DNA of 64,000 nt from Flavobacteriales bacterium (GTDB lineage: Bacteria > Bacteroidota > Bacteroidia > Palsa-965), in contig JBEIPA010000002.1 of the NCBI GenBank assembly GCA_040377305.1, positions 128,001 to 192,000 of the forward strand, written 5' to 3'. The notes under the pieces are model-generated. The model searched no databases. It was not told the DNA's origin and saw only the letters and a list, made by a program, of their open reading frames with translations. This document shows, one piece after another, positions 1 through 64,000 of the stretch. Positions within the stretch are counted from its first letter, which is position 1. Every line of letters begins with the position of its first letter. Made by a program: the position numbers and the translations under genes.

Positions 1-836
1 TGTGTTGTAGAGAATGCAGCTACGAACAAGTTCGCAACGTACTTATCTCCTGAAAGAACGTAAGATGTTGGAGCTACTACTTTCGCAGCGAGTGTATCGA
101 ACTTAAAGTCGTTCTTAGATACAGAGCTCAAAAGTTCGTTTACTACTTCACCTTCTGCGTTCTTGATATCAACCTGCATACGCGTGAGGTTAGCCAACAT
201 TGCAACGATCGGCATGTGATAGAAGTTATACCACTCCCAACTCACATACTTTTCTTCGCTCTGGTGATACTGATCACCACAAGAAAATGCTTCAAGCTGA
301 TTCTTCAATTCCGACTGTTGCTCAGGGCTCATCTGTGCATTGAGGAACTTCTTGTAATCAAGAAGTTTCGTTTTCAATTCAGCGGCTTTCCCTGTAACGT
401 TTGACGGATCTGATCCGATCATGTAGTTCGTTGGAACATCATAATCATCCGGTTTAGAAATGAGGACAGAACGAAGCGTGTCGCCTACTTTCTTCTCTGC
501 TTCACCCGCGCCAACGCCAAATTCAACCTGAGTTTTCAGTTCGCCTTTGAGAGTCTGGATGTAATCAGAGAGTTTCTTAGACTCTGCTTTCACTAACTGA
601 GCCTTGTCAAATAAAGGCTTAGTCTTCTTTTCATCATTCAACATTGCAAGGTCGAACTGTGTATAAAGAATACCGTTCTTGTTGTCAATGCCCTTGGTAG
701 TCTCAATCAAGCCCGTTTCGATTACGACGAAGGACAAGATGATCTCCTTAGATATGTTCAGGGCCAGAAGTGCGGTGAGTACGAGGTACATCATACCGAT
801 CATCTTCTGCCTTGGTGACTGTTTTCCACCTGCCAT
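1..836 (-). CDS. gldM: Gliding motility/T9SS motor protein GldM (PorM), 5' part; truncated by window edge
   Basis: Not in the ORF track. Manual translation from ATG at 836 gives MAGGKQSPRQKMIGMMYLVLTALLALNISKEI (GldM N-terminal signature) and later SWEWYNFYHMPIVAML in the same frame; lies directly downstream of gldL. Confidence 0.95.
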   Translation of the reverse strand, partial: MAGGKQSPRQKMIGMMYLVLTALLALNISKEIILSFVVIETGLIETTKGIDNKNGILYTQFDLAMLNDEKKTKPLFDKAQLVKAESKKLSDYIQTLKGELKTQVEFGVGAGEAEKKVGDTLRSVLISKPDDYDVPTNYMIGSDPSNVTGKAAELKTKLLDYKKFLNAQMSPEQQSELKNQLEAFSCGDQYHQSEEKYVSWEWYNFYHMPIVAMLANLTRMQVDIKNAEGEVVNELLSSVSKNDFKFDTLAAKVVAPTSYVLSGDKYVANLFVAAFSTT

Positions 837-878
837 TTAGAGTATCCTCCTTATGTTATTGTTAGGCAATACTGTTAA

Positions 879-1742
879 TTAACGGCGAACGTTCATCGCA
901 GTGAGCATGTTGCCATACACTGTGTTGAGTTGTTCGAGGTTAGAAGCGAGGTTGTTGATCTCACTGCGGTAGCGACGAGTATCATCCATAGATTCATTGA
1001 GGTTACCAAGAATGCTCTGGATTCCTTCGTACAACGTGTTCGTAGCTTTGAGGTGTTCGTTAGACCCCTGCAATTGCAACTCGTAAGCTGCGTTAAGTGC
1101 AGAAAGGTTTTTCGAAACTTTTCCAAGCTGTTCACTGTAGTTAGAAGCTTCATCGTTTGCAACTGAGAAAGACTCGAGCGTTTTCGAAGCGCGCGTGTAT
1201 GCAGTAGCCAACTGGTCAACGGAAGAACTAACGCTTTCGTTCGCACGATCGTAAGCCTGCGCAAGACGATCAACAGTTCCTGATGCTTTGTTCATGTTTG
1301 CAGAAAACTCCTGCGACGCAACACTAGCATCAGTAAGCTCACCGATCTTGGTTACGCTGTCGCTGAGGTTACGCATTCCCTGACCAAGACTTTCCAGAAG
1401 ATCCGGACCAATCTTAGCCTCTTCAAGCATCTTGTCGAGCTGGTTTGTCAACGGATCTCCGCTAACTCCACCTACAAGCTCCTTCGCTTTGTTCTCGTCA
1501 TTCATTCCCGCAAGTTCCGGGTACACCAAAGTCCAGTCGTACTCTTCATGAATCGGTTCGAAGGCCGAGAAAATAAAGATAACCGCCTCTGTTCCGAGAC
1601 CTACAATCAACATAAGACCTGCTCCAGGCCAGTGTTGAATTTTAAAGAGTGCGCCGACGATTACGACTGCTGCACCGAAGCCATATAGCTTCGCCATGAA
1701 GCCCTTCCACTTCTTACTTGCAAAAAAACTGTTACCGCTCAT
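879..1742 (-). CDS. gldL: Gliding motility protein GldL (PorL)
   Basis: N-terminal MAKLYGFGAAVVIVGALFKIQHWPGA...GLGTEAVIF two-TM signature; C-terminal LNTVYGNMLTAM; between gldK and gldM. Confidence 0.96.
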   Translation of the reverse strand: MSGNSFFASKKWKGFMAKLYGFGAAVVIVGALFKIQHWPGAGLMLIVGLGTEAVIFIFSAFEPIHEEYDWTLVYPELAGMNDENKAKELVGGVSGDPLTNQLDKMLEEAKIGPDLLESLGQGMRNLSDSVTKIGELTDASVASQEFSANMNKASGTVDRLAQAYDRANESVSSSVDQLATAYTRASKTLESFSVANDEASNYSEQLGKVSKNLSALNAAYELQLQGSNEHLKATNTLYEGIQSILGNLNESMDDTRRYRSEINNLASNLEQLNTVYGNMLTAMNVRR

Positions 1743-1808
1743 TGTTTGTGCTTGTTTGGTTGGTTAAGGAAACAGAAAAAAAATTATTGTGATTCTGGGA
1801 TTACGGTT

Positions 1809-3245
1809 CTATAGGTCATCATCCTTCGAACGACCTAAGAAGGTCATTACACAGCGGAATCCAACGTAACACTTAGCAGTATCCTGGTACTCGTAAGTAC
1901 GTGATGAATTCTGAAGATAGAATCCAACGTCTTTCCAAGAACCACCACGGATAACCTTACGGCAAAGCACAGGGATTTGCTCGTCGGCTACAGTAGTTTC
2001 ATACTGATAGTCAGGGTTGAGGTCATGCATGAAATCGTATGCAGACTCATCGAACGCGTTGTTTGTCCACTCAGCTGCGTTACCAGCCATACAGTAGAAG
2101 CCCCAGTCGTTCGGGTTGTAAGAGAAAATCTTTACCGTGTGGAATCCACCGTCATCGATGTACGAACCGCGCATTGGTTTGAAGTTTCCTAAGAAACAAC
2201 CACGTGCGTTACGGATGTATGGACCGCCCCAAGGGAATGGGTTCAGTTGCAGACCACCGCGAGCAGCATATTCCCACTCAGATTCAGTTGGAAGACGGAA
2301 ATCCTGAACCGTTACTTCATCGTTAGAACGAAGGAAGTTATTCAGAAGAAGCGTTCTCCAGATTGTGAATGCACGAGCCTGTTTCCATGTTACACCTACC
2401 ACCGGATAGTCATCGTATGCCGGGTGCCAGAAGTACATGTTTGTCATTGGCTCGTTGAATGAATACGTAAAATCATGGATCCACGCGAGCGTATCCGGAT
2501 AAACGTTGATGACATCTTTGATGATAAACACAGAACGGTTAACGCCATTAACCTGTCTGTTACGTTTAGTAACATCATAAGATCCTTGCTCACGGGTTGG
2601 GAATACACGTCCGTCAGCGTCTGGTTTTTCAGTCTTCGGCTTGTAACGGTTCGACTTGGAAGCAGCGAGCTTCATATCGATGCGGTAGTACTCATAAATG
2701 AGCTTACGTGCATCTACATCCTTACGGCTGTAGAAACGTTCTTCGATAGGAATGTACAGGTCGTTCAGAGCAGCCTTGTAGTCAGGATCTGTTTCATCCC
2801 AACGAATCTTTTCCAGCCAGTTGAGTGGACGGTACGGATCCTGAGGATAATCCTCGTCGATGTACAAAGGACCATTGTCCTCGTAGCCGATCCAGTCCTC
2901 TTCAGCAATTAGGTACTCTTCTTCAAACTCACTTGACAGCAAACGGCGAGCGATCGAATCGCGCACATAATACACGAACTGACGATACTCGTTGTTCGAG
3001 ATCTCCGTCTGGTCCATGTAGAATGCCTGTACCGATACAGTCTTTGATTTGGTTGTGTGGGCATACGGAATATCCTCGTCTGACGGTCCCATATTGTAGC
3101 TGCCCATAGGACAGTACAGCATTCCGAACGGATCAAACGGATACCATGCCGGGCGGTTCTGCACACCAATCAACTGTCCATTCTCCGTAGAACACGAAGT
3201 GAACAATACCATGGCGAGAACGCCTGCGAACAACAGTCTTTTCAT
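1809..3245 (-). CDS. gldK: Gliding motility lipoprotein GldK (PorK), FGE-sulfatase fold
   Basis: Lipobox LFTSC; motifs FYMDQTEISN, YFWHPAYDDYPVVGV, RLPTESEWEYAARGG, RGGSWKD; operon position. Confidence 0.95.
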   Translation of the reverse strand: MKRLLFAGVLAMVLFTSCSTENGQLIGVQNRPAWYPFDPFGMLYCPMGSYNMGPSDEDIPYAHTTKSKTVSVQAFYMDQTEISNNEYRQFVYYVRDSIARRLLSSEFEEEYLIAEEDWIGYEDNGPLYIDEDYPQDPYRPLNWLEKIRWDETDPDYKAALNDLYIPIEERFYSRKDVDARKLIYEYYRIDMKLAASKSNRYKPKTEKPDADGRVFPTREQGSYDVTKRNRQVNGVNRSVFIIKDVINVYPDTLAWIHDFTYSFNEPMTNMYFWHPAYDDYPVVGVTWKQARAFTIWRTLLLNNFLRSNDEVTVQDFRLPTESEWEYAARGGLQLNPFPWGGPYIRNARGCFLGNFKPMRGSYIDDGGFHTVKIFSYNPNDWGFYCMAGNAAEWTNNAFDESAYDFMHDLNPDYQYETTVADEQIPVLCRKVIRGGSWKDVGFYLQNSSRTYEYQDTAKCYVGFRCVMTFLGRSKDDDL

Positions 3246-3440
3246 TTTTGCCTCCTTTGGTTTCCCTTAGTAGTTGTATTAGTTGTTTTCCTTGCCAGGT
3301 AGACTAATAACGGAACAATCTTTCCCGAAATTGTTCCTTGTCGAATAAAATCACTGCAATTTCCGGCAGTGATTCAAACAACAATGTTTTTAGCGTTAAC
3401 TGGGCTTTTCCTTAGTTGTTAAGCGTAATGATTATCTGGT

Positions 3441-4421
3441 CTAGTCAAAAATTCGTACGTCACCGTGACGCTCTGTCTTCGTCGGAAACTTGATCGGATG
3501 ACAGTAGTTGAGGAACAACTCGAATGATCCATTGTTGTAATCACCGAGGTTAGATGTAGTGTAGTCGTAAGCGAATCCAACTTTCAGACCGCCGTTTTCA
3601 CCAATGATATCATCAGGCATCTGGAAACCTACCATCGGGCAGATCGCATCCTGGAAACGGTAAGAAGCACCGAACCAGAACTGTTGGTTAAACATTGCAA
3701 TAACGTTCACGTCAAATGATGTAACTGTTGCATCAGACTTCACGAGGAATGATGGGCGAATTTCCCAGGTATTTCCTTGCATAAGTGTAACTCCACCAGT
3801 GATCCAGTAGTGACGTGCCATTTGATAAATCAAGGTGTGGTTCACTGGTCCTACAGGTGTAGTGCCATCATCAACAGTTGAAGCACTTAAGTGCGTTGAT
3901 GAAATTCCGAACCACATGTTCTGACGCTGATACCAAAGGCCGAAACCTACGTCGAATACAGTTTTCTTAAGCTGTGGTGGAACTGAAGGATCGTTCTGCC
4001 AGTTGGTAGTAGCTACCCAAGACTGTGTTCCTGTTGGTCCAAGTGTCTTAGAAGATGCACCAAGCTCAACACCGATTCCCAGTGTTCCGCCGCCAATATT
4101 ATTCAGGTGGAACGAGTATGCAAGGCGGTAAGCCATTGTTTGCTCGAATCCGAGTTTATCATACATAATGTTAAGACCAACACCACCACGAAGCTGCGGC
4201 GTGAAAGCATCGACTGAAAGAACACCACTCTGAGGTGAGCCATCGAAACCAGACCACTGCTGGCGCGCAATTAGAGTTCCGCACAATGCCTGACGCATGC
4301 CTGCGTATGCAGGGTTCATGAACATTTTGTTGTGCATGTACTGCGAAAACTGCGGATCCTGCTGAGCAAAAGCTGCGGATGTCCCCAGTGCAAATGCAAT
4401 AATCGTAAGGGTTCTTTTCAT
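3441..4421 (-). CDS. porP: PorP/SprF family T9SS outer-membrane beta-barrel (copy 1)
   Basis: Signal peptide then QQDPQFSQYM..NPAYAG, RQQWSGFDGSP, C-terminal GFAYDYTTS..NNGSFE; upstream of gldK. Confidence 0.9.
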   Translation of the reverse strand: MKRTLTIIAFALGTSAAFAQQDPQFSQYMHNKMFMNPAYAGMRQALCGTLIARQQWSGFDGSPQSGVLSVDAFTPQLRGGVGLNIMYDKLGFEQTMAYRLAYSFHLNNIGGGTLGIGVELGASSKTLGPTGTQSWVATTNWQNDPSVPPQLKKTVFDVGFGLWYQRQNMWFGISSTHLSASTVDDGTTPVGPVNHTLIYQMARHYWITGGVTLMQGNTWEIRPSFLVKSDATVTSFDVNVIAMFNQQFWFGASYRFQDAICPMVGFQMPDDIIGENGGLKVGFAYDYTTSNLGDYNNGSFELFLNYCHPIKFPTKTERHGDVRIFD

Positions 4422-4743
4422 AGTTATATAGCTATTAACCCAATCGTCTTCCTCAAAACGGTCGGTTCACTAGGTCGCTAAGATATGTAAACATTTTCTA
4501 TCCACAAATCTTTTTTAACCCCATCCTGTTCACAACCTCGCACCTGGCATCGGCGAAATTGGTTCAGAATGGGGTTTTTGAACTGTTTCCTAGGTATATA
4601 ACCATGAACCGGACAAAAGATACCTCGCACAATGCACGAAAGTCAAATTGTTGATTTTCAGCCGATTAATCTGACGAAATAAATGAGGTTTTCGTCGTAA
4701 AATCTGCGAAATCTGAGTTTAAACCGTGGTGTCAGGAACCCTA

Positions 4744-5787
4744 TTATTCAAAAAGCCGAACGTCTCCTCCTCCACCAATCGGTTTCGACCAGGGAATGCA
4801 ATAATTCACGAAGAGTTCGAACGTGCCGTTGTTGTATGCATTGAGATTAGAAATCGTGTAATCGTATGCGAAGCCTACGCGTAGCATTTGAGTTTTAATT
4901 CGTCCGCCACCTGCACCTAAGCGTCCATCGTAAGAGTCCTTACCGTTAGCGCCGCTGGTATTTTTTTCACTGATCCAATTGAAACCAATCATCGGACAGA
5001 TTGCATCTTCGTGACGATACGATGCACCGAACCAGATTTTATCATTGTAAAGCGCAGTGAAATTTAAATCAAATGACGTTACTGTTGCATCGGATTTCAC
5101 AAGGAAAGATGGTTGCAACTTCCAGTTTCGCATTGGGTGATTGTATCCGCCGGTGATGAAGTAATGATGTGCAGCCTGGTACAACATTGGGTGCGGCGTG
5201 TTATTCACAAATGCAATTCCTCCGTTGAATTGCTGTGCAGATAAATGCGTCGAAGAAATTCCGAACCACATATTTTCGCGCTCATACCACAGGCCAGCAC
5301 CAAAATCTATTTTACTTGCTTTTAGTTGCGGTGGAACTGATGGATCAGTTGTCCAGTTGGTAGTGGATACCCACGATTGCGATCCTGTTGGTCCGATCGT
5401 TTTCGTCATACCTCCGCCTTCAATACCGATTCCGAGTGTTCCACCGAGAACATCTTCGATGTGAAAAGAATAGTTGATGCGGTATGCAAGATTCTTTTCA
5501 AAGCCAAGCTGATCGTAAAGGAAATTGACACCTACACCGCCGCGCAAACTTTCTGCATACCAATCGCCGGAGAAAACTCCCGAGCGTGGTGAACCATCGA
5601 AGCCTGCCCATTGCTGACGCATGATACCGGTGAAGCAGATTGCATGTTTCATTCCGGCATAACCGGGATTCATAAAAAGCTTGTTGTACATGTACTGCGA
5701 GAAATGCGGATCCTGTTGTGCGTTCAATCCAACAGTTGCAGTTCCGAAAAGGCATAGGAATGCCAGGTGAGTGAAAATGTGTTTCAT
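4744..5787 (-). CDS. PorP/SprF family T9SS outer-membrane beta-barrel (copy 2)
   Basis: QQDPHFSQYMYNKLFMNPGYAG, RQQWAGFDGSP, GFAYDYTIS..NNGTFE; closely similar to 3441..4421. Confidence 0.9.
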   Translation of the reverse strand: MKHIFTHLAFLCLFGTATVGLNAQQDPHFSQYMYNKLFMNPGYAGMKHAICFTGIMRQQWAGFDGSPRSGVFSGDWYAESLRGGVGVNFLYDQLGFEKNLAYRINYSFHIEDVLGGTLGIGIEGGGMTKTIGPTGSQSWVSTTNWTTDPSVPPQLKASKIDFGAGLWYERENMWFGISSTHLSAQQFNGGIAFVNNTPHPMLYQAAHHYFITGGYNHPMRNWKLQPSFLVKSDATVTSFDLNFTALYNDKIWFGASYRHEDAICPMIGFNWISEKNTSGANGKDSYDGRLGAGGGRIKTQMLRVGFAYDYTISNLNAYNNGTFELFVNYCIPWSKPIGGGGDVRLFE

Positions 5788-5872
5788 CGCGAAGTGAGTT
5801 TAGTATGTAACCGATATTGCCTGACCGGTTTTGCATTTATAACACATGTCGCGCAAAAAGATACACGAGAAC

Positions 5873-5971
5873 AATTCCGAAATTTCGTATTCCGAAATTC
5901 TGGTGTTGTTAGTCAGAATGTTGTTGCAAAGATTAGTAATCGCGGAATTCGAAATCCGGAATCACGGAATC
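5873..5971. repeat. Inverted pair of short degenerate heptamer tracts (AATTCCG-like / CGGAATY-like)
   Basis: AATTCCG-A-AATTTCG-TATTCCG-A-AATTCTG at 5873-5902 and CGGAATT-CGAAATC-CGGAATC-A-CGGAATC at 5943-5971. Confidence 0.6.
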
Positions 5972-7160
5972 AGGAAAGCTTCTGGAAAGTCTGCCACCAC
6001 TTGTCCGGCATTTCTTCTTCGCAGGCGAGTTGGTAATCGTCGTAGGTGCAAGGGACGAGTGCGTGACGTTCGAAACGGGTTTTCTGGGAAGTCGGATAAG
6101 GGACTTCCATCCACCAGCGGTCGCTGCGATTGCTTTTGAAGAAAATGATTTCGTGCTTGTGGTCCTTAAGGAAAACACGGTAGCGCGTGTAGTTGCTTGT
6201 ATCGCTGAACGGAAAATCTTTTTTGCGATTGTAGAAACCGTCGACGAAACACCAGATCATTTGTGCGGCGAGTTCGGAAGTCGTTCCGTTGTGATCAATG
6301 ACCGGATTCAATTCGTAAATGCCGAATGAAGAACACTTGTCGCTGATGCCCGCGTAACGCGCGAGCTGACAGGCTTCATCGCCGGTGAAACCATTGGCGG
6401 AAGAGAAACCACAGCCGGGTGCATCGGAGCGACGGACTGCGGACATATCGAAGCTGAAAAGATCGGCGTTGCGAATAATTGGTTCAACGTTCGCGAGATT
6501 TTCACGGCACACTCCGAGACGGTGCACATCGAAATTCAATTTGCCCATGAGCTCAATTGCAGATTGCTCGACGAAGTAAGTCTGATAGCCGATCGCAGAA
6601 AAGTTGAACAGAAAATTCGGTTGGTGCAGAATGATTTTATTGAGCCATGCCTGGGAATTGTATTCATCGGAACCAATACCAAGATCGAAACGCGGATCGA
6701 CACTCACGAGGTTTATGGTTTGTTCAATTGATTCGTAACCGAGATACTGCGCGTATGTGAGATTGTGTCCGCCACCGATAACGATTGGGATAATATTCGC
6801 ACGCAACAATGAACCGATCACCGTTTTAATTGCGAAGTCCGTATCCTTCGGTGTTTCTCCCATGAAAATATTTCCGAGGTCGGCGAACTTCACATTCCAG
6901 TCGCCCTGATACAAGCGATAAAACTGTTTGCGGATTTCATCGGGGCATTTTGCACAACCCAAATTGCCGACAGCGAGTCGATCTTCCTGCACGCCGATCA
7001 ATGCGAAGTGACAATCGGAAATATCAGGCCAACCCCGATCCATTCGATTTGCAACGACGGCACTGCCCATCTGCGAACTCGCGTAAGGGCGACCTTCGGA
7101 TATTTCTGTTACATCGATTGATCTGAAAAAGTCTGTAAAGTCGAGATTCACTTCTGCCAT
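5970..7160 (-). CDS. Arginase/formimidoylglutamase family protein
   Basis: ADLGNI, IGGGHNLT, VDPRFD, SFDMSAV..DAPG, NGF, YELNP are ureohydrolase-fold motifs; extra C-terminal domain. Confidence 0.85.
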   Translation of the reverse strand: MAEVNLDFTDFFRSIDVTEISEGRPYASSQMGSAVVANRMDRGWPDISDCHFALIGVQEDRLAVGNLGCAKCPDEIRKQFYRLYQGDWNVKFADLGNIFMGETPKDTDFAIKTVIGSLLRANIIPIVIGGGHNLTYAQYLGYESIEQTINLVSVDPRFDLGIGSDEYNSQAWLNKIILHQPNFLFNFSAIGYQTYFVEQSAIELMGKLNFDVHRLGVCRENLANVEPIIRNADLFSFDMSAVRRSDAPGCGFSSANGFTGDEACQLARYAGISDKCSSFGIYELNPVIDHNGTTSELAAQMIWCFVDGFYNRKKDFPFSDTSNYTRYRVFLKDHKHEIIFFKSNRSDRWWMEVPYPTSQKTRFERHALVPCTYDDYQLACEEEMPDKWWQTFQKLS

Positions 7161-7238
7161 TGTTTGACGGTTTGTTCAAAGATGGGATACATGAGCGTTA
7201 CATCCTTTTTGCTAATCGAAAGTTGTCAACGATTGACC

Positions 7239-7266
7239 GTTCACAGTTCCAGGTTCTAAGTTCTAG
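7239..7266. repeat. Four tandem degenerate heptamers GTTCNNR
   Basis: GTTCACA GTTCCAG GTTCTAA GTTCTAG. Confidence 0.65.
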
Positions 7267-7294
7267 GTAAAAAAATGAGTGGCGCGTTGGCACT

Positions 7295-7330
7295 AAAAAA
7301 GTTCACCGTTCCGGAAATCCGAAACGGTGA
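7295..7330 (-). terminator. Intrinsic terminator after topA
   Basis: Minus strand TCACCGTTTCGG-ATTT-CCGGAACGGTGA followed by ACTTTTTT. Confidence 0.8.
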
Positions 7331-7351
7331 TATACTACACAACATTAAACG

Positions 7352-10021
7352 TTATCGCTTTTTAGCTGCCTTTGCTTTTTTCGAAGCGCCTTTCCGTACA
7401 ACCGTCTTTGTTCCCACCGATGGTGCTTTTAATTTGGCAGGGAATGATCGTTTTGCGGCAGCCTTTTTCGCTGGTGCTTTTGCTCCTTTTTTCGCAGCTC
7501 CTTTTTTCGCGACACCTTTCTTCGCTCCTTTTTTGTCGAACGCTCCAGGCTTCTGATCCACGATCATCTTTTTCACTTCTTCCAGAGAAAGTTCTGCAAC
7601 GTCCTCCGGTGTGAATCTATCCCCTTTTGCAGTGCGGCCAAGTTTCAGCATGTCTTTGCCAAAGCGGATAAAAGGACCCCAGCGACCATTTTCAAGTGCA
7701 ATTTTCTCCTCCGGCCATTGTTGGATAAAGCGATTTGCTTCCTTCTCGAGCTTCTTGTCGATGAGTTCGCCGATGTCCTTCTGAGAAAGATTATCGTAAT
7801 CGTATGCCTTCGGGATATTGATGAAAAGTTCGTTGTACTTGATGAACGGACCGAAACGACCCTTGCCTTTTGTTACGGGCAAACCTTTGTATTCCGCTAT
7901 CGGAGCATCTGCAACTTCTTTCAGCTGCACAAGTTCAATGGCCCGCTCCGGAGTTATTTTCATTGGATCTTCACCGCGCGGAATGGAAATATATTGTTCG
8001 CCCCACTTCACATACGGACCGAAGCGACCGATGCCGATAATCATTTCTTTCTCTTTGTAATTTCCTACGGCGCGCGGAAGCTTGAAGAGTTCCATTGCAT
8101 CTTCGAACGTAATTGTTTCGAGACGCATGTCTTTACGCAAGCTTGCGAATTTCTTCTCGGGATCTTCGCTATCGCCAATCTGTACAAGCGGACCGAATCG
8201 TCCGATGCGCACGAATACGCGCTTGCCGGTTACGGGATCAACTCCGAGTTCACGCTCGCCACTTGCACGCTCTGAAGATTCTGTCTTCTCCACATCGCTG
8301 TGAAAAGGACGATAGAACGACTCGAGCATCTTTTTCCAGTTCACTTTTCCTTCAGCAATTTCATCGAACTCCTCCTCTACTGATGCAGTGAAGTGATAGT
8401 CCATGATTTTCGGAAAATGTTCCTGTAGAAAATCGGTCACAACCATTCCGATATCACTCGGAAACAATTTATTTTTTTCCGCACCTGTATTTTCAGTACG
8501 CACTTCTTCGTTGATTTTTCCACCAGCGAGTGTGAGTACGTCGTAATTTCTTGGTTTGCCTTCACGCTCTTCCTTCACCACGTATCCACGATCCTGAACT
8601 GTAGAAATCGTTGGAGCATACGTTGATGGTCGGCCGATACCCAGTTCTTCCAGCTTTTTCACAAGCGCAGCTTCCGTGTAACGTGCCGGGTGATGTGTGT
8701 AACGCTGAGTGGCTGTGATAGAATGTGAAGTCAATGCTTGTCCTGTTTTCAACGCAGGCAACATTGCTTCCGAATTTTCTTTTCCATCATCGGCCATATC
8801 TTCATCATCCGAAGATTCCATGTACACCGCGAGAAAACCATCGAACTTGATTACTTCACCTTGCGCCACGAAAGTTTCAGATGCACCGGATACAGCGATA
8901 ACCGCAGTTGTTTTTTCCAACTCGGCTTCTGCCATCTGAGAAGCCACTGTGCGTTTCCAGATGAGATCGTACAAACGTTGTTCGTCACGTTCACCATCAA
9001 CAGAATTTTGCTCGAGATACGTAGGTCGAATTGCTTCGTGGGCCTCTTGTGCACCTTTACTCTTGGTCTTGTAGTGACGGATATTCACATACTTCGCGCC
9101 GTACATTTTGGTTACGACTTCCTTCGCTTTTTCGAGTGCGATTTCAGAAAGGTTTACGGAATCGGTACGCATGTAAGTGATCTTTCCGCTTTCGTACAAA
9201 CGTTGCGCTACCACCATCGTACGCTTCGGAGAGAATCCAAGTTTACGTGATGCATCCTGCTGTAAAGTCGAAGTCGTAAACGGAGCTGAAGGAGATTTAC
9301 GCGCAGGTTTTGTTTCGAGAGAAGTAACACTGAACGTCGATTTCGAACATGCCTGAAGGAATGCACGAGCTTCTTCAATCGTTTTGAAATTCGAACGCAA
9401 TTCCGCTTTGAACTTCTGTCCACCACTCACGAAAATTGCAGAGACTTTATACGACGAAGTTGATTTGAACGACATCACTTCGCGTTCACGTTCAACAATC
9501 AATCGCACGGTAACACTTTGTACACGTCCTGCAGACAGTGAAGGTTTCACTTTCTTCCACAGAATTGGTGACAATTCGAAACCAACCAGTCGGTCGAGAA
9601 TGCGTCGCGCTTGTTGTGCATCAACCAGGTGTTTATCAATCTTTCTTGGTGAATCAATTGCCTTCAGGATTGCCGGTTTTGTGATCTCGTGGAACACAAT
9701 ACGACGCGTTTTTTTCTCGTCAAGATTCAATGCTTCCGAGAGGTGCCATGAAATAGCTTCTCCCTCCCGGTCCTCGTCCGTCGCGAGCCAGACAATGTCT
9801 GCTGCCTTCGCGAGTTTTTTGAGTTCGGCAATGACTCTTTCTTTATCAGGAGAAATCTCGTAAACAGGTGCAAATCCTTTGTCCGTATCCACCGCCATAC
9901 CCTTCTTCACAAGGTCACGTACATGACCAAAACTCGACTTTACGGTAAAGTCTTTTCCAAGGAAATTTTCAATCGTTTTTGCCTTTGCAGGCGACTCCAC
10001 AATCACTAGATTTTTAGCCAT
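7352..10021 (-). CDS. topA: DNA topoisomerase I
   Basis: Toprim LVIVESPAKAKTI, ATDEDREGEAI, SAGRVQS, active-site ITYMRTDS, QEAHEAIRPT, C-terminal GRFGP repeats and Lys/Ala tail. Confidence 0.98.
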   Translation of the reverse strand: MAKNLVIVESPAKAKTIENFLGKDFTVKSSFGHVRDLVKKGMAVDTDKGFAPVYEISPDKERVIAELKKLAKAADIVWLATDEDREGEAISWHLSEALNLDEKKTRRIVFHEITKPAILKAIDSPRKIDKHLVDAQQARRILDRLVGFELSPILWKKVKPSLSAGRVQSVTVRLIVEREREVMSFKSTSSYKVSAIFVSGGQKFKAELRSNFKTIEEARAFLQACSKSTFSVTSLETKPARKSPSAPFTTSTLQQDASRKLGFSPKRTMVVAQRLYESGKITYMRTDSVNLSEIALEKAKEVVTKMYGAKYVNIRHYKTKSKGAQEAHEAIRPTYLEQNSVDGERDEQRLYDLIWKRTVASQMAEAELEKTTAVIAVSGASETFVAQGEVIKFDGFLAVYMESSDDEDMADDGKENSEAMLPALKTGQALTSHSITATQRYTHHPARYTEAALVKKLEELGIGRPSTYAPTISTVQDRGYVVKEEREGKPRNYDVLTLAGGKINEEVRTENTGAEKNKLFPSDIGMVVTDFLQEHFPKIMDYHFTASVEEEFDEIAEGKVNWKKMLESFYRPFHSDVEKTESSERASGERELGVDPVTGKRVFVRIGRFGPLVQIGDSEDPEKKFASLRKDMRLETITFEDAMELFKLPRAVGNYKEKEMIIGIGRFGPYVKWGEQYISIPRGEDPMKITPERAIELVQLKEVADAPIAEYKGLPVTKGKGRFGPFIKYNELFINIPKAYDYDNLSQKDIGELIDKKLEKEANRFIQQWPEEKIALENGRWGPFIRFGKDMLKLGRTAKGDRFTPEDVAELSLEEVKKMIVDQKPGAFDKKGAKKGVAKKGAAKKGAKAPAKKAAAKRSFPAKLKAPSVGTKTVVRKGASKKAKAAKKR

Positions 10022-10134
10022 CAGCTCAATGCGTATTAGAATTCATGAAATTCAGCCGGATTTTCAAGACCGGAGGGTGCAAAGAAAACGCACTGGAACT
10101 CATTTTTCCAAATCCGACCTGCCTCAGACCCCCT

Positions 10135-10156
10135 ATACCTATATACATATAGGTAT
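10135..10156. promoter_or_regulatory. Palindrome in the divergent topA/miaB region, possible operator
   Basis: ATACCTATAT-AC-ATATAGGTAT, perfect 10-bp arms. Confidence 0.4.
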
Positions 10157-10181
10157 GTTTTTTCGGTTATAAATCTGTCAA

Positions 10182-10212
10182 TTTGTCAGGCCCAGTGTTT
10201 TTGGTAACTTTG
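10182..10212 (+). promoter_or_regulatory. Bacteroidota housekeeping promoter (-33 TTTG / -7 TAnnTTTG) for the miaB operon
   Basis: TTTG at 10182-10185, 19-nt spacer, TAACTTTG at 10205-10212, 37 nt before the miaB ATG. Confidence 0.75.
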
Positions 10213-10249
10213 TTGTCCTTTTTGAGAACATTTTGGGAAAAACGGACCG

Positions 10250-11677
10250 ATGGAAGAAAAAGTAATCGATGAAAGCCGACAAGGTGAAGCGCTGATGGTG
10301 GATGCGCCCGTACAGAGTACGCGCAAGTTGTACCTGGAGAGTTATGGCTGTGCGATGAATTTTTCCGACAGTGAAATCGTTGCTTCTATTCTGAAGAATG
10401 AAGGATTTTCAACCACAAAAGATTTCAAAGAGGCCGATGTAATTTTCGTTAATACCTGTGCAATTCGTGAGGGTGCTGAACAGAAAGTTCGCTTTCGTCT
10501 GAACGAATTCAAGCAATCGAAAAGAAGAAATCCGGGATTGATCGTTGGCGTTCTTGGTTGCATGGCTGAACGTTTGAAAGAACAATTTCTTGACCAGGAA
10601 AAAATCGTTGACATCGTTGTTGGCCCGGATGCATATCGTGATTTACCGAACCTGATTGCGAAAGTAGAAGGCGGACAAAAAGCAGTGAATGTTCTTCTGT
10701 CGAAAGAAGAAACTTACGCAGATATAACACCAGTTCGTCTCGACTCCAATGGAGTTAGCGGATTCATCAGCATCATGCGCGGATGCGACAACATGTGTTC
10801 GTTCTGCGTAGTCCCATTTACTCGTGGGCGTGAACGTTCACGCGATCCGGAAAGCATTGTGAAAGAAGCGAAAGAGCTATTTGAAATGGGTTATCGCGAA
10901 GTCACATTGCTTGGACAAAATGTTGATTCGTACATCTACGCTGGTGGCGGACTTAAGAAGGAAATTCTCACCGAAGAACAGCGGGCGAATGCAACTTCCT
11001 TTGCACAATTGCTCGAAATGGTTGCCAATGTTCATCCTGATTTACGTGTTCGCTACAGCACATCTAATCCTCGTGATATGACGGATGATGTGTTGCACGT
11101 GATGGCGAAGTATGATAACATCTGCAAGTACGTTCACCTGCCTGTGCAGTGCGGAAGTTCGCGCGTGCTCGGAGTAATGAATCGTGGATACACGCGTGAA
11201 GAATACATGGACCGTGTGAATGCGATCAAGCGTATTATTCCTGATTGTGGAATTTCTTCGGATATTATTACCGGTTTCTGTACAGAGACGGAAGAAGATC
11301 ACCAGGAAACTTTGTCGCTTATGGAATGGGTTGGCTTTGATTTCTCGTACATGTACGCGTATTCAGAGCGCCCGAAAACATACGCGGAAAGAAATTTGAC
11401 CGATGATGTTCCGGAAGAAGTGAAACACCGTAGACTGAGAGAAGTAATTGCGGTGCAACAGAATCTCACGAAGGAAAAAATAAAATCGGGTGTTGGAAAA
11501 GTACATCGCGTTCTGATAGAACATGAGTCGAAAAAATCGGCGGACATGTGGACAGGAAGAAATTCGCAGAACAATGTTGTTGTGTTTCCGAAAGGGAATT
11601 ACAAGAAAGGTGAATATGCGAATGTCCTGGCGGAGAGTTGCACGATAACGACTTTGATTGGAAAAGCGATTGGTTAA
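10250..11677 (+). CDS. miaB: tRNA-2-methylthio-N6-dimethylallyladenosine synthase MiaB
   Basis: [25 protein letters not shown] (UPF0004); radical [11 protein letters not shown]; C-terminal TRAM domain. Confidence 0.97.
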
Positions 11678-11745
11678 TTTCGGACTAGTTGTTGACCGAG
11701 GCTTGAAATTAGTAGTGTGCGAATTAGTTAATTAGTTGATTCTAG

Positions 11746-13017
11746 ATGACCATACAAGACATAAAACAACGCTTCGGCATTATCGGTACAACACCGCAAC
11801 TGGATCGTGCGATTGATATTGCTGTGCAGGTTGCTCCAACGGATCTGGCCGTGCTGATCACAGGTGAAAGCGGAACGGGCAAAGAAGTTTTTCCGCAAAT
11901 CATTCACCAGAATTCGGCGAAGAAGCATGGGCAATATATTGCTGTAAACTGCGGTGCTATTCCGGAAGGAACGATTGATTCGGAATTATTCGGTCACGAA
12001 AAGGGATCGTTTACCGGTGCGAATGAAGCGCGTAAAGGATATTTCGAAGTTGCAGATGGCGGAACTATTTTCCTGGATGAAATTGCGGAAATGCCCATGG
12101 CCACTCAGGCGCGACTGCTTCGTGTATTGGAATCGGGTGAGTTCATTCGCGTTGGTTCTTCGAAAGTTCAGAAGACCAGTGTGCGCATTGTTGCTGCTAC
12201 GAATGTTAATATTCCTGAAGCAATTGGAAGAGGCAAGTTTCGTGAGGATCTTTACTATCGCTTGAATACCGTTCCGATTTCGTTGCCGCCATTGCGCGAT
12301 CGAAGACAAGACATTCACATGTTGTTTCGCAAATTCGCTGCGGACTTCGCTTCGAAATACAGAATGCCTGTGATCAAACTTACTACTGATGCCGAGCGAA
12401 TTCTTACCGGTTATTACTGGCATGGTAATATTCGCCAGCTGAAAAATGTAACGGAGCAGGTTTCCATCATTGAGAAAGCAAGAGAGATTGATGCTGAAAC
12501 GCTGAAGAAATATTTGCCGGATGTAGACAAAGCAATGTCCGGCGTACCAATGCTGGCACGTAATGCGCATACGGGTAATGAGGCACAGGAAAGAGATTTT
12601 CTATTCCAGCTTTTGCAACAGATGCGGACTGAGCTGAACGATGTTAAGGCGTTGACCATGTCCTTGATTCAGAATGGTGGAAGGATTACTCCGGAGATGG
12701 TGTCTCAAAACAGCGGTGTTCTTCAGAAACACTTTGCCGGCTATGGCGATTCGGGAACAAGAAATGAGGAACGAACTGTGGGGAACGGGGAAGACGCAAT
12801 TGTCATCCACAATCCGACCTGGCAGAATGGAAACGAAGAAATTGTTCAGCCCGAAGAAGTGACAGAAGATTCGTTGAGTTTAATGGACAAAGAAATTGAG
12901 CTGATCACGAAAGCGCTTGACAAACATCGCGGCAAAAGAAAAAATGCTGCGAAAGAACTCGGTATTTCGGAACGAACATTGTACAGAAAGATCAACGAAT
13001 ACAACATCAAAGGATGA
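11746..13017 (+). CDS. Sigma54-interacting AAA+ activator with Fis-type HTH and no N-terminal sensor domain
   Basis: GESGTGKE Walker A, ELFGHEKGSFTGA, FLDEI, FREDLYYRLN, WHGNIRQLKN, C-terminal AAKELGISERTLYRK. Confidence 0.93.
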   Translation: MTIQDIKQRFGIIGTTPQLDRAIDIAVQVAPTDLAVLITGESGTGKEVFPQIIHQNSAKKHGQYIAVNCGAIPEGTIDSELFGHEKGSFTGANEARKGYFEVADGGTIFLDEIAEMPMATQARLLRVLESGEFIRVGSSKVQKTSVRIVAATNVNIPEAIGRGKFREDLYYRLNTVPISLPPLRDRRQDIHMLFRKFAADFASKYRMPVIKLTTDAERILTGYYWHGNIRQLKNVTEQVSIIEKAREIDAETLKKYLPDVDKAMSGVPMLARNAHTGNEAQERDFLFQLLQQMRTELNDVKALTMSLIQNGGRITPEMVSQNSGVLQKHFAGYGDSGTRNEERTVGNGEDAIVIHNPTWQNGNEEIVQPEEVTEDSLSLMDKEIELITKALDKHRGKRKNAAKELGISERTLYRKINEYNIKG

Positions 13018-13547
13018 GCCGTTCGATAACCCTGAAGCTGCTATTGTTTGCGATTCCTATTCTGTTGATTTTACAATCGAGCAGATGCAAGGTGTCGTAT
13101 GGTCATTCTCCAGGTGAAAAAACGCTACCGGACAGTGCAACAATCATGGTGTCGCAGTTCACGAACTCAGCACCGCTAGCGAAACCCACAATCACGCAAA
13201 CGATGACAGAGTCGCTTCGTGATTTTATTCAGCGTCAGACCAACTACTCCTTGGTAACAGATGAAGCCGATGTAATTTTCGAAGGAGAAATTGTTGCTTA
13301 TGCCGTTACGCCAGTTTCGATTGTGGCAGGAACCACTGATCAGGCTGCATTAAACCGATTAACAATCACGGTAAAAGTGAAGTATACCAATTCATTCAAT
13401 GAACTCCAGAATTTCGAATCGAATTTCTCTCGCTTTGCAGATTTTCCAAGTACACAGGATATTTCAGCTGTTGAAGATGCTTTGATTAAGGAGATTTCTG
13501 ATCAGATCACACAAGACATCATCAATAAGTCTATTTTCGCCTGGTAG
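13014..13547 (+). CDS. lptE: LptE-like lipoprotein
   Basis: Signal peptide with Cys; TMTESLRDFI, FEGEIVAY, NRLTITVKVKY, ISDQITQDIINK; ATGA overlap with the upstream gene. Confidence 0.75.
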   Translation: MSRSITLKLLLFAIPILLILQSSRCKVSYGHSPGEKTLPDSATIMVSQFTNSAPLAKPTITQTMTESLRDFIQRQTNYSLVTDEADVIFEGEIVAYAVTPVSIVAGTTDQAALNRLTITVKVKYTNSFNELQNFESNFSRFADFPSTQDISAVEDALIKEISDQITQDIINKSIFAW

Positions 13548-13548
13548 A

Positions 13549-14790
13549 ATGAACGCTCAGCAATTTCTTACATGGATGCGGAATCCGGGAACCACTTCCC
13601 GCGAAGAGAGTGCGCAATTAGATGCGTTGCTTGATTCGTTTCCGTATTTCCAGTCGGGACATTTGCTGTACATCAAGAACCTTCATAATCAGGGAAGCTT
13701 TCTTTACAACAATCAGTTAAAGACAGCGGCTGCTTATGCGGTGAATAGGAAAGTGTTGTACAACTTGATCACTCTCAAGTCGACAGACGACAGACGACAG
13801 ACGGGAGTTGAGATGAAAGCTGTAGAAGTAAAAGTTGAAGAAGTAACCAAGCCGGAAGAACAGATTTCTATTCCTCCGAAGTTTCCTACGAAGCGGTTTA
13901 CGAGTAATCCGGATGAATGGGAAGCGGGAATGCTGAGGCAGTTGCAGTTGTTGCATCATTGGCAAAAGGCGACAGACGAAAGACGGGAGACGGGAGAAAA
14001 CAGTGCGCAGTTGCCAGTGCATAATACGCCGGTACAGAAAGAAGAAGTTAAGTTGGAGGAAACTCAAACTCCTAAACTTCCTGATGCGAAGGAAGAGATC
14101 AATACTTTGCTTTATGTTCTAGTTGAGCCTGGACAATCGGAAGATTTGAGTGAAGAAACAACGGAAGAAATTTCTTCTGAAGTGGTGAGTGAAGAAAGCG
14201 AAAGTACACAGTGGGAAGTTTCTTCCTTGACCGATGAAACGGAAGAAACATTAGCTCCGATTGCTGTGCCGACGGATTTAGTACAACAGGAAATTATGGT
14301 GGAAGCGATTCATTCCTCTTTCGAATTGGAAGTGGATGATAAGATTCCGTCTGTTGAAGAAATGAAGCCATTCCGTTTGGATCCGATTGAGGAAACCACA
14401 ACAACTTCAGAAGAGAAATCGAAGGAAGAAGTTGTAGTTACGGGAATGGAGATGTCGTTCTCACAGTGGGTACAGGAGGTGAACAAAAAAGTTCCTTCTG
14501 TGTTGCCTAAAACTGCGCTTTCGACAGACTCGTTGGTGGAGCAATTTATCAAGGATGAGCCCCGCCTGAACGTCAAAAAATCGGGCTTCTACAACCCGGT
14601 GAACATGGCCAAGAAGTCCGTTCAGGAGTCGGACGAGTTCGTAACTGAAACATTAGCAAGGATTTACGCAAAGCAAGGGAATCATTTCAAGGCGATCCGT
14701 GCTTACCAGAAGTTAAGTTTGAAATTCCCGGAAAAAACCGCTTACTTTGCAGCCCTCATTGAGGAATTGAAAAGAACACCGAATAAATAG
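13549..14790 (+). CDS. Conserved hypothetical protein with acidic central linker and C-terminal TPR-like helix pair
   Basis: N-terminal [13 protein letters not shown]-terminal [34 protein letters not shown]; sits between lptE and secG. Confidence 0.8.
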
Positions 14791-14798
14791 ATATTCAA

Positions 14799-15155
14799 AT
14801 GGTTGCGATTATTTCTATCCTGATTTTTATTTCCTGCTGCCTGCTTGTACTGGCGGTATTGATTCAGAACCCTAAAGGTGGCGGACTTGCATCCGGCTTT
14901 CAAGCGGGATCACAAGTGATGGGCGTACGCCGCACTGCAGATTTCCTTGAGAAAGCTACGTGGACACTCGCAGTAGCTATCCTTGTTCTCAGCGTAGTTT
15001 CTACTACTTTGAGTAAGAGCCAAGGGACCGGCACAGAAACTGAATCGTCTGCAACAAAAGATAAAGCAACTGATATGGAGCCAACCAACAACGCGGTTCC
15101 TGCACCAGGTGTTACACCTCCTCCGACAGCTCAACCTGCTCCGGGCGGAAACTAA
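14799..15155 (+). CDS. secG: Preprotein translocase subunit SecG
   Basis: [15 protein letters not shown]...[10 protein letters not shown]; two TM segments. Confidence 0.95.
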
Positions 15156-15178
15156 CTGAAATTGACTACGCAAGAAAT

Positions 15179-15213
15179 GTCAGGATGTCACAACAATCCT
15201 GACTTTTTTGTTT
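15179..15213 (+). terminator. Intrinsic terminator after secG
   Basis: GTCAGGAT-GTCACAACA-ATCCTGAC then TTTTTTGTTT. Confidence 0.65.
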
Positions 15214-15253
15214 GGGAGCATTGGAAAACTGAAAATTTGTCTCTCTCTTTTCA

Positions 15254-15269
15254 TTGGCAAACTTCTTGA
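15254..15269 (+). promoter_or_regulatory. Putative sigma54 -24/-12 promoter for groES-groEL
   Basis: TTGGCAAACTTCTTGA: GG-N10-GA, matching TGGCA-N6-TTG; the -12 C is replaced by A. Confidence 0.5.
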
Positions 15270-15318
15270 GCAGTAGTAGCGACACGTAATTACGTCTAAT
15301 CACACAAATAATAGAACA

Positions 15319-15597
15319 ATGGGCAAAGTGAACATTACACCTCTCGCAGATCGCGTAGTTGTTGAAGCAGCTGCAGCGGAAGAAAAAACGGCAGGAGGAA
15401 TTATTATTCCCGATACTGCTAAAGAAAAGCCACAGCGCGGTAAAGTTGTCGCAGCTGGTCCTGGCAAAAAAGATGAGCCTACAACCGTGAAAGTAGGTGA
15501 TACAATTCTTTACGGAAAGTATGCCGGCACTGAAATTCAGGTTGACGGAAAAGATTACCTCATCATGAGAGAGTCTGATATTTTCGCAATTATTTAA
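15319..15597 (+). CDS. groES: Co-chaperonin GroES
   Basis: [38 protein letters not shown]. Confidence 0.99.
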
Positions 15598-15607
15598 TTC
15601 ACATTAA

Positions 15608-17248
<1,641 letters not shown>

Positions 17249-17313
17249 CAGTCAGTAGGCGATAGTAAATAGGCGATAGTATTAGCCGATCTCCGTTCGC
17301 TTAAATAATCACG

Positions 17314-17355
17314 ATAGTCCCGATTTTCAACAGAAGATCGGGACTATTCCATTTT
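17314..17355 (+). terminator. Hairpin/terminator after groEL
   Basis: ATAGTCCCGATTTTC-AACA-GAAGATCGGGACTAT followed by a T-rich run. Confidence 0.7.
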
Positions 17356-17415
17356 ATTGCCACAATGGCTTATTTACTATCCCCACCGGACTATGTGTTA
17401 TCTTTACGCCGCCAC

Positions 17416-17598
17416 ATGTCAAAGCTTCGTAAGATTTCGCTCATTGGAATCGCTGTTGTTGTTCTTGCAACCATCGGTTTGAAAATCGCGGGAATATATC
17501 CCGGGATTGTTGCAGTGCACGCTCTACCGTTTTGCATGATGTTGATTATCGACCTCACCCGCAAAAAGGAGAAGAAGAATGAGAAGCCGCAGGAATAA
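17416..17598 (+). CDS. Small (60 aa) two-TM membrane protein
   Basis: MSKLRKISLIGIAVVVLATIG...PFCMMLIIDLTRKKEKK; start moved to ATG 17416, just after a TATCTTTA -7-like element; overlaps the next gene. Confidence 0.55.
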   Translation: MSKLRKISLIGIAVVVLATIGLKIAGIYPGIVAVHALPFCMMLIIDLTRKKEKKNEKPQE

Positions 17599-18448
17599 AA
17601 TTATTTTGATATTAATCCTGATTTCGGGAGCATCATTCGCACAAAGTGATTCATCGAACGTGCGAGGTTACAGAGGCGGTTGTAAGCCCGTTGTGAGTAA
17701 AGGTTCGTTCTATTTTGCGTTCGGTTACAACAAAGATTGGTATTCAACTTCTGATTTGCGCATTCATGATGAGTCGGGAGATTACGATTTTACAATTCAT
17801 GATATGAAGGCGTATGATCGTCCGCACTTCAATGAGCTTTTCAAAGTCGCACTATCTATTCCGCAGTATGGTTACCGAATTGGTTATTGGTTTCCGAATT
17901 CTCACTTCGGTGCAGAGATTAAGTTCGATCACGCAAAATACATTGTGGCACCTGATCAGTATGCACGTGTCGAAGGCAAGATCAACGACTCGTATGTTGA
18001 TACGCAAATGGTGATCACTCATGATTTTCTTCACCTCGAACATACTGATGGGGCGAATTTCTTAATGATGAATGGAATGTACCGTTCGCTACTGAGAAAG
18101 CCCGGAAGATTTTTCTCATTCTACGGTGAGGCGAAAATCGGATTCGGCATGGTCGTTCCGCGCTCAGATGTTACGTTATTCGGACAACGCTGGAATCATT
18201 GTTTTCACGTTGCAGGATGGATTGCGGGTGTGGAAACTGGCGTACGAATTGAAATACTCAAGTACTTTTTTATAGAGCCATCTATTAAAGGATGTTATGC
18301 GAACTTCAAAAATGTACTTGCAGTTGATGACGTTTTGATCAGCCATCGTTTCTGGACTGGAATGGTGCTACTTGATGCTGGATTCCAGTTTCCGCTTGGT
18401 AAGGGTCGAAACAAACAACCGCGTGTGACTGCTCAACCAGGCTGGTAG
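17579..18448 (+). CDS. Hypothetical outer-membrane beta-barrel protein
   Basis: Signal peptide ending SFA-Q; alternating aromatic beta strands (FYFAFGYN, YGYRIGYWF, LDAGFQF). Confidence 0.65.
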   Translation: MRSRRNKIILILILISGASFAQSDSSNVRGYRGGCKPVVSKGSFYFAFGYNKDWYSTSDLRIHDESGDYDFTIHDMKAYDRPHFNELFKVALSIPQYGYRIGYWFPNSHFGAEIKFDHAKYIVAPDQYARVEGKINDSYVDTQMVITHDFLHLEHTDGANFLMMNGMYRSLLRKPGRFFSFYGEAKIGFGMVVPRSDVTLFGQRWNHCFHVAGWIAGVETGVRIEILKYFFIEPSIKGCYANFKNVLAVDDVLISHRFWTGMVLLDAGFQFPLGKGRNKQPRVTAQPGW

Positions 18449-18510
18449 ATAATATAATACCTCACTTTCGCGTTTCAAAATAAACCGTATTTTTAAGAAA
18501 GTTCGCGCCA

Positions 18511-18825
18511 ATGAAGATATTAGTGATAGACAAGATTCTCCCGACAGCTACCGAGGAGAATATCCGCGGAGTAGTAATCCGTGACGCAATGCATACCTGG
18601 GTTTTGTACACGAAAGATGTGGTGCGCGAGATTTATTTCCGAAAAGACCGTCCGGGCGTAGTGATGGTTCTGGAATGCCCGTCAGTTGAAGATGCTAAAA
18701 CACTACTCAAAACCTTTCCAATGGTGAAAGCGGGAGTGGTTGACTTTGATATTATCCCTTTGGGACACTTCGTTCCGTTCGGCACCCTGCTCGATCAGTC
18801 ATTATTAACTTCCATGGCTGAATAA
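18511..18825 (+). CDS. Small dimeric alpha+beta barrel protein, muconolactone isomerase/YCII-like
   Basis: W.LY..DVVREIYFRKDRPGVVMVLEC.SVEDAK.LL.TFPMV..G...FDIIPL pattern. Confidence 0.55.
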   Translation: MKILVIDKILPTATEENIRGVVIRDAMHTWVLYTKDVVREIYFRKDRPGVVMVLECPSVEDAKTLLKTFPMVKAGVVDFDIIPLGHFVPFGTLLDQSLLTSMAE

Positions 18826-18849
18826 TGAACGGGTAAGAATCAGGATAAG

Positions 18850-18883
18850 CGGATTTGATTTCACACAAATCCGATTTATTTTT
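18850..18883 (+). terminator. Probable intrinsic terminator
   Basis: CGGATTTG-ATTTCACA-CAAATCCG then ATTTATTTTT. Confidence 0.55.
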
Positions 18884-18912
18884 ACTTACAATTCTAACTT
18901 AAACAAAACCAA

Positions 18913-19509
18913 ATGAAAAAACTCTACACGACAATTATTTGCTTGCTCGGTATGTCTGCGATCGGATTCGCGCAGTGCACTATCACTTCAACTACAATTA
19001 CTCCAAACGGTTTGACGATCAACGTTACCGGAACCGGCACTGGTGCTGTATTCCCTGGCTACGGCTGGGATTGGGGTGATGCAACAGCGTTCGGCTTACA
19101 ACAGACTACCTCACATACGTATGCGTCAGCGGGAACTTATAACGTTTGTATGTATTATGTAGATATTACAGACACCTCATGCCAGGATATCGATTGCCAG
19201 AGCGTAACTGTTGCAGCTGTTGGAATCAACGAAGCAAACGGTGGTGTGAGCACCATCTCCGCTGCACCAAATCCATTCGGTGCTACAACAACTTTCAATG
19301 TTAGCCTTGCAAAAAATGCCGACGTAGAAATTACTGTGTACGACGTAACAGGACAGAAAGTTGAAACTGTGAAAGACGAACAAATGAGCGCGGGCGACCA
19401 CGCGATTGTTTGGACACCTGCAACGCTTGCTGACGGAGTTTACTTCGTGCAGATGGTGATTGACGGAAACACAACTACGAAGCGTATCGTTCACACTACA
19501 GGGAAGTAA
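18913..19509 (+). CDS. Small T9SS type A substrate with one PKD domain
   Basis: Signal peptide; PKD WDWGD...SHTYASAGTYNV; CTD APNPF...VYDVTGQKV...GVYFV...TKRIV. Confidence 0.85.
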   Translation: MKKLYTTIICLLGMSAIGFAQCTITSTTITPNGLTINVTGTGTGAVFPGYGWDWGDATAFGLQQTTSHTYASAGTYNVCMYYVDITDTSCQDIDCQSVTVAAVGINEANGGVSTISAAPNPFGATTTFNVSLAKNADVEITVYDVTGQKVETVKDEQMSAGDHAIVWTPATLADGVYFVQMVIDGNTTTKRIVHTTGK

Positions 19510-19528
19510 TAATTAGTTATTGAAAAGG

Positions 19529-19562
19529 AAATCCCGTAGCGAGAGCTGCGGGATTTTTTTTG
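19529..19562. terminator. Bidirectional intrinsic terminator
   Basis: AAATCCCGTAGC-GAGA-GCTGCGGGATTT with a long T run on + and TTTCCTTTT on -. Confidence 0.8.
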
Positions 19563-19592
19563 TTCGTCGGTATAAAGAGGCCCATAAGTTTA

Positions 19593-19750
19593 TTAAGTGT
19601 GTTCCGATCAAACTAATCCTGACGACTTTGCGGCAAAGCAAAGTGTCAGGATTAGTTTTTATATATGCGCAATGCGCATATATAAAAACTAAGCGTCCGG
19701 CCACACACCGGCCGGACGCAACACACAAACACAATTTACAACACACTTAA
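19593..19750. other. 158-bp element with 11-bp terminal inverted repeats and three internal hairpins
   Basis: TTAAGTGTGTT (19593-19603) / AACACACTTAA (19740-19750); hairpins at 19610-19658, 19652-19692 and 19693-19719. Confidence 0.55.
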
Positions 19751-20193
19751 CCCTTGCTAAGCAAGTCCTTCACTATCGCGGAGATAATCTTGCCATCAGC
19801 TTTTCCAGCAAATTTTTTCGTTGCGGCGCCCATTACTTTTCCCATGTCGGCAGCGGATGTTGCTCCTAATTCGCTGATCAGATTCTGAACTTCAGTTCTG
19901 ATCTCTGCTTCATCCATCTGCTTCGGGAGGTACGCTTCAATTACACCTGCCTGGAACAATTCTACATCGGCCAGATCTTTACGATTCTGTGTTACGTAAA
20001 TTTCAGCCGATTCTTTTCTCTTCTTTACTTCCTTCTGCAACGCTTTCATTGCAGAATCTTCAGTTAATCCTTCCGGTGAAGTTTTTAAAAGCAACACCGC
20101 AGATTTTATCGCGCGAATTGCTTCCAGCCTTGGTTGGTCTTTCGCCAACATTGCTGTCTTCATATCGCTGTTTATTTTTTCTTCGATTCCCAT
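19747..20193 (-). CDS. yqeY: GatB/YqeY domain protein
   Basis: DMKTAMLAKD..RLEAIRAIKS, YLPKQM, DMGKVMG, ADGKIIS; follows ftsZ. Confidence 0.92.
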   Translation of the reverse strand: MGIEEKINSDMKTAMLAKDQPRLEAIRAIKSAVLLLKTSPEGLTEDSAMKALQKEVKKRKESAEIYVTQNRKDLADVELFQAGVIEAYLPKQMDEAEIRTEVQNLISELGATSAADMGKVMGAATKKFAGKADGKIISAIVKDLLSKG

Positions 20194-20199
20194 TACCGA

Positions 20200-23100
20200 C
20201 TAATCAACGTTGTCGTGAAGAAATGAATTGTTCGGACGAATCTCGATTTTCTTCTCCTCGTTCTCAGTCAGAGTGAAACGTGATACCTGCGATTCAGATG
20301 AGTGAGGAACATTCTCGAGGTTAACGTTGCGGCGTTTGTAAGCTGGTTCGTTTTCCATTTCGTTCAACACTTGCGGGCTCTTCAATTTCAGGCTGATGTC
20401 GCGCAGTTTCTGGATGCGCTCATTCGCACGACGCTGGATATCTTCCTGCTCCGCTTTCTTAGCAGCTTCTTGCGGATCCATTTCCGCTTTCACTTCTTCC
20501 TTGAGGATGAGTGTTGGTTCAGCAACTTCTTCAACAAATGATTCTTCGATCGATGAAGTGATCTCGCTCATTGATGGAGTTTCCGTAAACTCTTCTGAAC
20601 TGAGTTCGCTGATTGGCTCGACAATTTCCTGAGACGTACTTACGATTTCAAACTCCACGCTTGTTGTTGAAGTCCACTCCGACTTCGTTTCAGCAACCGG
20701 CTCTATCGATTTAGATACGAGGAACGGCTCCAGCGGATTCACTTCTGTTTCTGCTACAGGAGGTGTGGTTGTTTCTGCTTTCGGTGCTTCAATAACTGTT
20801 CTCTCTTCGAGCTGACGAACAACTTTTTCAGGCTGTGATTTCGGAGCGTACTCGTAGTTCACAGGATTTGTTTGCTGGAATCCGGTTGCGATGATGGTCA
20901 CGCTCACTGAATCGCCAAGTGAAGTATCAACTCCGTATCCTTTGATTATTTCTGCAGTCTGACCAGCAGCTTCCTGGATGAAGTCGGTGATTTCACCAAG
21001 CTCGTCCATTGTGATTTCTTCAGAACCGGAGATGATATTCAGCAACACATAACGCGCGCCGATAATGTTGTTGTCGTTAAGGAGCGGAGAGTTCAGTGAC
21101 ATTTCCACTGCGCGTACTGCACGGTTCTCACCCGAAGCCACTGCCGATCCCATGATTGCCACACCGCTGTTGCGCATTACTGTGCAGATATCGGCGAAGT
21201 CAACGTTGATCTGTTGTGTGATGCTGATAATTTCTGCAATGCTCTTCGCAGCTGTTGTGAGTACATCGTCAGCGTGAGCAAACGCGTCGCTCAACTTCAG
21301 GTTGCCGTACATTTCACGAAGCTTGTCGTTGCGGATAACGAGAAGCGTGTCAACGTTCTGCTTCAGCAATTCGATTCCTTCTTCAGCATACTGGCGGCGT
21401 TTCTTTCCTTCGTGTGCGAATGGAACAGTAACGATACCAACGGTAAGGATTCCCAGTTCGCGTGCAACACCAGCAATTACCGGAGCTGCACCCGTTCCAG
21501 TTCCTCCACCCATACCAGCGGTGATGAACACCATTTTGGTATTGTTGGAAAGAATTGTGCGGAGATCTTCTATGTTTTCGATTGCGGCGTTGCGACCAAC
21601 TTCAGGAATTGATCCTGCACCACGTCCTTCGGTCAAAGTAGTTCCGAGAACCACTTTGTGAGGAACAGGGCTAAGGTCGAGTGCCTGTTTATCAGTATTG
21701 CATACAAGGAAATCAACACCCTTGATGCCGAGTTTGTACATGTGATTTACAGCGTTACTGCCGCCGCCGCCAACACCAATTACCTTGATGATAGACGAGT
21801 ATTCCGGAAGTTCGAATTTCATGGCTTCTTCGGATTTGAGATTAGTATGTGTGTGTGTTTCAATTTCGAATGTTGTTGTTTCAATAGTTTCACCTTCAAA
21901 CAACGGAAGCTCGCCAGGAAGCGAAGCATTGAAGCTTGCCTCTTCAGCGATGTCTTCGAACTCTGCTACTGGTTCAACTGCGTACATCCACGAGTGTTCT
22001 ACATTTACGAACACCGGTGTTGGAGTTTCAGCTACTGGATTTGCTTCTCCTGCTAGCTCGATAGGCTGGAATTCTTCGTTGAATATTGTGTTGTGTGACT
22101 CTGACATATTATGGTTTGCTGCTTCTGTGTTGGTAACGTTGCTTATCTCCCAGCCCATCTCAGTCGTACCGGTAGGCATTATCGTATCTTCTACGGTATC
22201 GGCAACGGGTGACATATTTATTTCAAAGGCCGGTTCAAGTCCGATTGCTTCGAGTGTTTCACTGATTACTTCCGGTGTAAATTCCGCGATCGGCATTTGA
22301 ACCGAATGTTCTTCGACCAGCGAAGCAAAATCAACATCTGCAACCGGATCGGCAGTCCATTCAGCTACCGGATCAGGGGTCCATTCTGCAACAGGATCAG
22401 CTACCACTTCAATTGATCCGGCAATTTCAACTTCTGAACTAATTTCTGAAATCAATTCTATTTCAGATTCAACTTTCCCAAGCGGCTCCATACTTATTTC
22501 CGCAAGCACGTCTTCGGATACTTCTGCAACGATCTCTTCAATCTCAACTGGAGCCAATTCTTCAACAACAGCAACAGTTGTTTCTTCAACAACCGCTTCA
22601 ACTGGCGAAACTGCTTCGATATCTGAAGTCACTACAACTTCCCCAACAACTTCAACTTCGCTTGTAATTTCTGCAACCGGAATAATTTCCAGTTCCTCTA
22701 CTGGTTCTACCTCATGATTAGCCTCGGCAGCAGATATAATATCACTGATCGGTTCTGAAACAATTTCAGATACCGGAACATTATGTGTTTCAACAATTGC
22801 AGCTTTCACTTCTTCATTGTTGTAATCGAATTCTTCATCATTCTCACCACCGATGTTTCCGAATCCCTTCATGATATCAGCAACGGAGCGAAACTTTGGC
22901 AATTCAACTTTTGGTTTCGCCTCAACCGGAACTTCTTCTTTCATTTCAGCATTCGCACCAATCTGATTCTCCAGGATGAACTTTGACGTTGTTTCTGACT
23001 CTTCTTTGGCCATCATCTCTGCCCATTCTTTGTCGAACTCCGCATCCCCAGTAGATTCTGCGACCGGACTAACCGGTGTAATTTTATTCACAGTTTCGTC

Positions 23101-23238
23101 CTGCTTCACAGCATCTTTGAAATTCCAGCGCTTTGGAAAACCATCGTTCGAAATCGGAGACGTGTTGTTCATTGACTGAGTGTTTGCCTTCTCCTCGTTC
23201 GATCCCATCTGATTGTTTGAAATTTCATTGAAATCCAT
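20200..23238 (-). CDS. ftsZ: Cell division protein FtsZ with an in-frame 472-aa acidic N-terminal extension; canonical-length form would start at 21822
   Basis: IIKVIGVGGGGSNAV, GMGGGTGTGAAP, INVDFAD, SPLLNDN, C-terminal EPAYKRR...NNSFLHDNVD. Start position uncertain (23238 or 21822). Confidence 0.95.
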   Translation of the reverse strand: MDFNEISNNQMGSNEEKANTQSMNNTSPISNDGFPKRWNFKDAVKQDETVNKITPVSPVAESTGDAEFDKEWAEMMAKEESETTSKFILENQIGANAEMKEEVPVEAKPKVELPKFRSVADIMKGFGNIGGENDEEFDYNNEEVKAAIVETHNVPVSEIVSEPISDIISAAEANHEVEPVEELEIIPVAEITSEVEVVGEVVVTSDIEAVSPVEAVVEETTVAVVEELAPVEIEEIVAEVSEDVLAEISMEPLGKVESEIELISEISSEVEIAGSIEVVADPVAEWTPDPVAEWTADPVADVDFASLVEEHSVQMPIAEFTPEVISETLEAIGLEPAFEINMSPVADTVEDTIMPTGTTEMGWEISNVTNTEAANHNMSESHNTIFNEEFQPIELAGEANPVAETPTPVFVNVEHSWMYAVEPVAEFEDIAEEASFNASLPGELPLFEGETIETTTFEIETHTHTNLKSEEAMKFELPEYSSIIKVIGVGGGGSNAVNHMYKLGIKGVDFLVCNTDKQALDLSPVPHKVVLGTTLTEGRGAGSIPEVGRNAAIENIEDLRTILSNNTKMVFITAGMGGGTGTGAAPVIAGVARELGILTVGIVTVPFAHEGKKRRQYAEEGIELLKQNVDTLLVIRNDKLREMYGNLKLSDAFAHADDVLTTAAKSIAEIISITQQINVDFADICTVMRNSGVAIMGSAVASGENRAVRAVEMSLNSPLLNDNNIIGARYVLLNIISGSEEITMDELGEITDFIQEAAGQTAEIIKGYGVDTSLGDSVSVTIIATGFQQTNPVNYEYAPKSQPEKVVRQLEERTVIEAPKAETTTPPVAETEVNPLEPFLVSKSIEPVAETKSEWTSTTSVEFEIVSTSQEIVEPISELSSEEFTETPSMSEITSSIEESFVEEVAEPTLILKEEVKAEMDPQEAAKKAEQEDIQRRANERIQKLRDISLKLKSPQVLNEMENEPAYKRRNVNLENVPHSSESQVSRFTLTENEEKKIEIRPNNSFLHDNVD

Positions 23239-23390
23239 AGGATACAGTTTGGATAAAAACTGATGAAAATTACTTTACATCTGCGCAAGCAAAACTTTAT
23301 GTAGGGATAACTTGTTAACGCTTAAATGTTGATAGCTCAACGAATTGCACATCGCAAAATCAAGCGTGGAACATTTCCGTGTAACAAGAA

Positions 23391-24668
23391 CTACCCATTA
23401 GGATCTTCCTCGAACCATTGTTTTCCCTTCGTGAATATCTGATCGAACCATCCGCCGCGCTTTTTAGTGTCGGAATGACCCGTTACGATGTTGGTTTTCT
23501 CTTCATTCGGCTTCTGCTTTGCATAAGCAACCAGCCCACGCATCACTAAACCAACACCGGTTGCATACATCGGACTCGTTACATCCTCCGAACTATTCGC
23601 CAGATGTTCGTTTGGATAACCAACACGCGTATCCATGCCAGTCACGTACTCCATCAATTGGGTAATGTGTTTAAGCTGCGATCCACCACCAGTAACTACG
23701 ATCCCTGCGATCAGCTTTTTCTCATACCCCGAATTCTTGATTTCGTAGTACACATGTTCCACGATTTCTTCCATACGCGCCTGAATAATGTGCGCCAGAT
23801 TTTTCACTGAAATTTCCTTGTGTGGGCGTCCGCGCAACCCAGGAATTGAAACAATCTCGTTCTCCTGATTCTCTGAAGCTAATGCAGAACCGAACTTCAC
23901 TTTTAAAAGCTCTGCCTGCGTTTTGATTATACTGCAACCTTCTTTAATATCTTCCGTGATGATGTTTCCACCGAATGGAATTACTGCAGTATGTCGAATG
24001 ATGCCGTCGTGGAATATTGCTACATCGGTTGTACCACCACCGATGTCAACTAGTACTACACCCGCCTCTTTTTCTTCGTCACTCAAAACTGCATCTGCAG
24101 ACGCCAGTGGTTCCAAAGTCAGGTCCGCCACTTCAAGTCCTGCTTTGTTTACACACTTGTAAATATTACGGGCCGCCGCAACCTGTCCTGTAATGATGTG
24201 GAAGTTCGCTTCGAGGCGCGTTCCTGCCATTCCAATCGGGTTCTTGATTCCGATTTCGCTATCCACAATGTACTCTTGCGGAATCACGTGAATAATTTCT
24301 TCGCCCGGTGACATCACCAAGCGGTACATATCTTCGATGAGCTCGTCAATATCTTTCTGACTGATTTCGTCGTCAAGACTGCGGCGGGTTTTCATACCAC
24401 GATGCTGCAGACTCTTGATGTGTTGTCCGGCAATTCCCACGTTGACAACTTTAATGTCAACACCGGATTTATTGCTGGCTTCTTCCAACGCCATCTTGAT
24501 TGCCTTTACGGTCTCGTCGATGTTCAAAACCACTCCACGGGCAACACCGAGTGATTCAGCTTTACCCATACCGAGGATTTCAATTTTTCCATGCTCAGTA
24601 CGTCGTCCCACCAGTGCGGCGATTTTAGTGGTTCCGATGTCAAGACCGACTACGATTTCAGATTCCAT
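23391..24668 (-). CDS. ftsA: Cell division protein FtsA
   Basis: VGLDIGTTKI, VDIGGGTTD, VTGGGSQL, YATGVGL, amphipathic C-terminus WFDQIFTKGKQWF. Confidence 0.98.
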   Translation of the reverse strand: MESEIVVGLDIGTTKIAALVGRRTEHGKIEILGMGKAESLGVARGVVLNIDETVKAIKMALEEASNKSGVDIKVVNVGIAGQHIKSLQHRGMKTRRSLDDEISQKDIDELIEDMYRLVMSPGEEIIHVIPQEYIVDSEIGIKNPIGMAGTRLEANFHIITGQVAAARNIYKCVNKAGLEVADLTLEPLASADAVLSDEEKEAGVVLVDIGGGTTDVAIFHDGIIRHTAVIPFGGNIITEDIKEGCSIIKTQAELLKVKFGSALASENQENEIVSIPGLRGRPHKEISVKNLAHIIQARMEEIVEHVYYEIKNSGYEKKLIAGIVVTGGGSQLKHITQLMEYVTGMDTRVGYPNEHLANSSEDVTSPMYATGVGLVMRGLVAYAKQKPNEEKTNIVTGHSDTKKRGGWFDQIFTKGKQWFEEDPNG

Positions 24669-25473
24669 TTGTGATTGGCTTTTTGGTACAAACTATTTGA
24701 TTTTTATAGCGCAGATCAATTGCACTATACTCTGTCCATCGGCCCGTTGTATTAAGGCCATGGATGTAAAAAAGATTTAGCTTTTTAAATTTTGCATCGA
24801 TATTCTGAACATCACCGAAGACGATTTTGTGATCGCCCACCCGTGGGATTAATTCGAATCCATTATCCGGTGATAAGTACAACTGAACCATCTGAACGCG
24901 CAGGAATGAATCAGCATCAATTGCCTTCACTACATTCCAGATGTTATCGAGTGCCGTTGCGGTCTTCATTGCAGAATCAGCATCGATAAGACTGAAATCC
25001 TTGTTCTTCATATCTGCATACGTCTCAATGAAATTTCCATTTACGATGATTACCGGAGCAGTGTATTGTTCAGACCACGGCATGAGCTTACCATTTTCAT
25101 CCATGTAATAGGATTCTCCCGACAAATTTGTGAGACGCGCTATTGGTCGGCGCTGTTGAACTCTGAGTAATACTTTTCCTTCGACAGTAATACACGCCTC
25201 ACAAGTTTGAACAGAGGGATTAGACAACACCAGCTGTTCAATTACCGGAATATCAATTTCAGAAATCGCCTGTCGATCTGCACTGAAACCATTACTGATG
25301 AGCAAGGTGTTCAGTGTTTCCTCCGGAATAAATTCGTGTTGACCGATTGGCTCGATCACAATGTCAACCCCCATTGCAACGCGCTTCTCGTGCTGATGCA
25401 TCGCGAATCCGGTAAGGAAAATTATTGCAATGCCACAGAGAACCCAGGCAGATATAATGAGAATCCGTTTCAT
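24658..25473 (-). CDS. ftsQ: Cell division protein FtsQ
   Basis: N-terminal TM, POTRA-like region, QRRPIAR, IDLRYKNQIVC; between murC and ftsA. Confidence 0.88.
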   Translation of the reverse strand: MKRILIISAWVLCGIAIIFLTGFAMHQHEKRVAMGVDIVIEPIGQHEFIPEETLNTLLISNGFSADRQAISEIDIPVIEQLVLSNPSVQTCEACITVEGKVLLRVQQRRPIARLTNLSGESYYMDENGKLMPWSEQYTAPVIIVNGNFIETYADMKNKDFSLIDADSAMKTATALDNIWNVVKAIDADSFLRVQMVQLYLSPDNGFELIPRVGDHKIVFGDVQNIDAKFKKLNLFYIHGLNTTGRWTEYSAIDLRYKNQIVCTKKPITNGI

Positions 25474-26840
25474 GAGTGACCTCCCTTCAATTTCAACACA
25501 TTTGCTACCGGTTTCACCAAACGGTCAATATCTCCTGCACCCAACATCAAAGTCACTTCCGGATTATTCTTTTCTATGAGTGACACTAATTCTTCCTTCG
25601 CGCATAGAAATTTATCGGGACCACTAATTTTTTCCAGAAGCATTGAGGAAGTGACTCCCGCGATAGGCAATTCACGTGCAGGATAAATCTCGAGTAGAAT
25701 TACGATATCGAGCATTTCCAGACTGCGTGCGAATTGATCAGCAAAATCGCGGGTCCGTGAAAACAAATGTGGTTGAAACACTCCGGTAATTTTCTTATCC
25801 GGATATAATTCACGCGCGGCAGAAATTGCAGCTTTCAGTTCTTCAGGATGGTGCGCGTAATCGTCTATAACAATATGCGTCTCTGTTCTCAGTGCAAATT
25901 CGAACCGACGGTGAACTCCGCGGAAATCGTTTATGCCTTTCCGGATGCCTTCAGCTGTTGCACCGAATTCAAGAGCCAGCGTTATCGCAGCAGTTGCATT
26001 TTCCACGTTGTGACGACCCGGTACAGAAAGATGCAAATCTGAAATGGTCTCGCGTTCTCCTTTATAGTCAAAAACGAACGCTCCATTGATAACGCGCACA
26101 TTTGATGCACTGTTCAACGATGCGTTAATTCCATAATTGCGTATGCGAACATCGGTACGATAATTTTCGCTCTCGTTCAGATCCAATCCGCTCTTCAGGA
26201 CAAGAGTTCCATCTTTCTTTACGCGCTCTGCGAATGATCTGTAGCTGTCTGTTACCTGCGAATGATCCCCATAAATGTCGAGATGATCTGCATCCATAGA
26301 TGTGATGATCGCACCAGCTGGAGATAAATGCAGGAAAGAACGATCGTACTCATCTGCTTCAACAACGACCAGTTTTGGATCGCCGAAAACGTAATTCGTT
26401 AAGTAGTTGGCAGAGATTCCTCCGAGAAACGCCGTGCAATTCACTCCAGAGCTTTTCAGCAAGTGAGTAAGCATTGTAGTTGTAGTAGTCTTACCGTGCG
26501 TTCCTGCTACCGCCAGACAAACTGAATCAGCACTAATCATTCCCAAAACTTCAGCTCGTTTTTTTATTGGAAGTCCGCGCTGTCTTAAGTGTATCCATTC
26601 TTTATGATCCGCAGGAATCGCGGGGGTAAGAACTACCAGGTCAACATCAGTTGGAATTAATTCAACGTTGTCTTCAAAGTGAATTCTCATTCCGGAAGCT
26701 ATCATTTCATCCGTGATTTCACTTGACGTTTTATCGTAACCCGAAATGCGAATTCCGCGTCCATGAAAATATTTCGCAAGCGCACTCATACCGATTCCGC
26801 CGATACCCAAAAAGTAAATATGTCGTACTTGTTCGAACAT
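25470..26840 (-). CDS. murC: UDP-N-acetylmuramate--L-alanine ligase
   Basis: GIGGIGMSALA, AGTHGKTTT, EADEYDRSFL, DDYAHHP, FQPHLFSRT. Confidence 0.98.
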   Translation of the reverse strand: MFEQVRHIYFLGIGGIGMSALAKYFHGRGIRISGYDKTSSEITDEMIASGMRIHFEDNVELIPTDVDLVVLTPAIPADHKEWIHLRQRGLPIKKRAEVLGMISADSVCLAVAGTHGKTTTTTMLTHLLKSSGVNCTAFLGGISANYLTNYVFGDPKLVVVEADEYDRSFLHLSPAGAIITSMDADHLDIYGDHSQVTDSYRSFAERVKKDGTLVLKSGLDLNESENYRTDVRIRNYGINASLNSASNVRVINGAFVFDYKGERETISDLHLSVPGRHNVENATAAITLALEFGATAEGIRKGINDFRGVHRRFEFALRTETHIVIDDYAHHPEELKAAISAARELYPDKKITGVFQPHLFSRTRDFADQFARSLEMLDIVILLEIYPARELPIAGVTSSMLLEKISGPDKFLCAKEELVSLIEKNNPEVTLMLGAGDIDRLVKPVANVLKLKGGHS

Positions 26841-27946
26841 TATTTCTTTTGTGCTTGTATGAGGGTTAATATTTCACCAGCTATGAGATCGGCTGCATTC
26901 GGTGTGGCCATCTGACCAATCTTAACTTCCAATTCGGTTCGCATTGTCTCATCCGCGAAAAGCTCAAGAATCTTCTTCGTAAGTTTTGAAGTTGCTTCTA
27001 CATCCTTTACCAACACTGCAGCACCTTTATTCACCAACGCCATTGCATTTTTCGTTTGGTGATCTTCTGCAACGTTCGGTGAAGGAACGAGAATGGACGC
27101 TTTCGCAACCAGACACAATTCAGAAACCGAACTTGCGCCAGCCCTCGAGACTACCAAGTCAGCTGCCGCGTATGCTAAATCCATTTTTGTAATAAAGTCG
27201 TTTACGAATACTCCTTCTAAACCTTCGGTGACTTTTTTTGCTTCCGGCAGAAATGCCTTTCCGGTCTGCCAAATTACCTGATAACCCGCAGAAGTGATTT
27301 CTTTGATTCCAGCAGCCATGCTCTGATTTAGCGTTCGCGCGCCGAGGCTTCCTCCAATCACCAGCAACGTTTTCTTATCTGCACTTAATGAGAAAAACTC
27401 CATTGCCCGCGGATGCTTTCCTTGCAGATTCAAAATATCCTGTCGTACCGGGTTTCCTGTAAAAATGATTTTCTCCTGAGGGAAATATTTCTCCATTCCC
27501 TGATACGCCACACAAATACGACTCACACGTGCCGACAAAACACGATTTGTAATTCCGGGAAACGAATTTTGCTCCTGAATCAGAGTTGGAACACCTGCTT
27601 TTGATGCAACGCGTAACATGGGACCGCTCGCGTATCCACCTGTGCCAATTACTGCATTCGGTTTGAAATCACGCATAATCTTTTTTGCGCGCATCAAGCT
27701 ACTTAATACTTTGAACGGAAATGAAAGATTTGCAAACGTTAGTTTGCGCTGGAGACCGCTAATCCACAATCCAACAATTTTGTATCCAGCTGCAGGAACT
27801 TTTTCCATTTCCATTCTACCTTCTGCACCAACGAATAAAAATTCAGCATCAGGTACGCGCTGCTTTAACGCATTCGCAATTGCAATTGCCGGAAAGATGT
27901 GTCCACCCGTCCCTCCTCCACTCACGATGAACTTAAGCGGCTGCAA
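26840..27946 (-). CDS. murG: Lipid II GlcNAc transferase MurG
   Basis: SGGGTGGHIFP, GTGGYAS, EQNSFPG, GGSLGA, SRAGASS, HQTKNA; start moved to TTG 27946 (AAGGAGG 5 nt upstream). Confidence 0.96.
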   Translation of the reverse strand: MQPLKFIVSGGGTGGHIFPAIAIANALKQRVPDAEFLFVGAEGRMEMEKVPAAGYKIVGLWISGLQRKLTFANLSFPFKVLSSLMRAKKIMRDFKPNAVIGTGGYASGPMLRVASKAGVPTLIQEQNSFPGITNRVLSARVSRICVAYQGMEKYFPQEKIIFTGNPVRQDILNLQGKHPRAMEFFSLSADKKTLLVIGGSLGARTLNQSMAAGIKEITSAGYQVIWQTGKAFLPEAKKVTEGLEGVFVNDFITKMDLAYAAADLVVSRAGASSVSELCLVAKASILVPSPNVAEDHQTKNAMALVNKGAAVLVKDVEATSKLTKKILELFADETMRTELEVKIGQMATPNAADLIAGEILTLIQAQKK

Positions 27947-29105
27947 CCTTGCCTCCTTCCGAAACGCCATCAGCGCCTTCACCATTTTCGCGACTCACAC
28001 TCAGAATTATTCCGACTGCTATGCTTGAGAATAAAAGTGATGTTCCACCCATGCTTATGAATGGCAATGTTTGTCCGGTAACAGGAAACAGGCTTACGTC
28101 AACCGCCATGTGAATCAGTGCCTGAAAGACGACACTGAATGCTAAACCAATTGCGAGCAAGGATCCGAATGTCTTATCTGATTGTGTCGAGACTCGCACT
28201 CCCCGGAAGAGCAAGATGAGAAAAAGAAGTGCAATGAATGCTCCTCCGATCAATCCGTATTCTTCAATTATACTTGCGTAAATGAAATCGGAATAAGGAT
28301 GCGGGAGAGAATTTCTCTGTGTGCTGTTACCTGCACCTTTCCCTATGATTCCTCCCGTTGCAATTGCAATTTTAGCCTGATCCGACTGCAATCGTTTATC
28401 CGGATCGAGTTCAGCATCGCTGGTGAAATTTACAATACGTGACTTCCACGTGTTCACTCGCGGAAGTGCATCTTCCCAAACGGTTGCAATTCCGAGAAGT
28501 AAAACAAAACCAAGAACACCTATTCCCAGAACTCCTGCAATATATTTGAGTTTCACCCGTCCGATAAACATCAGGATGAGACAGGTTGTGAAGAGAAGAG
28601 CTGCCGTAGAAAAATTCGCCGGAAGGATTAGTCCACAGATTAGCGCTACGGGAATCATTATATGAATGAGTACGACCTTAAAGTCGTTTATCTCATCTTG
28701 TTTTTGTGTGAGTACCCTTGCGAGATACATGATGAGTGCTAGTTTCGCAAAATCGGAAGGTTGGAATGTCAAACCGGTTCCTGGAATTGGAATCCATCGA
28801 TTTGCATCATTCAGATTTGTCCCGCTTAATAAAGTATACAACAACAGAGGAACAGCTGCAAACAACATCAGTTGAGAAATACGCGAGTAGTACGTGTACT
28901 TGATCCGATGAGTAATGAACATGAGAACCAGACCGAGTAAGATTGTACGTAAGTGACGAAACAAATAATACTCCGTATCGCCATCATGATGTTTGTAAGC
29001 CAAAGTCACAATGGTAGAATAAACCGCAGCCAGCGACAACAATGAAAGTAACACGACGATCATCCAGATCACCCTATCACCTTTGAAATAGCCGAATACG
29101 TTCAT
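27933..29105 (-). CDS. ftsW: SEDS peptidoglycan polymerase FtsW
   Basis: ANRWI, FQPSDFAK, LPHPYSDFIYASIIEEYG, PVTGQTLPFISMGGTS; multiple TMs. Confidence 0.95.
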   Translation of the reverse strand: MNVFGYFKGDRVIWMIVVLLSLLSLAAVYSTIVTLAYKHHDGDTEYYLFRHLRTILLGLVLMFITHRIKYTYYSRISQLMLFAAVPLLLYTLLSGTNLNDANRWIPIPGTGLTFQPSDFAKLALIMYLARVLTQKQDEINDFKVVLIHIMIPVALICGLILPANFSTAALLFTTCLILMFIGRVKLKYIAGVLGIGVLGFVLLLGIATVWEDALPRVNTWKSRIVNFTSDAELDPDKRLQSDQAKIAIATGGIIGKGAGNSTQRNSLPHPYSDFIYASIIEEYGLIGGAFIALLFLILLFRGVRVSTQSDKTFGSLLAIGLAFSVVFQALIHMAVDVSLFPVTGQTLPFISMGGTSLLFSSIAVGIILSVSRENGEGADGVSEGGKVAAA

Positions 29106-29129
29106 CCTACAATTGTGATTTGATAATTA

Positions 29130-29639
29130 TCATTTCGTATATAATTCTGTCCTAACCGCGTCGCGGAAACTATTTCCACGATTGCGATAATTGTCAAACG
29201 CGTCATAACTCGGACAACCCGGTGCGAACAAAACCGACTTCGCATTGTTCCTGCTCAGTGTGTGTGCAGTTTTCACTGCTTCCTGGATATAAGTTGCACG
29301 GACAATAAGGTGAGCGCTCCCGCTAAAAGCCTCTACATATTTCCATGGCGTTGTTCCTAAACAAACAACTGCTGCAACCTTCTCCTTTATTAAACCACTG
29401 AGCTTGTACTGATCGCTTGCACGATCTGTACCGCCAATTATCAGCACCACCGGACCTTGTACATCGCGTAGTGCCAACCAGGCGAGATCAGTTGTCGTTG
29501 CCATAGAATGATTGATCCATGCAACTCCATCCTTCTCACACACCGTTTCAAAACAGTGCGATTCGTCGCCCTGCATTTTGAGACGTGCATTGATCAGCTC
29601 TTGCTGTTGTGAAAGTGTTTGATCGGTGGTTAAGTACAT
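29130..29639 (-). CDS. Stand-alone degenerate paralogue of the MurD C-terminal domain
   Basis: Aligns by eye to the last ~160 aa of the adjacent MurD: [92 protein letters not shown]. Confidence 0.85.
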   Translation of the reverse strand: [169 protein letters not shown]

Positions 29640-29658
29640 ACCGCTCTAATTTTTCTGA

Positions 29659-30993
29659 TTAAAGTGAACGAACTGCATTCTTAAACTGACGCCCGCGATC
29701 TTCATAATTTTCAAAAAGGTCGAAACTTGCGCAAGCGGGTGACAACAATACAGTGTCGCCCTTTTTCGCAAGTCGATACGAGAGGTTCACAGCTTCCTGA
29801 GCAGATCCCGCTTCGACGATGTTCTCAACTTTATCTCCAAACGCGGCAATGATCTTTGAATTGTCTGTGCCAAGGCAAACGATAGCATGCACTTTCGTCT
29901 GAACAAGTTCAAACAACTGACTGTAGTCGTTCCCTTTGTCGACACCGCCAACAATCCAAACAATGGATCCATTAACGCTTTCAAGTGCGTACCATGTAGA
30001 ATTTACATTAGTAGCCTTTGAATCATTTACCCAATCAATGTTATTGATACGGCCAACTGGTTCGAGGCGATGTTCAACACTCTGAAAGTCGGAAAGACTT
30101 TCACGTATTGCCTCTTTGCGCACTTCAACAAGACGTGCAGCGATGCCTGCTGCCATTGAATTGTATGCGTTGTGCCTTCCTTGTAATGCGAGTTCTTCGA
30201 TGTTCATAGTTAGCGGGTTGTTATTAGCGTTAATTGTTATCTGATTATTGGATATGTATGCGCCTGGATTAGGTTCTTTTAGGAGCGAGAATGGAAACTG
30301 CTTTGCGATGATGGTGCGTGACTGAATTTCTTTAGCAGAAACTTCATCATCGAGACACCAGATCAATGCATCGTCGGAAGTCTGATTCTGAATGATGCGC
30401 AATTTCGATGCAGCATAGTTTTCCATTTTGTATTCGTAGCGGTCGAGGTGATCAGGAGTAATATTTGTGATCACTGCAACATGGGCACGAAACGTAAACA
30501 TGTCGTCGAGCTGATAGCTGCTGAGTTCAAGTACAAAATATTCGTACTTGTTCTCTGAAACGAGCTGTGCAAAACTGTGTCCTACGTTTCCACCCAATGC
30601 CACATTATACCCTGCTTTGTGCAGGATGTGGTGAATGAGTGTTGCGGTAGTTGTTTTGCCATTGCTGCCTGTTACACAAATCATTTTTGCGTTTGTGTAA
30701 CGACCTGCGAACTCAATTTCAGATATCACCGGAATTCCTTTTGCTTTGATTTTTTGAATCATCGCAACTGTGGGTGGAATTCCCGGACTCTTAACAACTT
30801 CATCGGCATTCAGAATGAGATCTTCAGTATGCTGAAGCTCTTCCCATTCAATTCCAAGATTTAAAAGAACGTCTTTGTACTTCTGTTTAATTGCACTTTT
30901 ATCTGAAACAAATACTTCGTATCCCTTTTGCTTCGCCAGCACTGCGGTTCCGGTACCACTCTCTCCTGCTCCAAGGATCACCAACCGCTTCAT
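29659..30993 (-). CDS. murD: UDP-N-acetylmuramoyl-L-alanine--D-glutamate ligase
   Basis: GAGESG, VTGSNGKTTT, ELSSYQL, DHLDRY, NDSKATN, SPACASFD. Confidence 0.98.
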   Translation of the reverse strand: MKRLVILGAGESGTGTAVLAKQKGYEVFVSDKSAIKQKYKDVLLNLGIEWEELQHTEDLILNADEVVKSPGIPPTVAMIQKIKAKGIPVISEIEFAGRYTNAKMICVTGSNGKTTTATLIHHILHKAGYNVALGGNVGHSFAQLVSENKYEYFVLELSSYQLDDMFTFRAHVAVITNITPDHLDRYEYKMENYAASKLRIIQNQTSDDALIWCLDDEVSAKEIQSRTIIAKQFPFSLLKEPNPGAYISNNQITINANNNPLTMNIEELALQGRHNAYNSMAAGIAARLVEVRKEAIRESLSDFQSVEHRLEPVGRINNIDWVNDSKATNVNSTWYALESVNGSIVWIVGGVDKGNDYSQLFELVQTKVHAIVCLGTDNSKIIAAFGDKVENIVEAGSAQEAVNLSYRLAKKGDTVLLSPACASFDLFENYEDRGRQFKNAVRSL

Positions 30994-30996
30994 GTG

Positions 30997-32265
30997 CTAT
31001 CGCAGTTTTAACGTGACAATCGCCAATACACCAAGCATGATTCCGATAATCCAAAAGCGGTTTACAATTTTTGATTCGTGGTAACCCTTTTTCTGGTAAT
31101 GGTGGTGAAGTGGTGACATCAAAAACAACCTGTTTGCTTTCGCGTAGTCCGCACCAAATTTTTTCTTGCGATACTTAAACACCGCAACCTGGAGCACCAC
31201 AGAAACATTCTCCACGAGGAATACACCACAGATAATCGGGATGAGTAATTCTTTTCTGATTGCAATTGCAAACACTGCGATGATTCCACCCAATGCAAGG
31301 CTCCCGGTATCTCCCATGAACACCTGCGCCGGATAAGAGTTGTACCACAGGAATCCAACACATGCACCAATGAATGCAGCGATGAAGATTACCAACTCTC
31401 CCGTATCAGGGATATACATGATGTTGAGGTAATCAGAGAAAATGGTGTTGCCTGATACATACGCGAGTATCCCCAGAATTACTCCGATGATTGCCGATGT
31501 TCCTGCAGCCAGTCCATCAATTCCATCTGTGACATTCGCACCATTAGAAACAGCAGTGATTATGAAGATCACGATCGGAATAAAAATAATCCACGACCAT
31601 TCACACGCTTTCTCACCAAACACACACATAATTTGTGCGTAGTCGAATTCATTATTCTTTACAAATGGAATTGTCGTAACCAGAGAATGTTTTTCCTCGG
31701 TATACTGTGCGGGAGTTATCACGGTGGAAGTTATTCCCGAATCCAAATTCATTTTGAACTGATCCGTTGAAGCAGGAGCAATCTTCTCCTTCACCACAAC
31801 AGCATCATTGAAGTACAGTGTGCATCCTACGATTAGTCCAAGGACGATTTGTCCCAATACTTTGAATTTTCCGTGTAGACCCTTTTTGTCCTTCTTGAAA
31901 ACTTTGATGTAGTCATCGAGAAATCCGATCATACCTAGCCAAATCGTGGTGATGATCATGAGGATGATGTAAACGTTTTCGAGTCGTGCAAAAAGAAGAG
32001 TTGGGATGATGATTGCACCCAGAATGATCAATCCACCCATTGTTGGTGTTCCTTCTTTTTCTTTCTGACCTGCTAATCCAAGTTCACGTACAGTTTCTCC
32101 AACCTGTTTACGACGAAGCATGTCGATGATGCGTTTGCCAAACAGCATGGAAATAACGAGCGAAGTAATCAACGCAAACGCCGCGCGGAAAGAGATGTAC
32201 TTAAACACTCCTGCTCCCGGAAAATCGAAAGCATCATTCAACCACGTGAAGAGATAGTATAACAT
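30997..32265 (-). CDS. mraY: Phospho-N-acetylmuramoyl-pentapeptide transferase
   Basis: [37 protein letters not shown]. Confidence 0.98.
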
Positions 32266-33728
32266 TATGCGTTGGCGTTTTTCAATGATTCACGTACTAC
32301 ATTCATATCGTCGAAAGGATGTTTCACTCCTTTGATCTCCTGATACTTTTCATGACCCTTACCTGCAACAAGTACAATGTCACCTGGCTTAGCCAATGCA
32401 ATTGCTGTTCTGATTGCTTCCTTACGATCAACAATGCTGATTACATTGCGTTCGTATTTTACTTCGACTCCCGTTTTCATTTCTTCCAAAATCGCTTCCG
32501 GTGATTCGGAACGCGGATTGTCGGAAGTGAATACTACACGATTGCTTAGTTCACAAACAATCGAAGCCATTACCGGACGCTTAGCGCGATCACGATCTCC
32601 ACCACATCCCACTACAGTGATCACTTGTTCATTCCCTGTCCGGATATCACGGATAGTTCCGAGTACATTTTTCAAAGCATCAGGCGTGTGTGCGTAATCA
32701 ACAATTGCTGTGATTCCGCTTTCACTTCTGAAATACTGAAAGCGACCTTCGACAGGACTGAGCGTGCTCAGCGTTGTAAGCACATTCAGTTTCTCTTGCC
32801 CAAGCAAAATCGCTGTTGCATATACGGCCAGCATATTACTTGCATTGAAGCTGCCGATGAGCTTACTCCACATTTCAGTGCCATCAATATTGAGATGCAA
32901 TCCTGAAAATTGATTTTCCAGAATGCGACAGTGATAATCTGCAGCAGCACGAATGGAGAAGCTACGTTTTAGTGCTTTTGTATTCTGAACCATCACCGAC
33001 CCATGTGCATCGTCCTTATTCACGAGAGCAAAAGCCGATGAAGGCAACATATCAAAGAATCCCTTTTTAGCTTTTATGTAAGCGTCGAAAGTTCCGTGGT
33101 AATCGAGGTGATCGTGTGTGATGTTGGTGAACACACCGCCCGCGAAATTGAGTGCAGCTATTCTGTGCTGAACAACCGAGTGTGAGCTCACCTCCATGAA
33201 TGCGTATTTGCAACCCGCGTCAACCATCATCTTCAACATGCGATTCACTTCAATTGCATCCGGAGTTGTATGCGTTGCTGGAATTTCTTCCGTGTTGATC
33301 ATGTTGCGTACGGTAGTGAACATTCCCGTTTTAATGTTCAATGCACGGAATAACTGAAACAGAAGTGTTACTGTTGTCGTTTTTCCGTTTGTTCCCGTAA
33401 TGCCGATGAGCTTGAGAGATTCAGATGGCTGGTCGTAATAATTCGCAGCCATGTAACCGAGTGCAACAGACGAATCGTTTACGCGCACGTAACTAATCTT
33501 TTCGTTGAGGTTTTCCGGCAGCTTCTCGCACACAATTGCAATAGCTCCGAGTTCAATTGCTTTATCAATGAACGTGTGACCATCGCTTTGCGTTCCTTTG
33601 ATGGCAACAAACAAAGAATCCTTTGCCACCTTACGTGAATCGAAAGTGATAGAGGTCACGGCAATATTCGTTGACCCGTGTACTTCCTGCAGGTTGGTTT
33701 TATAGAGTATGTCGCGTAACAATTTCAT
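32265..33728 (-). CDS. murE: UDP-MurNAc-dipeptide--meso-DAP ligase
   Basis: [34 protein letters not shown] (DAP-specific motif), AGKGHE. Confidence 0.98.
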
Positions 33729-35860
33729 ATTGACAATTCGAGCACTACTTCGTTTCCTATTGAGATTTTTTCTCCGGCATTAATCGATTGTTTCTTTACA
33801 GTACCAGCACCTTTCACTTTGACTTTTATGCCGCGATTCTCAAGCAGGAATACAGCATCACTTGCATTCATTCCGCGCACGTCAGGCATAACACCTTTCT
33901 GCAATTGTTCATCGGGCGCAGATCCTTTTACTTCGAGTGAATTTGTTGCCGTCTGAACCACTACGAAATCGGAATTACCAATCGCGCCGTTTCCGTTTAC
34001 TTTCTGCTGGAGAAACGACATTGCCGCGAGTGTTGGAGCCGTAAGGCCTTTCTTCACCACCGGTTGCTGATTCAATGTGTCCTTCGAAAAATTAATTGGA
34101 GTGTGAATGTCAAACTCAGTTGCATAAACCCGATCTGCAATCTGTTTGAATACCGGGCCTGCAACTTTACCACCGTAGTAAACATCATTCGATGGAGCGT
34201 TCACAATTACAATGCAGGTGTACTTCGGCTTATCAGCCGGAAAGTATCCAACGAATGAAGCCTGATACGTTACACCATTTACACCCTTGTACTGAGAACC
34301 GTTTGCTATCTGCGCTGTACCGGTTTTTCCTGCGATCAGGTATACCGTATTCTTCATGCTTTCCGCTGTTCCATTCTGAACAACACCCTCCAACAGCTTC
34401 TTCGCATTCTTAATCGTTTCGGGTTTCGCTATGGCAGGATTCAGAACTACGGGATCGAAGTATTTCACGACCTGACCTTTTTCGCGAATCTCTTTGACGA
34501 ACATTGGTTTCATCATCACGCCATCATTCGCCACTGCATTGTACAGTGTGAGTGTTTGCATGGGGGTGATGAGTGATTCATAACCGATGGAGATCCACGG
34601 CAAAGAAGTTCCTGACCAGCCTTTTTCATTGGCGTTACGAATCATTGACTTGCCTTCGCCTTTGATTTCAATTCCCAGTGAATCGCCGAAACGCAAACGA
34701 TGTAAACCATCAGTGAAGACACGCGGCTCACCTTTGTAAGCGTTCGTGATTAGGCGTGAAATACCCACGTTTGATGATTCCCAAAAGGCTTCTTCTGCAG
34801 TAACAACTTCTTTCTTGGGTTCGTGCGAATCTTTCATTGTACGATCGTAGTACTTGAATGCACCGCCGTTCAGTTCAACTTCATCCGTGAGTGACAATCT
34901 GCCGTCGTCCATTGCAACGAGATAAGAAGCCAGCTTGAATGTTGATCCGGGTTCTTGTGCGTCTGCAATTGCGTAATTGAAATCCTCAACATACTCTCCG
35001 GAATCGCGGCGTGTAAGATTTGCAATGGCTCGAATCTCTCCGGTCTGTACTTCCATCAACACGACACAACCGTATTTAGCGTTGTGTTCAGCGAGTGCAT
35101 TCAGCAATGCATTCTCTGCAACATCCTGAATGTTGATGTCAATTGTAGTAACAATGTCGCGACCGTGTTTCGGTTCAATTTCATTCTCGTTATTGAGCGG
35201 CATCCAAACGCCACCAGCAATTCGGCGCATAAGTCGTTTACCACTCACGCCGGTAAGCACAGAATCGTACGCACCTTCGAGTCCAACACGTACACGCCCA
35301 CTGTCACCGATGTAACCAATGGTGCGCGATGCGAGCATTCGGAAAGGACGTTCGCGTTTGTTTGTTTGCACGTAGATTAAACCGCCTTTGTACTGACCGA
35401 GACGGAAAAGCGGAAAGTCTTTGATTTGTTCGAGTTCAACCTGCGAAACATTGCGTGCCAGCAGGAGATACTGCGCTGTGTCTCTTCGCGCCTTCATAAT
35501 CGAGCGGAAATAAGTGTCGGCATCTTTTGCAGGCAACAATGCAGCAAGCCTTCCGGAAAGGAGACGAACGCTGTCTTCAAATGCGGCATCGTCAATGCTT
35601 TGATTCGCATTTGGATCGATCGCTACTTCGTAATACGGTGAAGAAATTGCGAGAACAGTTGAGCCGTCCACTGCAAAAATATTTCCGCGTACTGCTTCAA
35701 CATCAATTTCACGAATGGTGTGTCTCTCTGCTTCCGCTTTCCAGTAATCGCCTTGTGCAAACTGGATATAACATACGCGACCGATTACAGTTAGTGCAAA
35801 TACACAGCACAAACCGTAAACGATGTACACACGACGCAATATGTCTTTCTTCTCTTCCAT
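33725..35860 (-). CDS. ftsI: Class B PBP (FtsI/PBP3) with C-terminal PASTA domain
   Basis: N-terminal TM, RGNI, EPGSTFK (SxxK), SSN (SxN), KTGTAQ, MPDVRGM PASTA. Confidence 0.95.
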   Translation of the reverse strand: MEEKKDILRRVYIVYGLCCVFALTVIGRVCYIQFAQGDYWKAEAERHTIREIDVEAVRGNIFAVDGSTVLAISSPYYEVAIDPNANQSIDDAAFEDSVRLLSGRLAALLPAKDADTYFRSIMKARRDTAQYLLLARNVSQVELEQIKDFPLFRLGQYKGGLIYVQTNKRERPFRMLASRTIGYIGDSGRVRVGLEGAYDSVLTGVSGKRLMRRIAGGVWMPLNNENEIEPKHGRDIVTTIDINIQDVAENALLNALAEHNAKYGCVVLMEVQTGEIRAIANLTRRDSGEYVEDFNYAIADAQEPGSTFKLASYLVAMDDGRLSLTDEVELNGGAFKYYDRTMKDSHEPKKEVVTAEEAFWESSNVGISRLITNAYKGEPRVFTDGLHRLRFGDSLGIEIKGEGKSMIRNANEKGWSGTSLPWISIGYESLITPMQTLTLYNAVANDGVMMKPMFVKEIREKGQVVKYFDPVVLNPAIAKPETIKNAKKLLEGVVQNGTAESMKNTVYLIAGKTGTAQIANGSQYKGVNGVTYQASFVGYFPADKPKYTCIVIVNAPSNDVYYGGKVAGPVFKQIADRVYATEFDIHTPINFSKDTLNQQPVVKKGLTAPTLAAMSFLQQKVNGNGAIGNSDFVVVQTATNSLEVKGSAPDEQLQKGVMPDVRGMNASDAVFLLENRGIKVKVKGAGTVKKQSINAGEKISIGNEVVLELSI

Positions 35861-36261
35861 TATTCTGGCAATTCCTTCACTGAAATCAGGAACGGAGGAT
35901 CTATTTCAGATTCTTTTAATCCAAGTGGTAATGCACGCAGTTTAACCGCCTGCCGTTCACTAACAATTGTCAGTGCTGATTTTGATGTGATGTAATCTGA
36001 GCGCAGTTGCTTGAGCTCACGTGCTAAATCATTCTGTCTGCGAATCTGTCCTTCACCATAATATCCGTTCGCTATGTAGAGCAAGACAACGAGCGTGAGG
36101 AAGAACATAAACGGCAACGCATTGACTGCTGAATCTTTAGAGAGGAAGGATCCGCTCATTACTGAGCCGATTGTACGGGTGACGACGTTACCGCCGCCGC
36201 CTTTTCCCTGCTTCGGCTTTACTTCTTCTGTTGGCTTCTCTTTTGCTGTATTCTTTGTCAT
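35860..36261 (-). CDS. ftsL: FtsL-like division protein
   Basis: Single TM (LPFMFFL...YIANGY) followed by coiled coil ELKQLRSDY; between rsmH and ftsI. Confidence 0.82.
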   Translation of the reverse strand: MTKNTAKEKPTEEVKPKQGKGGGGNVVTRTIGSVMSGSFLSKDSAVNALPFMFFLTLVVLLYIANGYYGEGQIRRQNDLARELKQLRSDYITSKSALTIVSERQAVKLRALPLGLKESEIDPPFLISVKELPE

Positions 36262-36285
36262 ACCCGCTTCCTGCGGTTTACTTCA

Positions 36286-37203
36286 TCATTCGCGATGGTG
36301 AAGGTTTTTGGTTGCTACTCTCATCTTCGCGCTTCGTGCGCGCGTATTGTGTTCAATTTCTTCGTCCGATGGAACAACTGGTTTTGATTCCAGCGGCTCG
36401 AGCGGTCTGATCAGATTTCCGTAGAAATCTTTTTCCTGATTTCCTTCAAAGCTTCCTGAGCGGAAATAATTCTTCACCAATCTGTCTTCCAGTGAGTGGT
36501 AAGAAATCACCACAAACCTTCCACCATCTACAAGCACATCTGTTGCTTGTGAAATCATCTCACGCAACACTTCAAGTTCTGCGTTCACTTCAATCCGCAA
36601 AGCCTGAAACACTTTTGCCATGTATTGGTTCTCCTTTCCTCTTCTGGAAAGTGGAGTGAGAATTTGTCTCAGCTGCTCAATAGTTTCAATTGATCCATTG
36701 CAGCGCGCTTCAACTATTTTCTTTACCAGTAATCCGGCATTCTCAACTTCACCATACAGTCGAAACATGTGTTTCATATCCTGAGGATCGTAAGTATTGA
36801 GAATTACTTCTGCGGTGAGAGAACTTTGCTGATTCATTCTCATATCCAGCGGACCATCGAATCGGATTGAGAAACCACGATCTGCGGTGTCGAACTGGTG
36901 AGAAGAAACTCCAAGATCAGCGAGTACTCCATTCACGCTTGTGATTCCTAATTCATGAAGAGAACTTTTCAGTTCGCTGAAATTTTTCTTCACCAATGTG
37001 AATCGTGGATCGTCGGGTGTATTCTTCACCGCATCGTCATCCTGATCAAACGCGATGAGCTTTCCAGCTGCACCGAGTCTCTTCAGAATTTCTTTTGAGT
37101 GACCACCGCCTCCGAATGTAACGTCGACGTAAACTCCTTCCGGTAATATGCCCAGGGCTTCCAGGCTCTCATGTAAAAGAACGGACCTATGGTAAGTCGA
37201 CAT
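36286..37203 (-). CDS. rsmH: 16S rRNA m4C1402 methyltransferase RsmH (MraW)
   Basis: YHRSVLL, DVTFGGGGHS, ADLGVSSHQFD, FQALRIEVN, SYHSLEDR, RARSAK; start moved to ATG 37203. Confidence 0.97.
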   Translation of the reverse strand: MSTYHRSVLLHESLEALGILPEGVYVDVTFGGGGHSKEILKRLGAAGKLIAFDQDDDAVKNTPDDPRFTLVKKNFSELKSSLHELGITSVNGVLADLGVSSHQFDTADRGFSIRFDGPLDMRMNQQSSLTAEVILNTYDPQDMKHMFRLYGEVENAGLLVKKIVEARCNGSIETIEQLRQILTPLSRRGKENQYMAKVFQALRIEVNAELEVLREMISQATDVLVDGGRFVVISYHSLEDRLVKNYFRSGSFEGNQEKDFYGNLIRPLEPLESKPVVPSDEEIEHNTRARSAKMRVATKNLHHRE

Positions 37204-37666
37204 CTTCGGCCTTGTTACCCATGCTACCCATAACATCTTCTGCGAGTGAACCGAAGTCAACAGCCGGATCATTGATGGCTGCCTCGTAACGGTCTTTGTC
37301 CCAGATTTCAATCATGTTCACAGCTGCCGACATCACGATGTTCTTGCCGATACCAGCGAACGTCATCAGATCCTTCGGCACCAGGATTCTTCCTGAGCTG
37401 TCGAGTTCAACCGGCTTAACACCTGCATTGAACATCCGTATGAAGTCCACGTTCTTTTTCTTGAAGCGATTTAATTTGTTCACGTCTTTCACGAGAGCGT
37501 CCCATTCACTCATCGGATATAATTCGAGACACTTGTGAAACACGCTACGCTTCACGACAAATCCTTTATCGAGAACTGGCGTTAACTGCTTCTTGAATGC
37601 AACAGGAAGCAGTAGACGCGCTTTCGCGTCGACACTGCATTCATATACACCGAGAAGACTGGTCAT
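37187..37666 (-). CDS. mraZ: Transcriptional regulator MraZ
   Basis: Two AbrB-like repeats: VDAKARLLLP and LDSSGRILVP, EIWD; first gene of the dcw cluster. Confidence 0.95.
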   Translation of the reverse strand: MTSLLGVYECSVDAKARLLLPVAFKKQLTPVLDKGFVVKRSVFHKCLELYPMSEWDALVKDVNKLNRFKKKNVDFIRMFNAGVKPVELDSSGRILVPKDLMTFAGIGKNIVMSAAVNMIEIWDKDRYEAAINDPAVDFGSLAEDVMGSMGNKAEDVDLP

Positions 37667-37685
37667 TTTGTAGCTGTTTCAGTGG

Positions 37686-37751
37686 CTAAAATTATGCATT
37701 AAATCCCCACTATTTCCCACAATATACCACTTTTGTTGATAACTCTCCCAC
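37686..37751 (-). promoter_or_regulatory. dcw promoter with MraZ-type GTGG boxes
   Basis: GTGG boxes on - (CCAC on + at 37707, 37717, 37727, 37748), the first three exactly 10 nt apart, upstream of a -7-like TAATTTTAG at 37694-37686. Confidence 0.75.
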
Positions 37752-38082
37752 TCTTCACAGATTTTATGTTCTGAAGCTTTGTATCATGCACACGTAAAGC
37801 CCAATGTTATCAATGGCTTCAGCGGTTTTCGTTCCGGTTAAACGCGGTGGGAGGAACTTAAAACCGACTCAGGATTATCAACATTTGAAGGCGCTTTTAT
37901 GTTCCACGAAAAAAGTGACGCCAATCTGCTGTAAGCCCTGCTATTATTACGTTTCAGAGGATCGATCCGGCCAGAAAGCCAGATTATCGCAATTTTGACA
38001 AAATCCACCAAAAAGTAAGATTTTATTGATATTTCAATGATTTTGAAGAAAATCAAACTGATTCGCAAACAGAAAAACACGG

Positions 38083-38090
38083 TACTTTTG
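38083..38090 (+). promoter_or_regulatory. -7 element TAnnTTTG immediately before the acyltransferase gene
   Basis: TACTTTTG, 5 nt before ATG 38096. Confidence 0.6.
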
Positions 38091-38095
38091 TAAAC

Positions 38096-38929
38096 ATGAG
38101 TTCGCAGAAATTTGTTGATGTAGAAAAGATTATCGGGTCGAAAAACCCGCGGCTACTCAAATGGATGCCGGGATTTCTGCTACGCTATATCAAACGCATT
38201 CTGCATGAAGGCGAGGTAAATGAATTCATGGCGAAGCATGGGCATTTACGTGATTTCGATTTTATTCGCCAGGTGATCGAGTTCATGCGTTTGACGGTCG
38301 TTGTAAAAGGTTTGGAAAACCTTCCTGCAACCGGAGGCTTTATTCTCGCGGCGAATCATCCGCTTGGTGGATTAGATGGAATTGCACTCATGCATGCGGT
38401 CGGAGAAAAACGCAAAGACATTCGCTTTTTGGTCAACGACATTCTGCTCTATCTCGGTACCATGGACAACCTTTTTGTGCCGGTGAACAAGCATGGCAAT
38501 CAACAGGCAAAAGAGAAAATTGAAAAAGCTTACAGCTCCGAAAACGCTATTCTGATTTTTCCGTCGGGATTGGTTTCGAGGAAAAATCAAGGAGTGATCA
38601 GCGATCTCGAATGGAAGAAAAGCTTCATTGTAAAATCACAGCAGTACAAACAACAGGTTGTACCCTGCTTTATTGACGGAAAAAACTCCAACTGGTTTTA
38701 CAACCTGTCGCTTTGGAGACGGAGACTTGGAATAAAAGCGAATATCGAGATGTTCTATCTTGCTGATGAAATGTTCAAACAACGCGATCACACAATTACC
38801 ATTATCTTTGATAAACCGATTCCGAGCACACGTTTTACGCAGATTCACAACCCAAAACAATGGGCGGCAAAAATGAAAGATCATGTGTACGATCTGGGAG
38901 CCGGTAATAAAGGTTTGTTTGCAGAATAG
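38096..38929 (+). CDS. glsA: PlsC-family O-acyltransferase, probable glycine-lipid GlsA
   Basis: NHPLGGLDG (HxxxxD), FPSGLVSR, WKKSF; paired with a GNAT gene next to mraZ. Confidence 0.75.
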   Translation: MSSQKFVDVEKIIGSKNPRLLKWMPGFLLRYIKRILHEGEVNEFMAKHGHLRDFDFIRQVIEFMRLTVVVKGLENLPATGGFILAANHPLGGLDGIALMHAVGEKRKDIRFLVNDILLYLGTMDNLFVPVNKHGNQQAKEKIEKAYSSENAILIFPSGLVSRKNQGVISDLEWKKSFIVKSQQYKQQVVPCFIDGKNSNWFYNLSLWRRRLGIKANIEMFYLADEMFKQRDHTITIIFDKPIPSTRFTQIHNPKQWAAKMKDHVYDLGAGNKGLFAE

Positions 38930-38941
38930 CACACTGAACTG

Positions 38942-39892
38942 ATGGAAGACATGAAAGACATCATTGCACCAGTGGACCGTTCACTTCTCTTACGCGAGTT
39001 GAACAACAATACATTTGTGCGTACTGCTAATAACGGCGATAATCTAATCTACATAGTTAACGCGCACAATTCCCCGAACACACTTCGTGAAATCGGTCGT
39101 TTGCGCGAGCTTACATTCCGCGCAGCTGGCGGTGGCACCGGTCTTGATTGTGATCTCGATGATTTCGATACCTGCGAGAAATGCTATGAGCAACTCGTGG
39201 TTTGGAATCCTGATGACCAGGAAATTGTGGGTGGCTACCGCTTCATTCGTTGTGCAGAAGCCCGACAGTCCGATGGAAATTATCATCTCGCCACTACAGA
39301 ACTTTTTTCTTTCAGCGAGAAATTCAAGAACGAATATCTGCCGCATAGCATTGAGCTTGGCAGATCGTTTGTCCAGCCGCAATATCAGCCTTCCGTGAAC
39401 AACCGAAAAGGATTGTTCTCACTTGACAATTTATGGGACGGACTTGGTGCATTAACAGTCGACAATCCGGACATCACTTACTTCTTCGGCAAGGTGACAA
39501 CCTATCGTCATTTCAATATTAAAGCGCGCGATTATATTCTTCGTTTCATGGAACATTATTTTCCGGATGACGAAACATTGTGCTGGCCGCATGCTGTAGT
39601 TCAACCAACAGCTGATACCGCAGCATTCGTGCAGGACCTCGAAGGCAAAGATTATAAGGAAGGTCACAAAACACTCAACACCCTCGTGCGTTCACTTGGA
39701 GAGAATATTCCACCGCTGGTAAATGCGTACATGAATCTCAGTGCTACTATGAAAACTTTTGGCACTGCAGTGAATGATGAATTCGGCGATGTGGATGAAA
39801 CCGGTATCCTTGTGAAGATCGCAGATATTTATCCGACGAAAAAAGAACGTCATGTAAATTCTTACACGCCGGAAAAAAAGGATGGATTGTGA
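38942..39892 (+). CDS. glsB: GNAT (OlsB-like) N-acyltransferase, probable glycine-lipid GlsB
   Basis: REIGRLRELTFRAAGGGTG..DLDDFD, GGYR, IELGRSFV, LDNLWDGLG, IPPLVNAY. Confidence 0.78.
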   Translation: MEDMKDIIAPVDRSLLLRELNNNTFVRTANNGDNLIYIVNAHNSPNTLREIGRLRELTFRAAGGGTGLDCDLDDFDTCEKCYEQLVVWNPDDQEIVGGYRFIRCAEARQSDGNYHLATTELFSFSEKFKNEYLPHSIELGRSFVQPQYQPSVNNRKGLFSLDNLWDGLGALTVDNPDITYFFGKVTTYRHFNIKARDYILRFMEHYFPDDETLCWPHAVVQPTADTAAFVQDLEGKDYKEGHKTLNTLVRSLGENIPPLVNAYMNLSATMKTFGTAVNDEFGDVDETGILVKIADIYPTKKERHVNSYTPEKKDGL

Positions 39893-40491
39893 AAATAAAT
39901 TCAGCTATTTATTTACAGAGTTGTGTAAAGGTGGACACGTGTCCGAAACCTGATAAACCGGAGTTTGCGTTTATCGGACGTTCAAACGTGGGAAAGTCAT
40001 CGTTGATCAATATGCTCACCGGGAAACACGGCCTGGCAAAAGTTGCTACGCGTCCGGGAAAAACTCAAGTGATCAATCACTTTGTAATTAACGACGAATG
40101 GTTTCTCGTCGATTTACCCGGATACGGTTACGCGAAAGTTTCCAAAGACAAAAGAGCCGGGTTCGATCGTATGATCACGGAGTACATTCGCAAGCGCCCG
40201 AATCTGCTTTCTCTATTTGTGTTGATTGACAGTCGTATTCCGCCGCAGGAACTTGATCTCACTTTTCTTCGCAATCTTGGCGACAACCAAATTACATTCA
40301 GCATTGTATTTACCAAGTGCGACAAATTGGGGACGACAAAGCTGAAGAAGCATATCGAAGCCTATAAGAAAGTATTACTCGAAGAATGGGAAGAAGTTCC
40401 CAATCACTATTTGTCTTCAGCAGAAAACGCAATGGGACGTAAAGAAATTCTCGGCTTTATTAAGGAGAGCATGAAGTATTTCGAAATCTAA
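39889..40491 (+). CDS. yihA: GTP-binding protein YihA/EngB
   Basis: GRSNVGKSS, PGKT, DLPGYGYA, TKCDK; GTG start overlapping the upstream stop. Confidence 0.97.
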   Translation: MKINSAIYLQSCVKVDTCPKPDKPEFAFIGRSNVGKSSLINMLTGKHGLAKVATRPGKTQVINHFVINDEWFLVDLPGYGYAKVSKDKRAGFDRMITEYIRKRPNLLSLFVLIDSRIPPQELDLTFLRNLGDNQITFSIVFTKCDKLGTTKLKKHIEAYKKVLLEEWEEVPNHYLSSAENAMGRKEILGFIKESMKYFEI

Positions 40492-40500
40492 AACGCCGCA

Positions 40501-40536
40501 CCCCAACCCCTTTCCCAAGGAGAGGGAATATTTTTG
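40501..40536 (+). repeat. CCCT(C/T)TCC...GGAGAGGG hairpin, REP-like or terminator
   Basis: CCCCAAC-CCCTTTCC-CAA-GGAGAGGG then AATATTTTTT between convergent genes. Confidence 0.45.
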
Positions 40537-40556
40537 TGAGCTGTGCCGGATTTTTT

Positions 40557-40976
40557 TTAGTTGCGTTTGCGGGTATAATAGTTTCTGCTTGCACGCACGT
40601 ACGTTCTCTCGCCTTTCGGTCGCGTTAGTACGTCAATGATCAACTCTTCATCTTCTATATTAATAACACGATAGATGAATTGGTCCGGCAGTGCGCAATC
40701 CAACCAAAACTCATTCTTATTGCGATGCCGTGAAGCGCAAATCTGATACTTTCCTGAAGTTAATGTTGTGTGAATTTCATTCGGATAAATTGTAATCATC
40801 GCCTCCTCCGGATTCTCAATCTTGTGTTTACGATCAAACATTCCGGTCAATTTATATTTCCCGGTAAGTGACCACGAGGTGCTGTAAAGCTTCGACACAG
40901 CAAGAGAATCGGGTGTTGATCGGGCCTTAGCAAGCAGTGAAGAGGAAAGGAGGAGAAGTAGAATAAACGTGCGCAT
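40557..40976 (-). CDS. Hypothetical exported protein
   Basis: Signal peptide MRTFILLLLLSSSLLAKA; beta-rich mature part with two Cys. Confidence 0.65.
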   Translation of the reverse strand: MRTFILLLLLSSSLLAKARSTPDSLAVSKLYSTSWSLTGKYKLTGMFDRKHKIENPEEAMITIYPNEIHTTLTSGKYQICASRHRNKNEFWLDCALPDQFIYRVINIEDEELIIDVLTRPKGERTYVRASRNYYTRKRN

Positions 40977-41010
40977 AAAAAAACGGTCTGCATATTAGAC
41001 GCAGACCGTT
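40977..41010 (-). terminator. Intrinsic terminator after the type B T9SS substrate
   Basis: Minus strand AACGGTCTGC-GTCTAATAT-GCAGACCGTT-TTTTT. Confidence 0.75.
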
Positions 41011-41027
41011 AGAAAAGGTTTTCTTAA

Positions 41028-42833
41028 TTATTGCTTAGGCGAACCAATAAGTGTTACAAATCCTGTTGTGCTGTAATCTGTTGAAGGACTGATTGCCGTG
41101 AGGATGAAATAGTAAGTTCCGTCTGTGCACATTGCGCCAGAACTGGTGTGTCCGTCCCAAGTTACGTTCGGCTCAGTTGATTCGAATAATTTAACGCCCC
41201 AACGATCATAAATTTCGAGTTTGTATTCGTTCAAACCTGAAGTTGTGATCATGAATACATCGTTAACACCATCGCCATTCGGAGTGAATACGTTTGGCAA
41301 CAGGAAGTCCTCAGTTACATTGATGATGAGATGAACCGTATCCAAACATCCGTTCGCATTTGTAACTGTAAGAATTACTGTGTACGTGCCTGAAGTTGGG
41401 AAACTGTGTGATGGATTCTGTGCAGTAGAAGTGGTGTTGTCGCCGAAATCCCACAGCCATGTTGTTGCACCTGCAGTAAGGTCAGCGAATACGTAATCGT
41501 TGCCACCTGCTGATGTATCCACAGCAAGAGCAACCGGTGCCGGATTCACAGAAGGTGCACAACTGTCAGCAAGTGAATTACATCCTGTTGCTGAAGTGGC
41601 GTACACTGTAACGAAACCTGTTCCTGTTGTCCAATCAACGAAAACTGAATCTGATCCCTGACCGCTTGTAATGTTACCCGATCCAGGCACGTTCCACTGA
41701 TATCCTGTTCCTGTTCCACCTGTTGCAGTGAACAAGTTTCCAGGTGTGTTTTCGCAAATCGTAGGACAAGAAATTGTTGGTGCAGCCGGACGAACATCAG
41801 TAAGGATGTAAGGATCTCCCGGGTTTGCAAAAGCCCATGCAGCACGATTCATTGTCGTGAATACTCCTGACACACCCATACCAACAGTTGCCATGTCGTT
41901 CCACATTACGTTGGTGGTTCTCCAGTGTGACATACCAGACCAGATTCCATCAGAAGCAGGAATGTAGTTCATACGGATGTCAGCTGTTGTTGCGCCAACC
42001 GGACGAAGAATTGCGTGATAGAATGTGTCGTTAGCGGTACAGATGATTCCGTCGTTAGTTGTACGAAGGAAACCATCGTTATCTGCATTGTGATTGACGA
42101 AACGAACGGTGTAAAGATTCGCAGCAGCAGCAGTAGGTGAAATATCAATAGGACGGTAACGCGTAACGTTCACACTTGAACCGGTCGGAAAGGTGTACAT
42201 GTTTGTTGAGTTCGTCGCACGTGCTAAAGTTCCTGTTGGACCTGTACTGCTCACAAAACCTTCCGAACCCGGAGTGATGTTGTTTGTAACCGCTGTTGAA
42301 GATGGATTGAGAACCGTGAAAATCTGTGTTTGTGTTTCAAGTTCGCGGTCGTTGATTGTAAGAATACCCGTAAGTCCGGTATTTGCATCAACACCTTGCA
42401 AAGTTTTCTTGCGGTTGTTACCTGTGCCGGTACCTGTTAGTGTAAGATCGTTGAACGTTGTAACGGTGCCGTTGTTACTGGTAATGAGCTGTTGCGTGTT
42501 GCCATTCATGGTAACAAGACTCAAATCGCCATTGAACGTTGCGTCGTTAATCCAATCCTGCTCTACATTGTAATCACCATCACCGCTAACAGTAGAACCG
42601 TTATCGATCTGAAAATTACCAGGTGCTGGAAGCGTAGAATTTTTTGTGGTGGTAATGGTACCATCATTCGTAACCTGCGAAGTGTTATCGATTGTGATTC
42701 CACCATTGCAATGAAACACGCCGCCTGCTGTAACAACGAACGTAGCACCATTGCTTGTGAAGATCTGCGCGTCAAGTGAAGTCGCTGCGAACATCAGGAC
42801 TGCGCCAGATAAAGTCAAGTATATCTTTTTCAT
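41028..42833 (-). CDS. T9SS type B (gliding motility-associated CTD) substrate with PKD domain
   Basis: Signal peptide from MKKIY (42833); PKD WLWDFGD..STAQNPSHSF; CTD LPNVFTPNGDGVND.F...IYDRWG...WDG...GTYYF...GFVTL. Confidence 0.9.
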   Translation of the reverse strand: MKKIYLTLSGAVLMFAATSLDAQIFTSNGATFVVTAGGVFHCNGGITIDNTSQVTNDGTITTTKNSTLPAPGNFQIDNGSTVSGDGDYNVEQDWINDATFNGDLSLVTMNGNTQQLITSNNGTVTTFNDLTLTGTGTGNNRKKTLQGVDANTGLTGILTINDRELETQTQIFTVLNPSSTAVTNNITPGSEGFVSSTGPTGTLARATNSTNMYTFPTGSSVNVTRYRPIDISPTAAAANLYTVRFVNHNADNDGFLRTTNDGIICTANDTFYHAILRPVGATTADIRMNYIPASDGIWSGMSHWRTTNVMWNDMATVGMGVSGVFTTMNRAAWAFANPGDPYILTDVRPAAPTISCPTICENTPGNLFTATGGTGTGYQWNVPGSGNITSGQGSDSVFVDWTTGTGFVTVYATSATGCNSLADSCAPSVNPAPVALAVDTSAGGNDYVFADLTAGATTWLWDFGDNTTSTAQNPSHSFPTSGTYTVILTVTNANGCLDTVHLIINVTEDFLLPNVFTPNGDGVNDVFMITTSGLNEYKLEIYDRWGVKLFESTEPNVTWDGHTSSGAMCTDGTYYFILTAISPSTDYSTTGFVTLIGSPKQ

Positions 42834-42938
42834 GACTGGGAAAAGATTTTGCCATCCGGGGGTTTCACGGATGTTACCAAAATAACGTAAAATCAGGGAG
42901 ATACGCAAGGGTTTAACCCTTGGCACTGGCTGCCTAAA

Positions 42939-43274
42939 TTATTGCGTATCAGCTAGTTGCATTTTCTCCGCGAAATACGCGCAAAAATCACGCATATCAC
43001 CAGCCATCTTCTCTTCACCGGTTGCGCGCTTCAATGTATCTGACATGGTTAACATATTCTGGTGGAAGAATTGTTTCATCTCATCAACGAGCATGGTTTT
43101 GGTCCACAAATCAATACGCATGGTGTGCGCCTGATTTTCGTCCCACATTGCGAGCATGATTGCTTTGCACTTTCCGCTCTCTGTGGAATCAGTTGCATTC
43201 CACTCAATAGATTCCGGAAGATTGTTTTCGTCGAGTGTAATCGTGAAGTTGATTTGTGCTTTGCGCGTTGACAT
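42939..43274 (-). CDS. gldC: Gliding motility-associated protein GldC
   Basis: I.FTITLDENNLPESIEWNATD, MRIDLWTK.M.VDEMKQFFHQ, MRDFC.YFAEK; start moved to ATG 43274, after TACATTTG at 43300-43293. Confidence 0.92.
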   Translation of the reverse strand: MSTRKAQINFTITLDENNLPESIEWNATDSTESGKCKAIMLAMWDENQAHTMRIDLWTKTMLVDEMKQFFHQNMLTMSDTLKRATGEEKMAGDMRDFCAYFAEKMQLADTQ

Positions 43275-43315
43275 TGGATTGCGTTTGAACCACAAATGTA
43301 CGCTTCGAAGATTCG

Positions 43316-43335
43316 ATCCCGATAATTATCGGGAT
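43316..43335. repeat. Perfect 20-bp palindrome
   Basis: ATCCCGATAATTATCGGGAT between gldB and gldC. Confidence 0.75.
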
Positions 43336-43349
43336 GAAAATCCGAAAAA

Positions 43350-44390
43350 CTAGAACTCAGGCTTATACTTTGATTGAGTAAGCAACAACTGACCGTCGTT
43401 CATTCCCATGAGTTCTTCGAGCGTGGTTTCCGGAAAGCGTTCCATATATGCCTGCACAATTCGCAGACCGATCCACACTCCTACCCGACCCGGAGATTCC
43501 TTCGCAAATCCGGCCGTGAAGGGCGCATCAAATGTCATGTGGTTAATATCCTCTTCGTTTTCCGAATAAACCGTTCCATCTGCTATCATAGCTGCCCACG
43601 CATCTGCTTCATTTGCTTCACACCAGTCGAGTTGCGCTTGTGTAAATCCGGTGAGAATTGAATCATGTTTCTCGCGGAAAAGCGCCTGCTGCAAATACAT
43701 GATTTTGCCTTCGTATACGATACGATTGATCACATCATTCTTTTCGGATTTGAATGGAAATTCGTTCATCATCCAGGCCTTAACAAATCCGGCCGACATG
43801 TACTCCGGTTCGAGCTTTCTTCGCTGGTACATTGGCCAGTTCAGTCCCTGATAATAGATATTGTCTCTACCCAGAAACCAGTCTACTCCAATTGCATAAT
43901 TTCCTTCGCAGGCAATGTAATTGTAGTTAAAGCCGGAGAACACGATGAACACACCTTTCGGCAACTTCCGGTCGGGAAAATGAAATTTGAAATACGTGTA
44001 CGCAGATGTGATGTCGTTCTCAAGAAATGCGAATCCATCTTTATACTTTTCGTTCGCCATTTCCCACGCGCCACGCATGGTATGATCAGCGAGAAACTGC
44101 CCGAGAGTAAAAAAACACGAAGCCGAATCGGGTGCAGCATAGCAGATTACGTTATTCAGAAAACAATCAGTGATGTTGCCATACTTCTTACGGATTTCTG
44201 AAATACCGGAAACGAGTTTTGCCGTGTCGAGATTGAAGAAGTCCTGGTCGATCCGCTGTACTTTAACAGGATCGACTGTAACTGACGAAGTATCAACATC
44301 CAGCGGATTTGAACCGCATGAAGTGCTGAAAACCAGCGTTAAGAATAAAATCGGCAAGATTCTTGTTGCCTTGATCAGCGCTAAATTCAT
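43350..44390 (-). CDS. gldB: Gliding motility lipoprotein GldB
   Basis: Lipobox STSC; IGVDWFLG...Y, YEGKIMY, WCEANE, APFT.GF..ESPGRVGVWIG.RIV.AYM, SKYKP; upstream of gldC. Start moved to ATG 44390. Confidence 0.88.
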   Translation of the reverse strand: MNLALIKATRILPILFLTLVFSTSCGSNPLDVDTSSVTVDPVKVQRIDQDFFNLDTAKLVSGISEIRKKYGNITDCFLNNVICYAAPDSASCFFTLGQFLADHTMRGAWEMANEKYKDGFAFLENDITSAYTYFKFHFPDRKLPKGVFIVFSGFNYNYIACEGNYAIGVDWFLGRDNIYYQGLNWPMYQRRKLEPEYMSAGFVKAWMMNEFPFKSEKNDVINRIVYEGKIMYLQQALFREKHDSILTGFTQAQLDWCEANEADAWAAMIADGTVYSENEEDINHMTFDAPFTAGFAKESPGRVGVWIGLRIVQAYMERFPETTLEELMGMNDGQLLLTQSKYKPEF

Positions 44391-44424
44391 TATACTTGCA
44401 CAACGTAAAACCCTCATCAAAAGT

Positions 44425-45228
44425 ATGAAAAAGGTACTGATACTTCTTTTCGCTCTGACACTCGGAGCTAAATTCTCATTCGCGCAAGACGAAAACAATC
44501 TCAAGAACTTCCGTTTCGGATTAGTTGCTTCACCTTCACTCAACTGGTACAAGCCGGAAGATGCAAAGAAGATGGAGAATGCAGGAATCAAAGGCGGTTT
44601 TGGCTGGGGACTTCAAATGGAATTCCGGTTAAACAAAGTTGCATCCCTGGTAACTGGCTTGCAAGTGAATTACGATCGTGGTTTCATCAAATTGCTGGAC
44701 ACGGCAACCTATTACTATAATGGAGAGGATGAGGCTTATGTAGCTAACGATGATACTGCAGCTGTTCTTTACACACTGAACAGTCGTATATACAAAACAA
44801 ATTATGTTATGCTTCCGCTTTACCTCAAAATGAAAACAGGTGAAATCGGAATGATGACTTACTATGGTGAATTTGGTTTGATGTCGAGTATCCGTCTTAA
44901 GGCTAAAACCACCGACGATGTTACTTTGTATTCGCCACCAAACAATCCGAAATCGTCGATAGAAGATCTCGACAACACGAAAGACATGAATCTTTTGCGT
45001 TTTCAGCTTCACATTGGCGGAGGATTTGAATACAATCTTGCCGGTACTACTTCAATGTTTGTAGGTGTTGCTTTCAACTACGGCTTCTCGAATGTATTTC
45101 AGAAAGATTCGGAATATCTCATGACTAACTACCCTGGACCAGTAATGCCGCCGAAGGGATCAACTACTCCATTCAAACAGCAGGCTACTGCAAACAACGT
45201 GGCTTTGTCGGTAGGAATCTTGTTCTAA
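44425..45228 (+). CDS. PorT-family outer-membrane beta-barrel
   Basis: Signal peptide from MKKVL (44425); FRFGL, YVMLPLYLKMKT, IGGGFEY, FNYGFSNV, terminal VGILF. Confidence 0.75.
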   Translation: MKKVLILLFALTLGAKFSFAQDENNLKNFRFGLVASPSLNWYKPEDAKKMENAGIKGGFGWGLQMEFRLNKVASLVTGLQVNYDRGFIKLLDTATYYYNGEDEAYVANDDTAAVLYTLNSRIYKTNYVMLPLYLKMKTGEIGMMTYYGEFGLMSSIRLKAKTTDDVTLYSPPNNPKSSIEDLDNTKDMNLLRFQLHIGGGFEYNLAGTTSMFVGVAFNYGFSNVFQKDSEYLMTNYPGPVMPPKGSTTPFKQQATANNVALSVGILF

Positions 45229-45246
45229 GCACTGTTATTGATTACG

Positions 45247-45276
45247 AAAGGCGCCATGATGGCGCCTTTTTTATTT
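45247..45276 (+). terminator. Intrinsic terminator
   Basis: AAAGGCGCCA-TGA-TGGCGCCTTT then TTTATTT. Confidence 0.85.
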
Positions 45277-45279
45277 CCG

Positions 45280-45287
45280 TAAATTTG
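45280..45287 (+). promoter_or_regulatory. -7 element TAnnTTTG immediately before nadE
   Basis: TAAATTTG, 4 nt before GTG 45292, directly after a terminator. Confidence 0.6.
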
Positions 45288-45291
45288 AAAT

Positions 45292-46971
45292 GTGAAAATC
45301 GCACTCGCACAACTCAATTATCACATCGGCAACTTTCAGTACAATACTGAGAAGATTATTGCCCATGTTGGGATGGCGAAGGAACAAGGAGCAGACGTTG
45401 TAGTTTTCGCAGAGCTTTCTGTGTGCGGATATCCGCCGCGGGATTTTCTGGAGTTCAACGATTTTATTGAACAGACGCTGGAGGCGATTCACGCGATTGC
45501 TGAAGCATCACAGGGCATCACAACAATTGTAGGCGGACCTGCACGTAATCCGCGCGTGGAAGGGAAAAATCTTTTTAATGCGGCGTATGTTTTGCGCGAC
45601 GGAAAAATCGAGAGTGAACATCACAAAGCCTTGTTGCCGAACTACGATGTGTTTGACGAGTATCGCTATTTCGAACCTGCGCGTGAATTTCAGATCGCGG
45701 TCATAGCAGGAAAGAAAGTCGCATTACCGATTTGCGAAGACGTGTGGGACATTGAAGAAGATCTCATGTACACCATCTGGCCGATGGACGAACTGAAGAA
45801 ACAAGGTGCAGAGCTGATCATTAATATTGCGGCGTCTCCGTTTAATTATGGTCACGCAGAGAAACGTCGCGAGGTAATGAAGCGCAACGTGGAGAAATAC
45901 AAAATGCCTCTTGTTTATGTTCAGCATGTGGGTGCGCACACGGAAATCATTTTTGATGGTGGAAGTATGGTGATGAATGTGAAGGGTGAAGTTGTAGAGC
46001 AGTTGGCTTTCTTTGAAGAGGAATTTCGGGTTGTTGAATTGTCGACCTCGACTCCGCCTTTGTCGCCCTCGACTCCGCTCGGTCTGACAAAGGATTCGTC
46101 CCAAATTAATATTGAGGTAGAATTGCCGTCTAAAATGACGCGCATACATGATGCTCTTGTTCTCGGCATCAAAGATTACTTCGGTAAAATGGGATTCTCG
46201 AAAGCGATTCTCGGATTATCGGGCGGTGTTGATTCGGCATTGGTGACTGTACTTGCGGTAGAAGCACTTGGAAAAGAAAATGTATTGCCGGTGCTCATGC
46301 CTTCTGAATTTTCTTCGGGACATTCTGTGGATGATTCTGTAGCGTTGTGCAAAAATCTGGGAATGAGTTACGAAATCATTCCAATCAAAAAAGGATTTGA
46401 CACGACATTGGAAATGCTCAAACCGATTTTTGGTGATGCCCCTTTCAGTGTGGCAGAAGAAAATATACAGGCGAGAATGCGTGCGATTGTCCTCATGGGA
46501 ATCGCGAATAAGAAGAATTACATTCTGCTCAACACTACGAATAAGAGTGAAGCCGCAGTTGGTTACGGAACGTTGTACGGAGATATGTGCGGAGGAATTG
46601 CCGTGCTTGCTGATCTGTACAAGATGGAAGTTTATGCGTTGTGCGATTATATTAACCGCAACGGAGAAGTGATTCCGAAAAATATTCTCACCAAAGCACC
46701 TTCTGCAGAATTACGTCCCGGACAAAAAGATTCTGATTCGCTTCCGGAATATCCTGTGCTCGATAAAATTCTCTACGCGTACATCGAGCAGCGACTTGGC
46801 CCGAAAGAAATTATTGCCATGGGATTTGATGCGGCGCTTGTGAATCGCGTTCTCAAAATGGTGAACAGCAACGAATGGAAAAGAGCGCAGATGGCGCCGG
46901 TGTTGAGAGTGAGCCCGAAGGCGTTTGGAAGTGGGAGAAGGATGCCGATTGTTGGGAAGTACCTAGGATAA
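45292..46971 (+). CDS. nadE: Glutamine-dependent NAD+ synthetase
   Basis: Nitrilase domain (FAEL, KALLPNYDVFDE, ICED) plus synthetase domain (GLSGGVDS, ENIQARMR, NKSE..VGYGTLYGD, PSAELRPGQ.DSDSLP). Confidence 0.97.
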   Translation: MKIALAQLNYHIGNFQYNTEKIIAHVGMAKEQGADVVVFAELSVCGYPPRDFLEFNDFIEQTLEAIHAIAEASQGITTIVGGPARNPRVEGKNLFNAAYVLRDGKIESEHHKALLPNYDVFDEYRYFEPAREFQIAVIAGKKVALPICEDVWDIEEDLMYTIWPMDELKKQGAELIINIAASPFNYGHAEKRREVMKRNVEKYKMPLVYVQHVGAHTEIIFDGGSMVMNVKGEVVEQLAFFEEEFRVVELSTSTPPLSPSTPLGLTKDSSQINIEVELPSKMTRIHDALVLGIKDYFGKMGFSKAILGLSGGVDSALVTVLAVEALGKENVLPVLMPSEFSSGHSVDDSVALCKNLGMSYEIIPIKKGFDTTLEMLKPIFGDAPFSVAEENIQARMRAIVLMGIANKKNYILLNTTNKSEAAVGYGTLYGDMCGGIAVLADLYKMEVYALCDYINRNGEVIPKNILTKAPSAELRPGQKDSDSLPEYPVLDKILYAYIEQRLGPKEIIAMGFDAALVNRVLKMVNSNEWKRAQMAPVLRVSPKAFGSGRRMPIVGKYLG

Positions 46972-47024
46972 ACATCCTTAGAGCTGTCGTTCAAATTTTC
47001 CTTAAAGAGACAGTAGGTTTTAAA

Positions 47025-47058
47025 CCGCGGAGGCGCAGAGACGCAGAGGCACGCAAAG
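47025..47058. repeat. Short degenerate octamer tract nCGCAGAG
   Basis: CCGCGGAG GCGCAGAG ACGCAGAG GC ACGCAAAG. Confidence 0.6.
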
Positions 47059-47103
47059 AAAACATTCTGGAATATGTCGTCGCCAAACTCTTTAGCTTGG
47101 TGC

Positions 47104-47571
47104 TTACTTCGATTTTATATCTTCAAAGTGCGTTAGTTGATCTTCTAGATTTTTGATTTCCGTTTTCTTCGCTGCGATTTTTTCTTCGTGTGCTGCTTCC
47201 TGAGATGCTGCCTCATCAAAAGACTTGGACGCATCTTTTCCTTCCCAGAATTTGCCATCGCCATCAATCCATCCATAACTTCCACCTGTCGAAACGCGCG
47301 CCCGCACCGTTTCCAGCTTCTTTTTATTTGAAACGTAGACTTGATCATTCAACAAACCATCCAGTTCTGATTGCCTATCGGCAATTTGCGCTTGTATTTC
47401 ATTGACTTCAGTTGCAAGCTTGTCATCCTGCTTCTTTTGTTCCTCCAAAAGAGCTGCATTCACCAAAGAATCCTCTCGATCCTTTTGCTTACGAGCTAAC
47501 TCTTCAGAGGAAGGACCGCAGGAGAAAAACGAAAATGCAAGTATCGAACTTAACAATAACAGGTGTTTCAT
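47104..47571 (-). CDS. Hypothetical coiled-coil lipoprotein
   Basis: MKHLLLLSSILAFSFFSC lipobox, CGPS.EE, long helical heptads; start moved to 47571. Confidence 0.7.
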   Translation of the reverse strand: MKHLLLLSSILAFSFFSCGPSSEELARKQKDREDSLVNAALLEEQKKQDDKLATEVNEIQAQIADRQSELDGLLNDQVYVSNKKKLETVRARVSTGGSYGWIDGDGKFWEGKDASKSFDEAASQEAAHEEKIAAKKTEIKNLEDQLTHFEDIKSK

Positions 47572-47599
47572 AGTTGATATAGATATATTCAGCAATGAT

Positions 47600-47632
47600 A
47601 AAAAAACTCCCCCAATTTCTCGGAGGAGTTTT
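47600..47632 (-). terminator. Intrinsic terminator after the 3333-aa gene
   Basis: Minus strand AAAACTCCTCCG-AGAAAT-TGGGGGAGTTTT, the T run extending to seven. Confidence 0.7.
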
Positions 47633-47653
47633 CAAATTTCAAATCTTCAAATT

Positions 47654-50600
47654 CTATCTGTTCACCACCACTCTCTTCGTCAACTGCTGACCATCGTTCG
47701 TAACAACAGTCACCAAATAGATTCCGGCTGCTTCGAGTGACACAGGAGTTATTGCTCCCGCGTTCACTTGCTGGTCGATTACGAGTTGTCCTGCACCGTT
47801 GTAGATGAGCACCTGTACAGTTTCGTTACCGTCGATTGTGATGTTGAACTCACCGTTGTTCGGGTTCGGGTACATGTTGAAGTCGAATGCTACGATTGGT
47901 TCGAGAACGGTGAGACAAGGATCAACAAGGATGCTGTCTGTAACGATTCCGCCACAACCGTTTGTATCGGTGTACATGTATGTGATTTCGAATGTGCCGA
48001 TACCAGCGATCATCGGATCGAACGAGTTGCCGCTAACTGCAGGGCCGCTCCAGGTACCGCCTGCAGGTGACTCGCCACTCAACAGGATTGATCCCATATT
48101 GAGACATGCGGTATCAAGTACCAATGCGAGTGTTACTGTTGGAGGTGTGTGCAACACGAGATTGATCGTATCAGATGCGATACATCCACCAGGCATTGTC
48201 ACTTCAACGAAGTATGTTCCTGAAGTTGTAACAACATTCGTTTGACCCGTGCTCAGGTCATTCCAGATGTACGTACCGCCAACGTTCATTGCATCGAGTG
48301 TTACGGATGTTGCGCAAAGCGTATCATCAGTCCCAAGAGCAACAACCGGTTGCGTGTTAATCGTTACAACGACTGTATCAGAAGAAGTACATCCGTCGCT
48401 TGATGTAACATCGACCATGTACGTTCCGCTTACGGTAGCTGTGATCATTTGTGTTGTATCTGTAGTGTTCCACGCGTAAGTTGAACCAACGTTCTCTGCA
48501 TCCAGCAAGATCGTGCCACACTGCGTTGAATCAGGGCCCAGATCAACAACCGGATTTGGATTCACTGTTACGGTAGCCGTTGCCGTGTTTGAACATCCGT
48601 TGAGATCAGTTCCTGTTACCGTGTATGTATCAGTAATTGTTGGAGTAAACGGAACGCCGTCCACTACTCCACCCGTCCACAGGTAAGTTGCAGCACCGTT
48701 ACCATTCAGAATTACTGAAGTTCCTTCGCACACCGTGTATGCAGGAAAACCAGTAGTAGAAACGATTGGCAATGTATTTACTGCAACTGTGATTGTATCA
48801 GAATCGGTACAGCCATTTGAAGCCGTTCCGACAACTGTGTACGTTAATGTACCGAGCGGTGTAAACGGAACGTTGTTGTTCACGCCACCAGACCACGCAT
48901 AAGTAACAGCGCCACTACCACTGAGTGTAACATTGCTTCCATCACAAATGCTGGTTGCGCTTGCATTCGCAACAACCGTCGGAACTGCATTGATTGTAAC
49001 GTTCACTGCTGTTGCAGATGAATCGCTGCAACCACTTGCGTTCGTTACCCAAACGTTGTACACTCCAATTGTTGTTGCCGTGTACATTGCAGATGTTGCC
49101 CCGACAATCGGTGAACCGTTCATGAACCACTGGTATGCTGTTCCTGCAGATGAAGTAAGCACTGTGTTTCCACCCGAGCAGAATGTGCTGTTACCAGTGA
49201 TCGTTACAACAGGAGCTGCAATTACAGTGATATCCTGTGTAGTTGTGTCTGAACAACCATTGCCATCTGTTCCGATCACAGTATACGTTGTTGTAGCGGA
49301 TGCAGGGAATGCAACATTATCTGTTACACCATGCGACCATACATACGTTGCTGCACCAACGCCCCTCAGAGTAAGCTGGGCGTTTTCACAAACTGTATCG
49401 TTCGGAGAGAATGTGGTAGTTACAACAGGAAGTGTGTCTACTGTGATTATAACGTCAACAGTATCCTCACAGCCATTTCCGTCTGTCCCGATCAAAGTCA
49501 GCGTATCAGTTGTTAAGGGCGTGAAAGGATTTCCATCAATAACGCCATCGCTCCACGTGTAGGTAATTGCTCCTGTTCCATCGAGTGTAAGTTCTGTTCC
49601 GGTACAAACTGTAATGCCCGGAGCAGCGTTGTAACTAACCGTTGGTGAGGTGTTCACCGTTACCGTTGTTGTTGCAGTTGATGAACATCCGTTCGCGTCT
49701 GTTCCAGTTACGGTGTAAGTGTTCGTTGCAGCAGCTGTGAATGGAACGTTGTCCGTTACTCCACCAGTCCACACGTAAGTTACTGCACCGGTTCCGCTCA
49801 ATGTAACCTGCGTTCCTGAACATACAATTGGCGAAGGTGTCGTTGTGTTGCTCACCGTCGGAAGTGGATTAACAGTAACTGTTGTAGTTGCTGTTGCGGT
49901 ACATCCGTTCAATGCTGTTCCTGTAACTGTGTACGTCGTAGTTGCTGCCGGAACAAATGATACTCCGTCCATAACTCCACCTGTCCAGATATAAGACACA
50001 GCACCTGTTCCATTCAGAGTAACAGAAGTTCCTGCGCACACTGCACTCGAAGGAGCTGTTGTTGAAGAAACAGTTGGAGTAGGATTAACTGTGATGGTTG
50101 TTGTTGCCGTGTTCGTACATCCTGATGCATCAGTACCCGTTACTGTGTACGTGCTAGTTGATGTAGGCGTGAATGGAACTCCATTGATTACACCGCCCGT
50201 CCAGGTGTATGTTGCAGCACCTGTGCCACTCAACGTAACTGCAGTTCCGCTGCACACTGTTGTAGCAGGTGAAGCTGTTGATGCAACAGTTGGCAATGGA
50301 TTCACAACAACAGATACAGTTGCCGTGTTTGTACATCCACTGAAATCGGTGCCGGTTACAGTATATGTTGCTGTAGCAAGAGGAACAAATCCAACTCCAT
50401 CCGTAACACCGCAGCACCACGTGTAAGAAATTCCACCGATACCGTTCAATGCCACAGTTGATCCTGCGCAATGTGGACCAGCAGGAGATTGTACAGCATT
50501 GATATTCGGAGATGGATTAACTGTAACCGTAATTGTATTTGTTCCGGTACAACCGTTCATGTCGGTTCCTGTTATAGTGTACGTCGTAGTTGCAGAAGCA

Positions 50601-53600
50601 GCAAACGGAACTCCGTCTGTAACACCACCACTCCACGCATACGAAGAGCCGCCAAAACCGTTCAGAGTTACCATTGTTCCTGCACACACTGTTGCAGAAG
50701 GAGAAACACCAGTTGTAATTGTTGGCGCCGGATTAACTGTGATTGTTGTGGTCGCCGTATTGGTACATCCAACTGCGTCGGTGCCGGTTACGGTGTAGGT
50801 TTGAGTTGACGCAGGAATAAATGCAACTCCATCCGTCACACCTCCGCTCCACGTGTATGAAACACCACCAGTGCCATTCAGTGTGACTGCAGTTCCAGAA
50901 CAAACTGTTGTTGCCGGTGCCGCTGTTGAACTGATTGAAGGTGATGTACCAACAACAACAGTAATTGTTGCTGTACTGCTGCAACCGATTCCGTCTGTTC
51001 CAGTAACGGTATAAGTTTGTGTTGCTGCAGGTACAAATGCCAGACCGTCAGTAACTCCACCCGTCCAGGTATAAGTAATTGCACCACCACCCGTCAATGT
51101 TACCGGTGAGCCGTTACAAACAGTTGTTCCTGGAGAAGCATTTGCAGTTACCGTTGGAGCAGGATTAACTGTAACTGTTGCGGTTGCAGTTCCTGTACAT
51201 CCATTGCCATCTGTTCCAGTTACGGTGTATGTCTGTGTTGATGTCGCAGAGAATGCAACACCATCTGTAATTCCACCACTCCATGTGTAAGTTGTTGCTC
51301 CGTTTCCGCTTAGCGTAACCATAGTTCCGCTACATACGGGTCCAGAAGGTGAAGCCGTTGAACTTACCGTAGGGTTTGGATTTACCGTTATCGTGATCGT
51401 AGCTGTATTTGTACAACCAGAAGCATCTGTTCCATTTACAACGTAAGTAGTCGTTGAAGGCGGAACGAACGCAACACCATCAGTAACACCACCACTCCAC
51501 GTGTACGAAGTTGCACCGGTTCCATTGAGTGTTACACTGCTTCCATTACACACTACCGTTCCCGGAGTTGCGGTTGCGCCCACTGTTGGAAGTGGATTTA
51601 CGGTTACGAGAACTGTAGAAGTGTTTGTACAACCATTCACGTCTGTTCCCGTTACTGTGTACGTTGTTGTTGAAGGAGGTACAAAAGAAATTCCATCGGT
51701 AACTCCACCACTCCATGTGTAAGAAGCTGCACCTGTACCGTTTAATGTAACAGCACTACCACTACAAACTGTTGCAGAAGGAGCTGCCGAAGTTCCTACT
51801 GTTGGAGCAGGATTCACGGTAATCGTTACGGTAGAAGTTGCAGTGCATCCTGCTACGTTTGTTCCGGTAACCGTATATGTTGTTGTTGCCACTGGTGTAA
51901 ACGCAATTCCGTCTGTTACACCACCAGTCCATACGTACGATGAAGCACCGGTTCCGCTGAGCGTTACACTTTCTCCGTCGCAAACTGTTGTGCCCGGTGA
52001 AACTGTTAATCCAACGGTTGGAACCGGATCAACAGTGATTGTAACAGTAGCAGAATTCTGGCAGCCGTTGATATCGGTACCAGTAACAGTATATGAATCT
52101 GTTGTTGGAGGATTGAATGCAACTCCGTCCATTACGCCACCAGTCCATGAATATGTACTTGCTCCGCCTCCACTCAATGTAACTGCATCACCCTGACAAA
52201 TTGTTGTTCCTGGTGTAGCTGTAATTGTTACTGTTGGTGTAGGATTGACGTTGATCGTTACAGTTTCAGTATCGGTACAACCGTTAATGTCTGTCCCCGT
52301 TACTGTATAAGAAGTTGTAGCTGAAATTGTGAATGGTACTCCATCTACAACACCACCTGACCATGCGTAGCTTGATGCGCCTGTGCCGGTGAGGCTGATA
52401 ACGCTGCCTTCACATACTGTAGTTCCCGGAACTGTAACAATTGCAACCGTTGGTACCGGAATTACAGTTACAGAAGCAACCGCAGTATTTGTACATCCAA
52501 GTGCATCAGTTCCAGTGACCGTGTAATCTCCGCTTACCGCCGGAGTAAATGCAACTGCATCGAAAATTCCACCTGTCCAGTTGTAAGTCACTGCACCGCT
52601 ACCTGAAAGTGTAATCGGACTTCCCGCACAAATAGCAAGTGATGGAGCCGCGCTGAAGGAAACAGTTGGTGCCGGGTTTTCTATAAGTGTATGTCCGGTT
52701 GCGGCTGAGTCGGCACAACCTGATGGAGCAGAAACCATCACGTTATAAATTCCCGGAGCGATAGCTGCAATTGTTTGCGCATTTTCTCCACTGATCTGAA
52801 TTCCGTTGAGATACCACTGGTAAGTTGTGCCTACACTTGAGGTAAGCGTGGTGCTTCCACCCTGACAATAACTTCCTGCACCTGAAATTGAAACGACAGG
52901 GCGAGGATTCACAGTGATGGTAATCGTTGCGGTGCTCGTGCAACCACTCAGTAAATCAGTTCCTGTTACCGTGTATGTTGTGGTTGCCACAGGAGCAATA
53001 ATAACGTTCGCACCTGAGAATGAACCTGGCATCCACAAATAGGTGTCGGCACCTGAACCCATCAGCATGCTTGAAGATCCTTCGCAAATTGTTGTTGCGC
53101 TTGCCGAGGCGCTGAGTGACGGAGCGGGATTAACTGTTACCGAAGTATTCGCTGTTCCTGTACAGCCGTTAATATCTGTTCCTGTTACGGTGTAAGTAAC
53201 CGACGACATTGGATTATCAACAACACTTGCTCCACTGAAAGATCCCGGCATCCACAAATAAGTTGATGCACCGAAACCATCAAGTGTAGTTGGTTCTCCT
53301 GCACAAATTGTTGAAGGAGTTGAAGAAGCTGTAACAGTTGGTAATGAATTCACAGTAACCGTTGCCATTGCCTGTCCTGTGCAGCCGTTCACATCAGTGC
53401 CCGTAACAGTATAAGTTGTTGTTGACGTTGGAGCAACTGTAACTGGTGATCCGCTCAGGAAACCAGGGAACCAGAAATAAGAGCTTGCACCGGATGCTGA
53501 CAGAGAAGTATTATCTCCATCGCAAATTGAAACGGCATTTGGAGTAACAACAACTGTTGGCGCCGGATTAACGTTAACACTTACTGTTGCTGTTGCTGTA

Positions 53601-56600
53601 CAACCGGAGCCATCTGTTCCTGTAACGGTGTATGTAGTTGTGCTTCCTGGTGTATCTGTTACACTTGAACCGGAAAGTGATCCCGGCATCCAGGTGTAAG
53701 TTACTGCACCGAACGCATCGAGGAATACCATATCACCTGCGCAAATCGGATCGGGTGCTGCAGTAGCGGAAACAGAAGGAGCAGCAATAACGGTGATGCT
53801 CACCATATCAGTTGCAGTACAACCGGTCGCGTCTGTTCCGATCACGGTGTATGTCGTATTCGAAGTTGGATTGACAGTAATCGGACTTCCGGAAATTGCT
53901 CCGGGATTCCACACGTACGTTGTTGCGCCACTGCCTGTAAGTTGCACAGGTGCTCCAGAACATATTGTTGTGAAATCTGCAGTAGCGGTCACCGTTGGAC
54001 TTGGAGCAACGGTTGCTGTAACCATTGCTGTGTTCGTGCAACCATTCGCATCTGTTCCTGTTACAGTGTAAGTGGTGGTTGATCCGGGTGTGTCCGTTAC
54101 AGGATTTCCGGAAGTAAACATGGGTGCCCAAATGTAAGTGTCGGCACCTGTAGCAGTTAGTGTAACCATTTCGCCGCCGCAAACCGGATCTGGATTAGAT
54201 GTTGCAGCGACTGTTGGAAGTGGATTAACAGTTACTGTAACTGTTTCCGTTCCGATACAACCATCCGTAGAAGTTCCGGTAACTGTGTAGGTTTGAGTTG
54301 ACGCCGGATTTGCATCGGGGTTGTTTATTGTTGAAGATGACAAACCTGTTCCGGGAGACCACACGTATGTATTTGCTCCGCTTGCAACAACGTTAACTGG
54401 AGCGCCGCCCGCACACAGCGAAGGAGCTGCAGGTGCGAAAGAAAGAACCGGAGTTGGATTGATCACGCATGCAACTTCAGTTGAAGTAGCAGACAATCCA
54501 CTTACGGTGCAAGTCACAACGCATACGTAGTACATCGTGTTTGACAACGCAACTGTCGTGTAGGTATCTGATGTTGCACCAACAACGTTTGTGTACGGCC
54601 CGCCAGCAACAGTAGATTCCTGCCACTGATAGGTGAATGGAAATCCTGTGGAGTGTCCGTTCAGTTCGAGATCAAAAGTACTTCCTTCGCATTGTGCAGC
54701 AGGAGAAGTTGTGGATGCTGTTCCGGCAGTTGGTGTGCCTGAGCATACTGCAAGAATACCATCGAATTCATCAGCGCCGATATCCGGAGCAAGTGCGCCA
54801 CCGTTTACTGATCCTACCGGACCTGGACGAGTATCTGCATCCCAGTCTGCAGTGATTCCAACGACTGCAATGCCACCGCTTTCAAGCAATGAAGGGGCTG
54901 CGAAAGGAATGTGCAGGTAGTCTGCATCGTTTCCGTTTAGACTTGAGAATGTAGGGTTAACAGAAACAGATTGCGCATCACGAGCTGGACCAACGCGGGT
55001 TTGATACTGCGCGAGAGTCTGATCGGAATTTGTTCCGTCAAAGAAAATAAAGTTCGATGCAGATGGTACCCCGGCGTAAAAAGAGTTGTTATTTGAGGCT
55101 GCGTTGTAACTGATTAATGAAGTGGTTGTACGTGTGTGAGCTACAACAACACCGGTTCCTGTTTGGGAGGACAAATTCACAACCAGATTATTCCGAAGCG
55201 TTACATCAGGACCAGTTGCAATGCGAATTCCGGATGACCCGGAGTTTGTTCCTCCCGCGATGTTTGCCAGGTATATGGTGTTGTAGGAAATTTCTAATGC
55301 CGTCCCTGCAACTACATTCAATCCCATCACAGCATCGTTCCCATTTGTGAGACCTGCACGTATATCTCCTACATAGTTGTTATAAATGTTGAGCGATGCG
55401 CAGTTAGTAATGTTGATTCCGGTAGCAACTCCGGTCGCGTTAGTATGTTCTAAATCGTAAATTTTATTGTCGTGAATTTCACTTGTGAGTCCGCTGAATA
55501 TTCCATAAATCCCGCAAGTAGGAGAAGCTCCGTTACCTACACCATTCAAGTCGTAAATTGTATTATTGTGAACATTAAAAGGCCCATTGCAATTAAAATC
55601 CATACCGATCGCTCCCAGCGTGAGGCTGGATGTTGATGCATTTCCAACAATATTATTCGCCAACTCGAAAGATGTAAACGCTGGAGCACCCGAGAACAGC
55701 ATGAGTGTCATTAAACCCGTACTCGTCACGCCTGTGATTGAGTTGCTGAACGCAGTTTGATTCCCTGAATTTCCGATCTGATATCGAATTCCAATAAAAC
55801 TATTCGCGCTGATGTTTAAAATCGTGTTACTTGAAACGTTGGTCCCGCTTCCGGAGTTGTTGATATCAATACCAACAACTGATAATCCTCCGCTCCAGTT
55901 CGACATCGTGTTACTCACAATGGTTCTGCTTACTGCCCCTGTTGCAGCACCACCGGTTTCTGTAATTCCATTAATTGTACCTCCTGCAACGGTGATATTG
56001 GAAAAAATATTATCCTGAATTGTTCTTGTCGCACCAATGGCAGACGCCCCGGTTCCCGCTATGCACGTAACTGAACCACCTGCACCTGTTTTTGAAAGAG
56101 CGCCGATAATAGCGTTGTTCGTTATATTAACAAAGCTGGATGCTCCGCCCGCAATTGTGTTGTTGATCAGGTTAACAGCCCCCGTTGTGTTGAGGGTTAG
56201 GTTGTCGAACGTGTTATTATTTATGAAATTGAAATTCATCGCACCGATATGCCGGATCAAGTCGACGGCCGACGATGACGAGGTATTAAAAATAAATCCG
56301 TGAAATGTATTTCCGCTAATTGCTACGCCCGCTCCGGCAGATCCAGAAGGACTTGAGGATATCCCTAAAACAAGACCCGTACTCGCCGAGGTAAAGGTGA
56401 TAGCATTGTTTATTGAATTACCGAGTTGATTGTCGTTAAGCATTGAATTGCCGCTGATAACAGCATTACACTGAATACCCGTAAATCCACCGGAAGGTGA
56501 TGCACTGGTATTATTGAGGATTTGGTTATTTCTAATTAGAAAAGAACTTAACGTTCCTCCAATGTTAATTCCCAGCAATCTTGATGTCGTTCCGGCATTA

Positions 56601-57655
56601 GTGACAGCGCAATTCTGAATAATATTTGAGTCTACAACCAGTGCTTCAAACGAGGATGAACTGGAATGATTAATTGCCTCGAACGTTCCACTTACCGCTG
56701 AGGAAGTCATGCTTATCGTGTTACCACAAATTCTATTCGTGCATCCTGAAGTTGGACTGGAAGTGGAGTAATTTTCAAAAATACCCCGAAACGCTACGGT
56801 CGGATTGACCGTAGTGGAAAGAGAATTGCCACGCACTGCAAAATTCATTTGATGATTCATGAAAATGCAATAACTCGTTCCGGTATTTGAAAAATATCCA
56901 CTTGCAGCGGCAGCACCTCCCCAGTTTGTAATCGTATTTCCCATGGTTCCGGAACCGATGATATTATTCTGGTCCATCATTCCGGGCGCACCGATGAACG
57001 CGATTCCCATGTTCACATTGCTGATAATATTCTGAACGATCGTATTAGCGGAGTTGGCTCCGGCAACCGATGACGCATCATTAACTACTGTAATACTTGT
57101 TGGACTATGACGGGAGTTACTATACACACCCCAGGTGTTTGTGTAGTTACGATTCAGGCTGATCGTGTTTGACATAATGACACAATTCTGCGCGCCGTCA
57201 GTCGGACTTGCATGAAGCAGAGCCACGCCCCACTCGGTCATATTATTACTAGCCGGAGTTGTATTCGCATTCGCTGGATTCTCCTGCATGATATACCCTT
57301 GAATACCGATATAATCAGATCCAATGATTTTGAAAATTCCATCATTCAGTGCCCCTGGTGTTAATGACCCCGAAGCCGTGATCGTATTTCCGCTTCCTGA
57401 AATCACAACCGGATTCGCTGCACTACTCGTGTTCGTAGTGATCTGATATCCTCCTGCTGGGGCAGTCTCCGGGAAACCGGCAAGATGTATAAAGAATACT
57501 CCACCAGGCCCAACACCAACTGTATTCAAATCTGTGATCGCGGTAGCAAGTGTCGGATAGTCGCCCGGGATTAATTTAATTCCCGTTAACTGTGCAGAAA
57601 TTTTTCCGCTAAATCCAATAACTGATAACAACAGGAGTAGTGCTGCTTTTTTCAT
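47654..57655 (-). CDS. Giant (3333 aa) T9SS type A substrate: N-terminal beta-helix plus about 30 Cys-paired Ig-like repeats, probable adhesin
   Basis: Signal peptide; ~950 aa of N.I.N beta-helix-like turns ending PDIGADE; repeats C.G..VTL.G.GA..Y.W.GG..DG..F.P..T.TYTVTGTD.NGC; CTD MYPNPNNGEF...GIYLV...KRVVVNR. Confidence 0.9.
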   Translation of the reverse strand: MKKAALLLLLSVIGFSGKISAQLTGIKLIPGDYPTLATAITDLNTVGVGPGGVFFIHLAGFPETAPAGGYQITTNTSSAANPVVISGSGNTITASGSLTPGALNDGIFKIIGSDYIGIQGYIMQENPANANTTPASNNMTEWGVALLHASPTDGAQNCVIMSNTISLNRNYTNTWGVYSNSRHSPTSITVVNDASSVAGANSANTIVQNIISNVNMGIAFIGAPGMMDQNNIIGSGTMGNTITNWGGAAAASGYFSNTGTSYCIFMNHQMNFAVRGNSLSTTVNPTVAFRGIFENYSTSSPTSGCTNRICGNTISMTSSAVSGTFEAINHSSSSSFEALVVDSNIIQNCAVTNAGTTSRLLGINIGGTLSSFLIRNNQILNNTSASPSGGFTGIQCNAVISGNSMLNDNQLGNSINNAITFTSASTGLVLGISSSPSGSAGAGVAISGNTFHGFIFNTSSSSAVDLIRHIGAMNFNFINNNTFDNLTLNTTGAVNLINNTIAGGASSFVNITNNAIIGALSKTGAGGSVTCIAGTGASAIGATRTIQDNIFSNITVAGGTINGITETGGAATGAVSRTIVSNTMSNWSGGLSVVGIDINNSGSGTNVSSNTILNISANSFIGIRYQIGNSGNQTAFSNSITGVTSTGLMTLMLFSGAPAFTSFELANNIVGNASTSSLTLGAIGMDFNCNGPFNVHNNTIYDLNGVGNGASPTCGIYGIFSGLTSEIHDNKIYDLEHTNATGVATGINITNCASLNIYNNYVGDIRAGLTNGNDAVMGLNVVAGTALEISYNTIYLANIAGGTNSGSSGIRIATGPDVTLRNNLVVNLSSQTGTGVVVAHTRTTTSLISYNAASNNNSFYAGVPSASNFIFFDGTNSDQTLAQYQTRVGPARDAQSVSVNPTFSSLNGNDADYLHIPFAAPSLLESGGIAVVGITADWDADTRPGPVGSVNGGALAPDIGADEFDGILAVCSGTPTAGTASTTSPAAQCEGSTFDLELNGHSTGFPFTYQWQESTVAGGPYTNVVGATSDTYTTVALSNTMYYVCVVTCTVSGLSATSTEVACVINPTPVLSFAPAAPSLCAGGAPVNVVASGANTYVWSPGTGLSSSTINNPDANPASTQTYTVTGTSTDGCIGTETVTVTVNPLPTVAATSNPDPVCGGEMVTLTATGADTYIWAPMFTSGNPVTDTPGSTTTYTVTGTDANGCTNTAMVTATVAPSPTVTATADFTTICSGAPVQLTGSGATTYVWNPGAISGSPITVNPTSNTTYTVIGTDATGCTATDMVSITVIAAPSVSATAAPDPICAGDMVFLDAFGAVTYTWMPGSLSGSSVTDTPGSTTTYTVTGTDGSGCTATATVSVNVNPAPTVVVTPNAVSICDGDNTSLSASGASSYFWFPGFLSGSPVTVAPTSTTTYTVTGTDVNGCTGQAMATVTVNSLPTVTASSTPSTICAGEPTTLDGFGASTYLWMPGSFSGASVVDNPMSSVTYTVTGTDINGCTGTANTSVTVNPAPSLSASASATTICEGSSSMLMGSGADTYLWMPGSFSGANVIIAPVATTTYTVTGTDLLSGCTSTATITITVNPRPVVSISGAGSYCQGGSTTLTSSVGTTYQWYLNGIQISGENAQTIAAIAPGIYNVMVSAPSGCADSAATGHTLIENPAPTVSFSAAPSLAICAGSPITLSGSGAVTYNWTGGIFDAVAFTPAVSGDYTVTGTDALGCTNTAVASVTVIPVPTVAIVTVPGTTVCEGSVISLTGTGASSYAWSGGVVDGVPFTISATTSYTVTGTDINGCTDTETVTINVNPTPTVTITATPGTTICQGDAVTLSGGGASTYSWTGGVMDGVAFNPPTTDSYTVTGTDINGCQNSATVTITVDPVPTVGLTVSPGTTVCDGESVTLSGTGASSYVWTGGVTDGIAFTPVATTTYTVTGTNVAGCTATSTVTITVNPAPTVGTSAAPSATVCSGSAVTLNGTGAASYTWSGGVTDGISFVPPSTTTYTVTGTDVNGCTNTSTVLVTVNPLPTVGATATPGTVVCNGSSVTLNGTGATSYTWSGGVTDGVAFVPPSTTTYVVNGTDASGCTNTATITITVNPNPTVSSTASPSGPVCSGTMVTLSGNGATTYTWSGGITDGVAFSATSTQTYTVTGTDGNGCTGTATATVTVNPAPTVTANASPGTTVCNGSPVTLTGGGAITYTWTGGVTDGLAFVPAATQTYTVTGTDGIGCSSTATITVVVGTSPSISSTAAPATTVCSGTAVTLNGTGGVSYTWSGGVTDGVAFIPASTQTYTVTGTDAVGCTNTATTTITVNPAPTITTGVSPSATVCAGTMVTLNGFGGSSYAWSGGVTDGVPFAASATTTYTITGTDMNGCTGTNTITVTVNPSPNINAVQSPAGPHCAGSTVALNGIGGISYTWCCGVTDGVGFVPLATATYTVTGTDFSGCTNTATVSVVVNPLPTVASTASPATTVCSGTAVTLSGTGAATYTWTGGVINGVPFTPTSTSTYTVTGTDASGCTNTATTTITVNPTPTVSSTTAPSSAVCAGTSVTLNGTGAVSYIWTGGVMDGVSFVPAATTTYTVTGTALNGCTATATTTVTVNPLPTVSNTTTPSPIVCSGTQVTLSGTGAVTYVWTGGVTDNVPFTAAATNTYTVTGTDANGCSSTATTTVTVNTSPTVSYNAAPGITVCTGTELTLDGTGAITYTWSDGVIDGNPFTPLTTDTLTLIGTDGNGCEDTVDVIITVDTLPVVTTTFSPNDTVCENAQLTLRGVGAATYVWSHGVTDNVAFPASATTTYTVIGTDGNGCSDTTTQDITVIAAPVVTITGNSTFCSGGNTVLTSSAGTAYQWFMNGSPIVGATSAMYTATTIGVYNVWVTNASGCSDSSATAVNVTINAVPTVVANASATSICDGSNVTLSGSGAVTYAWSGGVNNNVPFTPLGTLTYTVVGTASNGCTDSDTITVAVNTLPIVSTTGFPAYTVCEGTSVILNGNGAATYLWTGGVVDGVPFTPTITDTYTVTGTDLNGCSNTATATVTVNPNPVVDLGPDSTQCGTILLDAENVGSTYAWNTTDTTQMITATVSGTYMVDVTSSDGCTSSDTVVVTINTQPVVALGTDDTLCATSVTLDAMNVGGTYIWNDLSTGQTNVVTTSGTYFVEVTMPGGCIASDTINLVLHTPPTVTLALVLDTACLNMGSILLSGESPAGGTWSGPAVSGNSFDPMIAGIGTFEITYMYTDTNGCGGIVTDSILVDPCLTVLEPIVAFDFNMYPNPNNGEFNITIDGNETVQVLIYNGAGQLVIDQQVNAGAITPVSLEAAGIYLVTVVTNDGQQLTKRVVVNR

Positions 57656-57822
57656 CGACGATAAGGTTAATCTGTATAGGGGCTAGAGGTCCTTGAATCT
57701 CAATTTTTCAAGGACAACGAAAATCGGAAATTTCGGGCGTTTTTCCTTGCAAAATGTACAAGTACAACCCTTGAATTTGGGCGTAATTCGAAGGTTTTCG
57801 GTAACCTGCTTCGGGCAGAATG

Positions 57823-57858
57823 CAAAAAAATCCCGACTCCATTAAGAGTCGGGATTTT
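57823..57858 (-). terminator. Intrinsic terminator between the two giant genes
   Basis: Minus strand AAAATCCCGACTC-TTAATG-GAGTCGGGATTTT-TTT. Confidence 0.85.
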
Positions 57859-57877
57859 CAATTCATTAATGCCGGAA

Positions 57878-60800
57878 CTAACGGTTCACGACCACACGTT
57901 GTGTAGTGCGTGTTCCATCAGCAGTAACAACTACTACGCTGTACATACCAGAAGCTTCGATGTGAACATTGTTCTGAACACCGCAAGTTGCTTTCTGAGC
58001 AATTACAAGCTGACCAGTTGCACTGTATACATACACATCAACCAATCCTGAACCAGCAGGGATCAATGTGAAGTCACCGTTGTTAGGGTTAGGATATACA
58101 ACTGCACTTCCAACTTCGTTGTTGTCGATGCTGTTGCAGATGTCAACCAACATGCTGTCAATTGCAGCTGCCGAACATCCAGTAAGTGAATCCATGTACG
58201 TGTAAGTGATTGCATGCATACCGTTACCAGCTACACCCGGATCGAATGTATTTCCAGTTACACCAGTACCTGACCAAGTACCACCTGCAGGTGATTCACC
58301 ACCAAGTGTTACAGGTCCGAGCAACAGACAAGCTGTGTCAAGCGGCAACGATACAGTTACGTTAGGAAGTGCGTTTGCAGTGATTGCAAGTGATGCAGTA
58401 TCCATACAACCGTTAGCATCTGTTCCTGTAACGATGAACGTCATAGAACCAGTAGTTGTGTAAGGAACCATATCAGTTACACCATTATCCCAAGTGTAAG
58501 TAGTTGCACCACCACCCATGAATGTGATCTGATCACCAACGCAAACTGTAGAGTCCGTTGAAGATGCAGTTACAACCGGAAGTGGGTTAACTGTTAATGT
58601 AACAGTAGTCGTTGCAGAACATCCGTTAACGTCTGTACCAGTTACAGTGTATGTTTCTGTTGCGGCTGCAGGGAATGCAACGCCATCAGTAACACTTCCA
58701 GACCAAACATAAGTTGAAGCACCGCTTCCTGCAGGAGTTACTAAGTCACCAACGCAAGCTGTTGACGGAGTAACCGAAGCAGCAACGGTAGGAAGTGCAT
58801 TCACTGTTACTGTTACTGTAGCTGTGTTAGAACATCCGTTCGCGTCTGTTCCTGTTACTGTATAGGTATCAGTCACCGTTGCAGCGAATGGCACTGCATC
58901 AGTAAGACCACCGCTCCAAGCGTACGATGAAGCTCCACCACCAGCAGGAGTAACCATATCACCAGCACAAACTGTTGACGGAGTTGCAGAAGCTGTTACT
59001 GTTGGCAATGCATTTACCGTTACCAGTGCAGTAGCTGTGTTTGTACAACCGTTTGCATCAGTACCTGTAACAGTATAAGTTGTTGTAGACATTGCAGCGA
59101 ATGCAACGTTGTCCATAATTCCACCTGACCAAGCATAGCTCGTAGCACCACCACCTGTTGCAGTTACCATATCACCTGCGCACACCGTTGAAGGTGTTGC
59201 AGATGCAGTTACTGTAGGCAATGCGTTAACTGTTACCGTTGCAGTTGCAGTGTTCGAACATCCGTTACCGTCTGTTCCTGTTACAGTGTAAGTCTGTGTT
59301 GACAGTGCACTGAATGCAACACCGTCTGTAAGACCTCCACTCCAAACATAAGTTGAAGCACCACCGCCTGTCGGAGTTACCATATCACCTGCGCACACTG
59401 TAGAAGGTGCAGCTGTTGCAGTTACTGTAGGCAGAGGGTTAACTGTAAGCGTTGTGCTAGCTGAAGCAGAACAACCTGAAGTTCCTGTAACAATAACAGA
59501 GTAAGTTGTTGTAGTCGTCACAGCAGAAGCTACCGGGTCGGAAACGATCGTTGAATTCAGGAACGTTGCAGGTGACCAAGCGTATGTGAAAGCATCTACA
59601 CCACCAACAATTGTGATGATATAGTCTTCTGTTTCACCAAAAGTTGATTGAGCCAAGCAAGGATCCATGTCATTTGTACCTCCATGATCCACGTCGCGTA
59701 CACGCAGGCGTGTAGTACCGTTAACTGCATTCACAGGAACTGTGAAAACAAACGATGTTGATGCAGGCGCAGCTCCGAGGTCATCTGTTTCCCCGAGTTT
59801 TTCGCCGGCATTATTCAGCGTTCCGTTCTGGTTATAATCGATCCACGCAGCTACGTCATTGATAGTGTATGTACCAGCTACCAATGTAATCGTGTAAGTT
59901 GAACCAGCTGTAAGCGTCGTTGTGGTGTTCGCTGCTTGCGGGTACAACGTATAATATGGAGCTGTTGAAGGACCAGTTGGGTTGTTCAAAGTATTAACAA
60001 CAACACTGCTGATATAATCCCCGAAACCTGTTCCGTTAGAGTATACCGGCTGACAATAAGTAAGAACCGGAGCAGCTACTACAGAAAGTGTAGATGTTCC
60101 ATTCTCGCAGATGGTAGCAGGGCTCGCAGATGCAGTAGGCACTGGCGTATCACCGTAGTTAACGAGTGTTGTCGCTGTGCTTGTACATCCGTTGCCATCT
60201 GTACCTGTAACCGTGTAAGTTGTAGTTACTGTAGGTGAAGCTGTAACTGTTGATCCTGTTGTAGACGACAAGCCAGCTGCAGGCCCCCACGTGTATCCGG
60301 TTGATGTACCAGAAGCAGAGATTGCAACACCAGGTCCACCTGAACAGAACAATGCAGAAGTTGGAGACACCGTAAGTGTTGGTGCCGCGTTAACAGCTAA
60401 CGTAAGTGTTACTGTGTTAGTTGCAGCGCAAGCATCTGTAATCACCAACGTATATGTACCAGCTTCAGCCGGAGTTACACCGTTAATAGTCGGGTTCTGA
60501 ACTGTTGATGAGAAACTGTTCGGTCCGGTCCACGCATAAGTATACGGAGCTCCACCACCAACAGGTACAGAGTTCAACGTTACGTTAGTACCCTGACAAA
60601 CAGTTGATGCAGGTGAAATGCTGCCACTCGAGGTAAGCACAGAACCTGTAGTTACAGTTACTGTAGCAGGTGATCCCGGACAACCGCCTGAACTTGGAGT
60701 CACTGTCCATGTAGTCGTTGCCGAAACGTTGTTTGCCATTGGATTCGCAATAGTTGTACTGCTAAGGAAAGTTGCAGGTGACCATGCGTATGTTACAGCT

Positions 60801-63800
60801 GGAGGAGTGAAGGTATAGATTCGTCCACTTGCAGGAGTTGCAATCTGTGCATCGTTCGGTGTAACAATGCTTGCGGTGTTAGAACTCATTGTAACACTTT
60901 GGTAATTCGCAGCCGAAGCAGTTGCGCCAACTGAAGTAGTGCCTGTGTTTGAACCCATAGTTCCATAACGGAATTCGAACACTCCTGAAGTTTCATACAT
61001 CCAACATTGGAATGTAGAGTTTGCAGGTCCGCCAACTGCGCGAGGTACTGTAACAAACCACTGCACCACCAAAATACGGTTAGGTGCTGTTCCTGTTACC
61101 ACATAACTAACGTTTCCGTCTGTTCCTGTCGCAAGGTCATCCCAATAAGGATAAATTTTCGGGATGTTAGTTGTGCTTGTTACAGCGTTTGTGAATTGAT
61201 TTGCAGCCGTTGCGCCACCGAGTAAAATCCAACCATCAGGCGATACAGAGAACTGTGTGTAGTTTGTACCGTTGAATGGGAATGTGAATCCGATTGCAGT
61301 TGGTGCCGCAGTTGGTGTGTCATCGTTACCCGGATTCAGTACCTGAGTTGCTCCCGACATTGGGTCGAGCGTTGCACCAGTTGCTGTACTGAATGAATAC
61401 TGATTCAAAGGAGCACTTGGCGTTGCAACCGCGTTCAGTTGAGAGTTGCCGTTAAGACATATGCTTGCCGGGTTAGCGGTAGCCGTTGTTGCTGAAGGAG
61501 CATAACCAACTGTAACCGTTGTTGTAGCAGAAGCAGTACATCCGATTCCGTCTGTTCCTACCACCGTATATGTTTGGCTGGTCGTCGGACTCGCTGTTAC
61601 ACTAGTTCCGGTAGTTGCGCTAAGACCTGTTGAAGGAGCCCAGTTGTATGACACTGAAGATCCGGACGCAGTCAAGGAAACACCTGGTCCAGGTGTACAG
61701 TACGTAGTTGAAGTAGGAGTAACACTAATTGTTGGTGCCGGGTTAACAGTTAATGTAACGTTAACTGTGAACGTCGAACTACAAGCGTCTGTAACCACAA
61801 CTGTGTAAGTTCCCGCTTCAGCTGGAGTAACACTTGCTACCGCAGGGTTCTGTGATGTAGATGAGAAACTGTTAGGACCAGTCCAAGCATAGGTGTAAGG
61901 TGCGCCGCCGCCTGTTGGAATAACACCAAGAGTTACGCTAGTACCTTGACAAACAGTCGAAGAAGGAGCTATGCTTCCAGTAGCGGTAAGAGCTGCACCT
62001 GCAGTGATAGTCACAGTGCCGGTTGTTGAACATGTACCAGCCGTTGCAGTTACCGTGTAAGTAATGGAAGACGCGATACCTGTTGCCATTGGATTGGCAA
62101 TGTTTGTTGCACTGAGGTAAGTTGCCGGAGCCCAGCTATAAGTAAGTGCTGGTGGTGTAGAATAAATAGCGTTGTATGTTCCGATAGTCTGTGGTGCAAT
62201 CACACTTGATGCTGTCCAGTCACCACCTATGTTGTTATCAACAGGTGCAGTACGAATTGTACCAGCAAAACCAGATGGAGAAGATGCGAAACCTGTCCAA
62301 TTAGCCGCTGTTACACCAGTAGCAGCGTTGAATGTATAACCACTGTTTAAGCCTACTGCATCAACAATAGTAGAACCATTTCTAAGTACAATCCCAACAA
62401 GTGAACCAGAGCCCCAGCTATCAGAAGTACCGCCTGTATTGAAATAACGGTTTGCAATGTCGTTTACACCAGTACCCAAACAAACAACACTTACTCCATT
62501 GGCTGGAATAATCGTTCCAACCGGGAAAGTGAAAGTAGGGTGAGTAGATGTTGCCGAATTTGATGCGTAATCATTAAGCGTATAACCGCTAATATCAATT
62601 GGATTTGAAGAAATATTCGAAATTTCAACTAAATCACCTCCTGTAATATAAGCCGGGTAAGAAACCGTTTGACCCGTTCCTGTGCGGAATAAAGTAACCT
62701 CGGTGATTAAAATTGAAGGCATATTTGCAACAACGTTCAATTGAGAGTTACCACCTACACAAACGTTCGAAGGTGTTGCAGTTACAGCGGTAATCGTTGG
62801 AGTAATAGCCACGGTAATTGTGGTAGTAGCAGTGCCTGTACAGCCATTGCCATCAGTTCCTGTTACTGTGTACGTAGTCGTTGCACTTGGCGACGCATTA
62901 ACGCTAGCGCCTGTAGTTGCTGAAAGTCCAGCTGCTGGTCCCCATGAATAGGTAGTTGCACCTGAAGCTGTAAGAGCAACAGCAGGGTCTCCTTGACACA
63001 TTGTCGCTGAAGTTGGAATTACGCTAACCGAAGCTGGAGGGAATACAGCTGCGGTCACTTCGTTCGTCGTAGCAGAAGAACCACTGTTCGTACATGTTAC
63101 AACACAAACATAATATGTCGTAGATGAAACTGTTCCTGTTGTAAATGTTGGATTAGTTGCGCCGGGCTCGTTCGAGTAAGGACCTCCCGGTACTGCTGAA
63201 GACTGCCACTGATAAGTGATTCCAGGACCAAAGTCATTACCAGTCAGAGACAAGTTGAAAACTCCTGATCCACAAATTGAGACTGGCGAACCAACTGCTG
63301 TTCCAGGGTTTGGTGTACCAGAACATGCCGGAAGCGGCGTCATGATTAGCGTTATGTTGGGACGGCTTGCACTAAGAGTTCCGTTGCCAGTTGGTGCTGA
63401 TCCGTCTGCCTGCCACGTTTGAGTACAACCTGCTACACCATTAGAAAAGCGAAACTGCTTTGCAGTGCTTCCTTCACCACCGGATCCACCGAAGTTGGCT
63501 TCCACAATAATTTCAAGATTGGAAGCATTGTTATAAAGGAAAGGTGCAGTAAGTGTTACGTTGACCCAGGTACCCGCAACAAGCATCGCAGATGTGATGT
63601 TTCCGCTGTAAACCAGCGTAGCGCCAGCTTCCTGAACAGCAACCGTAGAAGCTACCATCGACGCAGAAGCAGTTTGCTTCATGTAGATGTTAATCGGGGT
63701 GCTTGCCGCAGGAGTGGCAACAGTGTTTAAGAAAAAAGCTACATCAGTAATCGTTCCTGAACTGCCAATTTCTGCAGCAGTGTAAATTGCAGCTGTACGC

Positions 63801-63958
63801 TCAAAACCAAAAAAGCACCCGTAAGGTTTACGGTTGTTTGCTGTGTTTGTGTTCGCTGCAGGTATCGTCACCGTTTGCGCCCAGACGCTCGTGACAAGAA
63901 GAGTCGCACCAATTACGGTCAATGCCTTCCTCCACGCGTTCGTAAATAATTTTGTCAT
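57878..63958 (-). CDS. Large (~2026 aa) T9SS type A substrate with Ig-like repeats and lamin-tail, nidogen-like and GEVED domains
   Basis: Signal peptide from MTKLF (63958); LTD-like ILITEV..VEISN...IDISGY; IGFTFPFNG...PYWDDL; GEVED WIDYNQNG...TRLRVR...GETEDY; CTD VYPNPNNGDF...RVVVNR. Confidence 0.9.
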   Translation of the reverse strand: MTKLFTNAWRKALTVIGATLLVTSVWAQTVTIPAANTNTANNRKPYGCFFGFERTAAIYTAAEIGSSGTITDVAFFLNTVATPAASTPINIYMKQTASASMVASTVAVQEAGATLVYSGNITSAMLVAGTWVNVTLTAPFLYNNASNLEIIVEANFGGSGGEGSTAKQFRFSNGVAGCTQTWQADGSAPTGNGTLSASRPNITLIMTPLPACSGTPNPGTAVGSPVSICGSGVFNLSLTGNDFGPGITYQWQSSAVPGGPYSNEPGATNPTFTTGTVSSTTYYVCVVTCTNSGSSATTNEVTAAVFPPASVSVIPTSATMCQGDPAVALTASGATTYSWGPAAGLSATTGASVNASPSATTTYTVTGTDGNGCTGTATTTITVAITPTITAVTATPSNVCVGGNSQLNVVANMPSILITEVTLFRTGTGQTVSYPAYITGGDLVEISNISSNPIDISGYTLNDYASNSATSTHPTFTFPVGTIIPANGVSVVCLGTGVNDIANRYFNTGGTSDSWGSGSLVGIVLRNGSTIVDAVGLNSGYTFNAATGVTAANWTGFASSPSGFAGTIRTAPVDNNIGGDWTASSVIAPQTIGTYNAIYSTPPALTYSWAPATYLSATNIANPMATGIASSITYTVTATAGTCSTTGTVTITAGAALTATGSIAPSSTVCQGTSVTLGVIPTGGGAPYTYAWTGPNSFSSTSQNPAVASVTPAEAGTYTVVVTDACSSTFTVNVTLTVNPAPTISVTPTSTTYCTPGPGVSLTASGSSVSYNWAPSTGLSATTGTSVTASPTTSQTYTVVGTDGIGCTASATTTVTVGYAPSATTATANPASICLNGNSQLNAVATPSAPLNQYSFSTATGATLDPMSGATQVLNPGNDDTPTAAPTAIGFTFPFNGTNYTQFSVSPDGWILLGGATAANQFTNAVTSTTNIPKIYPYWDDLATGTDGNVSYVVTGTAPNRILVVQWFVTVPRAVGGPANSTFQCWMYETSGVFEFRYGTMGSNTGTTSVGATASAANYQSVTMSSNTASIVTPNDAQIATPASGRIYTFTPPAVTYAWSPATFLSSTTIANPMANNVSATTTWTVTPSSGGCPGSPATVTVTTGSVLTSSGSISPASTVCQGTNVTLNSVPVGGGAPYTYAWTGPNSFSSTVQNPTINGVTPAEAGTYTLVITDACAATNTVTLTLAVNAAPTLTVSPTSALFCSGGPGVAISASGTSTGYTWGPAAGLSSTTGSTVTASPTVTTTYTVTGTDGNGCTSTATTLVNYGDTPVPTASASPATICENGTSTLSVVAAPVLTYCQPVYSNGTGFGDYISSVVVNTLNNPTGPSTAPYYTLYPQAANTTTTLTAGSTYTITLVAGTYTINDVAAWIDYNQNGTLNNAGEKLGETDDLGAAPASTSFVFTVPVNAVNGTTRLRVRDVDHGGTNDMDPCLAQSTFGETEDYIITIVGGVDAFTYAWSPATFLNSTIVSDPVASAVTTTTTYSVIVTGTSGCSASASTTLTVNPLPTVTATAAPSTVCAGDMVTPTGGGASTYVWSGGLTDGVAFSALSTQTYTVTGTDGNGCSNTATATVTVNALPTVTASATPSTVCAGDMVTATGGGATSYAWSGGIMDNVAFAAMSTTTYTVTGTDANGCTNTATALVTVNALPTVTASATPSTVCAGDMVTPAGGGASSYAWSGGLTDAVPFAATVTDTYTVTGTDANGCSNTATVTVTVNALPTVAASVTPSTACVGDLVTPAGSGASTYVWSGSVTDGVAFPAAATETYTVTGTDVNGCSATTTVTLTVNPLPVVTASSTDSTVCVGDQITFMGGGATTYTWDNGVTDMVPYTTTGSMTFIVTGTDANGCMDTASLAITANALPNVTVSLPLDTACLLLGPVTLGGESPAGGTWSGTGVTGNTFDPGVAGNGMHAITYTYMDSLTGCSAAAIDSMLVDICNSIDNNEVGSAVVYPNPNNGDFTLIPAGSGLVDVYVYSATGQLVIAQKATCGVQNNVHIEASGMYSVVVVTADGTRTTQRVVVNR

Positions 63959-64000
63959 GTTATGTGTGTTTGATTTGTGGGTTAAACATCCCATTTTCAG

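Follow-up and report, generated by a model that had tools for sequence, protein, structure and literature searches.

A long acidic N-terminal arm on FtsZ in one Bacteroidota clade, with a likely promoter of its own and a likely retained ancestral start

In the 64,000-nucleotide stretch of DNA analysed here (the window), an ftsZ reading frame stays open far upstream of the usual FtsZ start, which raises the question of whether the additional residues are a real part of the protein, where translation begins and what the addition may do. Positions 20200-23238 of the minus strand hold a single ftsZ frame of 1012 codons. Met473 is the first residue of MKFELPEYSSIIKVIG, and 21823-23238 is therefore 1416 nt of open frame upstream of it, as the original prediction had stated. 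The comparisons described below support a real, selected, predicted-disordered and polyanionic arm on a canonical FtsZ. The locus is organised as follows:

23391..24668, minus strand: ftsA, the gene upstream (TIGR01174 above cut-off)
21823..23238, minus strand: acidic, predicted-disordered N-terminal arm, residues 1-472
20875..21789, minus strand: FtsZ core (GTPase and C-terminal domains), in which the GGGTGTG box and the T7 loop NVDFAD are both intact
20200..20871, minus strand: acidic C-terminal linker, predicted helix (922-963), conserved tail (NEPAYKRR ... FLHDNVD) and stop codon

The core was assigned to FtsZ by Pfam Tubulin (residues 484-644, 151 bits) and FtsZ_C (692-788, 73 bits), both above the curated cut-offs, and by TIGR00065 (364 bits, cut-off 295), and no Pfam domain scored above cut-off in residues 1-472. 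The GGGTGTG box and the T7 loop lie at residues 577-583 and 678-683. The gene is single copy and has its dcw-cluster place after ftsA, whose stop is 152 nt ahead of Met1; the disordered linker and conserved C-terminal tail are present. Core domains, G-box, T7 loop, linker, tail, position and copy number are those of canonical FtsZ (TIGR00065; PDB 8h1o, 9isk, 4dxd), in whose solved full-length chains (8h1o, 9isk, 4dxd) about 10-25 residues precede the core, whereas 472 extra are found here. The masses were computed as 110.5 kDa for the long form and 58.9 kDa for the short form, in line with the roughly 110 and 58 kDa given before.

The arm is composed of 18.9% E, 11.2% V, 9.3% A, 7.4% I, 7.4% S, 7.0% T and 6.4% P, with 109 D+E against 18 K+R (net charge -91, or -0.19 per residue), and is the longest acidic tract among the 3406 ORFs called in the genome. 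It has PVA[E/D] eight times, whereas 5000 shuffles averaged 0.07 occurrences and never exceeded 2; two more copies, at 827 and 847, lie in the C-terminal linker. Composition and counts bear out the earlier description of an acidic, E/V/A/P/S-rich, repeat-containing extension whose motif recurs in the linker. One repeat is arranged in tandem, in drifting spacer:

22336..22401, minus strand: 24-nt tandem unit (A/P)DPVAEWT (period 24, 2.6 copies, 78% matches)

The synonymous third-position differences between its copies are present as described; as a pointer to selection on the protein, the repeat is weak evidence because it is not kept letter for letter in relatives. The arm is predicted to be disordered. 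AlphaFold2 returned a weak core for the whole protein (mean pLDDT 42); with a deeper alignment, in a model of residues 376-800, the core prediction was mended and the proximal islands (listed below) did not fold onto the core (376-479 at pLDDT < 50). A phmmer search with residues 1-462 against 1.84 billion representatives gave two matches, both from the same clade, and a protein atlas search gave no usable match; by sequence comparison, the arm is without a homologue outside its clade.

Short islands interrupt the arm, and were counted across 25 long-arm proteins:

23107..23142, minus strand: island P-x-R-W-x-F (GFPKRWNFKDAV), 25/25 proteins
22963..23052, minus strand: island GD-x-EFD-K/R-EWAEM, motif core in 25/25 proteins
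22849..22902, minus strand: candidate amphipathic helix LPKFRSVADIMKGFGNIG (hydrophobic moment 0.73, net +1), 14/25 proteins
22210..22281, minus strand: island FTPEVISETLEAIGLEPAFEIN, closest relatives only, 12/25 proteins
21898..22083, minus strand: three proximal islands F-x-PI-x-LA, PVFVNVEHSWMY and PGELPLF, each in 25/25 proteins

Both basic/aromatic islands noticed originally are present, and residues 66-91, in the GD-x-EFD-K/R-EWAEM island, form the sole confidently predicted arm helix (pLDDT about 75-82). In the islands pN is 0.12-0.35 against a saturated pS of 0.71-0.93, and the spacers drift, freely accepting amino-acid changes. Judged by these substitution rates, purifying selection is on the short islands and the PVAE repeats are not its target; the claim of selection on the protein stands for the former and falls for the repeats and spacers, where changes are tolerated.

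An arm or upstream start was present in 27/27 genomes of genus g1 (25 complete arms of 56-472 aa, one split over two contigs and one cut after 7 codons) and, at 38 aa, in 2/2 genomes of the sister genus g19, all from uncultured Bacteroidia. No upstream start was found at four ftsZ loci of the basal genus g18, nor in 47 other Bacteroidia. The arm-bearers form a single clade in the tree (UFBoot 100), and arm lengths across the family are graded: 0, 38, 56-91, 143-221 and 288-472 aa. The ancestor of the two sister genera may have acquired, between ftsA and ftsZ, a promoter of the ftsK type along with a new ATG, by which the old A/C-rich leader would have become coding; the arm would have started at about 40 aa and expanded to 470 through repeat expansion and motif gain. 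An origin by fusion with a small gene that already existed finds no support, since the profile built from 14 N-termini hit no free-standing gene in four g18 genomes; in genome G000 it hit ftsZ only. With regard to duplication of the C-terminal linker into the arm, no DNA repeat > 14 nt was found inside the gene, and shared PVAE words could account for the protein similarity of arm and linker (z up to 7.7). A copy of the normal FtsZ start as arm tip was rejected, the match being limited to M-x-F in a subset, as was compensation for a lost divisome gene, armless and armed genomes being alike in ZapA (5/5 genomes), MinC and SepF (both 0/5).

Three elements mark the upstream start:

23311..23334, minus strand: palindromic operator-like box (ATCAACA-N7-GTTAACAAG), like two head-to-head DnaA boxes
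23265..23272, minus strand: TAATTTTC, likely -7 promoter box, one mismatch to TAnnTTTG
23212..23238, minus strand: Met1 and N-terminal motif, clade consensus M-D-x-Y-x-[IM]-F-[DE], here eroded to MDFNEISNN

Met1 is the top-scoring ATG in the gene, with a start-site score exceeding 99.6% of internal ATGs. The hydrophobic/acidic motif of nine residues that it opens (consensus from an alignment of 14 N-termini) is already found in the 38-aa arms, is the earliest and most widely kept feature, and is eroded in the longest arms. The palindrome occurs once in the window, where chance would give 0.01 matches, and was present in 31/31 arm-bearing loci examined. Its GTT lies 47 bp ahead of the -7-like box in 27/27 distinct sequences, and the arm ATG follows 25-36 nt after that box, for which the Bacteroidota consensus is TAnnTTTG (PMC7366714). 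Elsewhere in the genome, the strict form of palindrome and -7-like element occurs only at ftsK, in the same architecture; ftsK and other genes carry the canonical TAnnTTTG in an identical register. The fixed spacing and conservation make it likely that the arm has a promoter of its own. The earlier account of the arm lacked this promoter-like element and the signs of ancestral-start use. This promoter type, palindrome plus -7-like box, is common across Bacteroidia.

The DnaA box consensus is TTATCCACA, and a perfect copy forms the left half at ftsK in genomes G043, G048 and G050; the ftsZ copy is degenerate, and an origin-like DnaA-box cluster to define this genome's box was not found. In Caulobacter, the ftsZ promoter is DnaA-regulated and has two DnaA boxes (PMC3193534). 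Two DnaA-box-like 9-mers likewise lie upstream of ftsZ here; unlike those of Caulobacter, the candidate boxes are degenerate, head to head and at a fixed 46-48 bp from a Bacteroidota -7 box, in an element common to many outer-membrane genes.

The old start lies behind a stretch of unusual base composition:

21820..21861, minus strand: A/C-rich stretch (coding for ETHTHTNLKSEEA) with the ancestral ATG, Met473, likely an internal start that was retained

Codon use was counted in 12 lineage representatives over the 12 codons at -15 to -4 of Met473, where Thr was ACA in 23/31 cases (88/262 elsewhere), Gln was CAA in 12/12 (28/112 elsewhere) and Asn was AAC in 27/32 (84/205 elsewhere). Excess synonymous identity peaks before Met473 in two separate clades, at 0.73-0.83 against gene medians of 0.14-0.21, which is the 96th-99th percentile of about 380 windows. 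It amounts to 0.52-0.65 over the first 12 codons past Met473, with 0.65 at the g18 true start, and to at most 0.51 ahead of other internal Mets; in a third clade (3 genomes) the peak was seen upstream of Met473 and was absent downstream. Of 15,211 internal ATGs, 0.17% reach the A+C content found upstream of Met473, and the leader resembles that of the genome's EF-Tu; in genome G011 the A/C tract is weak, and the kin compared are not independent. Bacteroidota initiate translation without Shine-Dalgarno pairing, from leaders that are A-rich and unstructured (PMC6847099). Saturation at four-fold sites is incomplete (median identity 0.39 vs 0.27 by chance), so that some of the codon bias may have been inherited. 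In this genome Met473 outscores 89% of internal ATGs but only 18% of true starts, and M23 and M890 rank above it. The invariance of Met473 was rejected as strong evidence, because Met is likewise kept in at least 24/25 sequences at seven of the eight other Met columns of the core. An internal promoter was rejected as well, TAnnTTT[G/C] occurring within 200 nt before Met473 in 5/26 arm-bearing loci at scattered positions, and an Rfam search of 19400-24000 gave no match. On the codon and leader comparisons, Met473 is a conserved in-frame internal ATG in a start-like RNA context, and likely a start still in use.

A new promoter-like element together with the kept signature of the old start suggests that one gene likely makes both FtsZ forms. 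For the whole proposition, that 110-kDa long and 59-kDa normal FtsZ come from one gene and co-assemble in the division ring, we consider the balance to be even. The long form would begin at the upstream start and the short form at the ancestral one. In the ring, the arm would act as a second C-terminal-linker-like, charged flexible brush, weakening or spacing lateral filament contacts and competing with the native N-terminal tail; the islands would be docking motifs for partners or membrane, and the long:short ratio would set the brush load. Spacing of filaments by the arm is plausible. Arm and C-terminal linker are alike in composition and PVAE words, and in 27 loci arms of up to 91 aa go with linkers of 258-358 aa and arms of at least 170 aa with linkers of 131-163 aa, a trade-off that may reflect only one or two events (backbone support 29-61). 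The charge of the C-terminal linker tunes ring geometry, and mixing of linker variants alters it (bioRxiv 2025.11.25.690400), while the N-terminal tail of FtsZ affects polymer disassembly and bundling (PMC12137876, PMC6175996).

A real though clearly smaller chance is given to production of long FtsZ alone, with the arm as a permanent disordered appendage and the A/C stretch a leftover or otherwise kept. Such an outcome agrees with Met1 being the gene's best-scoring ATG and Met473 a mediocre one in this genome, with the synonymous sites short of full saturation and with the tolerance of FtsZ for long linkers (bioRxiv 2025.11.25.690400). However, in two clades the old start far surpasses adjacent arm, linker and core sequence in synonymous conservation and equals the true-start control, and the encoded residues vary between T, H, N, Q and K, with the DNA remaining A/C-rich. 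With only the long form made, the A/C stretch could be an old-leader leftover, have an RNA-level role (ribosome pacing, cleavage) or encode an uncharged hinge. The most complete version of the preferred reading, in which the ring is built of two isoforms, a de novo acidic brush of up to 470 residues borne by part of the subunits sets filament spacing and curvature and offers new docking motifs, and a captured DnaA-type promoter shared with ftsK ties production to chromosome replication, is less likely than not.

We consider it unlikely that the arm is a regulatory handle on FtsZ level or activity, either as an N-terminal degradation or adaptor tag or as a part that is cut off. The long form could then be a short-lived or inactive pool under the ftsK-type promoter, the short form doing the work. 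The rank of the nine-residue motif at the extreme N-terminus as the oldest and best-kept feature, and its arrival along with the new promoter, fit a handle of this kind, but it leaves unexplained why the arm grew to 470 aa and gained seven more selected islands, and why the motif eroded in the longest arms.

More doubtful still is a direct membrane tether supplementing FtsA. A membrane or partner helix had been proposed, and a candidate amphipathic helix does exist at residues 116-126; its hydrophobic moment (0.73) is the arm's highest, above the 0.55 of the same genome's FtsA tail, and its pattern is conserved. Only 14/25 long-arm proteins carry it, however, and it therefore cannot explain the arm generally; no such helix was seen in other lineages' short and medium arms, its context is strongly acidic, and FtsA is intact, tail included. 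Condensate formation by FtsZ together with polycations or basic partners, condensates having also been suggested originally, found no support and is highly improbable: the arm is a long low-complexity region with scattered aromatic islands, but its net charge of -0.19 per residue would speak against self-association without a polycation, basic blocks are nearly lacking and no partner was found.

One contig of run X1 spans 19719-24800 with zero differences, which is not independent because the assembly may derive from X1 itself; in runs X2 and X3, which belong to two other studies, contigs reach over parts of the arm and show no indel. That the open frame is an assembly error or intergenic DNA that is not translated, a view to which the possible identity of X1 and the mostly amino-acid-changing spacer differences of strain X2 (7/8 listed) would lend something, is refuted by the comparative data, the frame being open in all relatives examined with length changes of whole codons, pN in the islands far below pS and the start context conserved. 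The misassembly, missed stop or relatives' stops and frameshifts against which the prediction was to be checked did not appear.

Bacterial genes with two in-frame starts include infB, clpB and cheA, in which one gene yields a long and a short product with RNA-level constraint on the inner start, an arrangement here predicted from sequence; a literature search found no report of a bacterial ftsZ that gives two products in frame. Should both forms be produced, they would be a natural counterpart of the in vitro linker mixing that alters Z-ring geometry, and would reach with one gene the two-FtsZ arrangement of plastids and archaea. The family would also exemplify how an untranslated leader turns into a protein arm under selection, here on an essential gene and along with a likely promoter.

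The longest N-terminal FtsZ extensions reported in the literature searched are about 80 residues. The cyanobacterial N-terminal peptide (Anabaena) is likewise a lineage-specific, clade-conserved extension; it affects filament shape and partner binding and is often missed by annotation (PMC6175996). It measures 20 to over 80 aa (PMC6175996) against 38-472 aa here, and the arm differs from it in being strongly acidic, with a likely retained inner start and a co-acquired promoter-like element; no homology to it appeared in the phmmer search of residues 1-462 against 1.84 billion representatives. The N-IDR of E. coli FtsZ, a cis disassembly element (PMC12137876), is a disordered N-terminus beside the longitudinal interface, as is predicted here, but it is short, whereas hundreds of residues precede the kept native MKFELPE segment in our protein. 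Acidic C-terminal linkers of FtsZ were surveyed at 13-433 aa, with a Bacteroidota peak near 295 (bioRxiv 2025.11.25.690400). Unlike them, the arm is N-terminal, exceeds the longest linker of the survey and is not tethered to the FtsA-binding tail; it resembles them in composition, charge, PVAE words, predicted disorder and helical islands.

The ftsZ gene belongs to a Bacteroidia-type dcw cluster on the minus strand of the window (end order murC-ftsQ-ftsA-ftsZ-yqeY-like) and was the sole tubulin-family match in the genome. Its features were as follows:

20200-23238, minus strand: ftsZ, a single frame of 1012 codons
Residues 484-644: FtsZ GTPase domain (domain match)
Residues 692-788: FtsZ C-terminal domain (domain match)

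The product matched TIGR00065 above the cut-off, its G-box and T7 loop were intact, and it is a true FtsZ by every test run. The arm, i.e. the 472 residues preceding MKFELPE (109 acidic, 18 basic), was the longest acidic tract among the 3406 script-called ORFs of the genome. The original prediction of an unusually long open frame with a tandem repeat and recurring PVA[E/D] words was borne out: the acidic arm was continuous with the 1012-codon frame and in frame in relatives, the 24-nt repeat was located at 22340-22401, and eight PVA[E/D] words were counted (shuffle mean 0.07). One contig of sequencing run X1, possibly the source of this assembly, crossed the whole gene with 0 differences, and parts of the arm were covered with 0 indels by runs X2 and X3, which belong to two further studies; an artefact is practically ruled out as the explanation of the open frame.

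Elsewhere in the window, a 413-aa protein (13549-14790, plus strand) carried an extended acidic tract in its centre, ranking third in length in the proteome behind those of FtsZ and FtsK. A 169-aa ORF (29130-29639, minus strand) between full-length murD and an ftsW-like gene matched the C-terminal part of MurD alone (TIGR01087 positions 286-440). At 19620-19760 (plus strand), two inverted repeats were followed by an A/C-rich tract resembling a strong leader, with no listed ORF downstream and no Rfam match.

The order consists of one family, with 35 genomes in three genera; G012 is included in the family counts, and both the synonymous and the codon tests were also run with it left out. In the genus of this genome (g1), the upstream start, Met1, was present in 27/27 genomes and a complete in-frame arm (56-472 aa) in 25/27; the arm of G015 was split across two contigs, and the sequence of G018 was cut off after 7 codons. 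The sister genus g19 carried a 38-aa arm in 2/2 genomes. No arm was found in the four ftsZ loci of the basal genus g18 (recovered from 4/6 genomes, the two misses being 59% and 81% complete), nor in 47 loci fetched from other Bacteroidia (7 from one search and 40 picked from 150 matches listed, half of the 40 selected for longest open frames), where the first Met lay 14-22 residues before the GTPase motif in 46/47 and 41 in one. Because g1 and g19 were separated from g18 and the outgroups in the core tree (UFBoot 100), a single gain of the arm is the simplest reading. With the arm as query, 25 proteins were returned, all FtsZ (836-1040 aa), and when 1.84 billion representatives were searched exhaustively, only two matched, both from this clade; none of six related records (L208-L213) came from a cultured isolate. 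A full-text literature search, which included few subscription papers and was judged mostly from listings, returned no description of such an arm, of a bacterial ftsZ with two starts or of the palindrome/-7-box promoter type described below; N-terminal lengths may be contained in the dataset of a linker preprint, which comprises 4,603 FtsZ sequences (bioRxiv 2025.11.25.690400).

In the long-arm clade, five short conserved motifs (islands) were kept in 25/25 proteins, and two more in 14/25 and 12/25. Against 11 relatives or pieces, pN was 0.12-0.35 and pS 0.71-0.93 in the islands, and pN was 0.32-0.54 in the drifting spacers between them, a contrast that is inflated because that alignment also served to define the islands. 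In strain X2, 7/8 listed arm differences were amino-acid changing, all within one spacer, and 6/6 single-contig differences in the core were silent. The disorder expected originally was predicted by AlphaFold2 (pLDDT below 50) for all of the arm apart from a helix at 66-91, and a candidate amphipathic helix lies at residues 116-126. When the alignment was deepened, the core was well folded and residues 376-479 were still unplaced. The most widely shared arm feature of the clade, the N-terminal motif M-D-x-Y-x-[IM]-F-[DE], was eroded here and in the nearest relatives.

The ancestral start, Met473, was present wherever visible (25/25 aligned, plus G009, G005 and G022), which is weak evidence because most core Mets are also invariant. 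In G005, the ftsZ frame (L039) has VIGVDLG in place of the expected glycine motif, probably an assembly gap. Trained on 1191 unambiguous starts from this genome, a start-site matrix (AUC 0.94 without cross-validation) ranked Met1 above 99.6% of internal ATGs and Met473 above 89% of them; percentiles of Met473 in relatives were 87-99.7, except in G009 (61). Constraint at the RNA level is the stronger evidence that the old start may still be in use. Before Met473, residues varied among T, H, N, Q and K while A/C-ending codons were kept, with ACA for Thr at 76% vs 36% and CAA for Gln in 25/25 vs 41% (22 de-duplicated genomes; same result with 12 lineage representatives). In both the long-arm and the short-arm clade, excess synonymous identity reached a peak around Met473 (96th-99th percentile of windows); a third clade, a small one, had its peak only upstream of this codon. 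Just 3' of Met473 the value equalled that at the true start of g18. The upstream A/C content was matched before 0.17% of internal ATGs, and the stretch is similar to this genome's EF-Tu leader; no internal promoter explaining it was found. Bacteroidota translation depends on A-rich, unstructured leaders (PMC6847099). On these sequence patterns, two FtsZ products from one gene are somewhat favoured, and synthesis of the long form only is rather unlikely.

With two products, both Met1 and Met473 would be in use, and long and short FtsZ, identical in core and tail, would co-polymerise, the arm acting as a second acidic linker whose islands would bind partners. In support of a linker-like arm, C-terminal linkers were short in long-armed proteins and long in short-armed ones (27 loci); the backbone of the tree lacks resolution, and the pattern may reflect just one or two events. 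In E. coli FtsZ, ring geometry responds to linker charge and to the mixing of linkers (bioRxiv 2025.11.25.690400), and FtsZ N-terminal tails change disassembly and bundling (PMC12137876, PMC6175996). ZapA was found in armed and armless genomes alike; MinC and SepF were found in neither. A role of the arm as a degradation or processing handle is improbable. The interpretation first offered gained partial support: selection on the protein was seen, in the islands, and disorder was predicted; a membrane tether is very improbable and a driver of condensates scarcely credible. The C-terminal linkers of two short-arm members (L014 of G002, L016 of G017) contained long arrays of P-I-A-E-V-T-L-E-E-E-I-type repeats, with 18 P[VI]AE words in G002.

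Upstream of Met1, AT[CGT]AACA-N7-GTT followed exactly 47 bp on by TAATTTTC was present in 31/31 arm-bearing loci (27 distinct sequences), with the Met1 ATG 25-36 nt beyond the box. The palindrome pattern was absent from the 4 g18 and 47 outgroup ftsZ loci examined, and the promoter-like element appears to have come with the arm. We interpret the palindrome as a putative activator site lying about 60 bp before a weak -7 box. The strict architecture occurred at two sites in this genome, ftsZ and ftsK (control 0; FtsK identity confirmed), and at ftsK the second element is TAnnTTTG, the canonical -7 box of Bacteroidota (PMC7366714). Of 30 family ftsK loci, 20 passed a simplified form of the test; those of G043, G048 and G050 failed it, their left half being a perfect TTATCCACA. 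Class-wide, the architecture was found in 52/201 Bacteroidia genomes vs 1 control hit (G122 and G198 were counted in class tallies only), with the consensus TWATYAACA-N6-TGTTWRYAA 46-48 bp before TAnnTTTG (loci L177-L206 and L125-L146; window 23265-23334), mostly preceding outer-membrane barrels and TPR proteins, and also ftsK, gyrA and exbB-like genes. This palindrome resembles a DnaA box, and DnaA is our best, if tentative, guess for its binder, by likeness to Caulobacter ftsZ, for which two DnaA boxes are reported (PMC3193534); another regulator is equally plausible given the many envelope-gene targets. The same palindrome with a third box was observed near 37937 of contig C46 of G000, preceding a small, Lys/Ala-rich gene of histone-H1-like type, and a related site was present in G004, G005 and G006.
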